The notes under the pieces were generated by a model. It did not search any database. It had not been told where the DNA came from and saw only the letters and a program-made list of their open reading frames with translations. Of a stretch of DNA of 64,000 bases, positions 1-64,000 are shown in pieces. The position numbers and the translations under genes were made by a program. The stretch's first letter is position 1. Every line of letters begins with the position of its first letter. The stretch is taken from IMG/VR virus record IMGVR_UViG_3300019888_000005, positions 2,759 through 66,758 of that record. One strand, written 5' to 3'. The stretch is from a virus.

Positions 1-40
1 CTTCCTCGATGCTGTGATTACGCGGAAGGCAAACCCATGA
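1..40 (+). CDS. 3' end of upstream gene (probably baseplate protein), partial
   Basis: Frame reads FLDAVITRKANP* ending TGA 38-40, overlapping the ATG at 37 (ATGA coupling). Confidence 0.5.
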   Translation, partial: FLDAVITRKANP

Positions 41-102
41 CGGTGAGCACTGAATTCCCGTTGATGCCACCGCGTTCCACCGAATCGCGCCTGGCACGTT
101 TT
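37..102 (+). pseudogene. Orphaned original N-terminus of the baseplate/tail gene, cut off by the HNH insertion
   Basis: MTVSTEFPLMPPRSTESRLARF is nearly identical to VATSTEFPLMPPRSTESRLAHF encoded at 654-719. Confidence 0.75.
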
Positions 103-622
103 ACTTTCTTCGGTGGTACGACTCACGTGCGATTCGGCGTATGCAGATTATGCAGCGGCGAGCTTGATCACCGTTTTTCTTTGTTACCCATCGAGTGTTC
201 TCTTCGGTGTATTCGTGGTCTTGAGGGCAATGAGTCTTCAGTGTGTTGTGGTGATTACCGTTGCGTACCTTATCGAGCTGATTGTCACGCTTCGTCCCCC
301 AGTACAGGTTGGGCAAGGTGTTGTTCGCAGGGTCATCGTCTCGATGTAGACCGAACAGGCTGGGTGGGCGTGGCTCTACGAACGCTTCGAGGACGAGGTG
401 GTGGATCAGGGCTCGGTGGTAGCTACCCTTGCGAGATAAGGTCACGGCAAGATGTCCTTGGCCGTTCGATATCACTGGTGAAAGGTACCGACTTCGATAT
501 TTTCTCTCGAAAATCGAGCCGCCACGCTCGACAACGACAGTTCTCTCAACAGATCGGCTCCGACCCAAGTCGCTGACTTCATACTCACCTTCGTAGCTCA
601 ATATCGGCATCCAGTTCTCCAC
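101..622 (-). CDS. NUMOD4-HNH homing endonuclease
   Basis: W.PI..YEG.YEVSDLGR.RS (NUMOD4), HHLVLEAF, HRDDDPANN...NL.WGT...N (HNH), C-terminal THCPQDH...RRCIIC. Confidence 0.9.
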   Translation of the reverse strand: MENWMPILSYEGEYEVSDLGRSRSVERTVVVERGGSIFERKYRSRYLSPVISNGQGHLAVTLSRKGSYHRALIHHLVLEAFVEPRPPSLFGLHRDDDPANNTLPNLYWGTKRDNQLDKVRNGNHHNTLKTHCPQDHEYTEENTRWVTKKNGDQARRCIICIRRIARESYHRRK

Positions 623-653
623 CTTATAAACCTACTTTGAGGAGGTGATCCAA

Positions 654-2013
654 GTGGCCACATCGACCGAGTTTCCTCTTATGCCTCCCAGAAGTACTGA
701 ATCTCGTTTGGCCCATTTTTGACGAAACGGTCTACCGGGCCGACTCGACGACAGTCGTCTACAAGCTCGTCGATGCGCTGTGCGGGGACTCCGGTGCGGG
801 GGACCTCAAGAAGCAGGCCTTTCTTCAACGTCTCAGTCAGACGATGGAGAATATTTATTTTTCGGATCTCGATTACATCTTCGGTGGCATCGGGTTTCTG
901 GAACGCACCACCTCGGAGAGTTACCCCTATGACCCCGCCAACGACATGCTCACGAGTGACCAATGGGACGAAGTTCGCGTCAAGGATGCGTGGTATCGCG
1001 CTCGGATTCGTGATTTCTTTATTGCAGCAGGAAAAGGCGGAACGCCTGATGGTATTCGTATGGCCACGATCGCTGCGACCTCGGTGGATTGCGATATCTA
1101 CGAGGTTTGGCGCTACATGGACAACTTCGGATTGACGGCATCGTTGGGGCGCGCTCCGGTGGCGACTCGTAGTGAGTTCGTGGTGGCCCCGCACAAGAGC
1201 AACCTGGGTCAGAAGGAGCTGCGCCTCCTCAAGCAGATGCTCACTAGAATCGCTCCACTGGATTCCATCGTCACGGTCAACACGGCGGGGCTGGCCGTGC
1301 ACACTCCGGTGGCCATCGCCGCAGCAGCGGCGGACTCCAGCTATTTCGAGGTCCAGAAGATTGTCACAGGCTCTCCGATCCTGGCGGATCTTCCCGCACC
1401 CGAAGTGATGGCCATCGACCTGCGGCCCAGCGAGCAGTGGCTTCTGAGCGGCAACCCCACCTTGGCCCCTTATGCAGCGTTCAACATCACTCAGGAGTAC
1501 GGCTACTACTATCTGGCCAGCGGTGGGGCACGGAGCCCTATCGACTCCGTGCAGTACGGAACTCTCCAGGGCGATGGCAGTGTCAAGAAGGAGCCGAACT
1601 ACGAGAGCTTTCAGGTCATCGAGCAGTACACCGCGTGGGTGGAGTACGAGAAGGCCGACAGCCCTGACAACTATCCTGGCGGAAAGTTCGGTCTTACGCC
1701 CGACGTGGCCCCTGCGGTCAACCCCGACAACTCACCGTATGTATTTCAGTACACTTCTCAGCAGGTCTATGTGGACAAGGTCAAGGACGGGGTCTTGACT
1801 CAGGGCGGTCAAGCTGACGACATTCGTTTCAGGCTCCCGATCATTGCGACGTCGACCACCAAGAAATCATTCACTCCCGATCTGGCCGTGGCTTACAACC
1901 CTCCGGTCAAGGATTCGACCGTGACCAGTAGCTGGACCAGCGGGCAGTACACCAAGTCTGTCTTCGATGGCCCCAAGGCGTGGACGTTCAACTTCGGGGT
2001 GTTCGGCCTGTGA
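654..2013 (+). CDS. Baseplate/tail protein; true start probably GTG 654, requiring a +1 shift at 717-721 (the uninterrupted ORF runs 844-2013)
   Basis: GGAGGTGA SD just upstream of GTG 654; 22 codons then TTT TGA; the +1 frame continues DETVYRADSTT... into the 844 ORF; lies in the tail module. Confidence 0.6.
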
Positions 2014-5000
2014 CTCTCGGACTGTTTTTCGATTTTCACTTTCCACTCGACCTGGTGACGCTGCTGGGCAACCTGCTCAACTTCAAGAATTTCGATCCCA
2101 AGAACCCAGCCACTCCAGTTGATACAAGTACGCGTGAGTGGTACTCCCAGCCTCGTCCGTCGACCGACACCACTACCGAGGTCATCACCGTCACCTTCAA
2201 GCTGCCGTTGTCGGTGAGTGAGTTGTCGGCGGATTTTCTACGGAAGTCCTGCCGGGTGGAGATCTGGTACAAGGACCGCTCGAACAACTGGATGCAGATG
2301 CGAGATCGCCAACGGGTTCCCTTGGCGCTCAACGTATCCAGCTCAGCAGCTCAGGCCTGGTACAAGTACCGCTCGACTGTCTATCCCATTGTGGCCAAGG
2401 CTGTGCAGATTCGTATCACACGTACAGCGGACCCCGATCTTGCGAGTCGTCCTTATTCGCTGGGTATGCGCAACATTCTCATCAAGCGCAACGTCTACGA
2501 GCGAAATCAGGGCGTGCAGGCGTTGGAGGACGAGCAAGACGTACTCGGCAACGTCATCACCAAGTACATCAAGGACTGGGATGCTTCCAAGGCGGTCGAC
2601 TCCGACGCTATTACCTATTGGAAGTGTTCACCTCAGCCTGACCCTGCTGCTGTGGTGGCGCTCTATCTCGATGTGCGGACACCGTCCGGGGTAGCACAGG
2701 CCATCGACAAGCTCTATCTCGATCCGGTGCACTCGGGGCAACAGCTGAATCTCTATTACAGCTCCGATGACACCGTGGCCGACCGAAAGCTTTCGCCCAT
2801 CTCGGTCTATCCCGACATCGACAACAACACCGACTGGCGTGCGGGACGCGGACGGTGGGACATCTCGGGAGTGACGGGACAGAACGCGCTCTACCAGGTC
2901 ACGGCCAACTGGGGGCCGCAGTTCCAGCAGGCCGTGTGGGTGGGTCTGGAGTGGTTGCCGGACTTCGATCCGCTCAGTGGGCCTTCTCTTACTCCGGTGC
3001 TGTTGCAGGTCACTCCGCAAGTGGCCACAGCGGCGTGGGCTCCGCAGATCATCTACGACCCCGGTGCGGGAACGTTCGAGTTGCATTTCGTGCACGCGCC
3101 GGACACGACGATCACCTTCATTGCTCCCATGAGCAAGGTGTTCGTCAAGAACGAGCCGGTGCGCATCGTGATCGGGTGGGCCTACAACCCCAAGCGCATC
3201 ATCATCAAGGTGGTCAACCGGGCGGGAGAGATTCTGGCGACGACCACTGCCAATGCGTCCGCGTTGCCCGATCTCGTGACGTTAGACGGCTCTATCAGCT
3301 TCTTGCGGTTCCGGGGCACCTACACCGCGATGGTGATCAAGTTGCAGGACTGGGTGACCGAGGTAGCACCCTTCTTGTCCAACCCCACCACCTACGTAAG
3401 CCCCGATCCGGTGTTGCCCGATGCGCAGGGCAACATCCCGACATCCTCACTGGACAACGCCATCTACGCGGCGGACTGGACCCAGCAGTCCGAGGGTGTG
3501 GGCGGGGTGGACCACACCGAATACAACTCCAAGGTGTGGACTCCGATCTGGCGGAACTACGTATCGGAGAAGGGCGATATCTTCTTTCCGGCCATGATCA
3601 TGGCGAAGTACTTGAAACTCGAATTCACCAACCTCACCGAAGAGCCTTACCCCATCTACGAGTCCGGTATTCAGGTCAGCTACAAGGTGTTCCCGATCAG
3701 CGTGCAGCAGGTCGCCACGACGGGGCCCAGGCTCTATACCGGCTCTGCGGTGGGTGGTTTGTTCGGGGTGGCAAACCTCAACGGGGTCAAGAGCATCAAC
3801 TGGTTCGACCCCGGCTCCATCCTCGGGGCGCTGTCCTCGATTCTCAGCCCGCAATACGATCCGGTGTCGGTGTCGGTGGGTCCGGGGTACATCAACAGCA
3901 CCATGCCCAACCTGTCGGATGGTCCCATCACCAAGAGCCATACGGCGGAGTTGAGCAGCAACACCATCTATCGGCGCACGGTGCTCGATCCGTTCGTATT
4001 GGCAGCGGATCAGTACTACACGACGATCAACAGCGACGGGCTCCAGAAGCTCGCGCCCTACACCACTATTCCGTGGCAGGAGATTGCTGCGGCGAACCCC
4101 GGTGCCATCGCTACTGCACCAGCTCTGGGCGCGCAGGCGGTGCGTGGAACGGACTGGTGGCTGTTCCCTGGTCAGCAGCTCAAGATTCCAGCTTCGGTGA
4201 TGTCCAAGCTCACCGACACCTCGACGGTGACAGAACGCAGGGCCACGTTCGAAACGCGCGTGCGTTTCACCACCACGGCGGTGCATCGTTACGAGGTCCG
4301 CACACTCAAGCGCGACGCGGCCATCGCTTACTTCGCGGGAGTGCGGGAGGTGATCCCGAGTGTGTCCAGCTACATCTACGGCGTGGACAAGGATCAGTTC
4401 GACTTTCCCTTCTACACTCCTGCACAGTGGGTCTTCACCAACATCGCTACTTCGCCTATCGGCTCGGTGACCTATGACGGCACGCCGGACGGGGGGCTGG
4501 CCTATGGGTCGATGTACTTCAATTTCCAGACCTACTCGAACTTCGCGAAGGTGGCGCTGGACTTCCGCGACTCCGGTCTGATGCGGTCGGATGCGATGTG
4601 GGCTTCTGCGGAGAGCGATACTCTTTCGCCCTACACACACCTGATCCCGTCGAACCTCGAAGGGTCCGCGTGGCTGGACAATTTCGTGGACTGGACCGAC
4701 ATATCCATTCAGTGGGGTGCTCCACGTGGTGTCGTGGCGGTCAATCTCGACGGTGACCGGCGTTACCAGGGTCGTCGTGTGCTGCACTTCTCGCGTGCTC
4801 CCGGAGCGGGTGAAGCGGGTCTGTCGTTGGAGCAGCAGACCAACTACATTCCGGGCGCGTTGTTCCGGCTGGGTTGCGTGATCTACAAGCCTTTCGCCAA
4901 CGCGAACATCATTCTGTTGCGTCTGGTACGTAAGCTCGACGGTGTCGTCATCTATGAGACTCCGGTCGACGTTACGGTGGGGCGCTGGACGGACTTCACC

Positions 5001-5636
5001 ACCGACCTGATCGAGGTCCCGGTCAATCCTTCCCTGGCTGCTCCAGTCCTCACGAAGGGTGCGACCAATACCTCGGGTGGAACCTTTGCGGCGGGAACGT
5101 ATTACTGGAAGCTCACGGCCATCAACGCCAACGGCGAGACGTTGGGTTCGAACGAGGTTTCGGCCACCCTTGTCCTCAACGGCACGCAGGTTCTCAACTG
5201 GACGGCGGTGCCGGGGGCAACGGGTTACAAGCTCTATCGCGGGACGGCGGCGGGTGCGGAGAACAAGCTCACCGCCACCCTGGGAACCGTGACGACCTAT
5301 ACCGCCACTGGAGGCGCGGGAACGACGGCGACAGTGCCGAGTGTGAACACCACCGCAGCAACGGGCATGGACTTCGAGGCCCACCTCGTATTGACAGGCG
5401 ATTCCGAGGACGATCTGTATGTGTCCGATCTGTATTCGGAGTTGACTCACGTTCGCTACTTCGCCCAGCTGGGTGGAGTGACCGGATTCCTGCACGAGGT
5501 AACGGACCTGAGGTTTAAGGCTGGTGCGGCAGTGGTGGCCCCGGTTGCGGTCCAGCAGTGCAATGTCCGGGTGAACATCCTCTCGGACAGGGGATTTTGT
5601 TTCGGTGCCTCGATGACGCCGACGTACTTGAAATAG
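2010..5636 (+). CDS. Large minor tail/baseplate protein with beta-sandwich (lectin/Ig-like) domains
   Basis: About 1208 aa, GTGA-coupled to the previous gene, beta-rich, with an FN3/Ig-like segment (TYYWKLTAINANGET...WTAVPGATGYKLYR). Confidence 0.7.
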   Translation: MTLGLFFDFHFPLDLVTLLGNLLNFKNFDPKNPATPVDTSTREWYSQPRPSTDTTTEVITVTFKLPLSVSELSADFLRKSCRVEIWYKDRSNNWMQMRDRQRVPLALNVSSSAAQAWYKYRSTVYPIVAKAVQIRITRTADPDLASRPYSLGMRNILIKRNVYERNQGVQALEDEQDVLGNVITKYIKDWDASKAVDSDAITYWKCSPQPDPAAVVALYLDVRTPSGVAQAIDKLYLDPVHSGQQLNLYYSSDDTVADRKLSPISVYPDIDNNTDWRAGRGRWDISGVTGQNALYQVTANWGPQFQQAVWVGLEWLPDFDPLSGPSLTPVLLQVTPQVATAAWAPQIIYDPGAGTFELHFVHAPDTTITFIAPMSKVFVKNEPVRIVIGWAYNPKRIIIKVVNRAGEILATTTANASALPDLVTLDGSISFLRFRGTYTAMVIKLQDWVTEVAPFLSNPTTYVSPDPVLPDAQGNIPTSSLDNAIYAADWTQQSEGVGGVDHTEYNSKVWTPIWRNYVSEKGDIFFPAMIMAKYLKLEFTNLTEEPYPIYESGIQVSYKVFPISVQQVATTGPRLYTGSAVGGLFGVANLNGVKSINWFDPGSILGALSSILSPQYDPVSVSVGPGYINSTMPNLSDGPITKSHTAELSSNTIYRRTVLDPFVLAADQYYTTINSDGLQKLAPYTTIPWQEIAAANPGAIATAPALGAQAVRGTDWWLFPGQQLKIPASVMSKLTDTSTVTERRATFETRVRFTTTAVHRYEVRTLKRDAAIAYFAGVREVIPSVSSYIYGVDKDQFDFPFYTPAQWVFTNIATSPIGSVTYDGTPDGGLAYGSMYFNFQTYSNFAKVALDFRDSGLMRSDAMWASAESDTLSPYTHLIPSNLEGSAWLDNFVDWTDISIQWGAPRGVVAVNLDGDRRYQGRRVLHFSRAPGAGEAGLSLEQQTNYIPGALFRLGCVIYKPFANANIILLRLVRKLDGVVIYETPVDVTVGRWTDFTTDLIEVPVNPSLAAPVLTKGATNTSGGTFAAGTYYWKLTAINANGETLGSNEVSATLVLNGTQVLNWTAVPGATGYKLYRGTAAGAENKLTATLGTVTTYTATGGAGTTATVPSVNTTAATGMDFEAHLVLTGDSEDDLYVSDLYSELTHVRYFAQLGGVTGFLHEVTDLRFKAGAAVVAPVAVQQCNVRVNILSDRGFCFGASMTPTYLK

Positions 5637-5653
5637 ATAGGTCTCGCGGTAGC

Positions 5654-5659
5654 TATAAT
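5654..5659 (+). promoter_or_regulatory. -10 box for a leaderless HNH transcript
   Basis: TATAAT 5 nt before ATG 5665, no SD. Confidence 0.5.
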
Positions 5660-5664
5660 TGATC

Positions 5665-6234
5665 ATGAGCAAGTGTGCTGAGGGGTGTACGTGCGGACAC
5701 CACTCCAGAAGAGATTTCAAGAAGTGTGAGCCAGGGTGTACCTGCGCAAGGCACGAACAGACGGAGGAGCATCGCCGTAAGAATTCCGAAGCGAATAAGG
5801 GCCGCAAGATGCCCCCCGAGGCTGTCGCTAGGCGAACAGAGACCAAGAGAGCGCGCGGAGATTTCTCTCCCGAGCGAATGGCGGTAGCGCAAGAAGGGCG
5901 GCGGCGCGCGCTTGCTCAAGGTCTGATCACCACAGGGCGCTATGTGGATGGACGGTCACGGCACCCTTCCTATGAGCGTTGGTACAACATGGTTCAGCGT
6001 TGCACCAATCCCGAGGATGCGAGTTGGAATCGGTACGGAGCGAGGGGCATCAAGGTCTGTAACGAGTGGCTTGATCCGCTTGTTTTTTATCACTATCTCG
6101 ATACGGTGCTTGGTCCGTGCCCCGAGAAGTATTCCATTGATCGGATCGACAATGATGGTGATTACGAGCCAGGGAATATCAGATGGGCTACGGCACGTGA
6201 GCAGGTATTGAACCGGAGAAATTCACGTACTTGA
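5665..6234 (+). CDS. HNH endonuclease with N-terminal KCxxGCTCxxH repeats
   Basis: W..MVQRC.N....W.RYGARGIKVC..W...F, SIDRIDNDGDYEPGNIRWAT..EQ..N. Confidence 0.85.
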   Translation: MSKCAEGCTCGHHSRRDFKKCEPGCTCARHEQTEEHRRKNSEANKGRKMPPEAVARRTETKRARGDFSPERMAVAQEGRRRALAQGLITTGRYVDGRSRHPSYERWYNMVQRCTNPEDASWNRYGARGIKVCNEWLDPLVFYHYLDTVLGPCPEKYSIDRIDNDGDYEPGNIRWATAREQVLNRRNSRT

Positions 6235-6304
6235 AGTAATATGTGAAGCGGTCCCAGACGTTTGGACCGACATAAGCTGGGGATCGCGACCTTGGAAAAC
6301 GTCA

Positions 6305-6346
6305 GACAGCCCCCGAGGAGTTTCCCGACATCTCGGGGGTTGTTTT
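6305..6346. terminator. Intrinsic terminator between convergent genes
   Basis: GACAGCCCCCGAG / CTCGGGGGTTGTT stem followed by a T-run. Confidence 0.7.
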
Positions 6347-6350
6347 ACTC

Positions 6351-6881
6351 CTACGCACGTCGTTTTCGATTGCAAGGTCCGCAACTGGGACGTAGGTTTT
6401 CCGGGCGGTTGTCGTGTCGTACTCCGTTGACGTGATCGGCGTGCAGTGTGTCCCAGTCGATAGTGATGCCACACACCCAACAGGAGTGGGGGCCTGGACC
6501 GATGGTGTCGTAGAGCACCATTCGGTTCTCGCGTACGGTGCCAGCCGTTGTGGTCATTGGGTGGTTGTATTGCATCGTGAGGATGACGTATCCATCACTG
6601 TCGAGGTAGCGACCCACAGCTGGCCTGTTGCCATCCCTGAGTCCTTTTCGACTCTGAGAGAGACGGTCTTTCATCTGTTGAGATTTCGGTTTCCCGAGAT
6701 GGATTTCGGAAAGTTTAGCTCTGTGATCTTCGCTGAGGGGGACGCCTCGTTTGGCTTCTGATATCTTTTTTCGAGTTTCCTCTGTGATGACTCTCCCTCT
6801 GAGAGCCTCAGACTTTCTTCTCTTACTCTCGTCGCTCTGTTGATGGCGACCGCAGGTGCATGTCGGAGAGCACTTAGCCAC
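6351..6881 (-). CDS. NUMOD3-HNH endonuclease
   Basis: GTG start overlapping the helicase stop; repeated SEETRKKISEA-type NUMOD3 units; CWVCG...HADHVNGVRHDNRPENLRPSCGPCN. Confidence 0.85.
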   Translation of the reverse strand: MAKCSPTCTCGRHQQSDESKRRKSEALRGRVITEETRKKISEAKRGVPLSEDHRAKLSEIHLGKPKSQQMKDRLSQSRKGLRDGNRPAVGRYLDSDGYVILTMQYNHPMTTTAGTVRENRMVLYDTIGPGPHSCWVCGITIDWDTLHADHVNGVRHDNRPENLRPSCGPCNRKRRA

Positions 6882-8721
6882 GGTGATTCCTGAATAGTCC
6901 TTGAGCGAAAACGACTTCTGAAGTTCTTGAAAGTGTTTCGTGGGTTCCTTGAGTGGACGCCGAGAGTGCCATTCGTTCTTGATTGATCTTCCAGATACGT
7001 TCTTCGACAGAATCCTCGACCACATAGATGTAGCTGGTCAGACCTTCCAGGTAGGAGTCGGCCCTGTCGATCCGGTCGTTTCTTTGCATCAAGGTGTCGT
7101 AGTCGTAGGGGCATTCGACATTGATCACGAAGCGTGCGTTCTGGAAATTAAGGCCGGAGGCTCCTGCGTCTGATGACAAAAATACAGTGATTTCGGGGCT
7201 TGACTTGAAACTATCTTGAGCGGTTTGGGCATCCTTATCACTCATGCCGGTCCCATAATGAGTGACGTATCGTATACCCCTCTCATGAAAGACCTTGGCA
7301 AGTAAAAAAAGACATAGATATGTGTAGTGCGTAAAGACGATGACCTGGTCGCCCTGCTCGCGGATGTCCTCGATTTTGTCGCAGACCATTTCGAATTTGC
7401 TGGATGGCGCGTCGATGAGTCTGGGGTAGGTCTGTACGATTCGCTGCGCCACCTCGGACTCCGAATACCGAAGGGCGGCGGGGGTATTGCAGGCGTAGCG
7501 GATGCAGTTGTAGTGGGCGACGAACGAGAAGTCGTTTTCGATCTGTGTCGACATCTCGGCGTCGTCAAGGATCAGACTGATGAGCTTACGTTCCTCCGGT
7601 GAGTGCTGGACCGGGATCATCAGGGTCTGCATTCCTTTGAAGAACTCGCGAACGCCGGGGTCGGTCTTGCGTACGGCTTGAGTCTTCGCAGAGACGCGAT
7701 GGCGAACTTCGGTCAGTTCGCTCTTGTTCCAGACGTAGTTGTGCAGAATGACTCCGGGTCGAAGTTGGTAGTCCTCGATGCGGGTGCAGTAGCGTGCCAC
7801 GAAGTCCTTGCGCGTGCCCAAAGGGTTCTTGCCGAGCAGTTCGAAGATGTTGTGATAGCGCAAGGGCGAGGCTTTGACGATGCTGGCAGACATGGGCCAG
7901 ACCAGAGACTTCTCGGTGGCGCGCAACAACACGTCAATCGCCTTGCGGGCGCGGGTGGCATCGTTCTCGCCCCGGACGATTTTCTGGACCTCGTCGAAGA
8001 CGAACAGCACGCGCTTGCCTGTCACCTTGCGCTGGAGTTCCTCGGCGTCGAAGTGCGCCTTCTCGTAGTTGAGCACGAGGCAGGGCGCTTCGCTGTCGTC
8101 GTAGCGTCGCTGTCGGCGGGTTTTGGTCCCCTCGATGACCTCGGCCTCCATTCCTGTCAGAGCTGTCACTTGGCGGGACATGTTGATGCGCAGTCGTCGG
8201 AGGGTAAAGAACAGGCACAGGTCGATCTCGTCGCGGTTGACGAGCAGCTCTTGCATTCCGGCAGCGGCAGCTACCGATTTCCCCGTTCCTGTACCCCAGT
8301 TGAAGAAGAACCCGTTGACCTTCGCGCGCCCACCACGGGCGTCGAATGCGCGTCGTAGTGAGAATTGCTGGAAGGGGTGGAGGCCGTCCGGAAGGATGAG
8401 ACCGTCCACCTTGAGCGGTTCTGCCCAACGCACGAATTGCTCGATGATGGGTGCGGCGGAGGGCAGTGCGACGACGTTCCAACCTTCGTCCAATAGCTGA
8501 TTGGTGAGCACGTCGAGCATGAACAGCTCGGACAGTATGCAGTAGGGAGACAGGAAGCGGGAGTGCTCGTGGACGAACTCCTCCAGCAGCTCCGTAGGGA
8601 ACACCTGGAACAGCAACTCGCCGGGGTAGTCATCGGACCCCTCTACGAGACACACTCGCTCCCCGGCGCGAATCGCGGGAACGATGGCACCTACGTTGTC
8701 GATGACACTCGGTAGGCTCAT
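6874..8721 (-). CDS. SNF2/SF2-family helicase
   Basis: GTGTGKS Walker A, DEVQ, MSAS motif III, GASGLNFQNA, QRNDRIDR motif VI. Confidence 0.9.
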   Translation of the reverse strand: MSLPSVIDNVGAIVPAIRAGERVCLVEGSDDYPGELLFQVFPTELLEEFVHEHSRFLSPYCILSELFMLDVLTNQLLDEGWNVVALPSAAPIIEQFVRWAEPLKVDGLILPDGLHPFQQFSLRRAFDARGGRAKVNGFFFNWGTGTGKSVAAAAGMQELLVNRDEIDLCLFFTLRRLRINMSRQVTALTGMEAEVIEGTKTRRQRRYDDSEAPCLVLNYEKAHFDAEELQRKVTGKRVLFVFDEVQKIVRGENDATRARKAIDVLLRATEKSLVWPMSASIVKASPLRYHNIFELLGKNPLGTRKDFVARYCTRIEDYQLRPGVILHNYVWNKSELTEVRHRVSAKTQAVRKTDPGVREFFKGMQTLMIPVQHSPEERKLISLILDDAEMSTQIENDFSFVAHYNCIRYACNTPAALRYSESEVAQRIVQTYPRLIDAPSSKFEMVCDKIEDIREQGDQVIVFTHYTYLCLFLLAKVFHERGIRYVTHYGTGMSDKDAQTAQDSFKSSPEITVFLSSDAGASGLNFQNARFVINVECPYDYDTLMQRNDRIDRADSYLEGLTSYIYVVEDSVEERIWKINQERMALSASTQGTHETLSRTSEVVFAQGLFRNHRG

Positions 8722-8775
8722 GGAGTTACTATACGGTCGGAAGCGTTAACACTACGGTGTCTGAGGAGGCCCAAA

Positions 8776-9156
8776 GTGCGGGTCAAGGACGAGCAACAGT
8801 GGTCGATGCAGTGTGTAGTCTTCGATCAGGGAGAGACAGGTAAACAGTTCAGAAAATATTTGACCTTCTGGGTGGACACTGCCGAGCGGATCATGGACGA
8901 ATCTGTGGAGCCGATGACTCCGCATGTGGCGCTCAGCGAGGCGCTGGCGGTCACCGAAGAGAACATCGGCAACATGGATGCAGCGGCATTCCTGGGGCAG
9001 ATGTTGGCATTTATTATCTCCAACTGGGTGCATGGTGAGGAGCTTGCTCATGCCATGAGCAACATCGAACTCAAGATCGTAGCCGACGCGGTGCAGGACC
9101 ACACTGCGCAGATGCAGGCGATGGCGGGTGAGTCCGTGGAATCGTCTGCGCCATAA
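8776..9156 (+). CDS. Hypothetical protein
   Basis: GAGGAGG SD, GTG start, 126 aa. Confidence 0.7.
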   Translation: MRVKDEQQWSMQCVVFDQGETGKQFRKYLTFWVDTAERIMDESVEPMTPHVALSEALAVTEENIGNMDAAAFLGQMLAFIISNWVHGEELAHAMSNIELKIVADAVQDHTAQMQAMAGESVESSAP

Positions 9157-9238
9157 GGACTTTGATCACTATACTTGCGAGTAGCGCTGTGATGACGCGC
9201 TACCTGTGCAGTAACCCCAAACCAGGAGGATGCTTCTG

Positions 9239-9958
9239 ATGGCTGGAACCCAAATCGTCAATCGAGACGACCTGCTCGCGTACATTGCGGCGGGTGGCAG
9301 CTACACCGACGCACTGTCGCGGGTGCTCGGTGACGAGGATAAAAAAGTAGCTGCCAAGAATAAAAAATCAACAGTTGCCAGTCGTAAGGCGGAGTTGGCC
9401 AAGGCCGTCTCCGAGTACGACGTCGAGGTCCTGATGGACCTGCAAGTGAAGATGCAGAATTACGTCGACAGCATCGTTCGGCTGTCGATGGATTCGCCTC
9501 GTTCGTTGACCCACCAGGAAGCCCTGGAGTTGATGGTCGAGCATGAGGACTATCGGAAGATCAACGAGTTCTTGGCCGCACGGCGAGAGGCCATTCGTAC
9601 GCTGGTCTTCGCCAGCATCGACGCGGAGAATGCAGCCAAGGGACTGGACCCCGACAGTCACGGCGGTCAGATTCTGGTGCCCGAGCTGGGCAAGAAGTTT
9701 GCCAAGGAGGGTGCAGGGTACAAACCCCCATCCTTGGACGTCAACGCATTGCGCCTGATGCTGGGCCCCGAGGATGCTGCCAAGGTGTTCGAGGAAGAGG
9801 TCATCCCAGCGCAGACCGTCCAGGTGCTCAGCGAGGAGAAGCTCATGCAGCTCGCCGCCGAGAAACCTGACGTCATGGAGACCATTCGCGCGGCCCTCAT
9901 CCCCGGAGCGGTGAAGACTCCGAGGTTCACCGTTCCGGATTACACACTGGGGAGCTAA
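9239..9958 (+). CDS. Hypothetical protein (helical)
   Basis: AGGAGG SD; TATACT upstream at about 9170. Confidence 0.7.
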   Translation: MAGTQIVNRDDLLAYIAAGGSYTDALSRVLGDEDKKVAAKNKKSTVASRKAELAKAVSEYDVEVLMDLQVKMQNYVDSIVRLSMDSPRSLTHQEALELMVEHEDYRKINEFLAARREAIRTLVFASIDAENAAKGLDPDSHGGQILVPELGKKFAKEGAGYKPPSLDVNALRLMLGPEDAAKVFEEEVIPAQTVQVLSEEKLMQLAAEKPDVMETIRAALIPGAVKTPRFTVPDYTLGS

Positions 9959-9962
9959 GGCA

Positions 9963-10316
9963 ATGTCCGGTACTGGGTACAGTCCGGCACTGGAGAAGAT
10001 CTTGCGAGAGGCGGGCGTCACCGAGGTGGTGTACACCACTGGTGAAATGGCCAAGGTGTTCGGCAAGTCACGCCAGTGGGTGATCGTAACGATGCGCCGT
10101 GGCATGTTGTTGAACAAGGACGAACAACCCATTCAGCCTCGTCAGGAAGACGGTCAGTACTTGTGGAGTGCCGAGGACATCAAGTGGATCGCTGTCGCGC
10201 GTTACCGTAGACGCAAGATGTCGATGGATGAACTCAAGCGCGTCATACGGAGATTGGTCACCGACACCGGGGCCATCGACCGGAAGTACTTGATCGAAGG
10301 GAGCACCGATGAATAG
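9963..10316 (+). CDS. Helix-turn-helix DNA-binding protein (MerR-like)
   Basis: YTTGEMAKVFGKSRQWV...W.AEDI. Confidence 0.7.
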   Translation: MSGTGYSPALEKILREAGVTEVVYTTGEMAKVFGKSRQWVIVTMRRGMLLNKDEQPIQPRQEDGQYLWSAEDIKWIAVARYRRRKMSMDELKRVIRRLVTDTGAIDRKYLIEGSTDE

Positions 10317-11226
10317 GTGCGTCGTTGTGGACGGCACCAACGTCATGTACAGAAGTTACTTCGCGATGGCCAACAGCAACCTCTCGGCCAACAGCTCGCC
10401 TTCCGGTGCATTGTTCGGCACCATCGTTGCTCTGCGCACCTATTTGCGCGAGTTACAGCCCACGCACATGGTGTGGTTCTTCGACAACGGCAAGAGCGCC
10501 CTACGGCTGGGAATGCGTGAGGACTACAAGGGACATCGCAAGTACAGCGCCGTTGAGGTCGCTTCGGACCCGGCGACCGATATCCCGCCACAGCTGGAAG
10601 CGTTCGAAGACTTTCTTGACACCTTGGGGATCAAGCATTACGACGAGCGCGGAGTGGAAGCCGACGATCTCATCGCTCAGGTTGCGCATCGTTGGGATGC
10701 GGAGGGTTGCGAATTGGTCATCGTGTCCGGTGACCACGACATGCTTCAGTTGGTCAATGACCACGTGCTGGTGTTTCGTCCTGGAGAACAGGGCGGGAAT
10801 GGAGGTAGTAAGGGGCTCAAGAACAGAGTGAACGGCAGGCTGTATCACCGACGCGACGTTGTGGAGAAGTATGGACTGGAACCCGAGCAACTTGCACAGA
10901 TGTGGGCACTGACCGGAGACGTTGGCGACAACATCATCGGCATTCCCGGTGTCGGACCCAAGACGGCAGCGAAGTGGATTGTCAAACATGGCAGCCTTCA
11001 GAAGACGCTCTCTGCGGAGCCGAAGTGCGAGGGCTTCGAGCGTCAGTGCTATGTCAACTGGCAGATGATCAATCTGGATGGATCGGTAGGCAATGTCGCC
11101 TTCGACATGAGTGACTGCCAGGTCGTTCCACCCGACCGTGCCGCTCGGTACCGGGCATTGGACTTTCTGAGGGAGTGGGAAATGCGTACGGTTGCCGAAG
11201 ATTTCGGCTCGGGAGAACCGTGGTGA
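10309..11226 (+). CDS. 5'-3' exonuclease / flap endonuclease (PolA N-terminal-like)
   Basis: VVDGTN, YKGHR, EADDLIA, SGDHD, LTGDVGDNIIGIPGVGPKTA. Confidence 0.92.
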   Translation: MNRCVVVDGTNVMYRSYFAMANSNLSANSSPSGALFGTIVALRTYLRELQPTHMVWFFDNGKSALRLGMREDYKGHRKYSAVEVASDPATDIPPQLEAFEDFLDTLGIKHYDERGVEADDLIAQVAHRWDAEGCELVIVSGDHDMLQLVNDHVLVFRPGEQGGNGGSKGLKNRVNGRLYHRRDVVEKYGLEPEQLAQMWALTGDVGDNIIGIPGVGPKTAAKWIVKHGSLQKTLSAEPKCEGFERQCYVNWQMINLDGSVGNVAFDMSDCQVVPPDRAARYRALDFLREWEMRTVAEDFGSGEPW

Positions 11227-11288
11227 GTCGAGTGCGAGATAGGCTTCATGGAGCCGCGACCCGTCACGCCGGACGTAGAGGAACACCA

Positions 11289-11639
11289 ATGCCTGAGCAA
11301 GTGCCATCGCATTTGGACCTGGAGATGCACGACAATCAGTTGTTTCAGAGGTTTATCGCCAATCGGGTCAGCAAGGAACGCGAGTTCGTCTTTTCCACCT
11401 CCTCCAACGACTACACAGGTTTCGTGACAGGGCTGGACAGTACGCATCTGCAATTGACGACGACGGATGGATTGCGGGCGGTGCTGTTGCAACGGCCCAA
11501 CATCGACGGAATCGAAGAGACCGGTCGCACGCTGGAGGAGTTGGACCCAGAGACTCAAGAGAAGGTCAGGGAGTTCAGTGCCTTGTTCTTTCGCATCGTG
11601 GTACGGGAGATGTCGAGAAACAAAATAAGTAGCGGTTGA
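11289..11639 (+). CDS. Hypothetical protein, possible Sm/SH3-like barrel
   Basis: GAGG SD; YTGFVTGLDSTHLQL...AVLLQRPNIDGIE pattern. Confidence 0.55.
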   Translation: MPEQVPSHLDLEMHDNQLFQRFIANRVSKEREFVFSTSSNDYTGFVTGLDSTHLQLTTTDGLRAVLLQRPNIDGIEETGRTLEELDPETQEKVREFSALFFRIVVREMSRNKISSG

Positions 11640-11668
11640 CAAATCTCTCTCCGACCAAAGGGAAGTAA

Positions 11669-12082
11669 GTGTCTGAGTTGTTGGCGACAAACGATCCCAT
11701 TGAGCAGCTGATGGGCAAATCGGTCGAGAAAATGGTGGCGGCAGAGCTGGTCACCTATATGAAAACGTATCTGAACGAGCGTTACGAGATCGACCTCCCC
11801 GTCGAGGGAATTGTCGAAAGAAAGACTCTGGAGAGCTTTCAGCGACGCTATGGACAGGCGAAGGCCGGTCGCATAGTGCAGTGGGTGATGCTGAGGCGTG
11901 GGGGGCGCAAGGACGGGGCGTACATCACTCCATCGGCGTTCTGCCTGGCTATGAAGTGGTGGACCGATCAGGTTTACTTGGAGATACAGCAAGAGCAGCA
12001 GCGCGAGGAAAATCGATTACCGGGGCAGGAGGAGATGGATCGCCGGTTCTTCGATATGCGGAGACTCAAGGACATGCTTTGA
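11669..12082 (+). CDS. Hypothetical protein upstream of the helicase loader
   Basis: 137 aa ORF, TGATG-coupled to the DnaC-like gene. Confidence 0.65.
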   Translation: MSELLATNDPIEQLMGKSVEKMVAAELVTYMKTYLNERYEIDLPVEGIVERKTLESFQRRYGQAKAGRIVQWVMLRRGGRKDGAYITPSAFCLAMKWWTDQVYLEIQQEQQREENRLPGQEEMDRRFFDMRRLKDML

Positions 12083-12870
12083 TGAGGCGAAACATCGCTA
12101 CCTGGTATCTCACCGACGACGAGGCTGCCCGTCTCTATCGCGAACACCCCCAGCTCAAGGCGTCTGCCGACAAGTTCTGTCCCACGTGCAACACGACCGG
12201 AAAATATACCTGGAAGGGCGAGGAGCACCGGTGTGACTGCGTCATGCAGCTCCAGCTCCACAAGCATTACCTGGCAGCCGGTATCGGTGTGGCGTATCAG
12301 CGATTGTCCTGGGAGGACTTCGAGGGAGACCCTGACCTCAAGGTCGACATCGAGATCTACCTCTCTCGCTATGAGCACTTCATCGGCAAGGGCGTGGGAT
12401 TGTTGTTGTGGGGTGACTACGGTACTGGCAAGACCTTCGCTGCTACGCTACTGTTGAAGGAGCTAGTAAAACTTGGATACCGTTGCTACTCAACAACATT
12501 CGCGTCGATGGTCGAGATGTTCACAGCGGGGTGGAAGTCGGTCGACGACCAGAGATTCTTCCAGCAAAAAATCATGTATTCCGATGTGCTGCTGCTGGAC
12601 GAACTGGGTCGAAGCATGAAGACCAAGACCAAGTTGGCCGAGTCAACGTTCGACGATGTGCTGCGTAGCAGAACGAATTCCGGACGTCCGACGTTCGTCA
12701 CCACCAACCAGACGACGGTGGAGTTGAGCGAGGGTTATGGTGGGGCGATCATGTCTCTGCTTTCGGAACGCTCGATCCAGTTCCAGGTCAAGGGGCGCGA
12801 TTATCGGCCTGAGGCCAATGAGCGAATGATGAGAGAGGTCATGGGCGGGGAGTCCCGTCCAATCTTCTGA
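12082..12870 (+). CDS. DnaC/IstB-like AAA+ helicase loader
   Basis: CPTC...CDC Zn motif, GDYGTGKT, LLLDELG, TFVTTN, GRDYR. Confidence 0.88.
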   Translation: MRRNIATWYLTDDEAARLYREHPQLKASADKFCPTCNTTGKYTWKGEEHRCDCVMQLQLHKHYLAAGIGVAYQRLSWEDFEGDPDLKVDIEIYLSRYEHFIGKGVGLLLWGDYGTGKTFAATLLLKELVKLGYRCYSTTFASMVEMFTAGWKSVDDQRFFQQKIMYSDVLLLDELGRSMKTKTKLAESTFDDVLRSRTNSGRPTFVTTNQTTVELSEGYGGAIMSLLSERSIQFQVKGRDYRPEANERMMREVMGGESRPIF

Positions 12871-12913
12871 CCTTCCTTTTCGACCTTGAAAGACAACGAA
12901 GGCGCGAGGGTTA

Positions 12914-14176
12914 GTGAGCTTTGATCTGGAGCTGGCGCTCCTGGGCAAGTTGGTGGACGCGGACTCTGTTCTCGCATGTTGGGACCAGGGTCTCCGCGCC
13001 GAGGTCCTGGAAGATCCGTTCCATCAGGAAATATTCTCCTTCGTCATTGAGTATTGGATGAGAGAAGGGATGGCGCTTGCTCCCACGGAACAGGTTGTGC
13101 GCTACGAGTTTTCCACCTATGAACCCCAACGCACCGAGGAGTCGTTGACGTGGCTGATCGACAAGCTCAAGACGCGCTACGTCACCAATCGGCTTCAGGA
13201 GTTGATGCGTTCGGCAGCCGGAACGTCGGTGGACGATCCGGTGTCTTCGCTGGAGACGCTCTACATCGGTTCCTGGGAGGCCAAGCAAGTCACCGCCCCA
13301 CGGCACAACCGAGTGAACGTGGCCACGACCATCGACTCTCGGCGTCGGCGGTATTCCGAACGGCAGCAACAACAATCGTTGTCCGGTGCCCCCTTGGGCC
13401 TGGCCGAGGTCGACGAGCACACCAACGGCACGTTGCCAGGAGAGCTGGCGGTGGTGGCGGGCTACGCCAAGACGGGTAAGAGTTTCACTCTGGTCAACGC
13501 TGCGGTGCAGGCGCGCAAGGCGGGCTATACACCGTGTCTGTTCACGCTGGAGCAGGCCATTCCCGAGTTCGAGGACCGCATCGACTGCCTGGCTTCGGGT
13601 GTGGGCTACGGGAAGATGCAGCGCGGAGAGCTGACGATGACCGAGGTGCGGCGGTTGCACACCACCCAGGAGGAAATGGCGGCGTTCGGCCCGTTGCATC
13701 TGGAGCGACCAGGGCGTGGAGAACGCAGCGTAGTCAACTTGGTCAATCGGGCACGTCAGATCGGATCGGATTACCTCATCATCGACCAGCTGTCGTGGCT
13801 GGAAACGGCGGGACGGTATCGGGAGCGCCGCGACGAGTATCGCGAGTTGATATACGACCTCAAGGAAGAAATATCTCGTGCCAGTTCGGGAGAGTTGCCT
13901 TGCCTCATGGCAGTGCAATACAACCGTCAGGCCGTCAGCACGCGTGGGGAACGTGGTGGGCTGCACAACATTGCCAACGCTGCCGACATCGAGCAGGCGG
14001 TGGATATCGCCTACGGGCTGTGGCGCAACCGAGAGACCAGGGCGAACAACTCCATGGTTCTTGATGTGTTGGGTTCGCGGCGAAGTGATGTCCAGAGTTG
14101 GATGCTCGGCTGGGTGTTGGATCAGGAGAGCAGGATCTTCGTGCGCGAGGTCTTCACCGAGGATGGTGTGGCATGA
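12914..14176 (+). CDS. dnaB: DnaB-like replicative helicase
   Basis: AGYAKTGKS, FTLEQ, IIDQLS, MAVQYNR, DIEQAVD. Confidence 0.88.
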   Translation: MSFDLELALLGKLVDADSVLACWDQGLRAEVLEDPFHQEIFSFVIEYWMREGMALAPTEQVVRYEFSTYEPQRTEESLTWLIDKLKTRYVTNRLQELMRSAAGTSVDDPVSSLETLYIGSWEAKQVTAPRHNRVNVATTIDSRRRRYSERQQQQSLSGAPLGLAEVDEHTNGTLPGELAVVAGYAKTGKSFTLVNAAVQARKAGYTPCLFTLEQAIPEFEDRIDCLASGVGYGKMQRGELTMTEVRRLHTTQEEMAAFGPLHLERPGRGERSVVNLVNRARQIGSDYLIIDQLSWLETAGRYRERRDEYRELIYDLKEEISRASSGELPCLMAVQYNRQAVSTRGERGGLHNIANAADIEQAVDIAYGLWRNRETRANNSMVLDVLGSRRSDVQSWMLGWVLDQESRIFVREVFTEDGVA

Positions 14177-15261
14177 AGGGTCTGAGTGCGCTGGCCAAGC
14201 GTGAGGCTACTCGCGAGCTGTACGCGGAGTACCTGCGCCGTATCGACGCGGAATCCGTGTTGGATCATTACGGCGCTGAGCACGTATCGCGGCGAGGTGA
14301 CGAGATCATTCATTCTTGCTTGATCGACCGAGTGGAGACCCACCATAATCACGGCGACAGCAATCCCAGCGCGAGCCTCAACATCGAGAAGAAGCTCTAC
14401 TCCTGCTACAGCTACGGGGGCGGTGATCTGTTCTGGCTGATCATGAAGATGGAGGGCAAAGAGGACTTCACCGATATCGTCTCGATGCTGGGACCGTTCC
14501 TCACCGGGCTGACCGAGACGGCAGGCGATTTTCTTGCGGAGCTGGACCGTTACTTCCGCTCCGAGCAGGCAGTGCCCGCTTATCCGGTGTACCACGAGCG
14601 CGTGCTGCGCAACTGGGCGCTCTATCACCCGTATCTGCGCAGTCGGGGGATCACCAAGGAGGCGGCAGCGCGACTCCAGCTCGGTTACGACGAACGCACC
14701 GCGCGGATCACGATTCCGCACTGGGTCGGCGGACGTCTGGTGGGCTGGCAGCGCAGGGCGCTCAACGATTCCCGGTGGCCCCAGACCGAGGTCGAGGTGG
14801 ATCGTGACGGCAGACAGCTGGACGGGGGCAGGATTCCCAAGTACAAGAACAGTTCTGGGTTTCCCAAGGACACCACGCTCTACAACCTGGACTGCGTCCT
14901 CGATCGGGGTTGCGTCGACGTCATAGTTGTCGAGTCACCCATGTCTGTGGTCAAGGCAGAGTCTCTGGGCTACGACAACGTGGTGGCTACGTTCGGTTCC
15001 AAGGTGGGTGAGGAACAGCTCAAGGCGCTTCGGGGCTTTCGTGCTGTGACGGTGTACTTCGATTCCGACGTCGCGGGCCGTTATGGATCGCTCAAGCTCA
15101 TCCGTGGCCTCTATCGGCATACGGCGGTGTTCCACGTGGAACCCGAGGTGGGTCGTGACCTCGCGGACTACGACACGCGCGAGCAGGCGGATCGCATACT
15201 GAACACGAGAGACCCAGCGGTGCTCGCATTGATCGGATTGGAGAGAGACTATGCCCGATAG
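14173..15261 (+). CDS. DNA primase (Zn finger + TOPRIM)
   Basis: C...H.DSNPS...CYS; PKYKNS; VIVVESPMS; YFDSDVAG. Confidence 0.85.
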   Translation: MKGLSALAKREATRELYAEYLRRIDAESVLDHYGAEHVSRRGDEIIHSCLIDRVETHHNHGDSNPSASLNIEKKLYSCYSYGGGDLFWLIMKMEGKEDFTDIVSMLGPFLTGLTETAGDFLAELDRYFRSEQAVPAYPVYHERVLRNWALYHPYLRSRGITKEAAARLQLGYDERTARITIPHWVGGRLVGWQRRALNDSRWPQTEVEVDRDGRQLDGGRIPKYKNSSGFPKDTTLYNLDCVLDRGCVDVIVVESPMSVVKAESLGYDNVVATFGSKVGEEQLKALRGFRAVTVYFDSDVAGRYGSLKLIRGLYRHTAVFHVEPEVGRDLADYDTREQADRILNTRDPAVLALIGLERDYAR

Positions 15262-15481
15262 CGCATCCATCGTTCCGGAGGGCGAGACACCCCCGGAGCC
15301 CCCGGAGCTTCAGTACTATCAGCCACCCGAGGAGTCTCCGATGGTGACCAAGATGCGGGCGGAGTCCGAGGCCCAGCTCGCCGAGTTCGAGAAACTGCTC
15401 GCAGACAACGTGGGCAAGGCCGATGCCAAGTCGGCGCTCATGGCCGACAAGGGTGTTCCCGAGGAGAAGCGCTCAATCTGA
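15251..15481 (+). CDS. Hypothetical protein
   Basis: 76 aa, overlaps both neighbours. Confidence 0.55.
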   Translation: MPDSASIVPEGETPPEPPELQYYQPPEESPMVTKMRAESEAQLAEFEKLLADNVGKADAKSALMADKGVPEEKRSI

Positions 15482-16164
15482 TGCCGGAGCTGATATTCGA
15501 CGAGGGCGTGGGGTTCCCGTCCTGTAATCGGGAGCTGGATGTGGTCCCGGTCAACACGAACGACGCCAACGGCTTCTACGAATATCTGGACCTGCCACCC
15601 TGGGCCACGTCGCGCGAGATCAGGACTCGCTGTCGGTGGCTGCTGCGCAAGTACCACCCGGACGGTCGCTCACCCAACCAGGAGAGGTTTCGGCGCGTGG
15701 TGGAGATTTATCGTGTCCTGAGTGATGCGTACCAGAAGTCGCTCTACGACCACACGCCCCCGGACAGTTTGTTCCTCGACGATTACGAGGTGATGGAGCA
15801 ACTCCGGGAAAAAGCGGACACTTTCGAGGCGCTCAAGAACCTCACCACGTCGTTGCCCAAGACGCACTGGTCCTATCACGTCTACGGGCCCGCTGTGGCC
15901 CCGAAAGACGACAGGGCGCTGGCACAGTCGTGGTACGACGCGCTCGTGCCAGCTGCGTACGTACGGGGCTACAGAGGCACCATCCAGCTCGTTCTCAGTG
16001 ACCTGCTCAGGACGTTCTTCGAGGAAGGAGGTTTGGTGTCGGTTCCTCGCGTTCCGCCTGATTGGATGGCGGTCGAGAGGTTGCTGAACGGGTGCCGTTT
16101 TCTGTCGCATCCGGCTGTTATGTTCACTTCGAGCGAGAGCTTCGCTCACACATCGCACGGCTGA
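15481..16164 (+). CDS. DnaJ (J-domain) protein
   Basis: FYEYLDL...A...EI......KYHPD......F....Y.VLSD...K..YD. Confidence 0.85.
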   Translation: MPELIFDEGVGFPSCNRELDVVPVNTNDANGFYEYLDLPPWATSREIRTRCRWLLRKYHPDGRSPNQERFRRVVEIYRVLSDAYQKSLYDHTPPDSLFLDDYEVMEQLREKADTFEALKNLTTSLPKTHWSYHVYGPAVAPKDDRALAQSWYDALVPAAYVRGYRGTIQLVLSDLLRTFFEEGGLVSVPRVPPDWMAVERLLNGCRFLSHPAVMFTSSESFAHTSHG

Positions 16165-16202
16165 CAAGGGCCACGCAATTCAATTGAGAGAGTGAGAAGT
16201 CC

Positions 16203-17213
16203 ATGGGCGTAGGAATGGGTGCTGTCGAGAAGGCAGTCGAACGCAGCAAGCTGAGGAGCGGCGGTTCGGGAGAGTTTCTCCCCGGTATTTTCTGGGCGGA
16301 CGACAAGGGCAAGGAGAACGTCAACTACCGCAAGGTGCTTCGGTTCCTGACCGATGACGTCATCACGTGCAAGATCTATGAGTTCGTCAAGGGCGGTCCC
16401 GAGAACAAGGGCCGTGATTTCTATGCTCCGCAGAGCATCGTCGAGGAGATCGACAACCCAGACGGCACGGTGACGACGAGGCCGTTGTGGGAGGAGCTGG
16501 CCAACGAGAAAGATTATTTCTTGGAGAACAACATCTGGCTTCCGGACTTCAAACAGAAATTGGTCGCGCCGGGCAAGTATGCCAAGGAGAAGACCACAGG
16601 TTTGGCGGTGCTGCGTGAGGAGATCAAGGAGAGCATCAACGGTAAGCGTCTCTCGACGGTGCATGATCTCGTGGTGGAGCGCGAGTGGAAGGACGGCGAC
16701 GACAAGGTGCAGAAGGAGTCGGGGCTGTTCTTCGGCATCGTCAAGCAGGGCCACAAGAATTTCTGGTCCACGCTGGTGGGGTATTACAACCGCTACGGCA
16801 CCATCATCGACCGTGACTACGAGATCATTCGCAACGGCAACGGGACCGATACCCAGTATGTGATCCTGCCGATGGACCCCGATCCGGCGTTCATTCCGGC
16901 TGACGACGAGAAGCACGAAGACGGCACTCCGGTCACCACTGCGGACAAGATCGCGGAGCGCTACTACGGGGAGGGCGAGGGCAAGCTCTCCATCACGCTC
17001 AAGGACTACATCGTCCCGAAGGCGCGGTACGCGGCGGCGGAAGAGTGGGTGAAGGGCAAGGGTTCGCCACCGCAGACCGAACCCACCGACCATGGGCAGA
17101 GTGTCGTGGAGCCGGATGGCAATTCCGATGCAGGAGAACGGATTCGGCAACCCGCATCCTCTGCTGGCAAGTCGCTCAAGGAGCAATTAGAAAGCTACGC
17201 CAAGACGTCCTGA
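16203..17213 (+). CDS. Single-stranded DNA-binding protein (gp32-like)
   Basis: LRFLTDD, RDYEIIRNGNGTDTQY, low-complexity tail; replication context. Confidence 0.6.
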   Translation: MGVGMGAVEKAVERSKLRSGGSGEFLPGIFWADDKGKENVNYRKVLRFLTDDVITCKIYEFVKGGPENKGRDFYAPQSIVEEIDNPDGTVTTRPLWEELANEKDYFLENNIWLPDFKQKLVAPGKYAKEKTTGLAVLREEIKESINGKRLSTVHDLVVEREWKDGDDKVQKESGLFFGIVKQGHKNFWSTLVGYYNRYGTIIDRDYEIIRNGNGTDTQYVILPMDPDPAFIPADDEKHEDGTPVTTADKIAERYYGEGEGKLSITLKDYIVPKARYAAAEEWVKGKGSPPQTEPTDHGQSVVEPDGNSDAGERIRQPASSAGKSLKEQLESYAKTS

Positions 17214-17230
17214 GCGTCTTAAGCTGGACG

Positions 17231-17285
17231 AGCAGGCGAGGCATTGGGTCCCGTTGAACCCCTGGGGACGCCTCGCCTGCTTTCT
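17231..17285 (+). terminator. Long hairpin/terminator after the SSB gene
   Basis: AGCAGGCGAGGC / GCCTCGCCTGCT 12-bp stem followed by TTCT. Confidence 0.65.
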
Positions 17286-17335
17286 CCGACCGACTACTCG
17301 TAGGCAGCTGTGACCAGCGGGACTAAGGGTTTTTG

Positions 17336-17830
17336 ATGGAAGAACTTTGGGCAGAGGTGCCTGATCAGCCTGGACGTTATTGGGCTTCAAGTCTTGGGCA
17401 AGTCAGGTCTCGGCGAGGAATTTTGAAGGTCATACCGCGAGGTAAAGCCGGTCGCCCTGCGGTGAACATCGGAGGTCGTAAGAGGTACGTCCATATCCTG
17501 GTCCTCGAAGCCTTTGTCGGACTTAGGCCGGAGGGATTGCAAGGTCTTCATCATGACGACGATCCGCAGAATAATAATATTGAAAATCTGCGGTGGGGGA
17601 CTCCATCGGAGAATGGTCTCGATGCTTCGAGAAACGGAAGACTGCCACACGCACTGAGGACGCATTGCCCGCAGAGACATCGTCTCGAATCTCCCAACCT
17701 CATGCCGTCTCACCCTGGTAGGTCTTGTTTGTCTTGTAATCGTGCTCGCGGCTATGTCACTAAGCATCCGGGAGTGGACTGGAGAACTGAGTCTCATCGT
17801 TATTATCGTCAGTTAGGGATGGCAGCATGA
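17336..17830 (+). CDS. NUMOD4-HNH homing endonuclease
   Basis: W.EVP....YWASSLGQVRS, VHILVLEAF, HHDDDPQNNNIENLRWGT, THCPQRH...CLSC; ATGA-coupled to dnaE. Confidence 0.88.
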   Translation: MEELWAEVPDQPGRYWASSLGQVRSRRGILKVIPRGKAGRPAVNIGGRKRYVHILVLEAFVGLRPEGLQGLHHDDDPQNNNIENLRWGTPSENGLDASRNGRLPHALRTHCPQRHRLESPNLMPSHPGRSCLSCNRARGYVTKHPGVDWRTESHRYYRQLGMAA

Positions 17831-20800
17831 CGTCGGATTATGTAGCGCTCCACCAGCATGGCCAGACGTCTTTCCTCGACGGCGAGGCGTCGATCGAGTC
17901 CATCGCCAGAGGTGCGGCAGAGCGTGGTCAGACGGCTACTGCTCTCACCGATCATCAGGAAGTGGCGGGGCATCTTGCGCTTCAGAAGGCGTGCAAAAAG
18001 CACGGCATCCGGCCCATTTTTGGAATGGAGGGCTATCTCTCCGATGTGAATGCGGTGGAGTCCAAGGCCCGCAAGTACAAGGTGCCTGACTACAGCCACG
18101 TCACGTTGCTCGCGCAGAACGACGTGGGGTTGCGCAACTTGTGGAGTTGGGCCTCTGTTGCTTCGACGCAGAACTTCTACTATCGCGCGCTGATGGACTG
18201 GGAGACGCTCAAGCCCTACACCGAGGGCATCTACGTCAGCGACGGATGCATGTTGAGCTGGATCGCGAAGTCGATTATTGCCGGAGACGAGTCGCGGACT
18301 CACGAGCTGATGGCGCGTTATCTGGGAGCCTTCGGCGACAACTTCTACATGGAGCTGCACACCTGGCAGTTCGTGGACCCGCAGACCGAGGAGCATTGCA
18401 CGCTCAACAAGGACATGGCGCTGGTCAACCAGGTCAAGGTCGAGTTGGCACAGCAGTACAGCGTCCCGCTCGTCGTGGTGAACGACAACCATTACGTCAA
18501 TCGCGAGGATTGGGTGCGTCACAACCTCGTCTGGGCCATGAACACGTCCGACGAGGCGGACAAGACGGGGAGTGGCGAGTGTGCGGCGTGGCTCATGGTG
18601 GACGACGAACTCGTGCACTGGATGGGCAAGCACGGCGTGTCCGAAGCCGTCACTCGGGAAGCCATTCGCAACACGAAGATGATTTCGGACAACTGTGACA
18701 TCGAAATCACCGCTGAGCCCAAGATGCCTCGTCTCACTGGGTCGGACTTGGAGGACTTGCACTTGTTCGCCGACCAGGTCGAGAAGGGGTTCGAGCGCAA
18801 GATCGTGCAGGGTGGGCGTGACGTGGAGTTGTATCGGGAGCGCATGGAGGAGGAGGCCCGCATGATTGCCCGCAAGGGGTACGCGGGCTATTTCAACGTC
18901 GTGACGGACTTCACGTCTCATGCTCGCGACGACCTGGGCATTTTTATGGGACCGGGGCGTGGTAGTGCTGGAGGGTCCTTGTGTGCCTGGCTGCTTGGCA
19001 TCACCCGCATGGACCCGCTCAAGTACGACCTGTTGTTCGAGCGCTTCATTTCCGAGGACCGCGAGGACTATCCCGACATCGACGTGGACTTCCAGAAATC
19101 GCGGATTGGAGAAATAAAAAAGTACACGGCAGACAAGTACGGGGCGGATCACGTCTGCGGCATCGGTACGTTCACGCGCTCTCAGCCCAAGGCCATCCTC
19201 AAGGATCTAGGGCGCGCGATGGGCGTCTCGTTCGCTGATTCCAATTCCATTTCCAAGGCGGTCGGCGTACTGCCGGAGGGGATGGATTGGACCGGGATGC
19301 TGGTATGGCGCAACGACACACTCGAACCTTGGATTCGCAAGTATCCGGAGCTGTTCAAGCGTGCCGAAGAGATGGTGGGCATGGTGCGGCAGTCCTCCGT
19401 GCACGCCTCGGGCTGGGTGATCAGCCCGATTCCGTTGCTGGGCAACATCCCGCTCCGCAAGAAGAACAATGCGGTGGTGACGGCGTTCGAACAGGGTGAA
19501 GTCGAGGAGATGGGCTTCATCAAGATGGACTTTCTCGCCCTGCGACATATGGACACGATCCAGTTCGCGCTCGACCTCGTCAGGGAACGCCACGGTATCG
19601 AAATCGACTTGGACGAGTTCGGTGATGGGGAGTTCTGCGATCCGGCCATCTGGGAGGCGGTGGGCAAGGGAGATTGCCTGGGGCTGTTCCAGCTCGATGC
19701 GGATTTGATGCAGAGCACGGCCAAGCGGCTCAAGCCGCAGAGCGAGCGTGAGGTGGCGGAGCTGCTCGCCATCAACCGTCCGGGCGTGATCGGTGCGGGG
19801 TTGCTGACGCCCTACATCGAGCGCAAGCACAGGCGTGAGGAGGTGTTGTTCGACCATCCGATGGTCGAGGCGATCCTGAACGAGACCTACGGCATCATGA
19901 TCTACCAAGAGCAGATGATGAAGATGGCGCGACTGGCGGCGGGGTTCTCGCCTACCCGCACCGAGTATCTGCGCAAGGTCGTGGGCAAGAAGCTGATCGA
20001 CAAAATTCCTGCGCTCAAGGACGAGTTCTATGCGGGGTGCAAGGCCAATGCGGCGTTCCTGGAGCAGTGCAATGGCAATCCCGACAAGACGATTGCCAAG
20101 CTGTGGATGGGCATCGAGGCGTCGGGCTCCTATCTGTTCAACAAGAGCCACTCCGTGGGTTATGCGCTGGTGGCGAGCTGGGAAGCGTGGCTCAAGACCT
20201 ACTACTATCCGGAGTTTGTGACCGCGTGCCTCATGACGGTGGATGACGACGAGATGCCTCGTTACGTCCGTCACGCCCGCACGCACGATCTGCGTATCCT
20301 GCCTCCGGACATCAACGTGTCCAAGAGATCCTTCACGCTCACGAACGAAGGTGTGCGTTACGGATTGACGTCCGTGCGGAATGTAGGTGCGGTGGCCTAC
20401 AACGACATTCTTCGATGTCGTCCGTTCTCGTCACTGGAGGAGCTGCTGGACAAGGTGACGCGAGCCAAGGTGAACAAGCGTGTCGTGCTCAACCTGATCA
20501 GGTTGGGGGCCTTCGACACCATGCATCCCGAGGACACGAGAGCAGAGCTGGAGGAGTTCTACTACGGCGCGATGAAGACGCCCAAGGCAGCGAGAGAGAA
20601 GATTCCCGACTACAGCGACATGCTGGCTATGTATCGCCTGGAGAAGGAACTGGTCGGGAGTTTCATTCTGCACGATCCGATGCAGCAGTACGAACACATT
20701 GTGGAGCGCACGTGTCTGTCCGATCCCGAGCAGATAGACGATATGGAGTCCGGAGCACTGTGCATGATCGGCGGGATGGTGTCGAAGATAAAAAAGCACA

Positions 20801-21015
20801 CCACCAGAGGCGGCGACGCGATGGCGTTCATCTCGTTGACGTTCCACGAACGAGACTTCGACGCCGTGGTGTTCCCCGATGCGTATCGGGCGTATCGCAG
20901 CTTTCTCAAGATCGACGCACCTGTCGTGGTGCGGGCGATCAAGACCAACAAAGGCGGGGTGCAAGTCACCGCCCTCGAAAGACTTGATTTTTTAACTTTA
21001 GAAGACAGGCATTGA
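17827..21015 (+). CDS. dnaE: DNA polymerase III alpha subunit
   Basis: PHP motifs HQH..SFLDG and TDH; GPGRGSAGGSL; PDIDVDF; KMDFL; FNKSH; C-terminal OB fold; no intein seen. Confidence 0.97.
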   Translation: MTSDYVALHQHGQTSFLDGEASIESIARGAAERGQTATALTDHQEVAGHLALQKACKKHGIRPIFGMEGYLSDVNAVESKARKYKVPDYSHVTLLAQNDVGLRNLWSWASVASTQNFYYRALMDWETLKPYTEGIYVSDGCMLSWIAKSIIAGDESRTHELMARYLGAFGDNFYMELHTWQFVDPQTEEHCTLNKDMALVNQVKVELAQQYSVPLVVVNDNHYVNREDWVRHNLVWAMNTSDEADKTGSGECAAWLMVDDELVHWMGKHGVSEAVTREAIRNTKMISDNCDIEITAEPKMPRLTGSDLEDLHLFADQVEKGFERKIVQGGRDVELYRERMEEEARMIARKGYAGYFNVVTDFTSHARDDLGIFMGPGRGSAGGSLCAWLLGITRMDPLKYDLLFERFISEDREDYPDIDVDFQKSRIGEIKKYTADKYGADHVCGIGTFTRSQPKAILKDLGRAMGVSFADSNSISKAVGVLPEGMDWTGMLVWRNDTLEPWIRKYPELFKRAEEMVGMVRQSSVHASGWVISPIPLLGNIPLRKKNNAVVTAFEQGEVEEMGFIKMDFLALRHMDTIQFALDLVRERHGIEIDLDEFGDGEFCDPAIWEAVGKGDCLGLFQLDADLMQSTAKRLKPQSEREVAELLAINRPGVIGAGLLTPYIERKHRREEVLFDHPMVEAILNETYGIMIYQEQMMKMARLAAGFSPTRTEYLRKVVGKKLIDKIPALKDEFYAGCKANAAFLEQCNGNPDKTIAKLWMGIEASGSYLFNKSHSVGYALVASWEAWLKTYYYPEFVTACLMTVDDDEMPRYVRHARTHDLRILPPDINVSKRSFTLTNEGVRYGLTSVRNVGAVAYNDILRCRPFSSLEELLDKVTRAKVNKRVVLNLIRLGAFDTMHPEDTRAELEEFYYGAMKTPKAAREKIPDYSDMLAMYRLEKELVGSFILHDPMQQYEHIVERTCLSDPEQIDDMESGALCMIGGMVSKIKKHTTRGGDAMAFISLTFHERDFDAVVFPDAYRAYRSFLKIDAPVVVRAIKTNKGGVQVTALERLDFLTLEDRH

Positions 21016-21016
21016 G

Positions 21017-21586
21017 ATGGGGCGACCGAAAGGCTCTAGACAATCTCCCGAAACGCGAGCAAAAATTTCTGCCGGTCTTCGAAACAGGCCGGTCTCAGAA
21101 GCCACGCGACGCAAGTTGTCGGAGTCCAATACAGGTAAATCCCATACGGTCGAAGCGCGAGACAAGATGTCGGAGTACTGGTCCGGGCGACCTCGTAACC
21201 CCGAGACTGTCGCAAAGCAGACCGCGACTAGAGTTGCGAACTTGAGGGCAAGAGACCCGTCATCGTTCATTATTTTTCAAGGCTATCGAGTGCTCACTGC
21301 GCAATACGGGCATCCGTTAGCTGGCTCCAACGGTCAACTTCGTGAGCATCGTAAGGTTCTTTTTGACGCGATCGGAGTAGGCCCTCACGAATGTCATTGG
21401 AATCAATGGTCTGCCTGTGGGCAGCTCAGTCTTGAGTGGGATACCGGGACGCTGTGTGCCGACCACCTGAATGAAGACAAACTTGACAATCGACCAGAAA
21501 ATTTGGTGCCAAGTTGCTGTATCTGCAATCTCAATCGCACGAGATCGTCTTGGTGGACTGAATATATTAATTTTCCGACCAACTGA
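21017..21586 (+). CDS. NUMOD3-HNH endonuclease
   Basis: SPETRAKIS / SEATRRKLS repeats; ADHLNEDKLDNRPENLVPSCCICN; clear paralog of 6351-6881. Confidence 0.85.
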   Translation: MGRPKGSRQSPETRAKISAGLRNRPVSEATRRKLSESNTGKSHTVEARDKMSEYWSGRPRNPETVAKQTATRVANLRARDPSSFIIFQGYRVLTAQYGHPLAGSNGQLREHRKVLFDAIGVGPHECHWNQWSACGQLSLEWDTGTLCADHLNEDKLDNRPENLVPSCCICNLNRTRSSWWTEYINFPTN

Positions 21587-21595
21587 AAGGCGATC

Positions 21596-22711
21596 ATGGG
21601 TGTCTCGACAGCAGACAAGATCCTGGCAGACATAAACAAAGAATTCGGGGAGGGCTCCGCTACCTACGCCAGGGATATGGCTCCCATCGAGGTGTGTTCT
21701 TCAGGCTCGCTGTCGTTGGATTTCGCCATCGGTATCGGCGGGGTGCCCAAGAACCGGGTGATGGAACTGGTGGGTGAGGAGGGCTCGGGCAAGACGTCTG
21801 TCGCTCTGCTCATTGCGCGTCAATTCATCGACGACCAGCCGGGACGCTTGGTCATCGTGCTGGACATCGAACACAAGCTCACGCCCGATTGGGTGGAGGC
21901 GTTGATCGGCAGCGCGCGGATGGAGAAGCTGCTCGTGCTCAGCCCGGACACCATCGAGCAAGCGACGGACATGTATCGCAAGACCGTAGGCACGGGCAAG
22001 GTGAGCCTGGTCATCCTGGACAGCATCGGCGGGGCCCCGACGTCTCAGGTGATGGACGAGGATCGCAGCGCGGAGAAGAAGGAGATGGCGGGCAACGCAG
22101 CGGGCGTTACCAAGTTCGCTCGTTTTGCTTCCACGTTCTCGGCCAAGTACTCCTGCTTGACCATTGGTATCAATCAGGTGCGAGACGACATGGGTGGCTA
22201 TCACAGGCTGGTCACACCGGGTGGGCGGGGTTGGAAGCACGCCTGTGTGTTGCGCATCCAGCTCAAGCGGGGTCAGGAGAAGTACTTCGAGAAGATCAAC
22301 GGCGAGAACGTGCAGGTCGGTTACGACGTGATTGCGCGCTGCTTCAAGAACCACCTGGCGACTCAGGGGCGGATCGCGCAGTGGCGGTTCTTCAACCAGC
22401 CGTGCAAGCTGGCTCCGCTGGGCGTGGACACCACCGAGGAGTGCATCCGGCTGGCAAAGATGGTCGGTGTCGTGACGCAGGCGGGTGCCTACTATCGCCA
22501 CGACGGCTTTCCGGGTGGGCAGGTGATGGGGCAGGCCAAGATGCTCGACCTCATCATGAGCGACGACGCGCTGCGAGCACAGCTGGTGTCCGAGGTGCTG
22601 GCAGAACTCAAGGCCGACCCCGCCAAGTTGTCCGAGGTGGCTCCGGTGACCGATATCGACGAGGTGCTCGACGACGAACCCAAGGGCTTCATCAAGGGTC
22701 AGGACGACTGA
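21596..22711 (+). CDS. recA: RecA-like recombinase
   Basis: SSGSLSLD.AIG.GG.P, GEEGSGKT, DIEH, ILDS, INQVR, TPGGRG.KH. Confidence 0.95.
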   Translation: MGVSTADKILADINKEFGEGSATYARDMAPIEVCSSGSLSLDFAIGIGGVPKNRVMELVGEEGSGKTSVALLIARQFIDDQPGRLVIVLDIEHKLTPDWVEALIGSARMEKLLVLSPDTIEQATDMYRKTVGTGKVSLVILDSIGGAPTSQVMDEDRSAEKKEMAGNAAGVTKFARFASTFSAKYSCLTIGINQVRDDMGGYHRLVTPGGRGWKHACVLRIQLKRGQEKYFEKINGENVQVGYDVIARCFKNHLATQGRIAQWRFFNQPCKLAPLGVDTTEECIRLAKMVGVVTQAGAYYRHDGFPGGQVMGQAKMLDLIMSDDALRAQLVSEVLAELKADPAKLSEVAPVTDIDEVLDDEPKGFIKGQDD

Positions 22712-23067
22712 TGCCCAATGATGATTGGGAGCAGCACGAGGCGGACGTTCAGAAATTGCTAGGTCTGGACAGCACAATTGCGAGCGGATCGCAGTGGCAC
22801 GACCCCGGAGACGGCACGACGCGCAATCAGTACGACTCCAATCCATTTCGCATCATGATGGATGCGAAATGCACTGTGTCCAAGTCGTTCTCGATGAAGC
22901 GAGACTTCCTGGCGGTGTGGATGAACAAGGCCGAGATGTTGGGCAAGCGATTCATTCTGCCGATCCGGTTCGTGCGGAAGCCAGGAGTGCACGAGGACTA
23001 TGTGTTGCTGGAACTGAACGACTTCGCGGAGCTGTTGATGCTCGCACAAAAAGGAGCCGAGAGGTGA
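22711..23067 (+). CDS. Holliday-junction resolvase-like PD-(D/E)XK nuclease
   Basis: E......G...ASGS....GD....MDAKCT..KSFS; follows recA. Confidence 0.65.
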   Translation: MPNDDWEQHEADVQKLLGLDSTIASGSQWHDPGDGTTRNQYDSNPFRIMMDAKCTVSKSFSMKRDFLAVWMNKAEMLGKRFILPIRFVRKPGVHEDYVLLELNDFAELLMLAQKGAER

Positions 23068-23483
23068 CCGTTGAGGAGGCTCGCCGGGAACTGGAACGAC
23101 TACGAGGAGAAGGCACGAGGTGTCCCTGCTGCGATCAGTTCGTCAAGGTTTATCGGCGGAAGATTAATTCGACTATGGCGCGAGCCTTGATCTTGCTCTA
23201 CCGCGAAGGCGGCTGGGTGCACGTTTCCTCGAAGCTGGACAGTGGTTCCGAGCTGTCGAAGACTCGCTTCTGGTTCTTGGTCGAAGAGCGCGAAGATGCT
23301 CACTCGGGGTGGTGGCGACTGACTTCATTAGGTCGAGAGTTCGTCCTAGGCCAGACCGATCTGCCCAAATACGCCGAGATCTACAACAATCAACTGCTCT
23401 GCCTCGACTTCTCCGAGTCGATCACTATTCGGGACGCACTCGGAACCAGGTTCAACTATCGAGACCTGATGGAGGGCCGATGA
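23064..23483 (+). CDS. Hypothetical protein (CPCC + winged-helix-like)
   Basis: AGGAG SD, GTGA coupling, GWWRLTSLG. Confidence 0.6.
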   Translation: MTVEEARRELERLRGEGTRCPCCDQFVKVYRRKINSTMARALILLYREGGWVHVSSKLDSGSELSKTRFWFLVEEREDAHSGWWRLTSLGREFVLGQTDLPKYAEIYNNQLLCLDFSESITIRDALGTRFNYRDLMEGR

Positions 23484-24325
23484 CCGGAAGTATGGGTGGC
23501 ATATTCAAACGCCTGGCGGAGCGTCAGCTCGTGGCCCCGTACCTGGAGAATGCCTTCGCTGCGGACACGTGGCCCGAGACCTACACCGTCGTGGTGGACA
23601 GCTCGCCCTACTACGGATTGATCGACACCGAGGGCAACACCCACGAGGTGGGCGCGGGTGACGGCTACTTCCATCCCTCCACGCATCCGCTCATGCCAGC
23701 GCGTGAGTTGTATTACAGATTCCATCCCGCCCATGCGAACAAGGTGATGCCCGAGCGCCGCACGTTCTCCAATCACATGACGTTGGCAGTGGCGTCGGCG
23801 TTGCACGCTACCGTGCAGCAACAGCTCGACATGGCGGGCATTCTCAAGTCCGGGAGCTATGAGTGGGAGGACGTACGCGAGGGCGTACGTGGGCGTTACG
23901 TCAGGCGGAACAAGGGTGAGTGGGAGTACATCAACGAGCTGCGCAAGTGCCGTGGGCGTGCGGATGGCATCTTGAATCACCCTGCTGAAGGCGAGATGTT
24001 ATTTGAATTCAAGACGATGAACAGCAGGTCGTACAAATACCAGGACACAGCTCAAGAGTCCTGGGAGATTCAGGTCAACCTCGCGATGGATCACTACGGC
24101 GTGGATGAGGGCGTGATCCTGCTGTTGGAGCTGGGTTGGCCTTGGGACATGCGCGAGTTCCGGGTGTCGCGTAGGCAGGCCATTTTGGAGCCTGTCTACG
24201 AGAAGTGGGAATACGTCCTGGAGTGCATCAAACGTGACACTCCACCACCGTGCGTGCACGCGCTGGCTTCGGGAGCGGCAGCATCGTGTCCGGTGTCGCA
24301 TCTATGTTGGAAACAGGAGAGCTGA
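23480..24325 (+). CDS. Cas4/RecB-like PD-(D/E)XK exonuclease
   Basis: GRADGIL, FEFKT, QVNLAM, C-terminal C...C...C cluster. Confidence 0.75.
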   Translation: MTGSMGGIFKRLAERQLVAPYLENAFAADTWPETYTVVVDSSPYYGLIDTEGNTHEVGAGDGYFHPSTHPLMPARELYYRFHPAHANKVMPERRTFSNHMTLAVASALHATVQQQLDMAGILKSGSYEWEDVREGVRGRYVRRNKGEWEYINELRKCRGRADGILNHPAEGEMLFEFKTMNSRSYKYQDTAQESWEIQVNLAMDHYGVDEGVILLLELGWPWDMREFRVSRRQAILEPVYEKWEYVLECIKRDTPPPCVHALASGAAASCPVSHLCWKQES

Positions 24326-25038
24326 TGAGCTGGGTGGGTGACAAGGCGGCGGAGGTAGCCGAAGCACTACGTGCGGAGCACATGGCCCAGATCGAGTCCG
24401 GCGCAGTCGTTTTGGACAAGAACGATGCTCATAACGTGATGATGACGGAGAAGAAAGGGATCTTCTCACGTGTCGAGTTCAAGTGGCGCGATTCCGACAA
24501 GCTCATGCTCGAACAGATTCGCGCAGCGGCCAACAGTGCATTCGTGGAGTTGTTCGACGATGCCATCACCCTGCTCGACAACCTCTATGCGGAGTTGCGT
24601 GTCCCCGCCACCAACGAGCACGGCGTCGTGCGGCGAGACGACAAGGGGCGGACGGTGTGGGAGCTGGATGCGAGGACCAATCAGCCTTTGGAACGCTGGG
24701 AACAGCTGACCGGACAGGACATCGAACAGTGCCTTTTCGATCTCACTCGGCTGAGATTCACAGCTGTTCCTCAGGTGAACGAGCTGTTATTGGAGGCTAT
24801 GTTTGCCAAGAGGATCTCGGCAGACAGCTACGATGACCATTACATGGCAATGATCGACGGAACTATTCAGGACAAGTCGTCCAGGGCCAGTAGAAACAGC
24901 AGGCAAGACACGTACCACGCCTTTTTTCGGTACTGGTTATGGAGCCAAGGAGATGTGTTCCTCAGGGAGTTGTCTAATTTCCAGCGAGTCCTTGAGCGTG
25001 TGAGGGACTGGGAGGTGAGGGGCTCCTGGAACAAATAA
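24325..25038 (+). CDS. Hypothetical protein (helical)
   Basis: AGGAG SD, TGATG coupling. Confidence 0.7.
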   Translation: MSWVGDKAAEVAEALRAEHMAQIESGAVVLDKNDAHNVMMTEKKGIFSRVEFKWRDSDKLMLEQIRAAANSAFVELFDDAITLLDNLYAELRVPATNEHGVVRRDDKGRTVWELDARTNQPLERWEQLTGQDIEQCLFDLTRLRFTAVPQVNELLLEAMFAKRISADSYDDHYMAMIDGTIQDKSSRASRNSRQDTYHAFFRYWLWSQGDVFLRELSNFQRVLERVRDWEVRGSWNK

Positions 25039-25050
25039 AAGTGAGGCGCG

Positions 25051-25449
25051 ATGAGTCGCAAGCTATCCGACGATCCCGAGAAGCGTCGACTCCAGATCTT
25101 CCGTTCCATCTACATCAACTTCTACAAGTGGGAAGCTCTCGTCGAGAGTCAGAACGTCCAGTTCCTCAATATCGACGGCGAGGAAGTTTATTTCTATGAC
25201 CTACTGACCGGGCTGGAATCCCTACCACCCCGCCAACGTCAGGCCTTCGAGCTGCACCTGTTGTTCGGCATGACCGAGAAGGAAGCGGCCTCGAAGATGG
25301 GGTTCGTCAAGTGGGTGACGTTGGTGGGTCAGTACTCCACAGCAGCGCTCAAGCGCATGGTCGCCAGTTATGATTCGGTCAACCATAATTTTGTAGTCGA
25401 ACCCGACGATCTCCTTGAAAGCGACGACCTCTGTGAGGGGGTGGTCTGA
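25051..25449 (+). CDS. Sigma-70 region-4-type HTH protein
   Basis: LESLPPRQRQAFELH...GMTEKEAASKMG. Confidence 0.75.
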   Translation: MSRKLSDDPEKRRLQIFRSIYINFYKWEALVESQNVQFLNIDGEEVYFYDLLTGLESLPPRQRQAFELHLLFGMTEKEAASKMGFVKWVTLVGQYSTAALKRMVASYDSVNHNFVVEPDDLLESDDLCEGVV

Positions 25450-25467
25450 CTGTTAGCATCGGGGATT

Positions 25468-25815
25468 GTGGAGACCGAAGGGGATATTCCACCGCAGTGC
25501 AGGCTAGGTAACGCCAAGGCAGGCGTGGATTACACCCTCGAAGAGCGCGCCGATGCTCTGCTGGCCCAGAGCAGGCGAGAACATCCTCGTTCTCAGGACG
25601 AAGACCCTTACGAGGTGCTCTCACCTGGACAGATGGATCGCAGGCGCTCTCGCGAGATATACAACAAGAACGGGTTCCCCGAACCGCACCTCTTCGCCGG
25701 ACTCTATCGTCGTGCGCACAACCCCAAGATGTTCGATCGTCCACCACGTGGAACCGAGCTGACCGAAGATGATAATGCGAACTGGGACCCGAATGGAGGG
25801 TGGGGAGCACCGTGA
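25468..25815 (+). CDS. Hypothetical protein
   Basis: 115 aa ORF coupled to the next gene. Confidence 0.55.
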   Translation: METEGDIPPQCRLGNAKAGVDYTLEERADALLAQSRREHPRSQDEDPYEVLSPGQMDRRRSREIYNKNGFPEPHLFAGLYRRAHNPKMFDRPPRGTELTEDDNANWDPNGGWGAP

Positions 25816-26597
25816 CGGACAACCTCAGCAAGAGCGAATTGAACAGGATGCGTCGTGAGGCAGCGGCCACGCAGCGCGTGGACAAGGTGGTCATCGAAAC
25901 CTTGGCGGAGCTGGACGACGAGCACCGGCTCTACATCTTCCGTCCCGAGGCTCAGTGCAAGGTGTGCAACTCCCAGGCGTTCGGCACTGTCAACCTCATG
26001 CTCGCTCATGCCATGACCTACGCAGACATCCTGCGAGCGTTGGTGCCGGTCAACGATGCGCTACCGGAGGATCAGAGGATTGTCTATGCCTCCATCCGCA
26101 CTCATGCCAAACGGCACTTTCCGATCCAGGGCGCAGCTCAGGCCGTCTATCGGCGCATGGTCGAGAAGCGTGCGGAGGAGTACGGGCTGGACTTCGTTCG
26201 TGGTGTCGGCGGTGCGCTCACTCCGCTGGCCTACGTCGACGTGGTCATGCGCAAGGGCTTCGAGACACTGGTCAAGAACGAAACGACGGTCGATGTCGAA
26301 ACCGGCATGAGGGCAGCAGTGCGCTTGCGCGAGATGACGAAGGACAACGAGGAGTCGGGTGATATCGCCTCGCTCATGCTTCAGATGAACAAGGTCGTCG
26401 AGGCGGTCAAGTCCACCGTCCCCGAGGAGATGTGGCCGGTGATTCTCGCCAAGATCGAAGGCGACGACAACATCATCGACGCCGAGACGGTCGAGGAAGA
26501 TCCCAACATCGTGGACATCGTGGCGGGTTACGACCCCGGCGATCCGGACTTCGTGGACGACGACCCAGAAGGCGAAAACGACAGTGAGCACTACTAG
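25812..26597 (+). CDS. Hypothetical Zn-binding/DNA-binding protein with acidic tail
   Basis: CKVC...HAKRH; acidic C-terminus. Confidence 0.65.
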   Translation: MTDNLSKSELNRMRREAAATQRVDKVVIETLAELDDEHRLYIFRPEAQCKVCNSQAFGTVNLMLAHAMTYADILRALVPVNDALPEDQRIVYASIRTHAKRHFPIQGAAQAVYRRMVEKRAEEYGLDFVRGVGGALTPLAYVDVVMRKGFETLVKNETTVDVETGMRAAVRLREMTKDNEESGDIASLMLQMNKVVEAVKSTVPEEMWPVILAKIEGDDNIIDAETVEEDPNIVDIVAGYDPGDPDFVDDDPEGENDSEHY

Positions 26598-27645
26598 CGC
26601 CACGGCACTACCGGCTACATCGGTGGACATGGCTGGTCTGGGCATCGTGACGTCCACGGCCATCGGTGTCACCGACGAGCCCGGACGTGGGGTGGCGTAC
26701 ACCCCCGCGACCTTGGCGGCGGGAAAGCTGGTGCATTGTCATTGCACGAGCGACAACGTGTTTCTCTGCGCGTACTCGCTGATCTGGAATGCGGCGACAG
26801 CAGACCCGCTCATCCCTGGTGCGTTCACTGCGAAGACCGCTCTGGCTCGTTCGATCTTCTGGTGGGTAGGAACGGACTCCGGTAAGTCGGTGCCTGCCGT
26901 GGATCGAGCCGGTACTCCGGGTTACCTGTATTCCAACGCATCCCCTGCCCTGGTGGACGGCACCTCCAACGGCGGGATGGTCTACTACCTTGTCATCATC
27001 AACCTGGTCCCGGCATTGCTGTCCTATTCGGTGGACAAGGGCACCGTGGATTTCGTCGCCTCGAACTGGGTGGTCAACTCCGTGCCCCTGGACGTCAACG
27101 GCACACCACTGGAGCAGGTGATCTGGAACAAGGGCGTGCACTCCTACGGTGCACATCTCTTCGTCGTGGGTGAACGACCCTCCGATCATGCGCTCTACAT
27201 GTGCAAGAAGAATTTGCTCTCGGGGTGGACCTACTACCTCGGAAGCAAGGGGTGGAGCAGTGACCCCGCCACGCTGTCTCCGTTGCTGGATAACAACGGG
27301 GCAGTGCTGACGTCGTTGGGCCCCGTCTCCGTGTCCACGTTCCAGGACACCTGGTATCTGTCTGCCACCGCCAAGCCTGCCGCGAACACCATTGCCTCGT
27401 TCTATCGCGCACGGCATCCGTTGCTGGGGTGGACGAAGATGACGCAGACCGTGGATTTGGGCACCGTCACCGCTGCGGCGAGCGCGGGCGTGTTCTTCCA
27501 GCAGGCGGTGGCTGCCTCTGCTGCGCTGGTGGGATTGGCCGATCTCGACACGGTGGTGGGCATTCCGTACACCTACACCATCGAGTCCGCCACAGCGTTG
27601 CGTACCTACTGGAATGCGCTGCCTGTGCCCCGGATTCGAGTGTAG
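26584..27645 (+). CDS. Hypothetical beta-rich protein (possible beta-propeller/virion protein)
   Basis: 353 aa, T/A/S/G/W-rich beta pattern. Confidence 0.6.
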   Translation: MSTTSATALPATSVDMAGLGIVTSTAIGVTDEPGRGVAYTPATLAAGKLVHCHCTSDNVFLCAYSLIWNAATADPLIPGAFTAKTALARSIFWWVGTDSGKSVPAVDRAGTPGYLYSNASPALVDGTSNGGMVYYLVIINLVPALLSYSVDKGTVDFVASNWVVNSVPLDVNGTPLEQVIWNKGVHSYGAHLFVVGERPSDHALYMCKKNLLSGWTYYLGSKGWSSDPATLSPLLDNNGAVLTSLGPVSVSTFQDTWYLSATAKPAANTIASFYRARHPLLGWTKMTQTVDLGTVTAAASAGVFFQQAVAASAALVGLADLDTVVGIPYTYTIESATALRTYWNALPVPRIRV

Positions 27646-27752
27646 AAATGCCGCGCAAAAGGTCCTAAATAAAAATATTTCGGGTAAAATTAACACAGTA
27701 AGAGAGCGCGAAGGCGCTCGACATTCTTTCCCACGATCAAGGGAGTATTCCT

Positions 27753-28847
27753 GTGTCCGACATCATGACCGTAAGCCAGATCGCGGGTCTCGTGGAGCGC
27801 GACGAACAGCGGTTGCACACCACGCTCGGCGACATCACTGTGGCGGACAACGGCCAGAAGATCACTATCAAGACGTTGATGGACGATGTCGAGCGTGAGT
27901 TCGAGTTCGACGAAGTGGTGGAGCGCAGCTTCTCCAAGTTCCTCGATGTCAACCCGACGTACATGAACAAGTGTCCCAGCGAGTTGAAGGCATACAACTT
28001 CAACTATTGGCTGAGAAAAAATCCCGAGACACAGGCCATGCTGATGGTGGGTCCCAAGGGCATCGAGACCATGTACGACCCCGATACCACGATTGTGACA
28101 GTGCCGGAGATCGCAGGAGTCATCTCTCGCGTCTTTTCTCCCGAGGACGAGGTGGCAACGCTCTACAGCGACCCGGACAAGTTCCACATCGACATCAAGG
28201 TGGCAGCCAACGTCACGGTGCCCGGAAACGGCATGGGTGATCGGCCCAATGCGGAGGGCATCGTCCATCGTCCGGGAGAGGAAGCTCCTGCTCTGGACGC
28301 GCCCAAGGTCTTCGACATCACCCACGGTGGGGTGCGCATCATCAGTCATCCGTCCAAGCCCAAGGCTCCCACCATCGAGCGCTATTTCAATCGCCTGATC
28401 TGCACCAACGGTGTGACGATGCCTGTGGCCGACAGAAAAATTACTTTGCGTGGCATGACCGTGCCGGATGTGCTCGCGGAAATCGAGGACATTGCACAGC
28501 AGCTCATGGCCGACATGCCTCACGCCTTGCAGAGCTATGCGGAGCTGGCGAACTTGGCAGTGCCCGGAAACCCGCTGGCGTTCATTCGCCAGATCGGCAA
28601 GGAGATGGGCATTCCTGATCGCATCGTCGCCAAGGCGCTGGACTTTGCCGGAGCTTCCAACCTGGGTACGCGTGGCGATATCCCTGTCACCAGCTACGAC
28701 GTGATGAACATCTTCACGAGCCTGGCGAACAACGAGAGCGTGCGCTACGACACCGCGCGCAAGCTTCAACACCTGGGCGGGGTTATGGTCCATCGTGGCG
28801 AAGAGATGAACCACAGGTGCATCGCATGTGAGCGCCCGCTCGTCTGA
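27753..28847 (+). CDS. DUF932-family protein
   Basis: RLICTNG signature; AT-rich promoter region (TAAAAT 27685-27690) and GGGAG SD. Confidence 0.7.
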   Translation: MSDIMTVSQIAGLVERDEQRLHTTLGDITVADNGQKITIKTLMDDVEREFEFDEVVERSFSKFLDVNPTYMNKCPSELKAYNFNYWLRKNPETQAMLMVGPKGIETMYDPDTTIVTVPEIAGVISRVFSPEDEVATLYSDPDKFHIDIKVAANVTVPGNGMGDRPNAEGIVHRPGEEAPALDAPKVFDITHGGVRIISHPSKPKAPTIERYFNRLICTNGVTMPVADRKITLRGMTVPDVLAEIEDIAQQLMADMPHALQSYAELANLAVPGNPLAFIRQIGKEMGIPDRIVAKALDFAGASNLGTRGDIPVTSYDVMNIFTSLANNESVRYDTARKLQHLGGVMVHRGEEMNHRCIACERPLV

Positions 28848-28854
28848 CGCAGGC

Positions 28855-28902
28855 GTGGCGGGAGGGGGTTTCCAAGGCGATGGACCCAACCTCCCGCCGC
28901 TT
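28855..28902 (+). terminator. Long hairpin after the DUF932 gene
   Basis: GTGGCGGGAGG / CCTCCCGCCGC stem with an upper stem. Confidence 0.55.
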
Positions 28903-28968
28903 CACCTCCGTTCCACATCCATTTTCAGGACCAATCAGCACGACCACTATCCAACCTGAGGAGGGCGG

Positions 28969-29148
28969 ATGGCGAACGATTTGATTTCTCGACCGTGCAA
29001 GGCTCTGTTCTGCATAGCTGATGCCCACGAACCGGATATGCACCACTACGACGTCACCGGCAGCTCGTGGCACGAGGACACCAGCGACTACGAGGGCAAC
29101 ATCATCGCCCACGTCTACGAAGTTCGGGACGAGGGAGACACCAGATGA
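28969..29148 (+). CDS. Small hypothetical protein (59 aa, not in the ORF track)
   Basis: GAGGAGG SD; MANDLISRPCK...; ATGA coupling to the next gene. Confidence 0.55.
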   Translation: MANDLISRPCKALFCIADAHEPDMHHYDVTGSSWHEDTSDYEGNIIAHVYEVRDEGDTR

Positions 29149-29465
29149 GCGGGCCGATGCTCTACGTTTCGGTTCCCACGCAGATCACAGCCATGCAGTG
29201 GAAGGGATACGACAACACCGGGCGCGGAATCAACACCGAGGACTTCTGGGATTGGTGCAGTGAGAAGTTCGTGGAGCGGATGGGGTTCACTCACCTCTCG
29301 GGGAAGAGCTACGTCGCGGCGGGTATCTACGTCCATGCGAACAGCGCGTGGTTACCGCTGGAGACCGGAGAATGGGTTGCGAAGGATTCGCATGGTTTCT
29401 ATCCCATCAAGAACGATGTGTTCGAGAAAAAATATCGGTTGGTGCCGGAGAGCGATTCTCCGTGA
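29145..29465 (+). CDS. Conserved phage hypothetical protein
   Basis: I.AMQW.G ... GEWVAKD..GFYPIK.DVFEKKY motif. Confidence 0.65.
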   Translation: MSGPMLYVSVPTQITAMQWKGYDNTGRGINTEDFWDWCSEKFVERMGFTHLSGKSYVAAGIYVHANSAWLPLETGEWVAKDSHGFYPIKNDVFEKKYRLVPESDSP

Positions 29466-29780
29466 CGACGATATATTTTCCGAATCTTCCTTCGTGATGT
29501 GGGTATACCGCAGTCCCGACCTGGGCAGACAGCATCGTTGCGCACTTCCCGAGGTGGCCGAAGCTGTGTCCCTGGTATTGCCTGCCGAACATGTTCCCGA
29601 TGGCGAACCCGGAGACATCTGGGTCTGTACGGAATGCGAGAGGGTATGGATCATTCGCAGCGAATGGAGTTATCTCGGAGTGGACAAATGGTGGGCACGA
29701 AAAATCTGGAGGCAGAAGGTATGGAGACTCAAGGCACGACGACTGCAAGCACACTCGGCACCGGACGACCAGGTCGATCC

Positions 29781-29948
29781 ATGAATATAACCCCGGACTA
29801 TCACTATCGGGAGGCTGAGGAACTCCTCGCGGAAGCGGACAGAGTGGCGGACATGGACATGGGTATGGACGACACCACCAGGGAACTGATCGCGAAGGCC
29901 CACGTCCATGCCATCCTGGCGACATGTGACCCCTCGCCGGATCGCTAG
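29781..29948 (+). CDS. Small actinophage hypothetical protein
   Basis: TPDYHYREAEELL...AHVHAILA. Confidence 0.6.
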   Translation: MNITPDYHYREAEELLAEADRVADMDMGMDDTTRELIAKAHVHAILATCDPSPDR

Positions 29949-29949
29949 C

Positions 29950-30190
29950 CCCAACCTCTACACCCCTCACACCCTCACAACCCCACACTCCTCACACTCG
30001 TAGGGGTGTACATCGTGGGGATAAAATTTCGGGACTACCTATCATCCCACGATCACCACAGCACAGGAGACCTATCACCACTGGTGATCAGCAACCCCAC
30101 CTATCACCGCACTATCACCCAGGGTCATCCACAGGTGACAACAGGGTGACAACACACCGACAACACAATAAATCTACTACAGGGAGTAGG
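29950..30190. repeat. C/A-rich non-coding region with direct and inverted repeats (candidate origin, packaging or regulatory locus)
   Basis: TACACCCCT/AGGGGTGTA and ATCGTGGG/CCCACGAT inverted repeats, ATCACCA-C-TGGTGAT palindrome, CTATCACC x3, GGTGACAACA x2. Confidence 0.7.
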
Positions 30191-30197
30191 ACACCAC

Positions 30198-30743
30198 ATG
30201 ACCAGGAGAAACATCCCAGGGACATCAATTCCTGACCTCAATTTTCGGGGTACAGCTCCTTCTCGTTCTCCCCTCTCTTCACTCCCTCCGGGGCACCCTC
30301 TGGTCTCTCCGCCTCCACCTCCTCCAGGGAATCCCTTCTACGTCAATCCTTACGGAGAGGAGGTCGGAGAGCTGTTGCCTTGGGAGCAGAACGCTGCTCT
30401 CGCCATTGTCACCGAGCTGATGCAGGCGTTCAGCTCCACGACGATGACGCAGGATGCCGTGCGCAAGCTGGAAGGAGAGGCCAAGGAACGTTTTGCCGAG
30501 GAGCTGGGCTTGGTCGTCACGCTGGACTGGGACGCCAATTCCCCTGAGCCAGACGGCATTCCAAGTAGTGACAGGGTGTGGTTCTCTCCCAACCTCGTCA
30601 TCGAGGCCCGTATCCACAAGCACACCGTGGATCACGACGAGGTGGCACGTGCTGTCGTTTCGGGAGAGGCAGATGGGATCACTGGGTACATCCGCAGCGA
30701 CGGGACACGTTCTGAGGAACCTCGCCGCAAACACATCACGTGA
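30198..30743 (+). CDS. Hypothetical protein with Pro-rich N-terminus
   Basis: AGGA SD, 181 aa. Confidence 0.65.
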   Translation: MTRRNIPGTSIPDLNFRGTAPSRSPLSSLPPGHPLVSPPPPPPGNPFYVNPYGEEVGELLPWEQNAALAIVTELMQAFSSTTMTQDAVRKLEGEAKERFAEELGLVVTLDWDANSPEPDGIPSSDRVWFSPNLVIEARIHKHTVDHDEVARAVVSGEADGITGYIRSDGTRSEEPRRKHIT

Positions 30744-30912
30744 AAACTCTCCCTCCCCATATATAGGGGTAAAGAGAGTTCGCTCGGACCCCGGAAACAC
30801 CCCGAAATCGACGAGGACCTCCGTTTAGAGATGTGCTGGTCAGTGCCGGTTTGGCTCCAGGGTAAAACGCTTTGAAACCACGATCGACCTCCGCTTAGCA
30901 GACAGGGCCACG

Positions 30913-31203
30913 ATGACAGAGCAACAGCAGACCACAGGCGTCACAGCAGCCTCACGACCGAGAGAGTCAGCAAACCCTTGGGACGAGATAGCAAACCGTT
31001 TCGTCTACCACCCTCCAGGCCCGGAGGCCCGAGAGGCCCACGAAGGTGTTCGGGCGCAGTATCTGGACCTCGTGCGCTACGTCTACGTGCACACCAAGCC
31101 CGGACGGCATCAGGCTCTGGCGTTGACTGCGCTCCAGGAAAGTATGTTCTGGTGTAATGCTTCGATAGCGTGCGATGGCCTCCCGCCTGTTCCTGGGCTT
31201 TGA
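30913..31203 (+). CDS. Acb2/Tad1-like helical-hairpin protein (putative cyclic-nucleotide sponge)
   Basis: RF.YHPP....H..VR...........PGR..ALALTALQESMFW.NASIA. Confidence 0.65.
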   Translation: MTEQQQTTGVTAASRPRESANPWDEIANRFVYHPPGPEAREAHEGVRAQYLDLVRYVYVHTKPGRHQALALTALQESMFWCNASIACDGLPPVPGL

Positions 31204-32231
31204 GAAGGAGAAGATATGATTCTCGGAGACGTGGGGCCCACGTGCCCTGTCTGTGGGCGGGATGCCGAACACGACGATCCCTGTCCCCCTCACTGGGATA
31301 CCCACGAGGCATTGGCGCATCTCACCAAGACCCGTTTGCGCACGGACCCTGAGCACACCCGCACACTGGCGTGGCTGAGCTTGGCCCTCACCCGCATCAG
31401 GGAGCTGGAGCCCACACCCAGTTCCTACGTGCAGGACCACATTCTGGACGACGAGGAACGGCTACGGGAGTGGAACGGGCAGTGGTGATGCCTCCGCAGG
31501 AGGACCCGCCGTGTGCGGTGTGCGAGGACGTGGGGTTCGTGCTGCGCTCCAGGGAGGCATGTGATGGCACGCAGGTGATCGAGATGGCACGGTGTCCAGG
31601 GTGTGGGCGCTACGAACACATCGTCTGGAGTGGGGCATGGGAAGATTGGTGACCGCCGGAGGGACGGTCCACCACAGCACAAATTCTTTCAGGAGTGTTG
31701 AGATGTGCGACTTCGTATCGAGTTCTGGTCCGCTTTCCGAGGAGCCCACGCTCTTCGAGGTGTTCGACGACGGGAGCCAGCTGTTGTACTACGACGGGGA
31801 AAGGATCTCGGACGCATCCCTCGCGGAAGGGATCGTGCGGTTCGTGAGCCCGGACGGGTCTGCTGATTTCACCTGTCCCAAGCGTTACATCGACGTGCTG
31901 ATGAAACGAATCGAGAGTCGTCATGGCTGACACCAGCGAACTCACCGAACACCCCTTGCCCACCTTCGGGTTGGACCCTGCGGAGTGCCGCGTGGACGTC
32001 ATCGGGGCGTTCGAGGCACTGGCCTTTCGCAAGGTCGAGTTCCTTTGCGCGGTAGTGCATTCCATGTCGGTGTCGGAGTACCGTGAGGTCTTCACCCAAC
32101 AGGAGCGGGACCGCCATCAGCAGGATCTGCGGGATGCGTTGGTATACGTGGGATTCCACGACAATTGAACGGACGATAGCGTAATATAAAAAATCAGTCA
32201 TCCAACCACGTTTGGCCCTGAGGAGGGACAT

Positions 32232-32822
32232 GTGACGAGAGAAGAAGATTCCGACGAGCCTGCTGACGAGCAGGGCTTGGAACGTCTGGGGCTACAGCAC
32301 AGGGCGGGTGAAATAGCTGAGGACCTGGACGACACGACGGTCAAGGTGCCTGCGGCATGGCTGGACGAACTGGCGGGGTACAAGGTGGTCGAGAATACGG
32401 ACCAGATGCCCGAGAAGCGGTACGACGCCGAGGCCGTGCGGCTGCGCATGAACGAGGAAATAGAGCGCTCGCGCTTACCGGGCATCGACCACCGGCTGTC
32501 GTGGATGCTGCGGGTGCTGGGTGACGAGTTCGGTCCTATGGGTGTGGCCCTGGTGGCTGCACAGCTCACCGACAAGGACGTGCTGATACATCGGCTCACC
32601 GTTCCCCAGGAGACTTCGCCGAAGGCCGACACACCTCGCTACAGTTGGACGCAGCCGGTCTGTCCGGGCTGTTACGGGGAGAAGAATCCGGGACGTACTC
32701 CTGTCGTCCTGATCGAAACCAAGCGGGAAGCGTGCTGCTTCTGCGGCGCGGTGACACGTGATGGAATTTATTTTCGTGTAGATCCTGCCACGTGCCCCAA
32801 TCCGACCTTGTTGAAGGACTGA
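32232..32822 (+). CDS. Hypothetical protein with C-terminal Zn finger
   Basis: GAGGAGG SD; CPGC...CCFC. Confidence 0.6.
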   Translation: MTREEDSDEPADEQGLERLGLQHRAGEIAEDLDDTTVKVPAAWLDELAGYKVVENTDQMPEKRYDAEAVRLRMNEEIERSRLPGIDHRLSWMLRVLGDEFGPMGVALVAAQLTDKDVLIHRLTVPQETSPKADTPRYSWTQPVCPGCYGEKNPGRTPVVLIETKREACCFCGAVTRDGIYFRVDPATCPNPTLLKD

Positions 32823-33262
32823 CCATGGCCTACGGTTCCGACGTCATCCAGCGCTCTACGGAGTGGTATGTCACGACGTTCTATCAGAAGCGTCCACCGG
32901 GAAGCAGGCCGATCATGCACGTCTACGGTCCCTATCCCAAGGCGGAGGCCCAGCGAGAGAAGCGACGGATGTTGGCTGACAATCATCCTGCTGCGGGTTC
33001 CAGCTTCCACGTGCGGTGCGCGAGGGCAGTGCGCTGATGGATGAGCCGAACTTCGACGGTCCCGCTCCACGCAAGGTTCCGCTTCTGTGCCGACTGGGTT
33101 GGCACCGCTCCACGAGGGTGTATCGAAGGCGTACGCAGGCGATGCAACTACTGCTGGAAGAGGCTCGGATGAAGCTGATCACCGACGTATGTCGGTGGTG
33201 CGGTGGATGTATGACGCTGATGAACGGTCATTGGGTATGCAGATGCATGGAGGGGGGTCGTT

Positions 33263-33553
33263 GTGAAGCGATGTGGTGCGACCTACAACGGTCATCGGTG
33301 CGTTCTCGCCGCTGGACACAATCGTGGTCAGGCGGACATTCCGCAGCAACATTATTTCGGGTTGACGTACTCACTGTCGGATGACTACACCGCACTGAGT
33401 GGATTCTGGATGTGCCATCGCTGCTCTGCCCTGGTCGCGAATACTGAAACACACACCGGGTTCCACGCCGGTATCGAGGCCGCTGTGGACGCTTTGAGCA
33501 ATGCAATTCGGAAGACCGTAGCTGCTGCAACGGACAACAAGGAGACACGATGA
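33263..33553 (+). CDS. Cys/His-rich hypothetical protein
   Basis: C...CVLAAGH.....H and CHRC...H...H. Confidence 0.5.
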   Translation: MKRCGATYNGHRCVLAAGHNRGQADIPQQHYFGLTYSLSDDYTALSGFWMCHRCSALVANTETHTGFHAGIEAAVDALSNAIRKTVAAATDNKETR

Positions 33554-34425
33554 GAGACCCCATAGACCCGCACGCCGTGCTCCTGCTGCTCGGAGCGGCG
33601 GTCAGTTTCGTTCGCTGGCTGTTGCATATCTGATGGACTCCGGCATCGCACTGCGCTTGGTTGCGGCAGTGGAGGAAGGCGTGCAAGCGTTGCGCCACAT
33701 GGCGGATGCCGCCGTGCAGCAGCAACCCCAGAGAGAAACGACTGTCTTCTACGATGAGGTTCCGGGCACGACACGCTGTGACTTCCATGTCGGGGAGCTG
33801 CGATGTTGTCTGCTTCATGGGCACGCGATGTTGCGCACCACTCGGCACGGACACTTCGTGATTCCTGATTCCGTTCCGTCCGAGACGGCGGACTACGGGG
33901 TGTGGCTGTTTAACCATGTGGGTTGGACGCGCCTGACAGATGCGGGCCGGATAGATATGTCACCTGAACCGACGTCTTGTGACGGTGTACCTGTGAGCCG
34001 TGTCGAAGTCTCGCAAGCGGTTGCGGACGACGAGGATGGTTGAGCACAATCCGGGGACCCAGACCAAGTACGGCTGGCATTGTTCCTGTGGCCGGGTCTT
34101 CGCCACTATCGAGAAGAGGGGCAAGCACTTGAAGAAGACGAAGTCCTCCGTCAGTCGGGAACGATGTATTCAACCAAAGGAGACACAGTGCAGAAGCTCG
34201 GCCTGACACGTGACGAGATAGTGAAGCACGCACGCTCCAAGGGGTGGCAGCGGGTCTCAGCGTCGACCTACGACAGTTTCGCCAAGGGCGGGACACGCGT
34301 GACTGTCGTCTATAGAGAGGACGGTGAGTTGGCTGCTGCGAAGGTGTCTGGGTTGCGCGTAGGCCGTGATATGGCACCCACCAAGCTGGTCGAATGGCTG
34401 GCCCATCCGGTGGGAGAGTTGTGAG

Positions 34426-34611
34426 GTGAGCGCTGTTGTCGAGACTCGCGTGGATATCGACGGGGACCCAGAGGGCTGTGATGCCACGCTGCGCACTCGA
34501 CGTGACCGGGGTATGACGCTGTACTGCACCCTGAAGACGGGGCATCAGGGGTCACACGAGGCCCACCGCAAGGAAGACAATGCCGATGTACCGATAGCGA
34601 CTTGGAGCTGA
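34426..34611 (+). CDS. Small CxnCxLxxGHxGxH protein
   Basis: CDATL...YCTLKTGHQGSH. Confidence 0.5.
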   Translation: MSAVVETRVDIDGDPEGCDATLRTRRDRGMTLYCTLKTGHQGSHEAHRKEDNADVPIATWS

Positions 34612-36189
34612 AATATGGTCACAGACGAGACACGTATGGTGCAGGCACTGGATCGTCTTGCGGTGCAGATGAAGAGGATCGCGGATGCGGAGGAAAAGCG
34701 CAACGCGCTCATCGAAGGACCTACTATAATAAATCTTGACGGTGACGGCCAGCACCGCATCGGATCAGGTCACGATCCAGACCCCCACGGAGGAGAAGCA
34801 GAAGTCGATGAGGCAGACGAACCCGTTGAACAGGCCAGCTAGCACGATCAGCAGAGACGAGCTGTTCGATCACGCGGAAGCGCACAAAGGCAAGCTGGTG
34901 GTGGAGCCCTGGGAAGGACGCTGGCGAGTCACCTATCAGTGGGGCTCCAGGCGTGGAGGCTTTACGATCACCGGGCACGAGGACACCTACGACGCCGCCC
35001 TGAATGCCGTGGCCACGACATTGGCGAGGGCCTGATGGCGGTCATGCCGATGGACGACGACCTCAAGCAGGCGTTCGCCGAACGCGAGGCATGGAGAGAG
35101 GACGTGCTCAAGGGTGCGAGCTTCTCCTCGTGGGAGGCCTATCGGGTGGAGTCGACTGCGGAGCAGCGCGAAGCCGTGGAGGACTTGCTTGCCGACATCC
35201 TGTTCTACTGCCAGTCCGGGCGCGGTACCGATGCCCCAGACATGGTCAGGTTGCTGTTTCAAGGTGGGTTCTGTTTCAAGCGACTACGGGGATGAACGTC
35301 GTTCACTTGAGGGACCCGCTGCCCTTCACGCCGCTGGACAAACGTCTGGTCAGTATTCACACGAGCTGGACCACGTGGTTCGACGGCAGGCCACGAACTC
35401 CGAACAAGCGGCTGCGCATCTATTGGCGGGGCCATACCTGGTTGATCGGTCCTTCGTGAGTACCGAGGATGGCATCCGGTGTCCGAGGTGTGGCACGTTC
35501 TCTGGACAGCTACCCGGTGGGATGTGTGGCAGCGATTGGCACGTGACGGAGTTGACCGCCGATGAGTACGACGCCATCACAGAGATGCGTACCAAGATGG
35601 GTAAGTTGTTGACGGAGAACGACATTCAGGATCTGGCCAACGAGGCGGAGCGCGAAAGAGATATGGATGAAGCCGTCGTACGACGACACAGTGGGGTGCG
35701 GGAGGCGGTCGGGTATCTGTCGACGCTTCTGACCGACGCGAGGAACCAGGCGGAGTTCGACCACATCGCCGCACAGATCGAAGTGCTGGAACGAGACGGG
35801 ACGGAGGCAGACGTAATGGGACGTTCGGCGTTTCAGTTCACTGATTCGATGCTGCAAGAGAAGATGGATCAGATCGCTACGTTGCTAGGAGAGGTGAACA
35901 CAATCCTGGGAGAAGACAGCTCGATTGTGTTTGCGGTGGTAGCTGTCCCAAATCAAACCCAGCGAGCTGGAGAGTGAGGACTGATGATGCCGAGCAAACT
36001 GGTAACCGTGAAGGATTACGAGGTCATGGAGAAAGCGCTCTCCCAGGTTCGTCCGTTGCCCAAAGGCAACGCGAACGGGCCGCTTGCCCGCCAGCTCGTG
36101 AATGCGCTGGATCGAATGGACTACATCCTGATCGACAAGCGCACCTACAGCGATATGGAAATCGGTGCGAATACTCATGGGTTCGCCAC

Positions 36190-36336
36190 GTGAGCGAGTC
36201 GTTCTTCGACCTGGACCCCGCAGACAGAGGGGCTACCTACGACCGAGCAGAGCGAGAGACCGGTACGAACTTCTTCGACTTGTCCCCCGAAGAGCGTGGG
36301 CACTACTACGACCAGGCCACGGAGGGCGAACGATGA
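36190..36336 (+). CDS. 48-aa protein made of two internal repeats
   Basis: FFDLDPADRGATYDRA / FFDLSPEERGHYYDQA. Confidence 0.6.
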   Translation: MSESFFDLDPADRGATYDRAERETGTNFFDLSPEERGHYYDQATEGER

Positions 36337-36624
36337 CTGAGACGGTGCCATCGCGGGATGAATTCCTACCGGGTGAGCGCCTTCCTCGAATCAAAGGTTC
36401 GGGAGACCACGACTGGGAACCGTGGAGCAAAACCACCCTCGGTCGTGGACGCAAGTGCCGGGATTGCGGGTGCGAAGACGACGGATACCAACAGCCGTGC
36501 ACAGAGCTGAAGGATTCGAAATCGAACGGGATGGACAGGAATTGATGGCAAGCGAAACCTTGGGGTTCAGGCTTTCAACGCCGCCTGACTCAAACGACTC
36601 GGCTTAGCAGAGCGCCCAAGATCA

Positions 36625-36710
36625 GGGGCTCCCATGGATGGGCGCAGCGGCGAGGTCTCCCCCCGACCGGAAGCGCGCTAGCGGGTGGTTCGATTCCACC
36701 AAGCTCCACC
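36625..36710 (+). ncRNA. Atypical tRNA-like element (tmRNA/Ala-type acceptor and T-arm)
   Basis: GGGGCT / AGCTCC-A-CC acceptor with G3.U70; T-arm GGTGG-TTCGATT-CCACC; non-canonical D and anticodon regions; intergenic. Confidence 0.5.
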
Positions 36711-37205
36711 TCTGCACAATGTGAACGACCAGGACTAGGGTGAGGTCTGTGGCGTTGCCGTTGGATTACGACGAGGTTCTGTTCACCTACGAGTACGACT
36801 GCACAGGGTTTCAGATGCCAGGGCTGACCCCGAATCGAATGCGCGCCACGGTCTCTCGTCTCGGATTGAGTTGTGTGGTCGATGGACCGGCGTACGGCGT
36901 GGACATGCGCAACATGTGCTATTCACGCTTGATGACCCTGTGGGAGGAACGATGCCCGAAAGCATCCGTGTCGACTTGACGCAATCTCGTGCCACCAATC
37001 CTTCTCTGGTCAACGAGAAGGACATTCAGTGGACCGTGGACAAGGAAGTCGACCCTCCTACCGCGTATCCCGTCATCAAGGTAACGGGGACGCATATTCC
37101 CACCGGAGCCACGGCCTACACCGTTGGCGCAGGGATGTCCGAGTTACACCTCAAGGCAGATGTGCGTCACAAGCTGACAATTCTGTTGGAGGCCGGATCG
37201 GCCTG

Positions 37206-37592
37206 ATGCCTGATCTCTGGGTGTCATGGCCATACGATTACCGGGAGGCCGTGCGCGACTTCCTTGGAAGTAGTGAAGTACCCATGAGCCACAAGAAGAA
37301 GAACGGAACGTCCCGCACCACTCCGAAGATGGCACTCTCGCCTCGCCCGCCCGTCATCCCCCGACTGGCCACCACCGAGGACCTTGCCCCCCACCGCCTC
37401 ACGCATACGTTGTTCGCGGGTAGCCCACCTCAGGTCACGCACGCCTCGGAGTTGGAGCAGGCGTGGCGGGACGGGTACACAGCGGGGCACATGGACACTC
37501 TCGGTCATGTCTCACCCTCACAGGAGACGCATAATCCTTACGGTGCGGTCGAAGAAGAAGAGGAAAGAATATATCGTCTCGGGGGAACGTGA
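37206..37592 (+). CDS. Hypothetical protein with WxxGYxxG...NPY module
   Basis: AWRDGYTAG...HNPY. Confidence 0.55.
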   Translation: MPDLWVSWPYDYREAVRDFLGSSEVPMSHKKKNGTSRTTPKMALSPRPPVIPRLATTEDLAPHRLTHTLFAGSPPQVTHASELEQAWRDGYTAGHMDTLGHVSPSQETHNPYGAVEEEEERIYRLGGT

Positions 37593-38414
37593 TGGCCATC
37601 ACGCCTCCGGTACATCCCAACCAACGCCCCTTCTATGTCTATGGCCTGCGGGAATGCCCTGGTGGGTGTGGGCGGGAGGATGTCGACGAGCGGGTGTTCG
37701 CGTGTTCGGTGTGCCTGGAACGGTTGCCCGCCAAGGTGCACGAGGCGCTGATCGAGGGCGGTCCCGGACTGCTGCCCGCATTGGCACGTGCCAAGATTTT
37801 CTTCGACAACGTCACTCCGCATCCTGTGTCCGGGATGTGATCATGAGCGTGCTCGATCTGTTGGTGTACGACCTGGTGCACTTCTTCGATTGCCCGAGGT
37901 ATTGATGGAGTGCGGCTACCCCTCTGCACCAGCCCCTGCCTTTCCGGGCGTAGAGGGTGCATGATGGCAGTGCGGCGGAAGGTCGACCCCACGCTCGCCA
38001 GTGCGCACGCATATTGGCGGCTCGCAGCCAAGGCGTATCGCGCGGACGACATGCGCGGACACGCTCGCTATATCGACATCGCGGAGCGCAAGTTCCGCGA
38101 GTACAAACGCCAACAAGAGTTCCTCAAGACGCTGAAGAGACGCGATGGCTCAACTCGGTAAGCGACAGCGACAGTATCTGCACGCGCTACATGTCTTCGG
38201 CAGCTCGCGGGGTTGGCCGTCCTCCTATGAATCACGTCAGGCGCTGGAAGCCTTGGAGCGCAAGGGTTTGGCGCAGCGCTGCGGCGTGGACTTCTACCCG
38301 ACCACGACCACGGTTCCTCCGAAGTGCGCTTTCCCGTCACCACATCCGCGCAAGCACAACATCACGCCGCGCAGGAATAATGTCGGGGTGTTCATCTGGA
38401 AGGAAATCTGAGCG

Positions 38415-38445
38415 GTAACATTTTTTAAACTTGGGCGTATATAGT
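38415..38445 (+). promoter_or_regulatory. GTAAC-N17 promoter copy
   Basis: GTAACA...GTATATAGT, intergenic. Confidence 0.7.
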
Positions 38446-38494
38446 AGGTAGAGGGGCACGCAGAAGCCCACGGACCTTCCACGAAGGAGCGCAG

Positions 38495-38665
38495 ATGAGC
38501 GGATACCCGATCCAAGAATCGCTGGAGCACTTCCACCGCAACGACCCCACTTTTTTCTACGACGGTGATCCCGAGGTAGACGCTGCCGTCGCCGAAGAAG
38601 AGGACTACATCGAGTCCCTGGTTCGTCTCGTCCCGCCCACAGATCACCGCTCCACCAATTCCTGA
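38495..38665 (+). CDS. Small acidic hypothetical protein (56 aa)
   Basis: AAGGAG SD; first gene after the promoter. Confidence 0.6.
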   Translation: MSGYPIQESLEHFHRNDPTFFYDGDPEVDAAVAEEEDYIESLVRLVPPTDHRSTNS

Positions 38666-38680
38666 GGAGGAATCATCATC

Positions 38681-38845
38681 ATGCGAAACACAAAGACTCT
38701 CATTACCGAATACGAGGCTCTCCTTAACGGTGACACTCAATCCCCTCTCGGTGGTCAACGTCTCGATGAGATCGCCGAGATTTTGATCACCAAAGCGGAG
38801 GACGGCGACACCGCTGCTGCTCGCTGGGTCGAGCAGTACGCCTAA
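38681..38845 (+). CDS. Small hypothetical protein (54 aa)
   Basis: GAGGAGG SD. Confidence 0.6.
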   Translation: MRNTKTLITEYEALLNGDTQSPLGGQRLDEIAEILITKAEDGDTAAARWVEQYA

Positions 38846-38892
38846 GCATCCCTGGACCTGGACCATAGAAGGAAGAGAATCGTGATCGAACG

Positions 38893-39207
38893 ATGACATC
38901 ACCCAAGCAAGTCGAGATTCGCCGCAGGAACAGGAAGCGACCGCTCGTGGGCGATGGTGAGCCGATGGTGTCACGTCGTACGTTCCAGTACGGGCAGCAC
39001 GCGGGCACGGTGTTGCGCTGGGAATGGCATGGCGGAGAGTACATCGAGGTCTTCATGGGCGACGCGGACACCCCGTTCGAGGTCGTCAACACGACGGACA
39101 AGGACGGTGTCGTACCGGAGTTCACGGCACGCAACTTCGGCGCGGAGATCAAGGCTGGACCCTCGATGCGAGAACTGATCAGGGTCTACGAGGCAGCGCA
39201 GACATGA
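38893..39207 (+). CDS. Hypothetical protein
   Basis: 104 aa, WHGGEYIEV...EVVN. Confidence 0.6.
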   Translation: MTSPKQVEIRRRNRKRPLVGDGEPMVSRRTFQYGQHAGTVLRWEWHGGEYIEVFMGDADTPFEVVNTTDKDGVVPEFTARNFGAEIKAGPSMRELIRVYEAAQT

Positions 39208-39461
39208 GACCGGGTACCCGAGTCTGGCTTGCGACGGAGTATGCCATCGCGGGGAAAGATGCTACCTCCGGTGTCGTCGTAGACGAACCCGCTATTCCGG
39301 GAGCCGTTGTGGTCGCGGACGACGACGGCCACGATGTCGTCGACTGGTTGCCCGCGACCTCCGATGCCCCGGACGGTGGCATGGTGGCCGTCTGCTGGGG
39401 TCCTGCCGCTGCGGCGTGGGAGTACGAAGAGGACTTGACCGATGGCACGCAACTTCTGTGA
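39204..39461 (+). CDS. SH3-like small protein, paralog A
   Basis: PG.RVW...G.V...APDGGMVAVCW.....WEYEEDL. Confidence 0.6.
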   Translation: MRPGTRVWLATEYAIAGKDATSGVVVDEPAIPGAVVVADDDGHDVVDWLPATSDAPDGGMVAVCWGPAAAAWEYEEDLTDGTQLL

Positions 39462-39465
39462 AACG

Positions 39466-39495
39466 GTAACGTCTTCCAGCTGATCACGATATAAT
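39466..39495 (+). promoter_or_regulatory. GTAAC-N17 promoter copy
   Basis: GTAACG...GATATAAT. Confidence 0.72.
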
Positions 39496-39541
39496 AAATG
39501 TAAGCCACAGCGCTTATGCCCACCCCACGAGGAGGATTCAG

Positions 39542-39745
39542 ATGTCAGATATAAAATTCCCACAGGTCCACGTCCAATTGACCGGTAACGACGGCAATGC
39601 GTTCATGGTGATGGGCCTGGTGATCAAGGAGATGCGTCGCGCGGGGTTGCCTCGTGAGGACATCGACGCCTACCAGAACGAAGCGATGTCTGGCGACTAC
39701 AATCACTTGCTGGTTACGACGATGAAGACCGTGGACGTGTTGTGA
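39542..39745 (+). CDS. Conserved small phage protein
   Basis: L.G.DGNAF...G......AG...........SGDY.HLL; GGAGG SD. Confidence 0.7.
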   Translation: MSDIKFPQVHVQLTGNDGNAFMVMGLVIKEMRRAGLPREDIDAYQNEAMSGDYNHLLVTTMKTVDVL

Positions 39746-40013
39746 TGCTGAGCAGAACGCTTCCTGCCGACTTTCGCTGGTACACCATCGGCAACACGTT
39801 GGTCTGCTACGACCTCTACGACTCTTTTCAGTACGGCAACAGTGGTGCCTATCGCGCTTCGGTTCATGCCGAGGTGTTGGGCGACAACAGGATTCACTAT
39901 CGCTACGACGTCCACAACAGGGGCGGCAGCGTCTGTTCCGGCGTCGCTGACAGTCTGATCGACGCCCAGGAATCGGCTCTGATCGTGCTGAACGACAAGA
40001 TGGGGCGCACGAG

Positions 40014-40364
40014 GTGACACGCTCTATCACTACATTGCGTCCCAGCATGATCACAGGGCGATGGCATACCTGGGACGACAGGTTCTATGCCAGTCAGGAT
40101 CTGTTCGCCGAGCTGCGGGTGTACCAGGAGCCTCCGTATGGGGATCGCGAGGCATTTCGGTTGCGGTGCAACAGTATCGAGGACTGCCAGGTTGCCATCA
40201 ATCAGATTGTTCATGCCGAGGATTACGGGCGCACGGACGATCCCGAGGTCGAGATCACGCTCGCGTGGGCATGGGAGCAAGGTTTCTCTCACGGTGTGAG
40301 ATCCCATCGCGACGGTGTGCACTTCGCCCACGCACGTAGGGCCAATCCCTACCAGGAGGTGTGA
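40014..40364 (+). CDS. Hypothetical protein with WxxGFxxG...NPY module
   Basis: AWEQGFSHG...ANPY. Confidence 0.55.
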   Translation: MTRSITTLRPSMITGRWHTWDDRFYASQDLFAELRVYQEPPYGDREAFRLRCNSIEDCQVAINQIVHAEDYGRTDDPEVEITLAWAWEQGFSHGVRSHRDGVHFAHARRANPYQEV

Positions 40365-40702
40365 TGGGAAGGGAGTCGTGAGTCTGTGGGACGAGAACGT
40401 ACGGCAGCTGAGCCTGACCGAGCTGGACAGCCTGCGCGAGGCACTCTCGAAAAAATATGCCGAGGTCAACACTGAAATGGACAGGCGACTGCGGACAATG
40501 CACGAAGGCGATTGGAAACGATGATTGATGGCTACCAAATTCGAAGTGATAGAGCGCCTTGTAATCACCATTGGCGAGGCTTTAGGCAAACAGACCAAGG
40601 CGCTTGAGCGCATAGCTGATGCTGTAGAGGCATTGGCTGCGAAGAAAGATCAACCGTCCGACCAAGGGGTAGGGGCAAATGATCGCGATCGGAGGGCATC
40701 TC

Positions 40703-41056
40703 ATGAGTGACGCGGTATGTCCGGTCAAGGGATGCGAAGCCCTGGCCACGACCGAGAAGGGAATCGCCGAGCACATCGTCCGGGTCCACCCAGAAGATCA
40801 GAAGTACGAGCAGATCGCTCGCCTGTTCCTGGAGGACTATGCGGCACAGGAGGCCAAGGGGCTCAGCTACAACCCCCATCTCGGGTGGTACGACGCTGCG
40901 GCACGCATTGCCGAGGCGAAGGCCAAGGAGGACGAACGGTTGCGCCCGATTCGGGAGGCAGCGTGGAACGAGGGTGCTCGTCGGGGAGCGGACCTCCAGC
41001 GTAGGGGAATGATGCTGTTGCCCGTACACAATCCCTATCGGAAGGTCAGCGCGTGA
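40703..41056 (+). CDS. C2H2 Zn-finger protein with WxxG...NPY module
   Basis: CPVKGC...HIVRVH; AWNEGARRG...HNPY. Confidence 0.6.
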   Translation: MSDAVCPVKGCEALATTEKGIAEHIVRVHPEDQKYEQIARLFLEDYAAQEAKGLSYNPHLGWYDAAARIAEAKAKEDERLRPIREAAWNEGARRGADLQRRGMMLLPVHNPYRKVSA

Positions 41057-41310
41057 ACGACATCGTGCCCGGAATACAGGTGTGGTGGAAAGAGCATGTC
41101 GACGACCCGAGCATCCCGTTGCACGAGCGCACGGCGGGGACCGTCCTGTCTCCGGGAGTGATGGCGTTCGCGGGGTACGCACAGAACGAGAGCGGACGGG
41201 ATGTTCCAGTGATCTCCACCGAGGCACCGGACGAAGGGATGGTCGTGGTGCAGTGGATGGGCGGGGATCGGACGTGGGAGTACGAGGAGGAATTGGTGAA
41301 GGTGACGTGA
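41053..41310 (+). CDS. SH3-like small protein, paralog B
   Basis: PG.QVW...G.V...APDEGMVVVQW.....WEYEEEL. Confidence 0.6.
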   Translation: MNDIVPGIQVWWKEHVDDPSIPLHERTAGTVLSPGVMAFAGYAQNESGRDVPVISTEAPDEGMVVVQWMGGDRTWEYEEELVKVT

Positions 41311-41470
41311 GGCCCTGGGACCCGGTTGAGATTTTTTATGTCCTGGCGGCACTTTTCGGTGTGGCGTTGGTTGTCTTCTGGATCGTTCAGATCGTGTGGT
41401 TCGCCGTCGTGTTTTTCGAGGAGGTCCGCGCAGAAGAGGTTATCGTTACACCCAAGGCTGAGGAGCTGTC

Positions 41471-41851
41471 ATGACGACGACCGACACGACCAACGACCCG
41501 AGCGAGTTCCGCGTGATCGGTGGGTGCGTGTTTTGCGACATCATCGCCGATCACAAGTACGAGCGCCGCATGGGATCGGTGGTGATGTTCACTCCGTTGA
41601 ACCCAGTTGTGTTGGGCCACAAGCTCTTCGTGCCTGTCCACCATGCTGGCAATGCGTCCGATCATCCGTGGGGCGCAGCAGATGCAGTCTATGAGGCGGC
41701 AGCCTATGTCCGCGACAACGCGCTCCAGGCCAACATCATCACCAGCATCGGTGGGGCCGCCACGCAGACGGTTTTTCACACTCATATACACCTGGTTCCT
41801 CGCGTCGATGGAGATGGCTTACATCTCCCTTGGACAGGACAGGAACACTGA
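41471..41851 (+). CDS. HIT-family nucleotide hydrolase
   Basis: CVFCDI, PLNPVVLGH.L.VP..H, QTVFHTHIHLVPR. Confidence 0.9.
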   Translation: MTTTDTTNDPSEFRVIGGCVFCDIIADHKYERRMGSVVMFTPLNPVVLGHKLFVPVHHAGNASDHPWGAADAVYEAAAYVRDNALQANIITSIGGAATQTVFHTHIHLVPRVDGDGLHLPWTGQEH

Positions 41852-42236
41852 ATGACGTTCGTAGAGATGCTGTTTGCGATCATGACCACGCCTGCGCGTC
41901 CACACATGTTCGATCTGTGGCTGACGTTCTTCGTTCCCGAGACGGGAATCGGGAGTATCCGGTTCGTAGAGACGATGTCCGGCGATTATGTTCCCCCGGC
42001 TCCGAGATGAGTGAGAAGTGGGAAGAGTCTCCGTGGGTCGCGCGTATTGCGCGCGCTGATGTGCCGTGCTCCTCGAAGAACGTCGGTGACGGCAGCGCGT
42101 GCACTCTCTTGGCGAGATATCACTACGAGGGACGTCTGGGTGGGTTCGATGTGTGCGGGCGACACCTGATCACCGACTACGTGCACGCCTTCGAGGGTCA
42201 TGCCATCCAGGAATTCTTCAAGAGGGGAAGCAGACG

Positions 42237-43046
42237 ATGACGGACACTGCTACGACCACAGTCTTGGCTTATCGCGGTACTGGAGAGGTGCTGGGGCAAG
42301 GGATGCTGGCAGACTTCGCCACGTACCTCTCCCCGAGCTTCCAGGTCGTCCACGTGGACTTTCCGGCCACGCTGGGCCCAGTGGGCCGAGGTATCCAGAT
42401 TCAGGGCGTAGCGCTCGACACAGCCGTGCGTATCGGGGCGAGCAATGGGCTTGCCTTGGCCCAGAAGTACTCTCCGGGGAAGATCGCCTTGCTGGGGTAC
42501 TCCTTGGGTGCGCTGGTGGTGGATCAGATACTGACGGAGCTGACGTCCTCGACCGTACGAGGGGACTTGGATGTCATGTGGGCGCTCAACATCGCCAACC
42601 CCGGACGTCGGGCAGGGGAGAGTCTGGGCGACGTTTGCGGAGCGGTGAACTTCGGGCTCCACGGACAGCGGGTGGGGGGACCAGCAGACATCCCCGTCAT
42701 CGAGCTGGCCAATCCCCACGACATGATCACCAACTGCGATCCGTTGTCTCCGATACGCAGGATCAGTGATGCCATCTCGCCGTTCTCTTTGGCGGCGGTG
42801 GAGGGCATCAAGTTCGGCGACGTCACTCATCAGCTCAAATACAGACGGGGTCAGGAGGCGCTGTGGCAGTTCTGGAATCCGGCGTTCTGGGCACGGTACA
42901 GGCAGGCCGAGAAGGACGTGATGGGCTACATTCGGACTCCGCCAACCGAGCACGGTATCTACATGGCTGCTGGGCATCACTTCCCCGGAACGCAGGAGAC
43001 GTGGAACGAGCACGGTGCGAAGTACATCAACGACCTGTGGGGCTAA
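42237..43046 (+). CDS. Cutinase/LysB-like serine hydrolase
   Basis: RGTGE, GYSLG nucleophile elbow, IANPGR, DMITNC, C-terminal His. Confidence 0.78.
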   Translation: MTDTATTTVLAYRGTGEVLGQGMLADFATYLSPSFQVVHVDFPATLGPVGRGIQIQGVALDTAVRIGASNGLALAQKYSPGKIALLGYSLGALVVDQILTELTSSTVRGDLDVMWALNIANPGRRAGESLGDVCGAVNFGLHGQRVGGPADIPVIELANPHDMITNCDPLSPIRRISDAISPFSLAAVEGIKFGDVTHQLKYRRGQEALWQFWNPAFWARYRQAEKDVMGYIRTPPTEHGIYMAAGHHFPGTQETWNEHGAKYINDLWG

Positions 43047-43227
43047 CGTCTAGTTAATTCGAGCGCTATTTATTGGCTAATGGAGGCCATGATGCTGGAC
43101 AAGGTGGGGTGTCGCACGGTGCACGTCGAGGGGGTTGCGGTGCGTTTGCGGGGACGGGGCAAGCCCACCACCGCAGACATGGACGCCGTCAACGAATTCG
43201 TCAGGCAACTGAAGGAGAGGCAAGCTG

Positions 43228-43701
43228 GTGAGCGACAGAGTGACGCAGGAAAGCAAGGACCAGGCAGCAGCGGCAGGGCTGGACGTGCAACCCGATCCCA
43301 TACCCAACGGCGGTCCTAGCGCGCATGATCTGGTGAAGGCCGATCTCGCGCACCGTCTCCAACGCGGCATCGACACCGTGATGGAGGATCAGACCAAGCG
43401 CAAGCAGTATGGCCTCGACAAATATAATTCTTTGCTACAGCCGTTCAACGGACGCGACCAGCTTCAGGACGCCTACGAGGAAGCGCTCGACCTCTGTGTC
43501 TACTTGAGGATGGCTATCGAGGAACGCGACCTGAATCTCGCGCAGGGTCTCGAAGACGAGCGTCACTTTCTGCGGGGTTACGAGGTAGGCATTCGCGACG
43601 AGAAGCGGCGACACGAACGGGAGGACGAGCGGGAGAAGATCGACATCTTTCAGGAGGGATACAACAAAGGAGCACTCGACGAACGAGATCGTCTCTCCTG
43701 A
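43228..43701 (+). CDS. MazG-like all-alpha NTP pyrophosphatase-related protein
   Basis: R...GL.KY...L...NGRD.LQDAYEEALDL.VYL. Confidence 0.5.
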   Translation: MSDRVTQESKDQAAAAGLDVQPDPIPNGGPSAHDLVKADLAHRLQRGIDTVMEDQTKRKQYGLDKYNSLLQPFNGRDQLQDAYEEALDLCVYLRMAIEERDLNLAQGLEDERHFLRGYEVGIRDEKRRHEREDEREKIDIFQEGYNKGALDERDRLS

Positions 43702-45195
43702 TGGGACAGCATCCACAGTCCCGTTTGTCGTATCGGGCGAGAGGGTGGGCAGCGCGGTTGGATTCCACTCCTCATCCGCAATTGGAGAACCGCGAGTACG
43801 AGACGTTGGTGAAGCTGTTGGAGTCCTTGGCCTCTCGGGTCGACGAACTGAATGCGCAGAACCGACGACTGAAGGAACGGATATGGAGTGACCAATGACC
43901 CTGAACGAGTTTCTCGACGCGCTTCGGGATGCGGGACCGGAGCGGTGTGATTGGAATGTCATTTTCGACGGAGAGCCGGTGCTCGGAGTCGGAGACAACG
44001 GCAAGGGCCAAATCGAGATCACTAGTGCCAGCCATCCTCCGAGTGAACCCTGATGACCTACGATGTCGTCCGCAATAGCGCTGGAGAGGTAATGGCGCGG
44101 CTCTATCACGATCATGATCCCGAGCAGGACTATCACCAGTGGGTGCCGCTTGGTCTCAATAACGTGATGATCAAGTGCAATCGTATCGGTGTTCCCAATC
44201 CACGTATGTGGGAAGCGAATTGGATAGCGATGATGTGCAACAACCTACAATGCAACGCGCAGATGGTGATCAATCAGGAGGCATCTGCGAAACATTTCGC
44301 GCAGCTGATGACGGGGGCGGCACTCCATGAGTGATTACTTCGGCGGTACGACGGGTGCAGACGGCTCGAACACCTACGAGGACGGCGAATGCAAGCACGG
44401 CATGACCAAGGCGTATTGCGCCGACTGCCGAGGTCTCTCGCTTTCGACAGAGCCGGACTGGAGTGCGGAATATAGATTCGCAGCCAAGTTTGACAGCTCG
44501 TGTGCTCGCTGCGAGGGTGATATCGAGGTGGGCGATCCGGTCGCCAAGGTCGATGGTTTCGAACTCTACATTCACGAAAGCTGCGTCAAGCCAGTCACGC
44601 GTCGAGGGAGTGTCGGGTTGCGATGAACGTCACCAAGCTCAGCGGCTATATGGCCTTCACTCTGTTGATTGGAGCGGCGAACGCCGATGCTGATGATTAC
44701 CAGCGCAATCGACTTCGTGCGGAGCTGTTACCGCTGCTGGAGGACACCAAGCACTGGAACGGTCCCGCTATTTTGCAGACCTTCCACGACATTATGGGCC
44801 CGAGCTGGAAACCCAAGGGCGAGTGGGCTTCTGCCATCGAGAATTTCACGGAGAATTGATGCCGGACAGCGTTGATCATCGCGTCGAGATGTACCAGCTT
44901 GCCAGGGAGCGCCGCAAGGCCGGGAAGCCGGTGTGGTCGGAAACGGTGAAGGTGGGAGACATCTTCCACAACCCCGAGCTGAGCTTCGAGCAGCAGCGGG
45001 ATCAGGTGTGCTTCCGCTTCCGGCAGAGTCGTTGGATGCGGCGTGCCCCGGAGTGCGAACCGATCCACGAGTACATCGACGAGTTGGGCGACACCGAGGA
45101 CCAGCAGGAGTTCAACGAGGTCTTCCAGTCGGTCTACGACGAGGCGGACTACGCCAGAATTTGGATTGATCACATCAGTGCCTGAGGAGGCTTCT

Positions 45196-45777
45196 GTGTT
45201 CGACGAGGACGACTATCTGGATACCACCCCTCGCGCTCGTTCCGGTGACCCGGAGACCAGTCGTGTCGCCGCAGCTTCGGTCGACGAGCACAGCCAGCGC
45301 ACGCTCCAACGGGCTGTGCTGCGCATTCTGCGTGAGTACGGGCCGCTCACCGATAACGACATCGCGCTGGCTCACAAACAGACCAGTGTGGTGCCGTTCT
45401 CTCTCTCGGGGCTTCGTACGCGCCGCCACGAGTTGGTCGTTCGAGGTCTGGTGCACGACAGCGGGCGGCGAGAGGTGCTGGAGTCCGGGCGCAGGGCCGT
45501 TGTGTGGGAGGCTGTGGGCGTATCTGCGCCTGTCCGGACGTTGGGGCCGGAGACCACGGAATCGGAGCTGGAGCGGCTACGTCGACAGCACGAGTTGTAC
45601 ATGGCATTGTTCAGCGACGTGCTCGATGCCGTCGACCGGAAGGCGTCCACTAATTCACCGTTCGTTCCTGGCGTGCGGCAGGCTCCTTTCGATACCGATT
45701 TCGCCCGAGGGGTGTTCGACGTCGTGGGTGTCATACGGCACGTTCTGGATGAGCACGGAGCACTCGACTATGAATGA
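45196..45777 (+). CDS. Winged-helix DNA-binding protein
   Basis: AR..DPETS..AA, GPLTD, SGLRTRRHEL...GLV.DSG; GAGGAGG SD. Confidence 0.7.
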   Translation: MFDEDDYLDTTPRARSGDPETSRVAAASVDEHSQRTLQRAVLRILREYGPLTDNDIALAHKQTSVVPFSLSGLRTRRHELVVRGLVHDSGRREVLESGRRAVVWEAVGVSAPVRTLGPETTESELERLRRQHELYMALFSDVLDAVDRKASTNSPFVPGVRQAPFDTDFARGVFDVVGVIRHVLDEHGALDYE

Positions 45778-46135
45778 GCCCGATGGTGTGGCGTGGTTCG
45801 CCGCAGAGGGTGTGACGTGGTGGGCTCCCGAGACTGTGATCCGCTGTACGCAGACCGGGGACGAGAACGGTTGGCTCGACGAGCTGTCCAAGCTTTGGAG
45901 TGTGCACCGCGACTCCATGAGTGCGCTGCTCAACGACATCAATTGTCGTGGCATCACGACGCCGGTCCAGATCGCCATCGAGGGGAACAAGCGTCGTGTG
46001 GTGGACGGGCACCACCGGATTGCGGTGTGCTTGGCTCTCCAGTTGTCCATCCCGGTGGAATTTGTGCGATGGAGCAACGAAGACGAGGTAATCTCGTGGA
46101 CGGCAGCCCTCTCCGACCCGCTCACCGAGGAGTGA
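45770..46135 (+). CDS. ParB/Srx-like domain protein
   Basis: L..DI..RGITTPV.....VVDGHHR. Confidence 0.7.
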   Translation: MNEPDGVAWFAAEGVTWWAPETVIRCTQTGDENGWLDELSKLWSVHRDSMSALLNDINCRGITTPVQIAIEGNKRRVVDGHHRIAVCLALQLSIPVEFVRWSNEDEVISWTAALSDPLTEE

Positions 46136-46137
46136 CG

Positions 46138-46434
46138 ATGGAATCTCCGATGTGCCCTACGCCGTTGATCGACCTCAGTGTGCGCGTCTACTCCAGTACC
46201 GATCCGTGCGTGATGTGCAACGTGACCAAGTCCCAATTGGACAGGGCGGGAATACCTTTCACCGAATTGATCGCCGCCGAGCATCCCGAGATCATCGAGG
46301 AGGTGGTGGCGCTGGAGCTGCCACGCCAGCTTCCGGTGGTCAAGGTGGTCAATCCACACGGCGAGGACATGCTGTGGACGGGGCTGAGCCGGGAGAACAT
46401 TGTGGCGCTCAAGTTCCTGTTCTCCGAAACGTAA
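46138..46434 (+). CDS. NrdH-like glutaredoxin
   Basis: VYS....CVMC..TK..L...GIPF, QLPVV, W.G. Confidence 0.85.
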   Translation: MESPMCPTPLIDLSVRVYSSTDPCVMCNVTKSQLDRAGIPFTELIAAEHPEIIEEVVALELPRQLPVVKVVNPHGEDMLWTGLSRENIVALKFLFSET

Positions 46435-46460
46435 CGTTTCCGCCCGGTGTCAGTATATTA
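46431..46460 (+). promoter_or_regulatory. GTAAC-N17 promoter copy
   Basis: GTAACG...GTATATTA. Confidence 0.7.
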
Positions 46461-47568
46461 TTTGTAGAGGCACACAACCTCAATAGATCCCCACGACGGA
46501 GAGGTAAGACGATGTCACAACACCCGGACCCGATAGAGGTCTTTCGGAGTGCGCAACGTGCCCAAGCTGCCGTCGATGCGATGGGAATGGGACCTCAACC
46601 CTCTTTCGCCGCTCAGGCCCTGGAGCGTATGACCCACCGTCTGTGCGAGATGATCGACATTCTTACCGAGCACGAGTCGTTCGAGAGCGATTCCGTCGAT
46701 GCGCGGCTGCCGGAAGGTAGTTGGCTCGAACTCAAGTACGCACTGCGCAACATCTTGAACGACAAGGAGATTCGGGCATGAACGAACAGTCGATGTCGGT
46801 GGTCGAGCTTCAGAGACTGGTACAGAAGCTGGAGGAAGCAATCTACGATACCGATGTGGAGCTGAGCGTCAATCAACTTTCCGATGTCGACACTGCACAG
46901 TTCCGCAGTCTGCCCAATCAGCTCTGGCTCTCGCTGAACAGCGGCGACCTCATGACAGCGATTCTGGATGCTGAGGAACTCAAGAACAAGGCGGAACGGT
47001 TCGCCTACGTAGTGGACAACCAGGATGTCGTCAAGAAGGCCAATCATCTGTTCAACGAAATTATGTTCGCCTCCGAGAAGGTGAGCTGAGAGGGAATGGT
47101 TGTGCAACGCAAGACCCAGAGGGGGAAACGCCTGGTGGCGTACGTCGCACCCACCGGAACCGTGTACCACCGCGATCCCGAGTGCGCGCACGCCAAGACG
47201 GGCTATTACATCACCACGGCATCGGTAGAGGTGAAGCTGACCAGGTTCGACCTGTTCTTCATTCGAGCAAGTCTGATGGCGTGCAAGGCCTGCGCGAGAA
47301 GGACGGTGGGGGCGTGATCTTCCGTGTGACGTTCGGGCAGCAGTACAGCTATCAGCTCCATCCGACCTACGAAGCAGCTCACCCGGACGGGTGGCTGGAG
47401 ATCGTGGCCGACAGCGAGTCCCAGGCGCGGGCAGCGACACAGGTGCTGCTCAAGCAGCATTACTCGATGCTCTACGACGAGCGGGAGTGGAAGAAGGAAT
47501 GGGAGGACAAGCATTTCCCGGCAGGCTGCATCGAGCGTTTCGATGCCGCTACTGTGCTGGGCACCACG

Positions 47569-47599
47569 GTAACAACAGTGCCACTAAAAAATATATAGT
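47569..47599 (+). promoter_or_regulatory. GTAAC-N17 promoter copy
   Basis: GTAACA...ATATATAGT. Confidence 0.6.
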
Positions 47600-50302
47600 T
47601 AACGTAAGACCACGACGATTACCCCACGAGAAACCCCCACGGAGGAGATCCATCCCATGAGCACATCTGTACGTAGTACCAGAACCATTGCGCCCATTGT
47701 GCCCATCGTTCCGAACGACACGTTCGTATTGCCCTTCAAGTGCCGTATTGCCTGGCACGCCTGGTCGAAGTGGGCGGAGATCGAAATCTATTTGATAAGT
47801 ATGAAGACAGGTCATCGCACCGAAGAGACCATCGACCGGCAGGAGCGAGTCTGCCTCAGGTGCGACAAACGTCAGCGCACCGGATTTCGGGCGGACGGAC
47901 GATGAGCCCCCAGAAGAAGAAGGTCGTTGCCGGAGAAGACATCAGGCCTGTCGTGCAGGGCATGTCTCGACCACACGCGGAGTGTCGCTCCTGGCGACAT
48001 GCGTGGACCGGGGACAACGTCACGTCGGTACGGCGTAACGTGTTTCTCGTCGAGTTGAAGTGCCTACGGTGCGACGTCAAACGTCATCAGGAGATCAACA
48101 GCAGGACCGGCGTGGTGTTGGAGCGATGGCGACACAATTACCACGATGCGAACTACCTTCTCAAGGGCCAGGGCAAACTCACCGACGCGGAAAAGGGGTT
48201 CATCCGCCTACGCTCAATTGGGGCGACATGATTTTTTATCAAGGAGTAGGTGAGTTCGATGAAGGTTACTGCACACATAACGGTCGACGTGGATACGGAC
48301 AGATGGTCAAATCTGGTCGACTCCGAGGGTCAGGTGGCGTCGGAGGTTCGTAAGGATATCCAGCGCGATATGCGCAAGATCGTCCTGGATGACTATCGCA
48401 AGAGCGGCCTGCTGTTGCACGAGCCACCCGAGACCGAGGACGTCCTGCCAGAGGTGGCGGGGACGGGGTGACTTATGTCGTGTTCGTCGTAGGAAACGAG
48501 GACCTTACCGAGGGTAGGGGCCCGGAGGTTGTTCACTCGGCGCACGTCGTGCGCACCAAGGACGACTGGCAGGACTATGTCGAGGAGGCTCGTCGTTCCA
48601 GTGCGCAGGGCACACCGGGCAGTGTCTACTTGATCAGTTCTCGTGATCTGCTCTACGGGCCGTGCAACAGCGAATCTCGTTGTCCCCACAGGGCCGAATG
48701 CGTATGGAGTGCTGGTAAGTACATCAATCGTGAGGACGATCCTGATTACCAAGAATATCTTCGACTCAAGAATCGCTTCGAGATTTTCGATTGAGCAGGA
48801 TCGTCTTGCTCGAATGAGTAGAAAGACCGTCGTTCGCATCTGTGCCCTGTTCTTCCTGTCCGCGATGACGGGCGTGATCGCGGGGTGTCTGCTCTACGAC
48901 CACTACCACCCACCACGGCCTCGTGATTACGTCGTCACGGTGATCCCCAACGAATCTGGACTACACGTGAGGACGTGAGATGACTGTCGAGGAATTTGCT
49001 GCGCTGCTGGGCAAGAACGGCTCGTTCACACTGATGATGTCGCTGTTCGACGAAGGGACGGTAGTCAGTGATAACACCTGGACTTTGGCATACGAGACGA
49101 ACGACGACAGTCGTACCCACGACGTCTACATCAACGAATCTCCCACGCTGGCTGAAGCATTGACTGCGCTCGCTCTTCGATTGGAGAACCGATGACGAAC
49201 GTCACGACCGGAACCGAACGCATCTTGCGACACCACATGAGTGTTCCGACACCGTGCGTCGTAGGCGACCTCGAACAGCTCATCGGTATGTTTTCGACGC
49301 AGGGTCCGCAGTCCGACTACATGGACCGTGCCAACGTTATCGCCGACGACACGGCGGTGCACATCACCTGGGATGAAGTGCTCGACAAGGACTGGCAGAG
49401 CCCGTTGGACAGATTCCAGGTATGGCTCCGAGACAATGCGCTCGGCGCGCCGGACGACATCGCTTTCGTCCTTCAGAAGATCGAGCAGTTCAAGGCACAG
49501 AGGAGATGAGAATCGCGGTCGAGTTCTCGGAAGAGATATTCGGTGACATAAAGATTTCCGGTAGGTATCCCGACTACGCCAAGACCGGAATGGATTGGCT
49601 GAAGGTCTCCATCACGGTACGCCAGGAATCCTCGGACGAGACGGACACCTTCTACGTCAGTTGCGTATGGGGCTTCGCCTACAAGGGCAACGGAATGTGG
49701 AGCTACGGCATACCGGACCTCGATGCCGTGAGTGTGTGTTATCGCGCCTACGACGAGGAGTCCACGGTGACCGAACACCACGTGGCGCTCTCGGTGTATC
49801 ACGCGGTGGTGGCGTTCTACAATCCGTTCTGGGGCTCCGGTGTCCCGGAGCAGGGTTTCGATCCACCTTCGGTCGACCGTCTCAACTCTGCGCGCAAGGT
49901 CGCGCTCGTGGAGGAGATGGGCAGGGTCAACCAGGAGACGGCCAAGCTGGCGAAGGCGATGGACGCGTGAACATCTACGCTCTCACACCTCACGGCCCAC
50001 GCGGGTGGGACGAGTTCATCGGGTTCGTGGTGGTGGCACAGTCTTCTGGCACGGCACGGCGGTTGGCGGGGAGCACAGCCAAGCCGTTCGACCCGCACGT
50101 CGAGGAAGATCACTTCATGGCTAACGTTCATGGAGCTGAACGCGCCTTCTGGAACGACCCCGAGACCACGCTCTGTCGGAAGGTGGGTGTCTACACCGGC
50201 ACGTGCACCACGGCGCACGTCGTACTGACCAGTTATCATTCCGGGTAAAGATCAAGCAGCACAACACAATCCGACCAAGAAGAAACACGAGGGAGCAGTC
50301 AT

Positions 50303-50809
50303 ATGAGCACCAGGTGTGTTGTTGGCATCATTTCGGAGTCCGGCAAGGTGGGGCGTTATTCGCATTGGGATGGGTATCTCGACGCCAAGTTGCCCACCTT
50401 GGCAGCCATCGTTGCGCGAGACGGGGCAACTCAGGCCGGGAATATGCTTATGGCGCAGGACCGGGGAGGGTGGTCCTCGCTGGACGAGAATGCCAGTCTT
50501 GTACAGGAATCGACACTGGGTGGCCGCTCGGAAATCATCGTGGGGTACGGCGAGGCCTATCGGGATGTCGAACCGCAGAAGCCGATCACCTTCGTGGAGG
50601 CCGAGGCGGATGGAATGATCGAATATGCCTATTTCGTCGATGTGCGAATGGGCGTAACGTACGGCGACATCCATTGGCATGAGTTCAACTACGGCGGTCG
50701 CCCGGACAAGCGGGGGATTCTCTCTCCCGCACAGTTCGACAGGGTGGCGGAGTACCTGATGCAGTTGAGCGAGAACGAAGCCGCCAACACCGAAGTTGTA
50801 GAGGCCTGA
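50303..50809 (+). CDS. Conserved phage hypothetical protein
   Basis: MSTR...G.........Y.HWDGY...EYAY; GGGAG SD. Confidence 0.65.
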   Translation: MSTRCVVGIISESGKVGRYSHWDGYLDAKLPTLAAIVARDGATQAGNMLMAQDRGGWSSLDENASLVQESTLGGRSEIIVGYGEAYRDVEPQKPITFVEAEADGMIEYAYFVDVRMGVTYGDIHWHEFNYGGRPDKRGILSPAQFDRVAEYLMQLSENEAANTEVVEA

Positions 50810-51295
50810 ATCGTGTGGAGCTATTTCGTCGAAGGGCTTGTCACCGGAGGTGTGCTGGGCTACGTGGCACGCATGGGGCACCAATCTCTTCGCAAGTACA
50901 GCCGGGAACACTACCTAGCGGAACATCGTGAGCGTCTATGGGCGCGCATCGAGGAGAATCGTGATGACGACAACGCCTCGCCTTCTAAAACCTGACGAAA
51001 CGTATTGTGCGCGGTGCCAACAGATATTCGTCAACGGGGACGCATACGATGTCCATCTTGCGAATCGCACCGGGTGCGCCACGGATAACGGACTGGTGCG
51101 TCGTGGGGACGTGTGGTGCTTCCCCGGACGAGACCGCACGCACAAACCTCGACGCACTCCAGCGCAGGCAGCGTTCGATCGCATCATGACCGAGGTGAAC
51201 TATCGACAGCAGTTCTTGAACAAGAACGCGCGACGTCGATTCAGCGACAGCGATATCGAGAAGGTGCTGGCAGCACTGGAGAGAGACAGGGACCG

Positions 51296-51640
51296 ATGAA
51301 GACTGACCAAGAAATCAAGGAACAAGCGGCAACGCATTGGACGGAGATGACCGTCGACAAGGCCACCCGGTCCATGATGACGCTGTCAGTGGACGAGTTG
51401 CGCGCATTGCTGGCCGAGGTGTGGGACGACGGTTACGACCTGGGCGTGTCCGACGAATGCAGCAGTGTGGACAACATCGGGATCGCGGGCATGGGAATGA
51501 AGGTCGCCCCAGCGCGCGAGAATCCTTACCGGGAATCTCGTTTCACGGAGAGGCCCGAGACGAGCAGTATGGAATTCAGACCGGCACCCATTCAGAGCCC
51601 TGGCGCAGGCCGGGGAGGATATGAGGATCATGACCACTGA
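51296..51640 (+). CDS. Hypothetical protein with WxxGYxxG...NPY module
   Basis: VWDDGYDLG...ENPY. Confidence 0.55.
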   Translation: MKTDQEIKEQAATHWTEMTVDKATRSMMTLSVDELRALLAEVWDDGYDLGVSDECSSVDNIGIAGMGMKVAPARENPYRESRFTERPETSSMEFRPAPIQSPGAGRGGYEDHDH

Positions 51641-52142
51641 CAGCAAGCCCAAGCCCACGGCGGTCCTGGTGGACTGTGATGGCACTCTCGTCGACGTACG
51701 CCCCGTCCGGCACCTCGTGATGAACAAGCCCGCGAACTTTCGTGCCTTCCACGAGCAGGCCGAGGATTGTCCGCCGATCCAGGAGGCACTGGACTTCTGC
51801 GCCGAGGCCAGAGAGTCCGGACATCAGATCGTTATCGTGACGGCGCGCAAGGAGAAGTTCCGAGGTTCCACGGTGAACTGGCTCAATCGCCATATGCCCC
51901 ACCATTATCACGGCCCGGTGATGCGCGACGATGACGACAATCGTCCCGACATCGAGGTCAAGGCGGGGATGCATCGTTGGTTGTGCACTGTCTTCGACAT
52001 CGTGGGGGCCATCGACGACAACCCGCACGTCGTCGCGTTGTGGGAGGGTCTGGGTATCCCGACGATCACAGTTGAGGGTTGGGACCACGAGGCTGCCGCT
52101 GTCTACATCGAGCAGGTAAACAGAATGCCGGTGCGGCGATGA
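51621..52142 (+). CDS. HAD phosphatase (PNKP 3'-phosphatase-like)
   Basis: DCDGT, VTAR, MR...D.RPD..VK, IDDN. Confidence 0.85.
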   Translation: MRIMTTDSKPKPTAVLVDCDGTLVDVRPVRHLVMNKPANFRAFHEQAEDCPPIQEALDFCAEARESGHQIVIVTARKEKFRGSTVNWLNRHMPHHYHGPVMRDDDDNRPDIEVKAGMHRWLCTVFDIVGAIDDNPHVVALWEGLGIPTITVEGWDHEAAAVYIEQVNRMPVRR

Positions 52143-52668
52143 GCGCTCACGACGAGCTGACTCCGTTGGAGTCCAACGCGCTCAAGTGGGTGCTGCTGTG
52201 CCAGCGCTATCAGTACGACCCGCTGACCGCTGACGTGACGTACTTCGAACCCCGTCACCTCAGCGCGAAGCTCGGGATCGACCCGAACCACGAGCACGTG
52301 CATTTCGCCGCCGAGTCGCGTCCACCACCTACCGATGGGTGATCCCGACATCGAGCTGGAGCTGGACAAGCTCCGCGTCGTGGGGCCACAGCTTGCCGCT
52401 ACGGTGGCGTTCATTCAGTGGTTGCACGAGAACGGTATCGTTCTGGCACAACCCAATCCGGCGATAGGGATGCTGAGCAGACTGGAGGCTACTCCCGATC
52501 AGGTGGCAGCGGCGTTTCACGGCATCGACATGGTGCGACTGGAGAAGGAGCGCAAGAACTTTCTGGGGGAGAAGTGAACGGGCCTCGCGACAAACTTGAA
52601 GCGTTCTACTTCGGGTTCTTCTTCGGCCTGGTGTTCTCCGGTGTCGTTGTGGCCGTGTTCGGGTGGCG

Positions 52669-52696
52669 GTAACGTATTTTGTTTTTGATGTATAGG
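52669..52696 (+). promoter_or_regulatory. GTAAC promoter copy (16-nt spacer)
   Basis: GTAACG...GTATAG. Confidence 0.55.
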
Positions 52697-52982
52697 CTCG
52701 TTGTACTCCACCACGATTGAGAGAGGGGCTCACATGCCCGCATCACTTCCCTGGCAGGTCGATACCTACAACGTCGCTGCAATGTACGACGACGGCGAGA
52801 TCGTCACCGCGGTGTTCGATGTGCCGACGAACTCCACCGACGACGTGATCGAGATAGCAGCTCGTGAGACGCTGATCGACAACTACATCGGCACCCCTGC
52901 CATCGTGTCCATCGTGCTGTGCGGCGACTGGTAGAGAACGACGGGCCATTGTTCCGGTGAGCCAGTTCCCGAAAAAATAAAT

Positions 52983-53010
52983 GTAACGTTTCCGGGTAAG
53001 TGTCCGATAG
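52983..53010 (+). promoter_or_regulatory. GTAAC promoter copy (18-nt spacer)
   Basis: GTAACG...CGATAG. Confidence 0.6.
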
Positions 53011-53066
53011 ACCCCATGTAAAGCAGTTCACACGGAGCTGCATATCACTTCCACGAAGGGCATTCC

Positions 53067-53477
53067 ATGACCACCCACGCCAGCTTCAACGTTCCGCAGG
53101 ACCAGCCCGTCACGGCTGTCAACCCGAAGGTGTTCTTCGCCTTCGTCGCGTTGCTTGCCATCGTAGGCATCTTGGCCGGTGCGCTGCTGCACGACAACGG
53201 TACTTCTTCGACCAGTACTGCTACTGCTCCGGTCCAGACCAAGGACCAGTTGTACATCCAGCAGCTCGCGTCCATCGGCGTTGTCCCCCTCCACAGCGAG
53301 CAAGGCCTTATTTTCTTGGGACATCAGATCTGCGCGGAGCAGCAGCTCGGTGGTTCGCCGCAGATGTCGGCGGTGGAGTATGTCAGCAAGAACGACGTGG
53401 ACTACTCGCAGGCTCAGGGAGCGGTTGCTATCGCGATTCGCGTCTACTGCCCCCAGTACAACACCTCCGACTACTGA
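53067..53477 (+). CDS. Membrane-anchored DUF732-family protein
   Basis: TM helix; D..Y...L...G......LI..GH.IC....A...YCP.Y. Confidence 0.75.
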   Translation: MTTHASFNVPQDQPVTAVNPKVFFAFVALLAIVGILAGALLHDNGTSSTSTATAPVQTKDQLYIQQLASIGVVPLHSEQGLIFLGHQICAEQQLGGSPQMSAVEYVSKNDVDYSQAQGAVAIAIRVYCPQYNTSDY

Positions 53478-53494
53478 CCCACCCGCTGGTCGCC

Positions 53495-53520
53495 GTAACG
53501 CTTTCCCGTCTGTTCCGATG
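53495..53520 (+). promoter_or_regulatory. GTAAC-N17-GAT promoter copy
   Basis: GTAACG...CGATG. Confidence 0.6.
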
Positions 53521-53851
53521 CCTGATGAGGATCGGAACTGTCCAGAGGAGGACCCACCCATGCCCGGACAGAAGATGTCCCATGCCGATGCCGTTGCGGT
53601 AGCGATGCAACACATCATGCACCAGAACACCTACGAGAGTACCTACGAGGCTGCCGTGTCGTTCGCAAAGTCTCGCGCCGAGAACATGGTGGTCGTGGAG
53701 CATTTCGCGGAACGGTTTGCGATCAGGCATCACGAATATCTATGGGGACCAGCAGATCTGGATAAGGCGTGGGGTGAACAGCAACGGGCAGTGTTCTCCA
53801 TCGCAGGCGTACGGAATCCGAGGGATTAAATATCTCGTAATCCGTAAATCC

Positions 53852-53881
53852 GTAACATTTTTTATACTGTCCCGATATACT
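53852..53881 (+). promoter_or_regulatory. GTAAC-N17 promoter copy upstream of the ardC-like gene and polysaccharide operon
   Basis: GTAACA...CGATATACT. Confidence 0.72.
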
Positions 53882-53929
53882 AAGCAAGAGGTTCACACGG
53901 AACCCCAATCAGCCCCACGGAGGCAATTG

Positions 53930-54890
53930 ATGGCCACGTCCACATCACAGACTCGCAAGCCGGTGTCCGAAGCTGAGCGCGAGCGTCGATCCACTGCTCG
54001 CAAGGCGCAAGCCGAAGCAATGCAGGCGTCCCTCGCCACTCAGGTCGAGGCAATGGCGTCGGGCGAGCAGTGGAAGGCGTTTCTCGACCACGCGCAATCG
54101 TTCCACAAATACAGTTTCTCCAACATGATGTTGATCTTGGCTCAACATCCCACCGCGACGAAGGTCGCCGGGTTCGACGACGAAGGTCGCCGGGTTCGAC
54201 CAGTGGTGTGCGAAGGGTCGAGTTCCGCGCAAGGGGGAGAAGGGGATCAAGATCTACGGCTACTCCGTCAAGAAGACCACCGACGAGGTGACGGGCAAGG
54301 AGAAGCGCGAAGTCTACTACCCGCTGTGGACCGTCTTTGCGCAGGACCAGACGGTCGAGTTCGAGGGTGACGAGATCAAGCTCGGGAACAAGACGATCAA
54401 GGTGAAACACCGCGAATCCGAGCATCCCGCCAGGTTGCTGGAGGGCGAGGACACCGCACAGATCGGCCAGCGGGTCATCAAGTACGTCATAGGTCACGGC
54501 TGGAACTTCGAGTTCGAGGATATTGCCGGATCGTCCAACGGCTACACCACCCAGGACGGCTCCAAGCGCGTCGTGGTGGACATCAAGCTCAGCCCGATCA
54601 TGGCGGTCAAGACGAGTTTGCACGAGGCAGCGCACATGCTGCTGCACACCTCCGAGGAGGGCATGAAGACTCTCCGCGATACCGCCGAGTTGGAGGCCGA
54701 GAGTGTGGCCTACATCGTGGGCGGATTGCTGGGACTGGACACCACCGACTACAGCATCGGTTATCTCACCGGCTGGGCGGAAGGTGACGGCGAGGCTGTC
54801 AAGGCCACTGCCACTCGTGTGCTCAAGACGGCACACATCATCATCGAGGCGCTCGACCCGAGCACCCCGGAAGCAGAAGAGAAGGAATGA
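53930..54890 (+). pseudogene. ArdC-like antirestriction protein (ssDNA-binding + zincin HExxH), frameshifted by a 22-bp duplication
   Basis: FH.YSF.N..LI..Q.P.AT.VAGF..W...GR...KGEKGI after removing one repeat unit; HEAAH and ELEAESVAY in the C-terminal half. Confidence 0.8.
54157..54200 (+). repeat. Perfect 22-bp tandem duplication
   Basis: GACGAAGGTCGCCGGGTTCGAC x2. Confidence 0.95.
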
Positions 54891-55111
54891 TGATCTTCAC
54901 CAAGACATCCGTGTTCAGCGGGAAGGCCAACTCGATGGAGTTGCCGATCACGGAACAGCAGTACGACGAGTGGATGGCGTATCCCCGCCATGAACGTCCA
55001 TTCGTGCAGCACAGCTTTCCGCAGCTCAATCCCGAGCAGCGGGAGTTTCTCATCAACGGCGTCACGCCTGATGAGTGGTTGGAAGCATTCGGAACCGAGG
55101 AGGACAGCTGA
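54887..55111 (+). CDS. Conserved small phage protein
   Basis: VQ..FP.L..EQREFL.NG.TP.EW. Confidence 0.65.
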   Translation: MMIFTKTSVFSGKANSMELPITEQQYDEWMAYPRHERPFVQHSFPQLNPEQREFLINGVTPDEWLEAFGTEEDS

Positions 55112-55410
55112 TGGGCGGTCAAGAGTTCTACGAGATGGCTACGGGAGCGTCGATGGGGGAGGCATTCACCAAGGCTTTCGACCAGGCGCAGTGGGAGTAC
55201 GGCCACGGTGGCTACACCGGCAGCATTGCCGAGAAGCCCGGAGCGCATCTCCTTCAGCGCGAAGAATTACCGGACGAGAAGGCTGCGATGGTGGTAGCCG
55301 AGAAGATGTTGCGGGGCGACGATCCGATAGCCAACGACAAGTGGGGCCCAGCGGCGTGCCTGTCGATCCAGGGTGGTAAGTGGTTGTTCTTCGGGGTGGC
55401 GTCATCGTGA
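55111..55410 (+). CDS. Conserved small phage protein
   Basis: A.WEYGHGGYTGSIAEK...KWGPA; GAGGAGG SD. Confidence 0.65.
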   Translation: MGGQEFYEMATGASMGEAFTKAFDQAQWEYGHGGYTGSIAEKPGAHLLQREELPDEKAAMVVAEKMLRGDDPIANDKWGPAACLSIQGGKWLFFGVASS

Positions 55411-56720
55411 CTGAGATGATGGTCGAGGTGATGGTCGAGGAGGATGTACTCCTCCCGCTTCGTGGGCAGACGGTTGTCGTGGTGGGGATGGGTTACGTGG
55501 GCTTGCCCACGGCGCTGTCTCTGGTGAGCAAGGGTGCGCGAGTGATGGGGCTCGACGCCAGTGCCGCTCGACTGCGCAATATTCACCATGGCAGCGTCGA
55601 TCTCTCGGCGCGGGACATGGAACGGCTGCGTCAGTATCGCTCCGGGGCTCAACTGGACTTGTCGGAGGACCCCGAGGTGCTCTCCGATGCGGATTACGTC
55701 GTGATCTGTGTCCCGACTCCGGTGGACGATTACCAGGCCCCGGACCTCGCGGCGCTTCAGGGTGCCTGCGACAGCGTAGTGGAGCGAGCGAAGGCGGGGC
55801 AGACGATCATCCTGACCTCGACCACCTATGTGGGGTGCACGCGCAAGATGTTGGTCGAGCCGCTTGCGGCACGCGGTCTGGTTGCGGGACAGGACATCTC
55901 GGTCGTCTTCAGTCCCGAGCGCATCAATCCTGGTGTCGCAGACCACATGCCGGAGCTGACGCCTCGTGTGGTGGGTGGCACGACCGCCAACTGCCTGTTG
56001 GCGGGACAGGAGTTTCTGTCTCATATATCCAGCACGGTGCATGTGGTGACGTCGCTGGAGACAGCCGAGATGACCAAGCTCATGGAGAACACCTTTCGGG
56101 CGGTCAACATCGCATTGGCCAACGAATTCTCCGATGTAGCCAACGAGCTGGGTGTGGACATTGTGGAGGCGGTCGATGCTGCTGCCACCAAGCCGTACGG
56201 GTTCATGGCGTTCTACCCCGGAGCCGGGGTGGGTGGGCATTGCATTCCGTGTGATCCGCACTATCTGCTGTGGCAGCTTCGTGGGCGGCGCGTCATCGCT
56301 CCGGTGATCCAGTCGGCCATGGAAGCCATCTCGGTGCGTCCTCGTCGGGTGGTGGAGCGTGCCCGGATGGTGCTGGGTGAGTCCGGTCGTACTCTGGCGA
56401 ACGCTCGTGTGCTGGTGGTGGGCGTGACGTACAAACCAGGGGTGGCAGATGTGCGGGAATCTCCGGCACTGGAAATCATCGACGGGCTGATGCACCTCGG
56501 GGCCAAGGTGTCCTACGTGGACCCCTTCGTTCCTGCGTTGGATACTCCGCTCGGAGGACGCTTGCTCAGTCAGACGAACGCGGATCAGTTCGCGAAGATT
56601 TGGGACTTGGTGATTGTGCACACTGTGCACCCCGGACAGGATTACGGGTGGCTGGAAAACAGCTTTGCCGTACTGGACACGACCTACCGTTTGGACTTCC
56701 CGAACCGGCACGTGCTGTGA
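55407..56720 (+). CDS. Nucleotide-sugar 6-dehydrogenase (UDP-N-acetylhexosamine dehydrogenase, WbpA/WecC/TviB-like)
   Basis: GMGYVG, ICVPTP, FSPERINPG, AEMTKLMENTFRAVNIALANE, GVGGHCIP.DP, YKPGVADVRESP. Confidence 0.93.
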   Translation: MTEMMVEVMVEEDVLLPLRGQTVVVVGMGYVGLPTALSLVSKGARVMGLDASAARLRNIHHGSVDLSARDMERLRQYRSGAQLDLSEDPEVLSDADYVVICVPTPVDDYQAPDLAALQGACDSVVERAKAGQTIILTSTTYVGCTRKMLVEPLAARGLVAGQDISVVFSPERINPGVADHMPELTPRVVGGTTANCLLAGQEFLSHISSTVHVVTSLETAEMTKLMENTFRAVNIALANEFSDVANELGVDIVEAVDAAATKPYGFMAFYPGAGVGGHCIPCDPHYLLWQLRGRRVIAPVIQSAMEAISVRPRRVVERARMVLGESGRTLANARVLVVGVTYKPGVADVRESPALEIIDGLMHLGAKVSYVDPFVPALDTPLGGRLLSQTNADQFAKIWDLVIVHTVHPGQDYGWLENSFAVLDTTYRLDFPNRHVL

Positions 56721-58063
56721 TTGCGATGCTCGCTTCGGCGAGAAACGGTGTGCGGGAAAGTCCTGTATCTCGTTCCGGGAGAAGCACTTTCCAAGTGGTG
56801 CTGTTGTGCATCTTCGGTGTCGTGGTCATTGGGATCATCGTGCTGAAGGTTTACACCTACTCCAACTTGGTGAAGGACCCCATATTCGCCGTCTACAGCG
56901 TGACGATCACCACGTTCATTCTCTCTCGTTTCGGGTTGGGATGGCTGTACCTGCGTGCCCGCTCCAGGATTGTGACGGGGGAGGCAGCAGAACAGCTCTA
57001 CTACGAGCCGACAGTGGCGATCATCGTTCCCGCCTACAACGAGCCGGACATCGCTGCCACCATCAGGGCGTGCGTGAGTGTCGATTACCCCAAGGGCAAG
57101 CTGAAAGTGGTTGTGGTGGACGACAAGTCCACCGACAACACCCTGGAGCTGATTTATCGAGCGCAGATCGACCTCGAAGACGACGAGTTCATTACAGTGA
57201 TCCCGTTGGTCGTCAACGGGGGCAAGCGGCACGCCCTGGCGGCGGGGTATGCGGCACTGGAACCTGAGGATGGGGAAATCTGCGTCTTTATCGACTCCGA
57301 CAGCCAGGTGACTGCGGAGGGCGTCACCAAGTTGGTGGCATACTTCCGCGATGCCACGGTTGGGGCCGTAGCGGGCCATACGGACGTGGCAAACCGCCAG
57401 ACGAACATCCTCACGCGGATGCAGGCCATGCAGTACTACATCGCCTTTCGGATCTACAAATCAGCCGAGGCGCTGTTCGGGTGTGTCACGTGTTGCTCGG
57501 GATGTTTCTCGGGGTATCGCCGGAGTGCGTTGGAGCCGATTCTCGACCCCTGGTTGAAGCAGAGCTTCTGCGGGATGTTGAGCACCTACGGGGACGACCG
57601 GAGCTTGACGAACTTCCTGCTGCCCGATTGGCGGATTCTGTATGCCCCGGACGCTCAGGCATACACGAACGTGCCCGAACATCTGAGGCAACTGCTCAAG
57701 CAACAACTGCGGTGGAAGAAGAGCTGGTTGCGGGAGTGCACTCGTGCCGCGAAGGTGATGTGGCGCAAGCACCCGATCATGGTGGCGTTGTTCTATCTCG
57801 GGTTCATTCTGCCGCTGCTTGCTCCGCAGGTCGTTTTCCGAGCCATGGTAGTGCAGCCGTATTTCATCAACGAATTGCCGGTCTGGTATTTCGGTGGAGT
57901 GGCTGCGATGGCGGTCATGTACGGGATCTATTACCGCGCGCATCAAAGCGAAAAGCGTTGGTATCAAGGAATTTTCTTCACTCTGTTCTATACAGTCATT
58001 CTCGTCTGGCAACTGCCCTACGCAATGGCCACCATCCGGGATTCGAAATGGGGGACTCGCTGA
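56717..58063 (+). CDS. Processive membrane GT2 polysaccharide synthase (hyaluronan synthase/NodC-like)
   Basis: 2 N-terminal TMs, VPAYNE, DDKSTD, GKRHA, DSDS, CCSGC...YR, GDDRSLTN, QQLRWKKSW, C-terminal TMs, WGTR. Confidence 0.93.
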   Translation: MIAMLASARNGVRESPVSRSGRSTFQVVLLCIFGVVVIGIIVLKVYTYSNLVKDPIFAVYSVTITTFILSRFGLGWLYLRARSRIVTGEAAEQLYYEPTVAIIVPAYNEPDIAATIRACVSVDYPKGKLKVVVVDDKSTDNTLELIYRAQIDLEDDEFITVIPLVVNGGKRHALAAGYAALEPEDGEICVFIDSDSQVTAEGVTKLVAYFRDATVGAVAGHTDVANRQTNILTRMQAMQYYIAFRIYKSAEALFGCVTCCSGCFSGYRRSALEPILDPWLKQSFCGMLSTYGDDRSLTNFLLPDWRILYAPDAQAYTNVPEHLRQLLKQQLRWKKSWLRECTRAAKVMWRKHPIMVALFYLGFILPLLAPQVVFRAMVVQPYFINELPVWYFGGVAAMAVMYGIYYRAHQSEKRWYQGIFFTLFYTVILVWQLPYAMATIRDSKWGTR

Positions 58064-59667
58064 TGTTCGGAATGCGTTTGAAATCATTACGACGACGGAC
58101 TGTGGTGTTCGTCGTGTCGGCGTCGACAACCGTCATGGTGTTGAGCCTGGTCGTGCTGTATCTTCTCGTGCCGGGGTCGTGGCAATGGAATCATGCAGCG
58201 GCCAGAGTCAATACGATCAGATCCAACGTCGTGGAGCAGGTCGTTGCCGTCACTCCCGCCACTTCATCGCAAGCATTGGTCGATCGACTCAAGACAGCGA
58301 GCACCAGCTCGCAGAGTGCGCCGATCATCTTGACCTATCACGACGTCGGCTATCGGCAGAACGACTACACGGTCACTCCCGAGGTGTTCGCCGCACAGAT
58401 GAAGTTGCTCGCGGACGGTGGGTGGTCCACGCTGACTGCCGATCAGCTCTCCGCGTGGCTCAAGGGCACCCCGTTGCCACCACACAGTGTGATGATCACG
58501 TTCGACGACGGTGTGCGGGGGGTGTGGAAGTATGCGGACAACATTCTTGCTGCCAACCATCAGCACGCGATTGCGTACATCATCACCGGGTTCGTGGGGA
58601 CGAATGTGCCCTACTACATGACATGGGAAGAGATTCAGGCACTTCAGAAGTCGGGTCGATGGGACATCGAGGCTCACACCCACCTCGGTCACGTGAACAT
58701 CAAGACGGACGAGAACGGTACACCGGGGCCGTTTCTGACCAGTCTGCAATGGCTTCCGGATCAACACAGGATGGAAACTGCTGACGAATACCATGTGCGT
58801 ATTCTCGGCGACTTGGTGGAGTGCAAGAGACAGCTTGTCGATCACGGCATTCCGTCTCCGAACTTCTTCGCCTATCCGTACTCGGCGCACACCGATGCAC
58901 CGTCTGGCACCAACTTGTTGAGGGATACGGTGGGTTCGTTGTTCCAGGCAGCGATGCTCGACCAGGCAGGTTCTGTCTCTACCACCACCACTACCAATCT
59001 CAGCGATTTCAATATCGGTCGTATGGATATCACGAGCAAGGTCTCTCTGGAGACGTGGGTGAATTATCTGCGTGATGCCAGTCCGTTGAATCCGGTTGGC
59101 TTGCGTCCGTTCGCAATGGCAGGTGACTGGATCACCGACGACGACCGATTCAAGGCCCAGTTACCCATCGAGAATCCCGATCAGGTGCTGCGGCTCGATC
59201 CTGGTCCGCACGCCTATACGGGGCGCATCTTCGCTCGGTTCCGCAGCAGTATGTGGAACACCTACACGGTGAGCGTGAGGGTCGGCGGGTTCGTCGCACC
59301 AGCAGACGGGATGACGGTGGGACTGATTGCCCTGTCGGGTAATTGGGACAATCAGGTGGATGTCACGATCAGCGACGGTTACTTCCAGGTTCGTCGGGGG
59401 ATGGACAAGAACAACATCGTCACCACCGGGAATCTCGCCCCGGACAGTGCTTACACTGTCGTCATCGCAGTACATCCCGAGGGCGTCACAGTGGCTGTTG
59501 GTGGACGGCAGGTGTACGCCTTCGTCATACCTCCGGTCAGCTTGGACGTGTCGGTTGCTGCGCCCAACAGCCCGCGCGCCGTTGCGGGTGGTATCGAACT
59601 CAGCGCCAACCGAGAGTTCGAAACCAGTCCCGTACCTCAGTTCAGTGATCTCAAGGTGGATAAATGA
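58063..59667 (+). CDS. Membrane-anchored polysaccharide deacetylase (CE4, PgaB/IcaB-like) with C-terminal beta-sandwich
   Basis: N-terminal TM; ILTYHDV, ITFDDG, HTHLGH, FAYPY. Confidence 0.88.
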   Translation: MFGMRLKSLRRRTVVFVVSASTTVMVLSLVVLYLLVPGSWQWNHAAARVNTIRSNVVEQVVAVTPATSSQALVDRLKTASTSSQSAPIILTYHDVGYRQNDYTVTPEVFAAQMKLLADGGWSTLTADQLSAWLKGTPLPPHSVMITFDDGVRGVWKYADNILAANHQHAIAYIITGFVGTNVPYYMTWEEIQALQKSGRWDIEAHTHLGHVNIKTDENGTPGPFLTSLQWLPDQHRMETADEYHVRILGDLVECKRQLVDHGIPSPNFFAYPYSAHTDAPSGTNLLRDTVGSLFQAAMLDQAGSVSTTTTTNLSDFNIGRMDITSKVSLETWVNYLRDASPLNPVGLRPFAMAGDWITDDDRFKAQLPIENPDQVLRLDPGPHAYTGRIFARFRSSMWNTYTVSVRVGGFVAPADGMTVGLIALSGNWDNQVDVTISDGYFQVRRGMDKNNIVTTGNLAPDSAYTVVIAVHPEGVTVAVGGRQVYAFVIPPVSLDVSVAAPNSPRAVAGGIELSANREFETSPVPQFSDLKVDK

Positions 59668-60416
59668 TCTTACGTGCCCTGGTCGCAAGTGCAGCGATGC
59701 TCGCCGTTGCGGGTGGATGCACTGAATCTCCGGTACAGGTGACACCCACCGCGTTCGTCCCGTTGTCCGACAATTTCCACGGGCCCGACGAGTTGATCCT
59801 GTCGGAGTTCAACCACCCCGACACGGTGGCGCAGCGGGACGACAACTGGGACGTGACGAGTGGATCGTTGTATCGCTCCAACGACACCGGGTGGACGGGG
59901 CGACTGGACAAGAGGTCCAAGATGGCGACCGATTCGCAGGTGTTCCGCATGGTGTCCGTGCGGCGGGATTTCGGCGATGTGACCATGTCCTTGCGGTTGC
60001 GCGTGAACGACATGGTGGAGAGTAACGGCACTCCGGCACAGGATTTCGATGGCGCTCATATCTGGCTGCGCTATACAGGTGAAACGTCGTTGTACGCGAT
60101 CTCGGTGGACCGTCGAGACGGAGCGATGGTCATCAAGAAGAAATGCGTGGGGGGTACGGACAACGGCGGTACTTACTATGATCTCGTTCCGTTGAACACC
60201 GATAATCCCATCCGAATGGGCCAGTGGGAAAGTATCGTGGCGACGGTGAGGAACATGCCGGACGGCACCGTGAAGGTCACTGGTGATCGAGACGGTACGC
60301 ATGTCGAGGCGGTGGACAGCGGTCAGGGGTGTGCCCCCATCACAGGCACTGGTGGCGTGGGCATTCGCGGCGACAATGCCGAATTGCAGTTCACCGATAT
60401 CGAGGTCGGGCAATGA
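59664..60416 (+). CDS. Lipoprotein with concanavalin/lectin-like beta-sandwich (paralog 1)
   Basis: Signal peptide with LAVAGGC lipobox-like motif; W.VTSGSL, DGAHIW, GIRGDN. Confidence 0.7.
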   Translation: MILRALVASAAMLAVAGGCTESPVQVTPTAFVPLSDNFHGPDELILSEFNHPDTVAQRDDNWDVTSGSLYRSNDTGWTGRLDKRSKMATDSQVFRMVSVRRDFGDVTMSLRLRVNDMVESNGTPAQDFDGAHIWLRYTGETSLYAISVDRRDGAMVIKKKCVGGTDNGGTYYDLVPLNTDNPIRMGQWESIVATVRNMPDGTVKVTGDRDGTHVEAVDSGQGCAPITGTGGVGIRGDNAELQFTDIEVGQ

Positions 60417-61177
60417 GTTGGTGGCACCCCGTCAAGCCGAGCCCTGCTCCGGTTTCCGCTCCGATCCCGATGACACAAGGAAGCGATCCCATGACAAGCA
60501 CACTGCTCACAGATTCGTTCGTCGGGCCGGATGGATTCATCTGTTCCGAGACGCATCAAGCACCCCCCGGCTCGCTGTGGGTGCTGACCAGTGGTTCGCT
60601 GTTCCGAAGCAACAACGAGGGGTGGACGGGGAAACCGAACACCGGAAACCCTCCGGACAGCGGCAGCACACCGACAGGGGTCACGGACTCGTCCATCTTT
60701 CGAATGACCACTGCCGCAACCAATTTCGGCAACGTCGACATCTCGCTGTTTCTGCGGGTAGACGCTTTCGTCAGCGACAGCCAGACTCCAGCGGTTCCTT
60801 GGGACGGTGCGCACATCTGGGTTCGGCATCAGTCGCCGTTCCAGCTCTATGCGGTCAGCGTATGTCGTCGAGACGGCACGATGATCATCAAGAAGAAGAT
60901 CAAGGGAGGTCCCGATCCCAGTGCTGGGGGCACCTATTACGATCTCAGTCCGTCTGTTGGCCCTGCGCCTGTGGTGCTCGGCAAGTGGATGCATGTCGTG
61001 GTGTCCGTTCGCGATCTTGCCGATGGCAGCGTGTCGATCACTGCCGTGCGTGACGGCTACAAGGTGTCCGCCGTGGACAAGGGAACTGGCGCGCCTCCTC
61101 TTCGAGGCAGCGCGGCCTTCGGGATTCGGGGCGACAACGTGGAACTCCGTTTCGCCTCGGTCGGGGTTCAGGGCTGA
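60413..61177 (+). CDS. Lectin-like beta-sandwich protein (paralog 2, no obvious signal peptide)
   Basis: Aligns end to end with paralog 1 (GWTG, FRM, DGAHIW, RRDG.M.IKKK, GGTYYDL, GIRGDN). Confidence 0.7.
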   Translation: MSWWHPVKPSPAPVSAPIPMTQGSDPMTSTLLTDSFVGPDGFICSETHQAPPGSLWVLTSGSLFRSNNEGWTGKPNTGNPPDSGSTPTGVTDSSIFRMTTAATNFGNVDISLFLRVDAFVSDSQTPAVPWDGAHIWVRHQSPFQLYAVSVCRRDGTMIIKKKIKGGPDPSAGGTYYDLSPSVGPAPVVLGKWMHVVVSVRDLADGSVSITAVRDGYKVSAVDKGTGAPPLRGSAAFGIRGDNVELRFASVGVQG

Positions 61178-61189
61178 TGATCTGATCCG

Positions 61190-61219
61190 GTAACGCTTCT
61201 CCGAGTATCTCGATATATT
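61190..61219 (+). promoter_or_regulatory. GTAAC-N17 promoter copy
   Basis: GTAACG...CGATATATT. Confidence 0.72.
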
Positions 61220-61266
61220 AAAAGAGACACACTGTCCGTGAAGAACTCCCACGAAGAGGTGAAGAG

Positions 61267-61914
61267 ATGACCGACGCGCGCGTATCGCTTTACGATCTCA
61301 TGCAGGTAGACCTGCCCGAGGGCCGATCCGGGGATGTCGCCGTCGAGCGGTTCGAGATCACCGAGCGCGAGATTGCGATCACGTCGATGCGGGACGGTAG
61401 TCGGGGATACACCCCACCGGGGACCTACACCCGGCTTACCCGCAGGCACGGACTGTGGATGAGCGATACGCACGCGGAGCGCCGGGATCACTTGGAGCCG
61501 CTGTGGAAGGCCCGGCGTCTCTCATCGGGGTTCAAGGTTCTGGTGACGGGACTGGGGCTCGGCATGGTGGTGCGGGCGATGATCCTAGGGACCGACGTGG
61601 GGCACATCGACGTCGTGGAGATCGACCCGGACGTCGTCGCACTGGTGGGTCCCTATTACGAGAAGCTGGCAGCCGAGCACGGCAAGACTCTCACGATCCA
61701 CCTGGGTGACGCCTTCGATCGCAAGGTGTTGTTCGGCCCGAACGATTACTGGGACATCGCCTGGCACGACATCTGGCAGGACCTGTGTCTCGACAACTTG
61801 ACCGGGATGGGGAGTCTTGCGCGCCGATACACCAGATTCGTTGGGTGGCAAGGATTCTGGGGTAAGGAATTTCTCCACCGCGAGCGAGCGAGACAGGGGG
61901 TGTGGTATCGGTGA
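61267..61914 (+). CDS. Class I SAM-dependent methyltransferase (spermidine-synthase-like fold)
   Basis: WMSDT..E, VLVTGLGLG, VVEIDPDV, GDAF, WDIAWHDIW. Confidence 0.8.
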   Translation: MTDARVSLYDLMQVDLPEGRSGDVAVERFEITEREIAITSMRDGSRGYTPPGTYTRLTRRHGLWMSDTHAERRDHLEPLWKARRLSSGFKVLVTGLGLGMVVRAMILGTDVGHIDVVEIDPDVVALVGPYYEKLAAEHGKTLTIHLGDAFDRKVLFGPNDYWDIAWHDIWQDLCLDNLTGMGSLARRYTRFVGWQGFWGKEFLHRERARQGVWYR

Positions 61915-62126
61915 CCGCGGGAGTGGTGGAGCTGTGCAAGAACGGGCTTCATCCCTGGATGCCCGAGAATATGATTTTTGTTCGTCACGAAAGTGGACGA
62001 ACAGGACGAACCTGCTTGGCGTGCCGAAGGGCATCGCGTCGGCAGTGGGAACTACGTAATCGCTGGAAGCGACAAGAACGTGACCGGCAACGTAGTGCCC
62101 ATCGAAGTAGAGAAACTCGGACGTGA
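61911..62126 (+). CDS. Stand-alone HNH-tail-type zinc finger
   Basis: CKNGLH...EN.........TCLACRR. Confidence 0.55.
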   Translation: MTAGVVELCKNGLHPWMPENMIFVRHESGRTGRTCLACRRASRRQWELRNRWKRQERDRQRSAHRSRETRT

Positions 62127-62168
62127 GTGCGTTCGAGTCAGGCAATATCTATCACAAGGGAAAACACT

Positions 62169-62582
62169 TTGAGTATCAAATCTGTCACCATCGCCGCCTT
62201 GGCCGTTGGTGCCGTATCCATCAGCTCTGCTGGACTCGCTCACGCCGACGTAACACCGGGGCCGCAACCTGTCTCTCCGGCGTTGCACGCGGTAGCGAGC
62301 AATGCGGAGAACAACGATGCGCTGAGTGCCTTCAGTACGTCCTTCGGTCTTGCGGTTGCGGTGGGTGGATTCATCGGTACGGGGATAGGGGCCGGTATCG
62401 GGTGTATTGCCGGGTTGCCTGCAGCGGGAATCGGATGTATTCCCGGAGCGCTCGTGGGCGCGCCCATCGGTGCTCTGATCGGCACTCTGGTCATCGGAGG
62501 TCCGGTGTTGATCGGTACGGGAATTGATTACGTGAACACTCTCAACGCGGCACCTGGTACCAGTCGTTGGGCCGACAACTGA
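62169..62582 (+). CDS. Secreted glycine-zipper protein 1
   Basis: TTG start after AAGGG; Sec signal ending AHA; GxxxG repeats with a Cys pair. Confidence 0.75.
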   Translation: MSIKSVTIAALAVGAVSISSAGLAHADVTPGPQPVSPALHAVASNAENNDALSAFSTSFGLAVAVGGFIGTGIGAGIGCIAGLPAAGIGCIPGALVGAPIGALIGTLVIGGPVLIGTGIDYVNTLNAAPGTSRWADN

Positions 62583-62737
62583 CCGCCTGAGTTGATCAGT
62601 GGGAATTGCGCGGCTGCCGGATTTCTCCGGTTGGCAGGTCACCGTCAGAGGCGCATGAGCGGGTAGGGGTTAGGCCCGTCAGAAACTTGAGCGTGATTGC
62701 GCTCAGGATTGGGAACTCAATAGAGAAGAGATATGTG

Positions 62738-63178
62738 ATGACATACGTACGTGCAGTGAGTCTGGGTCTGATCACGTTGGTCATGGGAGCGGCAGGGACG
62801 GGGATAGCCTCGGCGGCTCCGGTGGAGAGTGCTGTTGTCTCCCCTGCCGAGCAGAACATGGCGTGGAACACCTTCGGCGAGGAAGTTGCTCTCGGTACGG
62901 CTGTTGGTACTCCTCTGGGTGCTGCCGCCGGGATTGTTCCCGGAGCGGTCATCGGGGCCGGAGTCGGGTGTGTCGCTGCTGGTCTGCTCGCCGGGGTCGT
63001 CATCCCGGTTGCCGGTTTGGTGTTCGCACCGAGTGCGTGCCTGACCGCTGGACTGGTCGGCGCGGGTACTGGTGCTGCTCTGGGGGCTGCGCTCGGTGGC
63101 GCTCTCGGTGGCGCTGCCGGTGCCGGTACCGCTGCTGCCCTGGGAGCCAATCAGCTTCAGGACAAGCTCAACCCCTAG
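62738..63178 (+). CDS. Secreted glycine-zipper protein 2
   Basis: Sec signal ending ASA; long GxxxGxxxG run with a Cys pair. Confidence 0.75.
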   Translation: MTYVRAVSLGLITLVMGAAGTGIASAAPVESAVVSPAEQNMAWNTFGEEVALGTAVGTPLGAAAGIVPGAVIGAGVGCVAAGLLAGVVIPVAGLVFAPSACLTAGLVGAGTGAALGAALGGALGGAAGAGTAAALGANQLQDKLNP

Positions 63179-63204
63179 CCATAAGGACAACCAGGGAGGT
63201 CGAG

Positions 63205-63426
63205 ATGAAGCTGTCGCAGAAGACTCCGGTACAGAAATTCAACGGTGGTCTGTCACTGTTTCTGATTGTCATTGTGATATCAGACCTGGTCAGTGGTGTG
63301 AACACCGCAATGGAGTGGGTTGGTGTCATCGGATTGACGGTCGTTGTTGTCTCAGGCCTTCTGACATTCTTTCGGACACCGCGTCCGATAGGTCAACACC
63401 GACAATCGAAGAGGGACAGAAAATGA
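63205..63426 (+). CDS. Small two-TM membrane protein
   Basis: GGAGGT SD; two hydrophobic helices and a basic tail. Confidence 0.65.
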   Translation: MKLSQKTPVQKFNGGLSLFLIVIVISDLVSGVNTAMEWVGVIGLTVVVVSGLLTFFRTPRPIGQHRQSKRDRK

Positions 63427-63773
63427 CTGAATACACGAGACGGACGATCGCCCTCTTGGCAGCGAGTGCCATTTCTGGGGCGGTGCTCGTCATGGTCCAA
63501 GCGCCACCGTCCGCGCACGCTTCCGATCTCGGAGGCTGCGCTATCGGACTGGGAGGTGCCCTCGGCGGGTTCGCGGGCATCATGGGCGGCATCGCGACAG
63601 CACCCGAGGTCATCGGACTGGGAGCGATAGCGGGTGGAGCTGCTGGCATGGGTGCGGGAATCCAGAAGGGGAATGCCAATTGCCCGCAGCTTCAGGCACC
63701 GGGTGATCCAGGGGCGGGGTTTCGGGCGGAACAGGACTGGCACGACCAGAACGTGACGCCAGGTTCCATGTAG
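63423..63773 (+). CDS. Secreted glycine-zipper protein 3
   Basis: Signal ending AHA; Cys-flanked G/A-rich hairpin. Confidence 0.7.
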   Translation: MTEYTRRTIALLAASAISGAVLVMVQAPPSAHASDLGGCAIGLGGALGGFAGIMGGIATAPEVIGLGAIAGGAAGMGAGIQKGNANCPQLQAPGDPGAGFRAEQDWHDQNVTPGSM

Positions 63774-63782
63774 ACAACCGTT

Positions 63783-63811
63783 GTCGGGCCGAACTGACAA
63801 CTCGGCCCGGC
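63783..63811 (+). terminator. GC-rich hairpin after the glycine-zipper cluster
   Basis: GTCGGGCCGA / TCGGCCCGGC, no U-tract. Confidence 0.45.
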
Positions 63812-63852
63812 TACGCAAATTCAAACACATTGCTAGAGAAAGGAATTGGCTG

Positions 63853-64000
63853 ATGGGTCAGTATTACAAGCCATGCATCATCACCGACGACAAGCCGCCG
63901 AAGGTGAAGTGGTTCATGTACAGCCATTTGTACGACAACGGTCTCAAGCTCATGGAGCACAGCTACGTCGGCAACGGGTTCGTGAAGGCCTTCGAGATAC
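63853..64000 (+). CDS. Hypothetical protein, partial
   Basis: AAAGGA SD; MGQYYKP...GLKLMEHSY runs off the window. Confidence 0.65.
   Translation, partial: MGQYYKPCIITDDKPPKVKWFMYSHLYDNGLKLMEHSYVGNGFVKAFEI

Follow-up and report, generated by a model that had tools for sequence, protein, structure and literature searches.

A five-gene cassette in a large soil actinophage resembles a complete synthase-dependent exopolysaccharide module

Introduction

The synthesis of whole extracellular polysaccharides by viruses is established for the giant viruses of algae, and for bacteriophages we know only of the modification of existing glycans. Five plus-strand genes at 55407-61177 of a 64,000-nucleotide stretch of viral DNA (positions 2,759 to 66,758 of IMG/VR record IMGVR_UViG_3300019888_000005; hereafter the window) raise the question of whether a phage can carry such a pathway in full, where it would have been obtained and what it might do in an infected cell. 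An initial annotation had described these genes (g1 to g5 below) as a surface-polysaccharide operon of a phage, encoding a nucleotide-sugar dehydrogenase, a processive GT2 synthase with hyaluronan-synthase-type motifs, a membrane-anchored CE4 deacetylase and two lectin-fold paralogues. These gene assignments were borne out by the analysis presented here, which in addition bears on the origin of the cassette and on the kind of polymer that it may produce.

Results

Genomic setting and layout of the cassette

The contig, which covers part of the phage genome only, is a fragment of a Finch/Stormageddon-like myovirus from a soil metagenome, a large phage of the Rhodococcus/Gordonia-phage type. That the cassette is phage-borne, as first proposed, is supported by PHROG matches spread across the whole window, by the relatives Finch and Stormageddon and by the phage gene to which the cassette is coupled upstream. 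Judging from these relatives, the phage is probably lytic and its host probably actinobacterial; Finch, the nearest named relative, is predicted to be lytic (PMC13313380), so that exclusion in the style of lysogenic conversion is not the obvious frame for the cassette. The cassette lies within an array of small genes that the phage carries in rightward orientation, described as a region of fast turnover (PMC13313380), and both Finch and Stormageddon lack it at the homologous places. Its GC content of 0.594 compares with 0.587 for the rest of the window and 0.60-0.67 for the related bacterial clusters described below.

Immediately upstream, all on the plus strand, lie a metallopeptidase-domain gene (53717..54890) homologous to Stormageddon gp198 (51% identity), a 74-aa open reading frame (54887..55111) whose start overlaps the preceding stop (ATGA) and whose stop overlaps the next start (TGATG), and a 99-aa phage gene of unknown function (55111..55410; 44.7-47% identity to Finch gp194/Stormageddon gp166, E 1e-19 to 4e-18) whose stop overlaps the start of g1 (GTGA, 55407-55410). 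In the window, the metallopeptidase gene is broken into two frames by a 22-nt tandem duplication (54156-54199); Logan contigs hold one copy of the unit, which restores a single open frame, and the window assembly is thus not flawless. The junctions of the cassette itself are bridged in this second assembly of the same sample, in which contigs from run X1 cover 53800-56935 and 56951-62300 and those from run X2 cover 53800-56415 and 59676-62300. As both runs probably represent the source sample, this check is not independent of the original reads.

The five genes are chained by overlapping stop and start codons, namely GTGA at 56717-56720 (g1/g2), TGATG at 58061-58065 (g2/g3), ATGA at 59664-59667 (g3/g4) and ATGA at 60413-60416 (g4/g5), all on the plus strand. 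The coupling claimed initially, including that to the upstream phage gene, can thus be read at every junction, with overlaps tightened to 1-4 nt. All five frames are open, and an alternative ATG of g3 at 58048 is the start used in a 539-aa database copy.

The promoter-like motif GTAAC-N15-21-TATA occurs in the window seven times on the plus and once on the minus strand, compared with a mean of 0.65 and a maximum of 3 in 200 shuffles. The cassette had been said to be bracketed by GTAAC motifs, and plus-strand sites do flank it, at 53852..53881 (GTAACA-18 nt-TATACT, the nearest upstream) and at 61190..61221 (GTAACG-17/18 nt-ATATATT), the latter 12 nt past the g5 stop and followed by a methyltransferase gene (61267-61914). 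However, the upstream site is 1.55 kb away from g1 with three phage genes in between, which places the cassette at the end of a longer phage operon. No other promoter motif was found between 53852 and 55407 and no terminator-like site between g5 and the 61190 motif, and a lone GTAAC at 60022 within g4 has no -10 partner. A phage moron with its own promoter and terminator was considered and rejected, given the coupling of g1 to the gene before it. No RNA datasets containing the cassette stretch are listed.

Dehydrogenase and synthase

The product of g1 (55407..56720, plus strand) has the three-domain UDPG_MGDP_dh architecture, with PF03721, PF00984 and PF03720 each above cut-off, and scores 378.2 bits against TIGR03026 (cut-off 189.8), in agreement with a nucleotide-sugar dehydrogenase. 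Among more specific models, it scores 212/208 bits with WecC (UDP-ManNAc dehydrogenase), 173 with TviB and 117 with TuaD, while UDP-glucose dehydrogenase models give 117-137, and none of the equivalog models for WecC, TviB, TuaD and AglM reaches its cut-off. Comparison with solved structures likewise gives 190 bits for Cap5O (3ojl) and 102 for a UDP-Glc dehydrogenase (2y0e). On these profile and structure matches, g1 is predicted to be an NAD-dependent 6-dehydrogenase of the UDP-N-acetylhexosamine type (WecC/Cap5O/TviB-like) and not of the UDP-glucose type, and we rejected a UDP-glucose 6-dehydrogenase as found in class I hyaluronan systems. A match to UDP-GlcNAc 2-epimerase (PF02350) is absent in three of the five genomes bearing the bacterial cluster, which favours UDP-GlcNAc over UDP-ManNAc as the substrate.

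The second gene, g2 (56717..58063, plus strand), matches the GT2/Chitin_synth_2 family, and its product has hydrophobic segments at residues 27-45, 356-374 and 419-437. Among solved structures, its best matches are Xenopus HAS1 (8smm, E 2.9e-32) and a chlorovirus hyaluronan synthase (7sp7, E 1.6e-28), with both alignments spanning residues 161-448, and the motifs DSDS, GDDRSLTN, QQLRWKKSW and a C-terminal WGTR are present in the translation and in the alignments. DxD, GDDRxLTN, QxxRW(xKS) and WGTR are what we take to be the defining motifs of class I hyaluronan synthases, and g2 combines such GT2 domain motifs with flanking membrane helices. The best NCBIfam match is to NodC (TIGR04242), over profile positions 31-394 of 395, at 201.8 bits and below the cut-off of 550; the PgaC/IcaA model (TIGR03937) gives 117.2 bits, below its cut-off of 422.3, and phrog_841 ('GtrB-like') a weak partial match (E 2e-11). 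Families, motifs and membrane segments together point to a processive membrane synthase of the hyaluronan-synthase/NodC/chitin-synthase class, which retains all 82 invariant columns in an alignment of 23 GT2 sequences.

Deacetylase and jelly-roll proteins

The assignment of g3 (58063..59667, plus strand) to the membrane-anchored CE4 de-N-acetylases agrees with 54 bits against PF01522 (cut-off 23.1) and with a single N-terminal hydrophobic helix. Its PgaB/BpsB/IcaB-like domain (residues ~89-340) is a NodB-homology domain with the Asp-Asp and His...His metal/catalytic residues; TFDDG and HxHxxH align to BpsB, PgaB (4f9j) is matched at E 1.3e-17, and 47 of 47 invariant columns are retained among 29 CE4 sequences, including D148, D149, H205 and H210. 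The PgaB model TIGR03938 gives 101.7 bits, below its cut-off of 321.9. Residues ~350-534 form an all-beta, ConA-like jelly roll that resembles CBM66 and lectin folds and not the C-terminal domain of PgaB. It is a third jelly-roll domain of the cassette, missed in the initial annotation; homology to g4/g5 was not established by hhalign (probability 15%, E 0.0017).

The last two genes, g4 (59664..60416) and g5 (60413..61177), both on the plus strand, encode paralogues with 46% identity over 225 residues (E 4e-67), for which an AlphaFold model (pLDDT 87.9) gives a ConA-like jelly roll. A lipoprotein-type AGGC lipobox is present in g4, which is orthologous to gene four of the bacterial operon, and g5 lacks any signal peptide, a point likewise missing from the initial annotation. 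Both retain 24 invariant columns among 30 jelly-roll sequences. They lie on long branches (0.64 for g4 and 0.89 for g5 vs a median of 0.32), which could reflect relaxed constraint. A duplication within the phage is not supported by the tree, where the two do not pair as sisters and g4 is split off from the rest at an 85/86 fork. The family appears distantly related to PF06439 (3-keto-disaccharide hydrolase/DUF1080): a Pfam search gave no match for g4 or g5, of the 30 family members, eight reach E<=1 (best 1e-05), structural neighbours in the Atlas carry the domain and the DUF1080 structure 3hbk has a Z of 13.4. Foldseek and VIA-align do not tell a lectin from an enzyme, with similar scores (Z 12.7-17.8) for lectins, CBM66, GH16 enzymes, PL-family lyases and phage tail heads, and the tail-protein carbohydrate-binding heads of actinophages that g4 resembles include the Douge baseplate (Z 16.1), TM4 gp23 (Z 16.0) and tail proteins of GurgleFerb and ReqiPepy6.

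Origin and distribution

A search for the five-gene order gave a divided answer, as there was no phage counterpart but a bacterial operon with four of the gene types. Dehydrogenase, GT2 and CE4 genes are colinear in five of the seven bacterial loci fetched (L001-L005), and in four of these five a jelly-roll gene adjoins them; identity to the phage proteins is 44-66% overall (dehydrogenase 52-60%, GT2 59-66%, CE4 44-54%, jelly roll 45-55%). The operon occurs in Mycobacteriales, Pseudonocardiales and Micrococcales, for example in Rhodococcus sp. (L001) and Mycolicibacterium stellerae (L002), and homologues are named from M. smegmatis strains. Gene order is the same as in the phage in L001 and L003, whose GGDEF-EAL and glmS neighbours, respectively, are absent from the phage cassette. 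The phage copy differs in being fused into a phage operon, in a GC content moved to the phage level and in having the jelly-roll gene twice. In the tree, the phage GT2 pairs with that of Smaragdicoccus (support 100/99) within a Mycobacteriales group (93/89), on a branch of ordinary length (0.44 vs a median of 0.40). Judged by sequence, the cassette was not invented by the phage but copied from a conserved four-gene operon of bacteria, and with the nearest bacterial protein only 62-69% identical, the capture was not recent. No literature on the actinobacterial operon or its product was found, with subscription journals outside coverage; as no product was found for the family in any organism, the substrates and the polymer proposed below are guesses.

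Among phages, megablast of 55000-61300 gave no match. Tblastn against 50,697 phage records gave 10 records each for GT2 and CE4, none at >=80% coverage, the best GT2 hit having 32.9% identity over 35% of the query. Pattern scans of IMG/VR gave 4 matches for the single GT2 sequence and 87, 195 and 35 for the GT2, CE4 and jelly-roll alignments, none of them confirmed; these scans use short peptide patterns, so that distant relatives can be missed. Acinetobacter phage MD-2021a and Staphylococcus phage SA 1306 Kay, which bear pga/ica genes, are 100-300 kb records resembling bacterial DNA and were not counted as equivalents. No phage-encoded synthase of the g2 kind was found among the publications listed in literature searches, subscription journals again being outside coverage. 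As such, the view that actinophages have no characterised equivalent held in the 50,697 records and IMG/VR, the cassette is known from one phage in one soil sample, and the complete set of synthesis, export and de-acetylation genes appears to be new among the phages searched.

Discussion

As read from its genes, the cassette is an anatomically complete synthase-dependent polysaccharide module, and we consider it rather probable that it derives from the host and is expressed during infection to make an exopolysaccharide; the exported polymer would be GlcNAc-based, probably acidic and partly de-acetylated. We suggest that a large actinobacterial myovirus, probably lytic, captured a working copy of the bacterial operon. 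A sigma-70-like phage promoter at 53852 would drive this copy as the last part of a phage operon, and stop/start coupling would carry translation from gene to gene. The g1 enzyme would oxidise a UDP-N-acetylhexosamine (UDP-GlcNAc being the likeliest) to the uronic acid, and g2 would polymerise UDP-GlcNAc, probably along with what g1 makes, and thread the chain through its own membrane channel. Outside, g3, held by its one helix, may strip some of the N-acetyl groups while its jelly-roll domain grips the chain, and the g4 lipoprotein may bind or trim the polymer at the surface; g5, having no export signal, might work in the cytoplasm or after lysis. The infected cell would thereby acquire a coat of acidic, partly cationic amino-sugar polymer, which might keep competing phages, or the progeny of the phage itself, from adsorbing to doomed cells, or might protect or aggregate the infected cell. 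More speculative, and in our opinion doubtful, is an extended version in which a lytic soil actinophage extrudes an acidic, partly de-acetylated poly-N-acetylhexosamine as a counterpart of the chlorovirus coat, and the duplicated, signal-less jelly-roll protein, released at lysis, binds or cuts the polymer, such that progeny escape trapping on coated cells and debris while competitors are excluded.

The cassette could instead be passenger DNA, a recently acquired host operon heading to decay with no role in the phage life cycle. Its occurrence in a single phage, its absence from Finch and Stormageddon, the long branches of g4 and g5 and the fast turnover of the surrounding small genes (PMC13313380) would all fit. 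Against this stand five open frames with every family-invariant residue retained, the short junction overlaps, one of them with a phage gene, a GC content like that of the phage, the distance to the nearest bacterial protein and the gain of an additional jelly-roll paralogue, and we regard a passenger as unlikely.

We also hold it improbable that the cassette is a true hyaluronan system, in which g2 would alternate GlcA and GlcNAc, g1 or a host enzyme would supply UDP-GlcA, and a coat like that of PBCV-1 would result. The solved relatives of g2 and the shared GDDRxLTN, QQxRWxKSW and WGTR motifs would suit such a system, as would the automatic JGI name 'hyaluronan synthase' on many homologues, but g1 scores higher with UDP-ManNAc dehydrogenases and Cap5O than with UDP-glucose dehydrogenases, and the NodC model scores higher across the full length of g2. 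Moreover, a CE4 enzyme is a conserved member of the operon, and we know of no deacetylase in hyaluronan systems.

Glycosylation of virion proteins, with the enzymes decorating capsid or tail proteins, is very unlikely. The relatives of the phage fall with the cluster C mycobacteriophages, some actinophages with glycosyltransferases have glycosylated virions according to PMC13313380 and other papers, and the fold of g4 resembles that of tail carbohydrate-binding heads; however, g2 is of the integral-membrane, channel-forming synthase type and not a soluble protein glycosyltransferase, g3 has a membrane anchor and g4 an export signal, and the four gene types are orthologous by sequence to a chromosomal operon, not to tail genes. 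That an assembler joined bacterial DNA to a phage contig, for which the metagenome source and the 22-nt duplication 1.25 kb upstream could be cited, is scarcely credible, as the Logan contigs bridge both junctions (55407/61177) with no loose ends and an even depth of 7.6-8.9, GC content is close to that of the rest of the window, g1 overlaps a phage gene, a phage promoter motif follows g5 and database entries place identical proteins on a contig of 145,249 bp, a Finch-like genome size.

Returning to an exopolysaccharide module, the initial comparison with the hyaluronan synthase and UDP-Glc dehydrogenase of PBCV-1 is inexact because g1 is nearer to UDP-ManNAc/UDP-GlcNAc dehydrogenases. Chloroviruses likewise combine, in a lytic virus, a class I HAS/CHS-type membrane synthase with a sugar-nucleotide dehydrogenase; the synthase CvHAS ranks with the top solved matches of g2, and the PBCV-1-type set further includes GFAT and the CV class a deacetylase. 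Chloroviruses and fungi cluster a chitin synthase with a UDP-GlcNAc 6-dehydrogenase and a deacetylase, as stated in PMC5122149 (section 8) and PMC7053769, and this 'CV-class' triad would be the closer viral parallel. These are, however, eukaryotic algal viruses and fungi, whereas the cassette is one translationally coupled operon of bacterial origin in a bacteriophage, with jelly-roll genes added. PNAG systems (pgaABCD, icaADBC) share the GT2 synthase and a CE4 enzyme acting on the exported chain, and it is PgaB, BpsB and IcaB that the CE4 domain of g3 most resembles, by fold as well as by sequence; unlike these systems, the cassette has a dehydrogenase, lacks PgaD/IcaD, a porin and a GH153 domain, and its synthase reaches no more than 117 bits against the PgaC/IcaA model (cut-off 422). 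Seroconverting phages with GtrABC-type O-antigen modification also alter the host surface glycan through phage genes, but there a prophage modifies an existing polymer, whereas the cassette would give a phage that is probably lytic the entire route from synthesis through export to modification.

If the cassette is functional, it shows that a synthase-dependent exopolysaccharide pathway can be brought into the infected cell in full by a phage, which would bear on superinfection exclusion, receptor masking and the formation of biofilms and soil aggregates. In addition, its five compact, promoter-free genes offer a handle on a widespread operon family without a reported product.

Genomic setting of the cassette

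The source genome is a single 66,758-bp contig, of which the window covers bases 2759-66758. Its PHROG matches, all on the + strand, include a virion structural protein, a 1218-aa minor tail protein, DnaB, a primase, a DnaE-like polymerase, a recombinase and an endolysin. Directly 3' of the minor tail protein gene lies an HNH endonuclease gene (5659-6234; phrog_374, E 2.1e-36). Among named phages, its closest relatives are Rhodococcus phage Finch (138.9 kb), the Gordonia phages Stormageddon and RedWattleHog (~136 kb) and cluster-C-type mycobacteriophages. Finch is described as a predicted lytic myovirus with nearly all genes rightward and a small-gene array of ~40 kb (PMC13313380), and the right half of the window has this layout too. 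Because the g2, g3 and g4 proteins have identical counterparts on record for a contig of 145,249 bp, the source contig is probably a fragment comprising less than half of the phage genome; the relatives measure 136-139 kb as against its 66,758 bp, and within the window no gene for terminase, portal or capsid was seen.

The five genes g1-g5 are located at 55407-61177 on the + strand, exactly where the initial annotation had placed them, and are joined by overlapping stop and start codons, namely GTGA between g1 and g2 (56717), TGATG between g2 and g3 (58061), and ATGA between both g3 and g4 (59664) and g4 and g5 (60413). The proposed coupling to an upstream phage gene was likewise borne out, with a GTGA at 55407 forming both the end of that gene (55111-55410, + strand) and the start of g1; its homologues are Stormageddon gp166, RedWattleHog gp165 and Finch gp194 (44.7-47% identity). 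The gene ahead of it resembles Stormageddon gp198, which has a metallopeptidase domain. At 54156-54199 a 22-nt unit is perfectly duplicated in tandem, which splits this metallopeptidase-domain gene into two frames, 53717-54370 and 54288-54890. The Logan contigs of both sequencing runs have one copy of the unit and a single unbroken frame, and the duplication is either an artefact of assembly or a variant present in a minority.

The phage-specific promoter-like motif GTAAC-N15-21-TATA was found at seven sites on the + strand and one on the - strand, whereas shuffled sequences had 0.65 on average and at most 3. One motif lies at 53852; the one after it, at 61190, is 12 nt past the g5 stop. This would place the cassette at the downstream end of a phage transcription unit beginning ~1.55 kb upstream. 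Both motifs of the proposed GTAAC bracketing thus exist, but at this upstream distance they bracket the cassette only loosely. The motif is similar to host sigma-70-type promoters and would fit transcription by the host polymerase. Sites of a promoter-like family, GTAAC(G/A)-~17 nt-(G)ATATAnT, were listed at 38415, 39466, 46431, 47569, 52669, 52983, 53852 and 61190, every one on the + strand and between genes of the small-gene array. Each is followed ~45-60 nt downstream, just before the ribosome-binding site, by a CCCACGA/CCACGG element that may serve as a common leader or regulatory sequence.

The stretch is present in two runs of one soil-metagenome sample, and Logan contigs cross both cassette borders, spanning 53800-56935 and 56951-62300 in run X1 and 53800-56415, 56417-59568 and 59676-62300 in run X2, without loose ends at the borders and at depths of 7.6-8.9; as the two runs are probably the source sample itself, this comparison checks the assembler, not the biology. 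The GC content of the cassette (0.594) matches that of the remaining window (0.587). In Finch and Stormageddon the cassette is absent, and only small hypothetical genes are found beyond the homologues of the flanking genes. Directly 3' of the cassette is a methyltransferase gene (61267-61914; phrog_15480, E 1.9e-48) with a weak spermidine-synthase-like Pfam match and its own promoter motif ahead; its homologues occur in Microbacterium and Gordonia phages and not in Finch or Stormageddon.

Gene products

The first gene, g1 (437 aa), encodes a three-domain nucleotide-sugar dehydrogenase (TIGR03026, 378 bits; cut-off 189.8). The 448-aa product of g2 is a GT2 protein similar to Chitin_synth_2, with Xenopus HAS1 (8smm, E 2.9e-32) and chlorovirus HAS (7sp7, 1.6e-28) as best solved relatives, and the alignments to them contain the hyaluronan-synthase-type motifs that had been noted, in the form FIDSDS, GDDRSLTN, QQLRWKKSW and a C-terminal WGTR. 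NodC was its top NCBIfam model (201.8 bits over the full length, far under the cut-off of 550), the PgaC/IcaA model being weaker (117 bits), and hydrophobic segments lie at residues 27-45, 356-374 and 419-437. The g3 protein (534 aa) agrees with the membrane-anchored CE4 deacetylase described before, having a single N-terminal helix and a CE4 domain nearest PgaB, BpsB and IcaB (4f9j, E 1.3e-17 by Foldseek; BpsB, 4e-14 by phmmer), in which D148, D149, H205 and H210 are invariant across 29 homologues. To these two parts a third must be added, an all-beta C-terminal jelly-roll domain at residues ~350-534 (model pLDDT 88.6).

The lectin-fold paralogues g4 (250 aa) and g5 (254 aa) are 46% identical (E 4e-67) and have no match in Pfam, PHROG or NCBIfam. 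The g4 model is a ConA-like jelly roll (pLDDT 87.9) that matches lectins, CBM66, GH16 enzymes, polysaccharide lyases and actinophage tail-fibre heads with similar scores; PF06439 is weakly matched by 8 of 30 family members (E<=1). In the family alignment, ~24 of 28 bacterial homologues have a hydrophobic, often lipobox-like N-terminal segment, as does g4 (…LAVAGGC), unlike g5, in which no such start was found. Every family-invariant column is retained in the phage copies (82 in the GT2, 47 in the CE4 and 24 in the jelly-roll family), which argues for functional proteins.

Bacterial origin

Among ~2,000 homologues of g2, the nearest (59-69% identity) come from Smaragdicoccus, Mycolicibacterium, Rhodococcus, Gordonia and M. 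smegmatis. A tree of 23 sequences groups the phage GT2 with Smaragdicoccus as its sister (100/99) inside a Mycobacteriales group (93/89), with a branch of ordinary length. The jelly-roll proteins g4 and g5 both attach by long branches (0.64 and 0.89 vs a median of 0.32) at the base of the actinobacterial clade, and the jelly-roll tree does not recover them as sisters.

We fetched seven bacterial loci for comparison. In the synteny search suggested by the initial annotation, dehydrogenase, GT2 and CE4 genes were colinear in five of the seven (Rhodococcus, M. stellerae, a Mycobacterium MAG, Arthrobacter and a Pseudonocardiaceae MAG; L001-L005), and no counterpart was found in phage collections. 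A jelly-roll gene adjoins the trio in four of these five. Of the others, a Patescibacteria MAG (L006) has GT2, CE4 and a weak jelly-roll match, and L007 has the dehydrogenase on the opposite strand, GT2 and a distant CE4. Since the flanks differ between loci (GGDEF-EAL, glmS, sigma/anti-sigma genes, a Wzx-like flippase), the dehydrogenase, GT2, CE4 and jelly-roll genes are the conserved unit. A 1335-aa GGDEF-EAL protein is encoded directly after the operon in Rhodococcus sp. (L001:11736-15743), and glmS immediately precedes the dehydrogenase in the Mycobacterium MAG (L003:14-1654). These neighbours, which the phage cassette lacks, suggest that the native operon could be controlled by c-di-GMP and supplied with UDP-GlcNAc.

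This bacterial four-gene operon is the nearest known thing to the phage cassette, and our literature search found no publication on it. The phage collections searched contained nothing comparable, in line with the earlier statement that no characterised equivalent is known in actinophages. Records of 100-300 kb filed as Staphylococcus or Acinetobacter phages (OR844989.1, CAKLQH020000004.1 and relatives) contain ica/pga-like synthase, deacetylase and dehydrogenase genes, and look like bacterial chromosomal DNA.

Predicted product and role

By sequence similarity, g1 is closer to UDP-ManNAc/UDP-GlcNAc dehydrogenases (WecC models 212 and 208 bits, TviB 173; in the PDB, Cap5O 190 and a P. horikoshii enzyme 181) than to UDP-glucose dehydrogenases (117-137 bits in NCBIfam, 102 in the PDB). 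Because g1 is of this type, the conserved unit has no UDP-GlcNAc 2-epimerase and PF02350 is unmatched in three of five cluster-bearing genomes (with the caveat that genomes may be incomplete), UDP-GlcNAc is favoured as the putative substrate, with UDP-GlcNAcA as product.

The anatomy of the cassette is that expected of a synthase-dependent exopolysaccharide system, in which g1 would act as precursor enzyme, g2 as polymerase-exporter, g3 as extracytoplasmic modifier, and g4 and g5 as polymer-binding or polymer-trimming proteins. We infer that the polymer is likely GlcNAc-based, contains N-acetylhexosaminuronic acid and is partly de-N-acetylated by g3. Compared with this composition, plain hyaluronan is less probable; a neutral, chitin- or chitosan-like product is conceivable. 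The nearest viral parallel is the chlorovirus/fungal CV-class chitin synthase, whose gene lies in a cluster with UDP-GlcNAc 6-dehydrogenase and polysaccharide deacetylase genes (PMC5122149, PMC7053769), rather than the PBCV-1 hyaluronan synthase and UDP-glucose dehydrogenase put forward initially.

Overall, the initial observation is confirmed with refinements to the dehydrogenase type, the upstream motif position and the third domain of g3, and its interpretation is partly supported. By analogy with chloroviruses and surface-masking phage genes, the polymer could block adsorption to infected cells, or protect or aggregate them. Virus-encoded surface-polysaccharide synthesis is already known; what the cassette, as read from one metagenomic contig, would represent is a bacterial operon that a bacteriophage has captured.
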